This document shows, in pieces, positions 1 to 18,945 of a DNA stretch of 18,945 nt (position 1 is the first letter of the stretch; every line of letters starts with the position of its first letter). This stretch comes from Candidatus Jordarchaeia archaeon (GTDB taxonomy: Archaea > Asgardarchaeota > Jordiarchaeia > Jordiarchaeales > Jordiarchaeaceae): contig JAHQXB010000105.1 in NCBI GenBank assembly GCA_029856435.1, forward strand, positions 1 through 18,945, written 5' to 3'. The notes beneath the pieces are model-generated. The model saw only the letters and a program-made list of their open reading frames with translations, searched no databases and was not told the origin of the DNA. A program made the position numbers and the translations under genes.

Positions 1-1
1 T

Positions 2-61
2 TAGGGCGGAAAGTGTATATTTTTCAACCCACTTAGAACAATTTGGGATTTTGCCCCTCAT
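2..61 (-). CDS. 5' part of a hypothetical protein (MRGKIPNCSKWVEKYTLSAL...), continues past the left window edge
   Basis: Minus-strand ATG at 59-61, 6 nt after a perfect SD AGGAGGTGA (68-76). The frame is open to the edge. Not in the ORF track because it is truncated. Confidence 0.55.
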   Translation of the reverse strand, partial: MRGKIPNCSKWVEKYTLSAL

Positions 62-67
62 TTGGTG

Positions 68-76
68 TCACCTCCT
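68..76 (-). promoter_or_regulatory. Shine-Dalgarno motif AGGAGGTGA
   Basis: The + strand reads tcacctcct, at correct spacing to the ATG at 61. Confidence 0.6.
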
Positions 77-138
77 GAAGGGCTTTTGCATGTAAGAATA
101 TGGGGGTGACGCCTGCAAATTTTTCGCCCATAACCCTG

Positions 139-146
139 TTATATAA
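139..146. promoter_or_regulatory. Palindromic TATA box (TTATATAA), possibly bidirectional
   Basis: Archaeal TATA consensus, self-complementary, in the intergenic region upstream of the minus-strand CDS. Confidence 0.4.
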
Positions 147-226
147 GCGTAAAACACGTTCTCAGCGAAAATTCCAAACCACTGCTTGACTGGAGGGCGC
201 CGCAGAAGGCGGCTCAGCAGTCTTCC

Positions 227-391
227 ATGGTATCAGCATGGTGGTGTTGACTGCTTCTTCTGGCATTAGGTGTGGGGTTGAGTTTCTTCACTACGTTCCA
301 GCTTTTCCCCATCTTCATGTTTGGGGGCGTGATTTCGATTTCTGGTGTTGGGGTTGAGGCAGGTCTCAGGTCTCTTTTTGGTGGTGCATAA
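227..391 (+). pseudogene. Possible small membrane-protein ORF interrupted by an in-frame TGA (248-250)
   Basis: Manual translation: MVSAWWC*LLLLALGVGLSFFTTFQLFPIFMFGGVISISGVGVEAGLRSLFGGA*. Hydrophobic, about two TM-like segments. No family recognised. Confidence 0.25.
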
Positions 392-603
392 CTTGTCATT
401 CATAACACCGTCAACCCTATAACCCCCAACGAAAATATTCTTTTTGGAACACCATCACTCGCTAACCGAAAGGTGTCGCCCCAAATATGAAGTGCACTAG
501 AAACTTTTTATGTTCTATTTAACTTGTAGCGGATAGGAAGGTTCTTAGCCTCGTTCTGAACTAATAAATAAGTTTGAAATTAAATGGAGAAGGTGATTAT
601 TTT

Positions 604-2280
604 ATGTCTTCTGAATTGAGGAGTAGAAAGGTATATGGACAAGTTGAAGGATACATGGCGAGAACTCTACTGAAAGCATGTGGATTCACTGAGGAGGAGC
701 TCAACAAACCACTTGTTGCAGTGGTAAACAGTTGGACCAATATAGTGCCTGGGCATGTACATCTCAACACTGTAGCAGAAGCAGTGGAGGCGGGAGTGAG
801 AATGGCGGGCGGAACACCGCTCCAATTCCACACAATTGCTATCTGTGACGGCATTGCAATGGGACACCGGGGAATGAGGTATCCTCTCCCCAGCAGGGAT
901 TTGATAGCGGCTTCGATTGAAATGATGGTGGAAGCACACCAACTTGACGGAATGGTTCTTATAGGCTCCTGCGACAAGATTGTGCCCGGAATGTTAATGG
1001 CTGCAGGCTATCTCAACATTCCCGCTATACTGGTGAACGGGGGACCTATGTTGCCGGGATGCTACCGGGGAGAAAAAATAACTGGAAGAAGGGCTCTTGA
1101 AATGCAGTTTCTAAACATCCTCCTGGGGCCATCAAAAGATTTGGAGAAGCAGACGAGGGAGATATCCGAGGTCGTGGTGCCAGGCTGTGGCTCGTGCCAA
1201 GGAATGTACACAGCGAATACAATGGGATGCTTGACCGAGGCTCTTGGAATGTCGCTAACAGGATCCGCAACCATTCCTGCGGTTGACGCTCGAAGATTAA
1301 GGATAGCCAAACAGTCTGGAATACAAATAATGAAACTCATAGAGCAAGGCATTAGGCCGCGGGACATTATGACCTATGAGGCGTTTGAAAACGCTATTCG
1401 AGTGGATATGGCTCTGGGGGGGTCTACAAACACTGTGCTCCACCTTCCAGCAATAGCAGCCCAAGTGGGTATAGAAATACCCCTAGACCTATTTGATAGG
1501 TTAAGTAGGGAAACCCCACACCTCTGCAACATGGATCCCAGTGGACCCTACACGGTACAAGAACTTGATGAGGCAGGAGGAATACCAGCAGTACTCAAAG
1601 AGTTAGAAGGCGACATCCATCTAAATGCATTGACTGTTACTGGAAAAACCATTGGCGAAAACATTAAAGATGCAGTGGTGATAAACAGTGAGGTGGTTAG
1701 GCCGAAAAGCAACCCGGTTCACAAAGAGGGAGGACTAGCAATATTAAAGGGAACACTGGCACCAAATGGTGCAGTGGTTAAGCAGGCCGGTGTAGACCCG
1801 GGTATGTTAAAGTTTGAGGGAAAGGCCCGAGTTTTTGACTCCGAAGAAGATGCCCAGGAAGCAATTATGAGCCGCAAAATAAATTCTGGGGAGGTCATAG
1901 TGATAAGATACGAGGGGCCCAAGGGTGGTCCTGGAATGAAGGAGATGCTTAAGCCAACAGCAGCACTTATAGGTACAGGTCTAGGAAACAGTGTCGCATT
2001 AGTCACTGATGGCAGATTCTCGGGTGCCACTAGGGGGCCCTGCATTGGACACGTGGACCCTGAAGCTATGAGTGGCGGGCCAATAGCGGTGGTGAAAGAT
2101 GGAGACGTTATTTCGATAGATATCCCAAACCGTAGACTCGACCTAAAAATCCCAGAGAAAGAATTGCAGGAGCGATTGAAAAAGTGGAAGCCACCTGAGG
2201 CCAAGGTAAAGAAGGGAGTGCTAGACGTTTACTCAAAGATTGTCAAGCCCACTTCCAAGGGTGCAGGGTTTCTATACTAA
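604..2280 (+). CDS. ilvD: Dihydroxy-acid dehydratase (IlvD/Edd family, Fe-S)
   Basis: Motifs [82 protein letters not shown]. Start taken as ATG 604 after GAAGGTGA; the ORF track starts at TTG 574. Confidence 0.92.
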
Positions 2281-2602
2281 ACGTTTTTCCTTAAAGGCTA
2301 TTATTGAAAAATCACAAACTTTCCAATTTTGAAATTGGGAGGTGGCACTGTATAGAGTTTGCTACCTGGAGAAAAAGGAGTAATTTGGTTATTGGGATCA
2401 GCACATTATTTTTCCCTTCTTTTTAGTTTAATCCTTTTTTGAGAGTTTTAAGCCTTAACTGAGCCGAAAGTTCCCATCTGGAAGTGTGAAACGTTGGGAT
2501 TTCATGATGGAGTGCCCGAAATAGTTAAAATTCTCTTCGTTCTTCGATAATAATTAAGAATTGAGTAGAAGGGAAATATGAAATCTGGGAGGTATCAAGG
2601 AT

Positions 2603-3721
2603 ATGTTTATTGAGGAGGATGCGTTGTTGGAGAGTCCTGATTACTTGCAGGTGAGTCTGGCTGCTGCATTGACGTTGGGTTTTGAGAGCGGCTCATTTTA
2701 TCGTGGGGCTAAACTGTACTGTGTTAATCTCCTTTTAACTTATGGAAATGGTTGTAGGGCTAATTGTGCGTATTGTGGTTTGAGCCGTAGCAGAAAGGTT
2801 GGTGAACGCTTTAAAGATAAATCTTTTATTCGTGTAGATTGGCCTATTTATGCATTGGACAGAATCGTTTCTGCGTTGAATTCCTCTTTTTGTTCTCATG
2901 TTGAGCGGGTTTGTGTTTCAATGGTTACCAATCCAAGAGCATGCGCCGACACCCTTACTGTTGTTAAGAAAATTCGAAACCACACCCCACATCTTGTTTC
3001 CACATTAATCTGCCCCACGATTGTAAAAGAAGGCTGGCTGAATGAGTTAAAAGAGCTTGGTTGCGACAAAGTTGGTGTTGCCATTGACGCTGCTACACCC
3101 GAACTGTTTGATAAATTAAGGGGTAAGGGCGTTAAGGGGCCACATAAGTGGTCTCAATACTGGAAGGTTGTGGAGAACTCTCTTGAGATGTTTGGAACAG
3201 GAAATGTGGGAGTCCACTTGATCGTGGGCCTCGGTGAAACAGAATCTGAAATGGCACTTGTTATCCAAAAAATAGTAGATATGGGGGCACGAGTTCACCT
3301 ATTCTCCTTCTTTCCTGAGCCCCTTTCCCCCATGGAGAACCATCCCCAACCAAGTATTGGTCAATACCGCCGCATCCAATTATTGTCCTATCTAGTTTCC
3401 AACGGTTTAACTCATTTCGAGAGACTGGAGTTTAACGAGTTGGGCCAAATAATAGATTATGGTTTGGAAGCACAGCAACTGGAGCATCATATTTTAAAGG
3501 GGACACCGTTCATGACGACTGGATGCCCGGGAAAAACTTTGGATGTGGCTTGCAATAGACCCTATTCCGATTGTACACCATTTCAAGCATACATGGGTGA
3601 GTTGAGAAACTTTCCCTTCAAACCAAACAATGAAGATATTGCCATAATAGGGAAGCAAGTTTTTGATTACTCCAATAAACCCGCAATTCCCACCATTGAT
3701 AGAGCTGAGGATTTTATGTGA
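2603..3721 (+). CDS. lipS2: Radical SAM protein, archaeal-type lipoyl synthase subunit LipS2
   Basis: CxxxCxxC (CRANCAYC). C-terminal TTGCPG-KTLDVA-CNRP matches the TxGCPxC(N/D)RP motif described for LipS2. Adjacent to lipS1 and a lipoate ligase; SD GGAGGT upstream. Confidence 0.82.
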   Translation: MFIEEDALLESPDYLQVSLAAALTLGFESGSFYRGAKLYCVNLLLTYGNGCRANCAYCGLSRSRKVGERFKDKSFIRVDWPIYALDRIVSALNSSFCSHVERVCVSMVTNPRACADTLTVVKKIRNHTPHLVSTLICPTIVKEGWLNELKELGCDKVGVAIDAATPELFDKLRGKGVKGPHKWSQYWKVVENSLEMFGTGNVGVHLIVGLGETESEMALVIQKIVDMGARVHLFSFFPEPLSPMENHPQPSIGQYRRIQLLSYLVSNGLTHFERLEFNELGQIIDYGLEAQQLEHHILKGTPFMTTGCPGKTLDVACNRPYSDCTPFQAYMGELRNFPFKPNNEDIAIIGKQVFDYSNKPAIPTIDRAEDFM

Positions 3722-3784
3722 AAAGCCAAATGTTTACTAGATCAGTCGGCGGGGAGAGAAAAGTTGAAGAGCGCACCCCTTCTT

Positions 3785-4759
3785 ATGGAACGCAAGAGAG
3801 CTTTAGACATTAAGATTAAAAATTTTGGGATGAATATCTGGTGCTATTCGCCAACTATACAAACTTACAGCATCGACCAGCATAGACCAGCAGATAATTT
3901 TCGGTTCTGCTCCATAAGTGTTACTGGTCATAAGTGCCAGCTACAATGTGATCATTGCAGAGCACAAATTTTAGAATCGATGTTTCCGGCCGAGAGCCCT
4001 GAGCGTCTAGAGGCCCTAATTAAGGATTTTGTGCGGAGGAAAGCCGAGGGTATCCTAATCAGCGGTGGATCAGATTTGGACGGCACCGTTCCCCTATCAA
4101 AATTCATCCCCGTCCTTAAAAAAATCAAAGAACAACATGATATACTCCTAGTCGTACACACTGGACTAATTACGCAGGATTTAGCGTCAAGCCTTACTGA
4201 GGTGGGAGTTGACGCAGTGATGCTTGACATTATCGGCGATGATGAAACCATCAAGAAAGTGTACCATTTACAAAAAACTACCAGGGACTTTGAACACTCA
4301 CTGGAATTACTCGATAGGTACAATATTCCGAGTGTCCCACACATCGTTGTGGGATTAAATTACGGAAAAATTTATGGCGAATTAAACGCTGTTGACATAA
4401 TTTCGAAATATAGGCCCGAAGCCCTAGTAATAGTGGCACTGATGCCACTAGAAAACACGCCCATGAAGGACACAGTACCACCGAAACCATCCAGCATAGC
4501 TAATGTAATCACCTATAGCCGGATAAAACTGCCGAAAACACCCATAATTCTGGGCTGCGCCCGTCCCCGGGGCCCTCACAAGATTTCCACAGAAATACTG
4601 GCCATCAAGTCCGGAGTCAACGGCATAGCATTTATCAGTCAGGAAGGCGCAAACTACGCCGAAAAGCAGGGATTCAAATTAAAATTTAGCGACCACTGCT
4701 GCTCACTAATTTTCAAGGACCTTAAATCACAAGAGAAAGTGCAAGGGGGAATTTGTTGA
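3785..4759 (+). CDS. lipS1: Radical SAM protein, archaeal-type lipoyl synthase subunit LipS1
   Basis: CQLQCDHC radical SAM motif, ISGG, LGCARP (GC(M/A)R motif, 4553-4564) and C-terminal CC (4697-4702), both characteristic of LipS1. Start is uncertain (ATG 3785 or TTG 3764). Confidence 0.82.
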   Translation: MERKRALDIKIKNFGMNIWCYSPTIQTYSIDQHRPADNFRFCSISVTGHKCQLQCDHCRAQILESMFPAESPERLEALIKDFVRRKAEGILISGGSDLDGTVPLSKFIPVLKKIKEQHDILLVVHTGLITQDLASSLTEVGVDAVMLDIIGDDETIKKVYHLQKTTRDFEHSLELLDRYNIPSVPHIVVGLNYGKIYGELNAVDIISKYRPEALVIVALMPLENTPMKDTVPPKPSSIANVITYSRIKLPKTPIILGCARPRGPHKISTEILAIKSGVNGIAFISQEGANYAEKQGFKLKFSDHCCSLIFKDLKSQEKVQGGIC

Positions 4760-5577
4760 TGGAGTGGCGCATTATACGAGATAAGGCTTATACAGCTCCA
4801 ATGGGATTAGCTTTGGATGAAGCTTTGTTGAAAAGCGTAGAAGAGCGCAAATCGCCAAATATCCTAAGATTCTACTTTTTCTCGCGTCCCTCGGTTGTCA
4901 TTGGACACAGCCAAGACATAAGCGACGTCAACCTTGAATTTATAGAAAGGAATAGTATGAGCGTCACAAGGAGAATGACCGGGGGAGGTGCAATAATAAT
5001 GGGGTGCCCCGAGTGGCACTCACAAATAGGAATCACCCTCATCGTCTTGGACGATGGAACATATCCCTCAAAGATTTCCCAAAAATTCGAACTCTTAAAC
5101 AGGGGCGTGCTCCTAGGATTAAAAGCTCTAAACATAAACGCGGACTACTGCCTTGAAACCACGGACATCGTTGTTAAAGGCAGAAAAATTGCGGGTAGTG
5201 GAATCCACTCCACTTACTCAACATTCTTGTTCCACTCAACAATTCTGGTAGATTACGACATTCACACAATGCTAAGAGTAATCAACTTCCCTGAAGAAAA
5301 AATAAATGAGGCTTTACTGAAGAAGATGGAGAACGGGTACACCACAGTTAAAAAGGAACTAGGCCAAGAACGCGTAGACCCCCACTATGTGGAAAAAACC
5401 ATCGAAAATAACATAGTTCAAGCATATGCACAGTGTTTAAACGCTAGATTTACGCAGTCTAAATATACCGAGGAGGAAATAACAACGGCTAAAAAACTGG
5501 AAGCCGAGAAATATGGAAATGTGGAGTGGATTCACCTAAAAGGGGCACAGGGTATGGGAGCATGCTTCCTAAAATAG
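4759..5577 (+). CDS. Lipoate-protein ligase family protein (BPL/LplA/LipB catalytic domain only)
   Basis: LALDEALL, LRFY, PSVVIG, RRMTGGGAI, KIAG (conserved Lys), FHSTIL. The ATG overlaps the lipS1 stop (TGATG, 4757-4761), implying translational coupling. Confidence 0.88.
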   Translation: MEWRIIRDKAYTAPMGLALDEALLKSVEERKSPNILRFYFFSRPSVVIGHSQDISDVNLEFIERNSMSVTRRMTGGGAIIMGCPEWHSQIGITLIVLDDGTYPSKISQKFELLNRGVLLGLKALNINADYCLETTDIVVKGRKIAGSGIHSTYSTFLFHSTILVDYDIHTMLRVINFPEEKINEALLKKMENGYTTVKKELGQERVDPHYVEKTIENNIVQAYAQCLNARFTQSKYTEEEITTAKKLEAEKYGNVEWIHLKGAQGMGACFLK

Positions 5578-5845
5578 AACAGGAATATCAGTTGCTATGA
5601 GTTGAAAGGAAATATATGTTAAATTACTTTTTTGTGAACAAGTTTTTTGGAGGATTTAATCCGCTGCAACCATACAGAAAAATGTCAAAACTATAAATGT
5701 GCGAAAAGAGAACCAAAGGTGATGCAGATTTATTCGATTCCATCTTCCTAACAAGGCTCCAAATCGTGAAAGAAGCCCTATAAACACCCCTTTTTTGAGG
5801 CGAAACCGAACAATTCTACATCACCGAGAACCAAAAAACAAAAGG

Positions 5846-5851
5846 TTTATA
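5846..5851 (+). promoter_or_regulatory. TATA box (TTTATA) with purine-rich BRE for the ferritin-like gene
   Basis: aaaaggTTTATAttg lies about 55 nt upstream of ATG 5907; a GAGGAG SD is also present. Confidence 0.55.
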
Positions 5852-5906
5852 TTGTTTCGTAGCGTGTATCTTCCTTACAATTGAGGAGGCGTAAGAGGAG
5901 ATATAA

Positions 5907-6353
5907 ATGACCAAAGAAAGCATTCTGGAATTATTGAACCATGCTCTTGAGTTGGAGCATGCTGCTTATGTCCAATATTTAAGCCACGCTGAAATTGTTG
6001 ATGGGATTAACGCGGAGCCTATAATTGCAAGGCTTAAGGAAATCGCTGGCGATGAGCTGAAACATCAGGAAAAGTTTAGAACACTAATTGGGCTACTTGG
6101 CGGTGTGCCCAGCATGGGTATAGCAGCTACCTATCCCGCTAAGGATGTGAAGGGAATCCTTGAGCAGAACCTGAAGAACGAGAAAGAAGCAGTGGATACA
6201 TATAGGGGAATCATTGAAGCCCTCAAGAAGGAAAAGGGGAAAGGATACTACGACCACTTGCTTGAACATGAAGTGAGACACATCCTGATGGAAGAGCAAG
6301 AACACATAACAGAACTCGAACTCTTGCTGGGAATCCAGGGAAGCAGTTATTAG
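5907..6353 (+). CDS. Ferritin-like (bacterioferritin-like) di-iron protein
   Basis: Four-helix ferritin pattern with the full ferroxidase set: ELE, DELKH, NEKEAVDTY, EEQEH; 148 aa. Confidence 0.85.
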   Translation: MTKESILELLNHALELEHAAYVQYLSHAEIVDGINAEPIIARLKEIAGDELKHQEKFRTLIGLLGGVPSMGIAATYPAKDVKGILEQNLKNEKEAVDTYRGIIEALKKEKGKGYYDHLLEHEVRHILMEEQEHITELELLLGIQGSSY

Positions 6354-6376
6354 AACAAAAATAGCAGTTCATTCCC

Positions 6377-6390
6377 TTTCTTATTTTTTT
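6377..6390 (+). terminator. Oligo-T archaeal terminator after the ferritin-like gene
   Basis: tttcttaTTTTTTT about 25-35 nt after the stop. Confidence 0.45.
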
Positions 6391-6522
6391 GGAATTTTGA
6401 AAATCCCATTTTTCCGAATAGCCGACACAAATTGCATCCTTTAAGCATACCTTCTGAACAAAAACTCCTTAACTCATTAAAAACGGCTGAAAAAGTTTAT
6501 CTCCAGATTGGTGAGGTGAAGA

Positions 6523-6573
6523 TGTCTGAAACACATGTATACACCAAAAATGTGGAGAAGGGGGAAGCTTAAA
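6523..6573 (+). CDS. 16-aa small ORF (MSETHVYTKNVEKGEA), peptide or 5' stub of a lost gene
   Basis: Preceded by aaaaagTTTATc (6491-6502) and GGTGAGGTGA (6511-6520). Confidence 0.3.
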
Positions 6574-6578
6574 AAAAC
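6572..6578 (-). terminator. T7 tract after the acyl-CoA ligase stop
   Basis: A7 on + equals T7 on -, about 10 nt after the stop at 6588. Confidence 0.4.
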
Positions 6579-6587
6579 TGTTTCTAG

Positions 6588-8213
6588 CTACTTTAATCCC
6601 ATCTTTTCGCGTTCTCTCTTTATCAGGTCTCTTCTGAGTATTTTTCCGGTGATGACTCGGGGTATGCCTTCTACGAATTCTACCTCTCTAATTTTTTTGT
6701 AAGCCGCTATTCTCTCAGCCACCCAGTCGATTATTTCTTGTTCGGTTATTTTTCCTTTGTATTCTGGTTTAGGTACTATGAAGGCTTTGGGAATTTCTCC
6801 AAGTGCTGGGTCTGGTGCCGGCTTTGGTATTACGGCGCAGTCCAGTACTTTGGGGTGTTTGAAGAGTAAGTCTTCAAGTTCTGCGGGTGCCACGGCATAG
6901 CCCTTATACTTTATCATCTCCTTCATTCTGTCAACGAGGTGCTCGTAACCCTCCTCGTCTATGTATGCGACGTCTCCCGTTCGGAACCATTTTAAACCTG
7001 TTTTGGGGTCAGTCCAGAATGCTTGCTCCGTGGCTTCCGGCCTCCTCCAATATCCCTTGAAAACCTGTGGCCCCCTAATCACTATTTCACCCATCTGACC
7101 CGGTTCAGTTAGCTCCCTGTCGGTCAAGACATCCAATATCTTATGGTATGTGTCTGGCATAAGTATTCCTTGGGTTTCCAGTCTATTTCTGTGGAGGGGA
7201 TTTGCTGCCACTGGAGCAGCCTCAGAGAGCCCCCATCCCTGCCCCACTAGTAAGTCTTCGGTTGCCTGGCACTTTTCCTTTGCCAGTTTTTCGAATTTTC
7301 TGGCGAGCTCTGTGGGGACTGGCGCAGCTCCATTAGCCATCACGTGGAAGGAACGCCAATTATAACCTTTGACTTCTGGGTTCTCAAGGTGTCTCACTAT
7401 TAGGTTGAGGAGGGGTGGTACACAGAGGCTGTAGGTCACCTGATACTTCTCCACCAGTTCGCACCATTCTGAAGGATTGAAGCCGGACATTACAACCTGA
7501 GCCCCACCGTTCCAAATGGTGAGGTTCATGGATAATGCTAGGCCAAAGATGTGGTAGAGAGGGATGAGTATTATGAAAACGTCTGTTTCGTTAAAGTCAG
7601 TGTGGCTGGACCATTGGATAGTGTTGGCAACCAGATTATAGTGTGTGAGCATCGATCCTTTTGGTAGTCCTGTGGTTCCACTTGTGTACAGGAGGGCGGC
7701 AACATCCTCTTTGGGATTGTAATTATATTTGGGTGGGTTTGGCGGGTACTTTTCCAAGAGTTCACTGAAGGAATGGGTGTCTGGCTGCTTCTGTCCAATA
7801 ACTATTATGTTTTTTATCCCTGTTTTTCCTTTAACATTTTTAAGGATGGGGTACATGCCTTCGTGGATGATTATGGTTTCTACCTCGGCGTCTTTAATCT
7901 CGTATTCCACTTCGGATTCTCGGAACATGGGGTTCATCGGGACGAAGACTCCTCCCGCCTTGGATATTCCAAAGCAGGCAATCTCCCACTCGATACAGTT
8001 GGGAGAATAAATTATAACCCTGTCACCCTTCCTAACCCCGATGTCTGCTAGGGCGGTGGCAATTTTGCCCACAGATTCACCGAACTCTTTGTAAGTCATT
8101 TTTTTGGGGTGTAGAAAAGCATACCTGTCTGGGAACCGGCCCACGGTATCATCTAATATTCCAAAAAAGGGGATTTCGGGATAATATAAATGGCCTCCCT
8201 TATAAACCTTCAT
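6588..8213 (-). CDS. Class I adenylate-forming acyl-CoA ligase (long-chain fatty acid / 4-coumarate-CoA ligase-like)
   Basis: A3 LLYTSGTTGLPKGSMLTH, A5 GWGLSEAAP, GEIVIRGPQVFKGYW, A7 FRTGD, A8 DRMKEMIKYKG, A10 GKILRR. Confidence 0.9.
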   Translation of the reverse strand: MKVYKGGHLYYPEIPFFGILDDTVGRFPDRYAFLHPKKMTYKEFGESVGKIATALADIGVRKGDRVIIYSPNCIEWEIACFGISKAGGVFVPMNPMFRESEVEYEIKDAEVETIIIHEGMYPILKNVKGKTGIKNIIVIGQKQPDTHSFSELLEKYPPNPPKYNYNPKEDVAALLYTSGTTGLPKGSMLTHYNLVANTIQWSSHTDFNETDVFIILIPLYHIFGLALSMNLTIWNGGAQVVMSGFNPSEWCELVEKYQVTYSLCVPPLLNLIVRHLENPEVKGYNWRSFHVMANGAAPVPTELARKFEKLAKEKCQATEDLLVGQGWGLSEAAPVAANPLHRNRLETQGILMPDTYHKILDVLTDRELTEPGQMGEIVIRGPQVFKGYWRRPEATEQAFWTDPKTGLKWFRTGDVAYIDEEGYEHLVDRMKEMIKYKGYAVAPAELEDLLFKHPKVLDCAVIPKPAPDPALGEIPKAFIVPKPEYKGKITEQEIIDWVAERIAAYKKIREVEFVEGIPRVITGKILRRDLIKREREKMGLK

Positions 8214-8243
8214 CTTTAAACCTCACATTCTAATCGACTTGAC

Positions 8244-8259
8244 TTGAAGTAATCTTCAA
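8244..8259. promoter_or_regulatory. Inverted repeat TTGAAG-N4-CTTCAA, candidate operator
   Basis: Perfect 6-bp arms about 30 bp upstream of the CoA ligase start. Confidence 0.3.
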
Positions 8260-8449
8260 AATACTTAAATTTTATCACCCTTTGTGTCCCCACCGGGTGC
8301 AGATTGCGATTTCTGCCCTCCTCAATTTTACGGTTCCAGTATGAAGAGACATTTTAAAGTCTCACCATGAGGGGAATTTAAAGGAGGCAAGTCCTTATGT
8401 GATTAGAGATTTCACCATAAATTGTGGAAAAGATTAAAGTACCTCGGTA

Positions 8450-8467
8450 TTGAAAACATTTTTTCAA
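8450..8467. promoter_or_regulatory. Inverted repeat TTGAAAA-N4-TTTTCAA, candidate operator
   Basis: Perfect 7-bp arms just upstream of the GGAGGTGA SD of 8487. Confidence 0.3.
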
Positions 8468-8486
8468 CCCTTGGAGGTGATATTTC

Positions 8487-9929
8487 ATGGGTTTAAGAAC
8501 TGTAAAGCAGTATAAGGAAGGTTTAAGGGACGGTCGACAGGTGTGGATTCTTGGAGAAAAAGTGAGTGATGTCACCACCCACCCCATGCTAAAAGTGGGC
8601 GTGGAAACCGCCGCCCTTGACTATGAAATGGCTGAGGATCCCAGGTACCATGAGCTAGCTGTGGCGCAGCACCCAGAAACAGGGGAGCCCATAAGCAGAC
8701 ACTACTATCTTCCCAAAAACGCGGAAGACCTACTGAAAAGACATGAGCTGATAGTTACTGCAACCCGGCTGGGTGATGGAGTGATACCCTTCACCAAGGA
8801 TGTGGCTGGAGACTGTCTAAACGCCATTTGGGTAACCTCCCAAGTTATGGGAAAGGAGGAATACATTGAGAGAATCAGGGAATACTATGAACATGTTAGA
8901 AAAAGGGATTTGAGCATAGCCTGCGGAATGACTGACGTTAAGGGGGATAGAAGTCTACATCCTTCCTCCCCAGAACAGTCGCACCCCGATTTCTATGTTC
9001 GAGTAGTAGACAAAAATGATGAAGGGATAATAGTGAGAGGGGCGAAAATGCATATAACAGCCTCGGCGTACTCTGATGAGATTCTTGTTCTGCCCTGTAG
9101 GGCTATGAGGGAGGGAGACAGGGACTACGCTGTGTGCTTTGCAGTTCCCGCAAACGCTAAAGGGCTGAAACACATATGTCACCCCCTCAGGTACCAGCAA
9201 AGCCCCTTGGAGTTTCCAGTAGATGTTCCCATAAGAATGCACACCGAGTCTCTACTAGTGTTTGACGATGTTTTTATACCTTGGGAGAGGGTTTTCCTGT
9301 GCGGTGAATGGCAGTATGCGGGAACCATTGCCTACAATTTCTCGTTCTTCCACAGGCACACCGCATCCTGCTACCGAATCGCCCTAACTGAGCTACAATT
9401 GGGAATGGCTCAGGCCATTGCTGAATACAATGGAATCGACCGCATTTCCCACGTCCGGGAAAAAATAACCAACATGATAATCTATTTGGAAATGCTAAAA
9501 TCTCTGGCCAAGGCCTCTTGCAGCGACCCCGTAATTTATGGCGGAATAGCGGTGCCCAATCCGGTAATCAGCAACATATCAAAATACCACTTTGCTGAAA
9601 ACTACCACAACTTCGTGAAGTGGGTGCAAGATCTGTGCGGCGGAATCTTGGTCACAGCCCCAACCTATCTGGACTACCAAAACCCAGAATTGAGAGGCTA
9701 CATAGACAAATACCTAGGGGGCAAAAAGGGAATACCCACGGAACACAGGCTGAGAATGCTCCAACTCATAAGAATCTGGATGGCTTCCGATATCGGCGGA
9801 GGAATAGAAGTCCTTGCACTACACGGAGAAGGCTCACTCCAAGCCCAAAGAATGATAATCTACGGAGAATACCAGAACCAGCTCCAGGAATACAAGGAAA
9901 GAGCCAAAAGAGTAGCCGGAATAAAGTAA
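8487..9929 (+). CDS. 4-hydroxybutyryl-CoA dehydratase (AbfD) / 4-hydroxyphenylacetate 3-hydroxylase (HpaB) family flavoprotein, atypical
   Basis: QYKEGLRDGRQVWILGEKV.DV..HP, GMTDVKGDRS (FAD-binding), VRGAKMHITAS, LVFDDVFIPWERVFLCGE, HGEGSLQAQR. Perfect SD. The AbfD CxxxC is absent, so no gene symbol is assigned. Confidence 0.85.
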   Translation: MGLRTVKQYKEGLRDGRQVWILGEKVSDVTTHPMLKVGVETAALDYEMAEDPRYHELAVAQHPETGEPISRHYYLPKNAEDLLKRHELIVTATRLGDGVIPFTKDVAGDCLNAIWVTSQVMGKEEYIERIREYYEHVRKRDLSIACGMTDVKGDRSLHPSSPEQSHPDFYVRVVDKNDEGIIVRGAKMHITASAYSDEILVLPCRAMREGDRDYAVCFAVPANAKGLKHICHPLRYQQSPLEFPVDVPIRMHTESLLVFDDVFIPWERVFLCGEWQYAGTIAYNFSFFHRHTASCYRIALTELQLGMAQAIAEYNGIDRISHVREKITNMIIYLEMLKSLAKASCSDPVIYGGIAVPNPVISNISKYHFAENYHNFVKWVQDLCGGILVTAPTYLDYQNPELRGYIDKYLGGKKGIPTEHRLRMLQLIRIWMASDIGGGIEVLALHGEGSLQAQRMIIYGEYQNQLQEYKERAKRVAGIK

Positions 9930-9941
9930 AAATGATAAAAA

Positions 9942-10748
9942 ATGAAACAAAAAAGTCTTAAACGGGAAAAATCCAGCCCCCTCGTAATAGTTGTAAGGGG
10001 CGACGACCCGGAGAGAATGGTGACAGCTGGCTTAGGGGAATTGAACCTCGGAATCCCCCAGAGAAAAATCGTAATAAAACCTAACCTCATTGCAAATAAG
10101 CCCTACCCCACAACCACCTCTCCAAAAACTGTGGAAGCCATAATCAAATACCTCAAAAAGTACAACAGAGAAATAATCATTGCTGAGGGAGCCGGCTGGG
10201 CGGACACAAATCAAGCCTACCGAGACCGGGGCTACCATCAACTGGCCGAAAAGTATGGGGTAAAACTGGTAGACCTAAACAAGGACCAGTATGAGAAGGT
10301 AAGGAATCCCCAAGCCTTGGTGTTAAAAGAACACGAGTTACCCCTAACATTAAAGGACTGCTACTTGGTTTCGGCTCCCGTATTAAAAGTGCACGGCGAG
10401 GCCGGCGTCACACTCTCAGTCAAAAACATGCTGGGGGCAACCATTGGCGGAAACAAGGGAAGGTTCCACGGCAAGGGAATACACCAAAGCATAGTGGACA
10501 TAAACCTCTACAAGGCTCCAGACCTAGCCATAATAGATGGAATAGAGGGAAACATAAGAGGAGAACTGGGAGGAGAAACCAAAAAATTCAATGTAATGAT
10601 ATTCTCCCAAGATCCCGTAGCAGCCGACGCAGTAGGAGCAAAAATTCTAGGAGTAGACCCACTCTCCGTGAAACATCTAAAACTAGCACAGGAAAAAGGG
10701 CTAGGCACAGCCGACCCAAGAAAAATAGAGGTTAGAGAACTAAAATAA
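9942..10748 (+). CDS. DUF362 domain protein
   Basis: IVIKPNL, IIIAEG, APVLKVH, VTLSVKNMLG, AIIDG, DPVAADAVGA..LG pattern. Starts 12 nt after the previous stop, so probably co-transcribed. Confidence 0.8.
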   Translation: MKQKSLKREKSSPLVIVVRGDDPERMVTAGLGELNLGIPQRKIVIKPNLIANKPYPTTTSPKTVEAIIKYLKKYNREIIIAEGAGWADTNQAYRDRGYHQLAEKYGVKLVDLNKDQYEKVRNPQALVLKEHELPLTLKDCYLVSAPVLKVHGEAGVTLSVKNMLGATIGGNKGRFHGKGIHQSIVDINLYKAPDLAIIDGIEGNIRGELGGETKKFNVMIFSQDPVAADAVGAKILGVDPLSVKHLKLAQEKGLGTADPRKIEVRELK

Positions 10749-10786
10749 GACACCCTTCTCAAAAGCAAATTTCCCCAAACTCCGCC

Positions 10787-10792
10787 TTTTTT
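10787..10792 (+). terminator. Oligo-T terminator after DUF362
   Basis: gccTTTTTT about 40 nt after the stop. Confidence 0.35.
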
Positions 10793-11041
10793 AATGGCCT
10801 AGTAATAGTGTAAAGTGCGTATTCCCAAATACCTTACTATCCTAAAAAGGAAATTATTACTAACATTTAGGGTTCCCCGCATTTTCACCAAATGAACGGC
10901 TTTGGTTCAACTCCCCTTTTTAATCTTTTCAGCTCATTTATTTATTTCTGAATTGACTCTTTGCTAATAGGACGAATGTATGTTTTACGTCACATTTGAA
11001 TCATGAAAAAGCGCGTATCCCTTGATTTTTTTCAATAATTT

Positions 11042-11641
11042 ATGGTGACTCCCGAAAGAGCAGTGGTTAAAAAAAATTGAAGATTAAAGGGATACAAGAT
11101 CTTTGTGCCCTCTGAAACTCGGGAGAGACATGGTTTTGGATCCCAGGGACGAAATCGGGTGAATAGACATACGAAGAAATTTTTATTAGACCATTGAAGT
11201 AAAACGCCAAGCTCACAGACATTATTGTTGCAAAATACGACACCGAAGAGGAAATTGACTCAGAGCACGATGAGGTACCCTCCGGTGAAATTTAAAAATC
11301 CTTTCCCAGATACCAAGGTATTTATACGGCAGCTTTCCCTAAAGAAAACATCACAAAGAAGTCAAAGAAACCATTAACGCCACTTAAGAAGAAATCTTGA
11401 AAACCTAGACTAGTGGTAGCCTTTTGTCATCATTCAGTGTTCCCCATAATCAGAAAAGATGTAAAGGGTATTAGGTCTCTGGAAGAACCATATAGAGATT
11501 GTAAAAAGGACACCGGAGAAGAGAATCCTTGGGGTAGGGAGGTTCTTCACTCGCCTCCACAAAATCAAAGGGAAGATAAAGCCTAGAGAAGAGGTGCTGA
11601 TTACCGCTCTAACGTGGGATTTAAAAATTTTTCAGAAATAA
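11042..11641 (+). pseudogene. Decayed CDS fragments, possibly a PD-(D/E)xK nuclease
   Basis: Protein-like segments in shifting frames with internal stops: MVTPERAVVKKN*RLKGYKIFV; RDEIG*IDIRRNFY*TIEVK; DIIVAKYDTEEEID; RYQGIYTAAFPKE; and a start-less 58-codon frame at 11465-11641. Confidence 0.3.
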
Positions 11642-11775
11642 TGCAATTGGGGGTGCTACGATTAAATATTTTAGTAGGTTTTGCTCACACCTATCTAAGA
11701 GAGCCCGAAAAAAGAGAGAATGGTGATTGTACATCCGTGGTGAAAGAGTGCTGAAGGGAACAGAGGTAATTGAGG

Positions 11776-13050
11776 ATGGTGAAAGATCAGGAGACAACCA
11801 TGTATATGGCTGAGCCCATTATGGATTGGATTCTCAATGGTATACCTGAGCCTGTAAATGTTAAACTTTTTGATGATGTTGGCTCTATTTATGAGGCTCA
11901 GCTTGCTAAGATGGAGTTATCCCGTTGGTGGAGGGATCTAGAGGCTTTTAGGAGGAGGTGTGCTTATTTTGAGGAGGTAAACGGTGAAAAAACTTTTCAC
12001 TACTATATTTCAAATATTAGGGGGAAAGGGCAAATTGGCAGAACAAACCAGTACTTAACACACTGGTTCTATCCATATAAAGCGAAATTTCATCCCCAAA
12101 TGGTAAAGGCTCTTATCAACTGGATGGGGCTTAGGGGGGAAGATAGGCTTCTTGATCCCTTTGTTGGTAGTGGGACGACGCTTATTGAAGCTAAGACTAT
12201 AGGCATAGATAGTTGGGGCGTGGATATTAATCCAATATGTACTTTGATGTCAAGAGTAAAATGTGAACTGCTGGACCTCACAACCGAAATGATAAAAGAA
12301 GTTCCTAGGGAGAAAGTATTCCACTATTTTAACAGAAAAATGAGAGGAGTGCTTGGGAAGACTTCAAACCTCGAGTTATACGTTAAGAACCTAGAGAATG
12401 AACCTAAATTAATATCTGACGATAGGGTTTACTGCTTTTACCAATTATGCTATTTATACGCTTTATCTGATTACACTTACATTAAGAAGCCTTTGTGGGA
12501 GGGTTTCAACAACAACTTAGACGCCATATTGAAGACTGTAGAAAAATTCCAAGATTTGAAGCAAAAGTTGGATTTTAAGCTCGGAAATGTTAAGGTATTA
12601 GAGGGAGACGCAAGAAAATTAAGTGAAATGTTTCCTAGAGAGTACTTCGCTGGAATCATTACCTCACCACCATACAGTATAGCTGTAGACTACATTAAAA
12701 ACGACCTACATGCCTTATCATATTTGAACATTAACGCAGATACTCTAGTAAAAGATATGGTCGGCCTAAGAGGAAAAGGCGACGAAAGAATAGATAACTA
12801 CTACAAAGACATGAGGAATTCCTTTAAAGAAATGAACAAAGTTCTGCAACCCGACAGGTACTGCGTAACCATAATAGGAGACGTCACCTATAAGGAAAAG
12901 AAGCTCCCTATCCACCAGAAGTACATAGAATTTGCCCAAGAGGCTGGTTTCATTCTAGACAAAATAATAAGAAGACCCATCCTTGGCGGTTACGCTCGAC
13001 TGAGATACGAATATGTACTAATCTTTAAAAAAATTAGCGATGCAGATTAA
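11776..13050 (+). CDS. N4-cytosine DNA methyltransferase, alpha class (M.MjaII-like)
   Basis: THWFYPYKAKFHPQMV, motif I DPFVGSGTT, then the TRD, then motif IV ITSPPY (SPPY indicates m4C). Start ATG 11776; the track starts at TTG 11770. Confidence 0.88.
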   Translation: MVKDQETTMYMAEPIMDWILNGIPEPVNVKLFDDVGSIYEAQLAKMELSRWWRDLEAFRRRCAYFEEVNGEKTFHYYISNIRGKGQIGRTNQYLTHWFYPYKAKFHPQMVKALINWMGLRGEDRLLDPFVGSGTTLIEAKTIGIDSWGVDINPICTLMSRVKCELLDLTTEMIKEVPREKVFHYFNRKMRGVLGKTSNLELYVKNLENEPKLISDDRVYCFYQLCYLYALSDYTYIKKPLWEGFNNNLDAILKTVEKFQDLKQKLDFKLGNVKVLEGDARKLSEMFPREYFAGIITSPPYSIAVDYIKNDLHALSYLNINADTLVKDMVGLRGKGDERIDNYYKDMRNSFKEMNKVLQPDRYCVTIIGDVTYKEKKLPIHQKYIEFAQEAGFILDKIIRRPILGGYARLRYEYVLIFKKISDAD

Positions 13051-13084
13051 ATGGAACAAAAATATTTCAATCCTTATACCTTTT

Positions 13085-13834
13085 CTAACAAGCTCCCTCC
13101 TTAAAAATAGCATTTTTCGCCTCCTCAGCGATTTCCAACAATTCTTCATAAGTTCCAGCACCACCTATCTTATTCCACATTTCCTCCCCTATCAAGACCT
13201 CCCTATTCAAATCCATGATTTGCATAGTGAACCGATGATTATATTTTTCTCTATAAATGAAAGGATTATAGGGAAAAGCAAGATAGGCTTCAGGCTTCTT
13301 GCCCTCAAATATTGCGCGAAAATAAAGCATCTTTTTCTTAGATTCCGCACAAATATCCAAGTTTGGTCTGGGGCTTTTAATTTCAAGGAAAAGCGGGCCC
13401 GGCTTAAAATCACTAATAAATAAATCAGCAATGATGGAAAGCTCTATAGGTTTCCCGCCGGCAACAGAGAAAATCTCTCTCATTTCACTGTCATAACTGG
13501 GGCTCCTTCTACCAGAACGCAACTCATCTACAATTCGATCCATTACACCCACTCTCTCCGCCGACACTCTACCAGAAATCGGATAATTACGATGCACACC
13601 CTTATAATTATCCCTAGCAATTATTACTGCCATCTTCGGATAAAGCGTCATACCCATCCTTGTTACCAGACTTCTCTGTACCTTGAACGACAACAAAGCT
13701 TCGTCAGGAAAAAATATGGAGTGGAAGGGAAAAGCCCTCTTAAGCTCATCAACAGTGAATTCAACCTTACCCAGACTTGCCTCTGCAAACCCTATGATAG
13801 CCTGTTTAACCTGACTACGAGTTTCCTCCTTCAT
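13085..13834 (-). CDS. Type II restriction endonuclease, TdeIII/MjaII family
   Basis: SLVTRMG, ADLF...FLEIKSPRPNLD (PD-(D/E)xK core), AFPYNPF, IGEEMWNKIGG. Convergent with the m4C methyltransferase. Start ATG 13834 or TTG 13837. Confidence 0.82.
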   Translation of the reverse strand: MKEETRSQVKQAIIGFAEASLGKVEFTVDELKRAFPFHSIFFPDEALLSFKVQRSLVTRMGMTLYPKMAVIIARDNYKGVHRNYPISGRVSAERVGVMDRIVDELRSGRRSPSYDSEMREIFSVAGGKPIELSIIADLFISDFKPGPLFLEIKSPRPNLDICAESKKKMLYFRAIFEGKKPEAYLAFPYNPFIYREKYNHRFTMQIMDLNREVLIGEEMWNKIGGAGTYEELLEIAEEAKNAIFKEGAC

Positions 13835-13920
13835 CAAACACCACCCTCAAGACTCAAATTTAACTCTAAAGGATTAACCCACCACACAGTACATCCTCTG
13901 ATCGGCCGCACAGTGTCTGC

Positions 13921-15489
13921 TCATTTTTTGGGGGATATGTAGTGTCCCGGGTCCGATACGCCATTGGGGTCGAATGCTTCCTTTATTTTGCGGAGCCAGT
14001 TCTGATAATTACAGCAGTGGGGGCCAAATAGGTCGTGCATTCTGTCTCCCACAATGAAGAACGGAATTCCCAAGCTGTGCTCTATGTCTGCCTTGTTGCA
14101 CTCCATGGAGTAGTCTGCGTATCCCTTGCAGGATTCGGGATCTGCGGGGTCATATATTGTGGGTACTTCCATGTGTGCAAAGTGTCCCTGCTCGTAGAAT
14201 GTGATCCACATACCTTCTCCTCTGTCGTCACCGATTAGCTCCTTCTCTATGTATTTACGTTTAATGGGCACGTTTACCTTGGCTATGTTTATGGACATGG
14301 ATATGGTGTCCATTCCTCCATGAGTGCTCTGGAAGCAGCTTGTAAAGCGGAAAGCGTGGCTTCCCAACATGTTTCTAACGCCTTCAGCGTAGCTTATTGA
14401 TGGCGGCTTCACAACACCCTTCTCAACAAGATCCTCACCGCCCGTTTCCTTAACTATCTCATTCACAAGCTTAGTCCTATAGTTGAACTCCCTCTCAGTA
14501 TGCGCGGCGACCAGCACTATGAAGTACCTCTGAACCTTAGTCATAAGATCCGACAAAATTTTCTCTATGGTCTGCTCCCTAGTGTTGGAAAACATTGTAG
14601 CCAACCCTTCCTGAGAGGAGGCCATAGCCATCATGCTGACCTCAGCCTCCCCAATCCTGTAGTAAGCTTCCTCAAAGGAGTCCCAGTCCGGAAAGTTGAG
14701 CACAAACATTCTCCAGTAGGGGGGAACCTCAAACTCATAATTAGGGATGAGTCCGCTCACCCTCCACTCTCGAGGACCTGGCCACGGATAAAGCTTAATT
14801 GCACACTTGGTGAAAACCCCCAGACCACCATAGGCACCCATAAAGCCTCTCATAACTCCTCTAAGGCTTGGACCTGGTCCGTCTCCACTGAACCATTCTT
14901 CGCTGCAGTTAAGTGAGCCCAGTCTGAGAATTTCACCCGTTGGCAGAACCCATTCTACCGCCAGAACGTTGCGGCCGCTAAACCCGGTGCTGGCAGAGGT
15001 GAAACCTGGCCCAACCATGGAGGTGTGGCTGGCTAGGGGTGAAGTTTGGGGGCCCGCTCCCTGCATGTGGTGGTTTAATCCCCTCTTTATGAGTTCAGAT
15101 TGGAGCTGAGCATTGGTCACGTAGGGTTCAATGACTGCATACATGTTCCTCTCATTTATTTCCAGAATCTTGTTCATTCTCCTGAGATCCAGTTGTATTG
15201 TTCCAGGGCCGGATACCGCTCCCCACACTCCTAAGCCGGTGCTGTGGGCTTTGAATCGGATGCCATACTGGTTGCATACTTTCACTATTGCTTGGACCTC
15301 GCTTGTGCAGCAGGGCAGTACCACTGCTTCGGGCCTGTAGCCGAACCGTGATGGTTCCTCGCCTCTCGATGCTTTTTCAACTTCGGTGCACCACTGGTAG
15401 GCGTAGGTGTCCAGTATTGCTGGCTCCTCAGTAATGTTTTCGCTTCCCACAATTTTTTCCAAGGCTCGGTAAACTTCTCTATCCAACAT
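13921..15489 (-). CDS. FAD-binding oxidoreductase (VAO/PCMH-type FAD-linked oxidase fold)
   Basis: PEAVVLP...EVQAIVKVCN, HSTG, LDLRRMNKILEIN, VIEPYVT, EWVLPTGEILRLG, GPGPSLRG, GLGVFTK, KIKEAFDPNGVSDPG. Confidence 0.85.
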   Translation of the reverse strand: MLDREVYRALEKIVGSENITEEPAILDTYAYQWCTEVEKASRGEEPSRFGYRPEAVVLPCCTSEVQAIVKVCNQYGIRFKAHSTGLGVWGAVSGPGTIQLDLRRMNKILEINERNMYAVIEPYVTNAQLQSELIKRGLNHHMQGAGPQTSPLASHTSMVGPGFTSASTGFSGRNVLAVEWVLPTGEILRLGSLNCSEEWFSGDGPGPSLRGVMRGFMGAYGGLGVFTKCAIKLYPWPGPREWRVSGLIPNYEFEVPPYWRMFVLNFPDWDSFEEAYYRIGEAEVSMMAMASSQEGLATMFSNTREQTIEKILSDLMTKVQRYFIVLVAAHTEREFNYRTKLVNEIVKETGGEDLVEKGVVKPPSISYAEGVRNMLGSHAFRFTSCFQSTHGGMDTISMSINIAKVNVPIKRKYIEKELIGDDRGEGMWITFYEQGHFAHMEVPTIYDPADPESCKGYADYSMECNKADIEHSLGIPFFIVGDRMHDLFGPHCCNYQNWLRKIKEAFDPNGVSDPGHYISPKK

Positions 15490-16767
15490 TTATATGCTTC
15501 CTCCCATACTTTTTAGAACGAGTTCTGTCAAATCATAGAACTTCATCTTTTCGCCCTTCTCTCTGATGGCGTCCTTAAGATTTGTGGCGCAGAAGGGGCA
15601 GCAGGAAACTAGGGCCTCTGCTCCCGTAGCTTTAGCCTCCTCAACCCTGTTGCTCGCCGTCCAGAGGGCAAAATCTGGAAAGGCAGACTTCACCCCTCCT
15701 CCGGCTCCACAACAGTAGGCGTATTCCTTTATCCTCTCCATTTCCACAAGCTCCAGGCCCGGAATGCTTCTCAGAACGTTTCTGGGAGGCTCGTAGACGC
15801 CGTTTGTTCCACGCCGTATGACCTTTGGGGGAACTGGAATGTAGATTCGCGAAACAACTTTCACCATTTGTCCCTGCCAGGGTGTGTAGGGTTCAGAGTT
15901 TCTTCCTAGGTGGCAGGGGTCATGGTAGGTTACCTTTAGGGGAACCTCCTTGCTTAGTTCTAATTTGCCCTCTTTTAGCATGTTGTCTAGTAGTTCTGAG
16001 GTGTGTATGACTTGGAAGTTTGTGTTGAGGTAGCGGGGATACTCCACTTTGAACATGCTGTAGCACCCGGCGCAGCTGGTTACGATTCTCTTTATTCCAA
16101 GGTTTTTGAGTTTTTCAACATTTTTTCGCATAAGTTCAAGGGCGTCCTTCCTATCACCTACTCTGATTAGGGGGCTTCCGCAGCAGAACTCTTCGGATCC
16201 CAGTAGGGTGTAGTCTAGGTCTACTTTGTCAAATATTTTTGTGGTGGCTTGAGCTATCTCCTTTCTGCGATATGAGGTTGTGCATCCCACAAAGTAGGCG
16301 GTCTCGGAGCCCTCCTTAAAAGAGGTGTTTTTGGGGAGCCAAGACAGCCTCTCCTCGTGATTTTCACCATAGGGGTTGTGGTTAAGTTTGACGCTCTCAA
16401 TATATTTTTTGTGTTGAGGCAGGGGGCCTGCGCCGCTCTCCACGCAGTGGTTTCTCAGTTCCAATATTACCTCTAGGGGCTCCAATTCAAAGAAGAATTT
16501 GCAGGCAATATCGCACCCTCCACAGGCGGTGCAGCGATAAATCACCTTCAATAGCTCCTCGGTGTACTGGATTCTGTTTTTGAGCATGGCTTGGGCGATA
16601 ATCGTTTTTCCTCCGCCAGAATAGGCGTGGAAATTGTATCGCTCAATGGCGGGACAGATGGCTGAGAACCTCTGACTTTTTATTTGCAATGCGGGGATGA
16701 ACTTACAGTTTGAACACCTGATGCAGCCTGCCATCAGCTTCTCATAATCGCTAAGACTCGCAGCCAT
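15490..16767 (-). CDS. Fe-S protein with a 4Fe-4S dicluster and two CCG domains (HdrD/GlcF/GlpC-like)
   Basis: CIRCSNC...CP, CTACGGCDIAC, FVGC, EFCCG, TSCAGC, YHDPCHLGR, YCCGAGGG, SCCPFC. Its stop abuts the next ATG (TAAATG). Confidence 0.88.
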   Translation of the reverse strand: MAASLSDYEKLMAGCIRCSNCKFIPALQIKSQRFSAICPAIERYNFHAYSGGGKTIIAQAMLKNRIQYTEELLKVIYRCTACGGCDIACKFFFELEPLEVILELRNHCVESGAGPLPQHKKYIESVKLNHNPYGENHEERLSWLPKNTSFKEGSETAYFVGCTTSYRRKEIAQATTKIFDKVDLDYTLLGSEEFCCGSPLIRVGDRKDALELMRKNVEKLKNLGIKRIVTSCAGCYSMFKVEYPRYLNTNFQVIHTSELLDNMLKEGKLELSKEVPLKVTYHDPCHLGRNSEPYTPWQGQMVKVVSRIYIPVPPKVIRRGTNGVYEPPRNVLRSIPGLELVEMERIKEYAYCCGAGGGVKSAFPDFALWTASNRVEEAKATGAEALVSCCPFCATNLKDAIREKGEKMKFYDLTELVLKSMGGSI

Positions 16768-16770
16768 TTT

Positions 16771-18255
16771 TTACACTCCTCCAAAACATAGTTTTCCAGG
16801 ATTCAGCAGGTTTTTGGGGTCAAAAATAGACTTAACCTTTCTCAGAGCCACAACGGTTTCCGGTGAGCAGTTTCTGTAAACAGTCTCGGTGAGGGGGCCG
16901 TATGGTCTGCTGAAGAAGGCTCCCTTTTTTATGAGGACTTCACCTGCTCTCAGGTACAAGTATTCTGCCCTGTTGGCTTCCATGGTGTCTTGGGGATTGT
17001 AGTAGATGTCAAATTCGCAGTGGCAGTTGCAGCCCTGAACCAGAGGCTGAATATAGACCCCCACATCCTCAGGCGGGTATCTTTCTTCGTCAGCTACTCG
17101 GGTAAACGTTTTGTAAAGCTCGGGAGTCTTGTCCAGTGTTGTGAGGAAAAACACTTCTTGGCAGCCTCCCTTGAACCGCAGTTTCCAGTAGGGCTCCTCA
17201 CAGCTCCTGCCAAGCAAGCCCAAAACCTCACCGCTTGAAACACCCTTAACCTCGGACAATAGATTCACACCAGTATCGCGAGCAATATCTTTGATGTCTC
17301 CCTCCAAGTAGTCTAATTCTTCCTGAGCCAGCTTCCCGTGGCCCGAAATGCAGAGAATCAAAATCCATTTAGGCAAAACATTTCTAAGTGAACGAATCTC
17401 TTGAGTATCTTTTCTCAGAGCTGTGGCCAGACTCATATTGTTGAGGATGAAGAACTCGTCTCCCAATCTCCGCCTCAGAACTCCATAGGCAAAATCTAGG
17501 AAGCTCTCAAGCAAATCCGAGACGGCAAAGAAAAGCTTCCTGGCGCTGGGAAGAACCTCGCACTTAACTGTGGCCCATGTTACAATGCCCATGGTGCCCT
17601 GTGCTCCCTGCAAAATTCTGAAGGGATCAAACTGTGTGGGGCCTAGGGGACTCTTCTGTGCTCCACCGGACTCCACCTGTTCCTCAAGGGTTCCGGGCCC
17701 CGCAGCAGCACCTGTTCTGAAAATATCGCCGGTGCCGAAAACCACCTCGGTGCAGAGCAGGGGGTCTGAGGAATCCCAGTGATACTTGGGCATGGTCACG
17801 GGTTCCCTTTCCAGACCGCTGGCGAGAACTGATTTCGAAGCCTTGGGAAGAAGAGGCATCAACAATCTGAGACCATGCTTATTTACTTCTGGCACCAGCT
17901 GGCTAAATGTTACCCCGGGCTCAACCATGACCACTCTGTTTTTTCTATCAATCCTGATAATTCTGTTCATTTTGCTCAAATCAACAATAACTGAATTGTC
18001 AGCCATGGGCGTAGTGTCTCCCCGAAGTCTGGGCTTACCTGAACTCACAGGCACCAGTGTGAATGAGTGCTCCGCCGCAAGCCTCACTATCTTGCTAACC
18101 TCATCAACATTCTTGGGCCAAACTATGCAGGAGGCTTTTTTGGCAGCAGTGAAGCTGAGATCCCTAGAATACTCTTCTAAGATTTCAGATTCGCGGGAAA
18201 CATTACTCCGCCCAGTAATCTCCACCAACTTATCGAAAAACTGGCTTCCAACCAC
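16771..18255 (-). CDS. FAD-binding oxidoreductase (VAO/PCMH-type FAD-linked oxidase fold)
   Basis: IVWPKNVDEVSKIV, PVSSG, VDLSKMNRII, VEPGVTF, EVVFGTGDIFRTG, GTMGIVT, KVKSIFDPKNLLNPG. GTG 18255 is preferred over TTG 18303 because it aligns in register with the paralog N-terminus (VVGSQFFDKLVEITG vs MLDREVYRALEKIVG). Confidence 0.85.
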   Translation of the reverse strand: MVGSQFFDKLVEITGRSNVSRESEILEEYSRDLSFTAAKKASCIVWPKNVDEVSKIVRLAAEHSFTLVPVSSGKPRLRGDTTPMADNSVIVDLSKMNRIIRIDRKNRVVMVEPGVTFSQLVPEVNKHGLRLLMPLLPKASKSVLASGLEREPVTMPKYHWDSSDPLLCTEVVFGTGDIFRTGAAAGPGTLEEQVESGGAQKSPLGPTQFDPFRILQGAQGTMGIVTWATVKCEVLPSARKLFFAVSDLLESFLDFAYGVLRRRLGDEFFILNNMSLATALRKDTQEIRSLRNVLPKWILILCISGHGKLAQEELDYLEGDIKDIARDTGVNLLSEVKGVSSGEVLGLLGRSCEEPYWKLRFKGGCQEVFFLTTLDKTPELYKTFTRVADEERYPPEDVGVYIQPLVQGCNCHCEFDIYYNPQDTMEANRAEYLYLRAGEVLIKKGAFFSRPYGPLTETVYRNCSPETVVALRKVKSIFDPKNLLNPGKLCFGGV

Positions 18256-18344
18256 TTGAAAAACGCCCCAACCATAAATATTCACAATGGATGAAGTAAA
18301 CAACTGTCAAATTTTAGGTTAAAATTTTAATTGTAACTTCTAGT

Positions 18345-18350
18345 ATAAAT
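18345..18350 (-). promoter_or_regulatory. TATA box (TTTATA) for the FAD/Fe-S/FAD operon
   Basis: The + strand reads tataaa; on the minus strand it follows purine-rich AGTAAGAA (BRE-like). Confidence 0.45.
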
Positions 18351-18366
18351 TCTTACTGCACTTTAT

Positions 18367-18399
18367 TTCTATAATTGCCTTAATACTTCTATAATTGCC
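18367..18399. repeat. Perfect 13-bp direct repeat TTCTATAATTGCC x2, 20-bp period
   Basis: Copies at 18367-18379 and 18387-18399. Confidence 0.85.
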
Positions 18400-18644
18400 G
18401 AAGTAAACTTCACAGGAATAATTTACAAATGCCTGAAGAGGAGGTGGCCCGAAAGCTTTAGAGCCCAAGGGGATAGGCGGAAGATTAAAGAGTTTATAAA
18501 GAAACGCAGGCTAGAAATAGCAGTTGAAGGAAAAGAAAGGTACTGCTAAGCCTAAATGGGAACAGGGAAGTAGGAGAGAGAAGGATACTTAATGTCCTCA
18601 AAAATGGGCGAAGTAACGACGGTGAACATAAGGGAAAGAGGGGC

Positions 18645-18662
18645 AAAAAAGCCACAAAAAAA
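18645..18662 (-). terminator. Tandem T7/T6 tracts after the mtmB-like gene
   Basis: A-runs at 18656-18662 and 18645-18650 on +, 30-47 nt after the stop. Confidence 0.5.
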
Positions 18663-18691
18663 TGGGGAAATGATGACGCCATTCTTCACTT

Positions 18692-18943
18692 TTACCAGGC
18701 TTCATAGTTTAGGCCTAGGTCTTGCAGTTCTTTCTTCATTTTTGAGTAGAGTTCTAGGTATTCTTTTTTGGGCTTTAGAGTTTTCATGTCGTAGGTTTTG
18801 GGCATGTGGTCTTCACTGGGCATTCCAACTTTTGCTTTGTCCTCATATTTTTTAAGAAGCGTCTTAACTATTTCGACTCCGTCGCTCACCTTTAACCCAG
18901 AAGCCGCTCTTGCTACTTCTCCACCCCATCTTCCCTCTATTCC
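18692..18943 (-). CDS. mtmB: C-terminal part of a monomethylamine:corrinoid methyltransferase (MtmB family); 5' end lies outside the window
   Basis: The frame of the 65-aa track ORF stays open to the edge: GIEGRWGGEVARAASGLKVSDGVEIVKTLLKKYEDKAKVGMPSEDHMPKTYDMKTLKPKKEYLELYSKMKKELQDLGLNYEAW. This matches the recalled MtmB C-terminus (G.EAR..GEVARA.AG...YD.KT..P..EY...Y......L.DLGL). Confidence 0.75.
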   Translation of the reverse strand, partial: GIEGRWGGEVARAASGLKVSDGVEIVKTLLKKYEDKAKVGMPSEDHMPKTYDMKTLKPKKEYLELYSKMKKELQDLGLNYEAW

Positions 18944-18945
18944 GG

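Follow-up and report, generated by a model that had tools for sequence, protein, structure and literature searches.

A cluster-free flavoprotein of the AbfD/HpaB family in a Jordarchaeia archaeon with a glutamate that aligns with the acyl-CoA dehydrogenase base

The window analysed here is a stretch of 18,945 nucleotides from a Candidatus Jordarchaeia archaeon (contig JAHQXB010000105.1). It contains a gene on the forward strand (8487..9929) whose translation is a full-length protein of 480 amino acids with the HpaB/AbfD fold, belonging to what will here be called the HR-x5-Y + H[GA]EGS class. The protein matches the Pfam domains HpaB_N (4.6e-86) and HpaB_C (3.5e-56), and its closest solved relatives as found by phmmer are AbfD (1u8v, E 3e-74) and the 4HBD of N. 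maritimus (6vjr, 2e-72). A divergently transcribed gene on the reverse strand (6588..8213) encodes an AMP-forming fatty-acyl-CoA ligase of the FadD type (Pfam AMP-binding, 7e-88), most closely related among solved structures to A. fulgidus FadD-1 (3g7s, E 1.5e-133). According to the ORF map the two genes are separated by a divergent intergenic region of 273 bp (8214..8486). Only 12 nt downstream of the flavoprotein gene starts a forward-strand gene (9942..10748) encoding a DUF362 protein of 268 amino acids with one Cys (Pfam DUF362, 1.2e-45), for which no solved relative was found by sequence. Rfam and tRNA scans across the window gave no matches, and the base composition shows no sign of recent transfer.

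The same divergent arrangement of ligase and flavoprotein genes is found at two other loci (L018 and L019), and a ligase of the same cluster is present at 27 of the 80 best related loci. The link to a CoA ligase made in the preliminary description of this DNA is thus supported by the recurrence of the ligase as a neighbour. Other neighbours at these 80 loci are SDR (34), acyl-CoA dehydrogenase (ACAD; 24), 3-hydroxyacyl-CoA dehydrogenase (16), thiolase (14), DUF35 (12) and MaoC (12), and in Dehalococcoidia the fatty-acid-binding protein DegV is also among them; the relatives are usually situated inside operons of the beta-oxidation type. In bacteria the commonest immediate upstream neighbour is a CrtI-like flavoenzyme, and strains of Syntrophaceae, Desulfobacterales or Desulfomonile have an operon of sigma54-activator, CrtI-like, AbfD/HpaB-type and SDR genes. 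The CrtI-like enzyme was considered as an obligate partner and rejected, since the best match in the window genome is only 25% identical and a genome without a close homologue can have no such obligate partner. The DUF362 gene lies next to the flavoprotein gene in six of six genomes of the same genus, while its orthologues in other Asgard families have no flavoprotein gene upstream and some Dehalococcoidia display a different, divergent DUF362 arrangement. As the adjacency is seen within one genus only, the DUF362 protein was rejected as a functional partner and is regarded as a local companion. Neither ETF nor any other electron acceptor is encoded next to the flavoprotein gene in the window, which counts against the dehydrogenase-type reading preferred below.

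The AF2 model of the flavoprotein has a pLDDT of 91.9. Foldseek aligns it to 1u8v with a TM of 0.89, to 6VJR with 0.88 and to HpaB-type monooxygenases with 0.83-0.89, while acyl-CoA dehydrogenases are matched at E 1e-10 with a TM of only 0.41-0.49. The gene is intact and encodes a strongly conserved flavoprotein of the AbfD/HpaB (acyl-CoA dehydrogenase-like) fold. Residues conserved family-wide (G180, G185, K187, R155, T191, and G449), together with the modelled fold, suggest that FAD is bound in the AbfD manner. A loop of variable length, residues 434-447 (9786..9827, forward strand), includes L443 at the position of AbfD E455 in the 1u8v alignment. It is the sole low-confidence stretch of the model (pLDDT <50), and it sits directly before E448.

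Translation places the motifs PFTKDVAGDC, HRHTASC, and HGEGS exactly where the preliminary description had them. The first of these (P101-F-T-K-D105-V-A-G-D109-C, residues 101-110; 8787..8816, forward strand) stands in place of C99-x3-C103 of AbfD. When aligned to 1u8v by phmmer, the four ligands of the AbfD [4Fe-4S] cluster correspond to P101 (C99), D105 (C103), Y296 (C299), and H289 (H292); three are replaced, H289 alone is kept, and the reported absence of the AbfD CxxxC is confirmed by the two residues found at C99 and C103. As judged from this alignment, the flavoprotein cannot bind the AbfD [4Fe-4S] cluster. The second segment (H289-R290-H-T-A-S-C295-Y296; 9351..9374, forward strand) contains HRHTASC as residues 289-295 (nt 9351-9371). 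Its His-Arg pair, H289-R290, is common to the flavoprotein and AbfD, and C295 lies one position off C299, with the same spacing as in the N. maritimus 4HBD (6vjr).

Nine residues (P101, D105, D109, H289, R290, Y296, E448, G449, and S450) show no variation among 40 relatives that are 57-92% identical, which goes beyond chance. Among 23 representatives of the wider class H289 is found in 96%, R290 in 100% and Y296 in 91%, while position 296 is Cys in 100% of the Fe-S class and Arg in 88% of the HpaB class. The Cys of HRHTASC behaves differently from the His: it is restricted to the Asgard subclade, most relatives having HRHTAAS or HRHTGCS, and the earlier view that this segment survives from AbfD does not hold for the Cys, which is no family feature.

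A dehydratase with an alternative Cys/Asp/His-ligated iron-sulfur cluster had also been suggested. Indeed, D105, C110, H289, and C295 of the window protein are close to the old site, and three further Cys residues (204, 272, and 345) are conserved within the 40-sequence subclade. A site formed by the former four residues was nevertheless rejected, as they are not conserved: C110 is present in only 3 of 121 relatives, C295 on the Asgard branch only, and D105 is found in the PFx[KH]D subclade only and not conserved over the whole class. No class-wide conserved Cys was found among the aligned representatives, Y296 stands in for C299 in most members of the class, and H289 is left as the sole class-wide conserved candidate ligand. 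With the Cys of HRHTASC not conserved, an alternative cluster is unlikely, and we consider this reading extremely improbable.

The two Pfam domains both carry the name HpaB, and in the trees the HpaB oxygenases arise either inside or beside the cluster-free grade. This might point to a two-component monooxygenase of the HpaB type, which would use free reduced flavin and O2 to hydroxylate a substrate that is aromatic or bound as a thioester, and at one related locus (L006) a Flavin_Reduct gene is indeed found about 2 kb upstream. Most of the evidence speaks against such an activity. The HpaB triad is changed in the alignment to T. thermophilus HpaB (2yyg), where R100 corresponds to F102, Y104 to V106 and H142 to C146, while HpaB-like representatives keep R in the first of these columns, Y or F in the second and H in the third; the reported absence of the HpaB R-x3-Y segment is accordingly seen as F102 and V106. 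The scores against the NCBIfam HpaB equivalogs are both far under the cut-offs (218.5 bits vs 480.2 for TIGR02309 and 141.2 vs 885.2 for TIGR02310), and no NAD(P)H:flavin reductase gene of the HpaC type was found within the window. The class has fifteen conserved residues in common with the Fe-S acyl-CoA enzymes, AbfD among them, that the HpaB oxygenases do not share. Its members come from Asgard archaea, Dehalococcoidia, Syntrophaceae, and sulfate reducers. Oxygenase activity is therefore held to be very unlikely.

In the trees the HR-x5-Y + H[GA]EGS proteins make up a grade, flanked on one side by the Fe-S dehydratases and on the other by the O2-dependent HpaB oxygenases. Three trees separate the Fe-S group from all other sequences at 100% support, with the flavoprotein on the non-Fe-S side and hence outside the Fe-S clade. 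Within the wider cluster-free class, PFx[KH]D together with H[GA]EGS marks a clade that includes the flavoprotein (98-99% SH-aLRT), which answers the question whether these motifs define one. An ACAD-rooted tree has its root inside the Fe-S group, in agreement with loss of the cluster, but its branch of 2.4 substitutions per site makes it unreliable. The class markers, namely H289-R290, Y296, H446-x-E448-G-S450 and no Cys at the AbfD ligand positions, are present at 91-100% in the 23 representatives, and the flavoprotein has all of them. Relatives are found at ≥589 loci in species-representative genomes of anaerobes, and all hosts named in the best 80 loci belong to anaerobe lineages. A literature search found no paper on any characterised member of the class, and the ESM Atlas offers automatic names only. 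The class is a large third branch of the AbfD/HpaB family, distinct, cluster-free and without a characterised member, and the data support that the flavoprotein differs from canonical AbfD and from the HpaB oxygenases alike. This agrees in part with the third functional class proposed in the preliminary description.

The class also differs from AbfD in E448 (nt 9828-9830) of H446-G-E448-G-S450 (9822..9836, forward strand), which conservation and alignments make the proposed catalytic base. In the phmmer alignment to 1u8v it corresponds to A460 of AbfD, and E455 corresponds to L443, so that HGEGS does replace HGAGS and the Glu of the AbfD ESMH motif is gone, both as first described. E448 is found in 40 of 40 close relatives and in all 23 sequences that represent the wider class; in the Fe-S class this position is Gly or Ala, mostly Gly (64%). 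A460G is among the active-site variants of AbfD, where the backbone NH contacts the thioester; this was not counted as evidence.

Two profile alignments by hhalign and a multiple alignment by MAFFT L-INS-i agree in placing E448 on the Glu of the ACAD Y-E-G-T motif, as had been predicted from HGEGS. The hhalign match to ACAD, obtained in local mode, has a probability of 94.5% and an E of 7e-8 over 306 columns; global mode gave a meaningless 13-column match. The ACAD reference (L012) aligns without any offset with M. elsdenii butyryl-CoA dehydrogenase (1buc), its Glu367 falling on residue 367 of 1buc, which we take to be the catalytic base of that enzyme. None of the Pfam models Acyl-CoA_dh_N, _M, and _1 exceeds its cut-off in the flavoprotein, and the only ACAD domain to match at all is Acyl-CoA_dh_M (25.7 bits vs a cut-off of 33.3). 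In these alignments Glu448 is at the sequence position of the ACAD catalytic base. T191 (9057..9059, forward strand) is by alignment the equivalent of AbfD T190 and, in the MAFFT L-INS-i alignment, falls in the column of the Thr of ACAD I-T-N-G, a residue that in those enzymes contacts flavin N5; the position is Thr or Ser throughout the family.

The catalytic roles of AbfD T190, E257, Y296, and E455 have been described (bioRxiv 10.1101/2020.02.05.935528), E257 being listed there as important for activity. Two of these residues are kept in the 1u8v alignment, T190 as T191 and E257 as E254 (9246..9248, forward strand), the latter position being acidic (Glu or Asp) in most class members. The other two are lost, Y296 of AbfD corresponding to A293 and E455 to L443.

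The preferred interpretation, to which we give an even chance, is that the protein is a cluster-free FAD-dependent acyl-CoA enzyme with Glu448 as alpha-proton base. It is favoured by the acyl-CoA metabolism genes around the related loci, by the closeness of the local ligase to A. fulgidus FadD-1 and by the anaerobe lineages of the named hosts. The substrate would be an acyl-CoA thioester, at this locus probably one that the divergent FadD-type ligase makes from an acid resembling a fatty acid. By homology to the ACAD base position Glu448 would take the alpha-proton, while Thr191 would contact flavin N5, and these two features argue for two-electron chemistry with a Glu base and flavin that is ACAD-like rather than AbfD-like. 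His289, Arg290, and the class-specific Tyr296 would occupy the pocket that holds the cluster in AbfD and touch the substrate near C3-C4. The likeliest net reaction would be to dehydrogenate a particular acyl-CoA at the alpha,beta position or, in the opposite direction, to reduce an enoyl-CoA.

The presence of ordinary ACADs in many of the same operons argues for something other than plain dehydrogenation. The retained AbfD His-Arg pair and the invariant Tyr at the C299 position, where the C4-OH of the AbfD substrate would sit, further hint at C4 chemistry. They would favour a redox-neutral isomerase or gamma-eliminase with Glu448 acting at C2 and His289 and Tyr296 near C4, an alternative that is entertained tentatively and thought rather unlikely. 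As an isomerase the enzyme would carry out a 1,3-proton shift, i.e., delta3-delta2 enoyl-CoA isomerisation, which is a side activity of AbfD; as an eliminase it would bring about flavin-assisted loss of a C4 substituent, with acid-base catalysis by Tyr and His replacing the Lewis-acid iron of AbfD. There is a precedent in BbuA, the TMA-lyase of Emergencia timonensis that acts on gamma-butyrobetainyl-CoA: this member of the ACAD superfamily has FAD but no cluster, and its elimination at C4 is redox-neutral (PMC8364193). Against this stand the loss of the catalytic E455 and Y296 of AbfD, the fact that the window genome also encodes a fully canonical AbfD elsewhere (L007), and the neighbourhoods of the related loci, where neither AbfT-type transferase nor semialdehyde reductase of the 4-hydroxybutyrate/4-aminobutyrate pathways is recurrent. 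A wider proposal, that the H[GA]EGS class as a whole performs AbfD-type chemistry with flavin only (Glu448 at C2, Tyr296/His289 at C4) and forms an evolutionary bridge from the radical dehydratases to the HpaB oxygenases, is considered unlikely. If true, it would mean that redox-neutral gamma-elimination or 1,3-proton shifts on acyl-CoAs can proceed without an oxygen-labile cluster.

Members of the class are routinely labelled either "4-hydroxybutyryl-CoA dehydratase", a name that serves as a marker of 4-hydroxybutyrate carbon-fixation cycles, or "4-hydroxyphenylacetate 3-hydroxylase", which implies aerobic aromatic degradation. Both labels are wrong for the cluster-free class, and the mislabelling carries over into the metabolism reconstructed for Asgard archaea, for Dehalococcoidia and for Desulfobacterota that are syntrophic or reduce sulfate. 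As the class is this large and uncharacterised, a single biochemical study would annotate hundreds of genomes, and a characterised member would clarify the relationship between the ACAD-type base, the AbfD-type pocket and the HpaB oxygenases.

When compared with known enzymes, the flavoprotein shares with the ACADs (MCAD, SCAD, and butyryl-CoA dehydrogenase) a homologous fold and, by alignment, the Glu in the Y-E-G-T base column. It is however about 100 residues longer, the identity is 13-17%, and it has the AbfD-type His-Arg...Tyr pocket that the ACADs lack. BbuA, an ACAD homologue of the usual length that is about 10% identical to 4HBD (PMC8364193), is an analogue in function alone. It comes from an anaerobe and, without a cluster, acts on C4 of a CoA thioester much as AbfD does, but it does not belong to the HpaB/AbfD branch.

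The HpaB-type monooxygenases (2YYG, E. coli HpaB, TftD, HadA, and SgcC) have the same Pfam domains and fold and are likewise cluster-free, and their clade is the other neighbour of the cluster-free grade in the trees. They differ from the flavoprotein in having the Arg/Tyr/His triad and a flavin reductase partner, the latter missing from the window, while the flavoprotein class is found in anaerobic hosts and in a beta-oxidation gene context. AbfD (1U8V, 6VJR) is the best match in both sequence and structure, with the same length and three-domain fold, and is also found in anaerobes in an acyl-CoA gene context; the equivalents of its T190, E257, and H292 and the following Arg are kept. Unlike AbfD, the flavoprotein has Pro, Asp, and Tyr for C99, C103, and C299, Leu and Ala for the catalytic E455 and Y296, and an invariant Glu for Ala460, and it falls outside the Fe-S clade, from which it is separated at 100% support.

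The frame at 8487-9929 on the forward strand is the only long one at that place in the ORF map of the window, and it translates to a stop-free product of 480 residues. The motifs PFTKDVAGDC (residues 101-110), HRHTASC (residues 289-295) and HGEGS (residues 446-450), all encoded on the forward strand, are found in the translation where the preliminary description had placed them. Pfam assigns HpaB_N (E 4.6e-86) and HpaB_C (E 3.5e-56) to the protein, both full-length, and also gives a sub-threshold Acyl-CoA_dh_M match; the scores against two NCBIfam HpaB equivalog models are far under the cut-offs. In a sequence search of solved structures the best match is the 4-hydroxybutyryl-CoA dehydratase (4HBD) AbfD from C. 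aminobutyricum (1u8v, E 3e-74), followed by the 4HBD of N. maritimus (6vjr, E 2e-72), and with T. thermophilus HpaB as a further match (2yyg, E 1e-54). The host genome contains four other AbfD/HpaB-family genes, L007, L008, L009 and L011 (contigs C144, C111, C76, and C79, respectively). L007 is a fully canonical AbfD, displaying CFQRC, HRQSYGGC, and ESMHGAGS. The other three have kept the Fe-S ligands, but display HGGGS and lack E455 (AbfD numbering), and are thus regarded as variant radical-enzyme paralogues.

A search of 5.8 billion proteins yielded more than 120 full-length relatives with 56-92% identity. They belong to Asgard archaea (Freyarchaeota, Promethearchaeota, and Lokiarchaeota), Dehalococcoidia, Desulfobacteraceae and Actinobacteria, and where they are named at all, it is as '4-hydroxybutyryl-CoA dehydratase' or 'HpaB N-terminal domain protein'. 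Alignment of 40 sequences shows P101, D105, D109, H289, R290, T292, Y296, E448, G449, and S450 to be invariant. C204, C272, and C345 are invariant or nearly so within this 40-sequence subclade, but not class-wide. At E <= 1e-30, 346 clusters were recovered when 1.84 billion cluster representatives were searched exhaustively with HMMER. When 103 full-length representatives, five paralogues of the host genome and 20 close relatives were aligned together, the family separated into Fe-S proteins with CxxxC and HR..C, HpaB-like proteins with the Arg/Tyr/His triad, cluster-free proteins with HR-x5-Y ... H[GA]EGS, and some smaller groups. E448 is found in 100% of the 23 cluster-free representatives, while 64% of the Fe-S group have glycine at this position. 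Y296 is found in 91% of them, the corresponding residue being cysteine in 100% of the Fe-S group and arginine in 88% of the HpaB group, and S450 in 96%. The cluster-free and Fe-S groups have in common D109, D150, K152, G153, H189, P203, E274, H289, R290, N315, N363, K366, D382, T390, and H446, which the oxygenases do not share. No curated family model was found for the cluster-free class, and literature searches revealed no characterised member.

It had been suggested that the His/Cys segment of AbfD survives as HRHTASC. This holds for H289, but not for the cysteine, since most relatives have HRHTAAS or HRHTGCS. The PFx[KH]D motif is only found in the subclade containing the window gene. A dehydratase with a Cys/Asp/His-ligated cluster, one of the options originally put forward, is therefore unlikely, as is an alternative Fe-S cluster in general.

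Three trees (FastTree, 128 rows; IQ-TREE quick, 75 rows; ACAD-rooted PMSF, 88 rows; ACAD, acyl-CoA dehydrogenase) agree in separating the Fe-S proteins from all others and in grouping the HpaB oxygenases as a clade, both with 100% support. Between these two groups, and outside both, lie several lineages of H[GA]EGS proteins. The proposal that PFxKD and HGEGS define a clade is borne out for the PFx[KH]D subclade (98-99% support in all three trees), while the H[GA]EGS proteins as a whole are a grade, their clade status not being proven. Within that subclade, a clade with 100% support unites the Asgard sequences and adjoins bacterial ones. The ACAD outgroup puts the root within the Fe-S group, which would mean that the cluster was lost, but this root is unreliable, given an outgroup branch as long as 2.4 substitutions per site.

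The glutamate of HGEGS was proposed to occupy the position of the ACAD Y-E-G-T base, and the alignments agree. A profile of the class is colinear with one of 38 ACADs, taken from the host genome and related loci, over 306 columns (hhalign, probability 94.5%, E 7e-8), and G447-E448-G449-S450 falls on Y-E-G-T. Narrower profiles led to the same register in an earlier hhalign run, and in an independent MAFFT L-INS-i alignment E448 falls in the same ACAD column and T191 on the threonine of I-T-N-G; all three comparisons are of sequences. The reference ACAD L012 is a butyryl-/short-chain ACAD orthologue whose residues 1-382 align to 1-382 of 1buc, so that its Glu367 corresponds to residue 367 of the 1buc enzyme, which we take to be the catalytic base. 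In a confident AF2 model of the window protein (pLDDT 91.9) E448 ends helix 438-448 directly ahead of another helix, an arrangement shared with ACADs; the loop 434-447 before it has pLDDT < 50. Foldseek ranks AbfD first (TM 0.89), then HpaBs (0.83-0.89) and then ACADs (TM 0.41-0.49, E 1e-10).

With each species represented by a single genome, a pattern scan located no fewer than 589 loci encoding relatives; those of Ca. Freyarchaeota (98%) and of Ca. Jordarchaeia (97%) are the nearest and identify the lineage of the host. Among the clustered ORFs of the best 80 of these loci, the recurrent neighbours are SDR (34 loci), a CrtI-like FAD oxidoreductase (29), CoA ligase (27), ACAD (24), ABC ATPases (18), 3-hydroxyacyl-CoA dehydrogenase and sigma54 activator (16 each), NMO/FabK-like protein and thiolase (14 each), DUF35 and MaoC hydratase (12 each), and DUF362 (10). 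The link to a CoA ligase, which is divergent in the window, is thus recurrent. In the operon typical of bacteria, a sigma54 activator in divergent orientation precedes the CrtI-like protein, the cluster-free enzyme and an SDR, after which come either NMO and a full β-oxidation set (thiolase, DUF35, MaoC, ACAD, and 3-hydroxyacyl-CoA dehydrogenase) or a Liv-type ABC transporter and a ligase. Such a make-up argues strongly, if circumstantially, for an acyl-CoA substrate. The hosts are Desulfobacterota, Chloroflexota, and Firmicutes (loci L035, L039-L045, L047-L051, L053-L059, L062-L068, and L079-L082). The CrtI-like protein is an uncharacterised CrtI/amine-oxidase-like FAD protein, with no close relative among solved structures and no close homologue in the host genome. 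In Dehalococcoidia the fatty-acid-binding protein DegV is a recurrent neighbour; a DegV and/or PEBP-family gene precedes the enzyme gene in L022, L024, L025, L026, and L074, and all of these except L025 have divergently oriented DUF362 and DUF1893 genes further upstream, a second recurring context. On the Ca. Freyarchaeota chromosome CP147778.1 (L001) the enzyme gene is tandemly duplicated (6225-7667 and 8001-9431) and followed by DUF362, NIPSNAP, and SDR genes.

In the window, the divergent neighbour encodes an AMP-forming ligase whose closest relative among solved structures is A. fulgidus FadD-1 (3g7s, E 1.5e-133), and a DUF362 gene starts 12 nt downstream of the flavoprotein gene. This pairing is found in all six genomes of the same genus, while in other Asgard families no flavoprotein gene lies upstream of the DUF362 orthologues. 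The enzyme itself, at 76% identity or more, is present in six of six same-genus genomes and in none of the 35 other Asgard relatives searched, a patchy distribution compatible with lateral acquisition. The window DUF362 protein (9942-10748) is short (268 aa), with a single cysteine and no ferredoxin domain. The family is multi-copy in the host genome (five matches, the others on contigs C154, C64, C23, and C43) and in most Asgard relatives (30 of 41 genomes searched). The gap of about 1 kb that follows (10749-11769) contains no ORF above 60 aa, and Rfam and tRNA scans of it were empty. Beyond it, a DNA methyltransferase gene (N6_N4_Mtase, 11770-13050, forward strand) converges with that of a TdeIII-family type II restriction endonuclease (13085-13837, reverse strand). 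They are likely a restriction-modification pair and have the lowest GC of the window (0.39-0.41).

The [4Fe-4S] cluster of 4HBD is held by C99, C103, C299, and H292, and T190, E257, Y296, and E455 are further required for dehydration (10.1101/2020.02.05.935528). When aligned to 1u8v, the window protein has P101 and D105 in place of C99 and C103, confirming that CxxxC is absent, and Y296 in place of C299, with C295 one position before (spacing as in 6vjr), while H292 is retained as H289. T190 and E257 are retained as T191 and E254, but AbfD Y296 is replaced by A293 and E455 by L443. Three of the four ligands and two of the four catalytic residues are thus missing. An oxygenase role is unlikely, as the HpaB Arg/Tyr/His triad is absent; R100 and Y104, the R-x3-Y segment already reported missing, correspond to F102 and V106, and H142 to C146. 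A redox-neutral 1,3-shift or C4 elimination by way of Tyr296 and His289 is the main rival, for which BbuA provides a precedent of flavin-only C4 elimination (PMC8364193); we consider it possible, but doubtful. The best reading, which we hold at evenly balanced confidence, is that the enzyme dehydrogenates or reduces a special acyl-CoA in the manner of ACADs; the protein would bind FAD and Glu448, judged by its place in the alignments, would abstract the α-proton. This glutamate stands in place of AbfD A460, so that HGEGS instead of HGAGS and the absence of the upstream glutamate are both borne out. The analysis shows a distinct cluster-free class, with an acyl-CoA gene context, in which an invariant glutamate at the position of the ACAD base is combined with a pocket that is otherwise AbfD-like.
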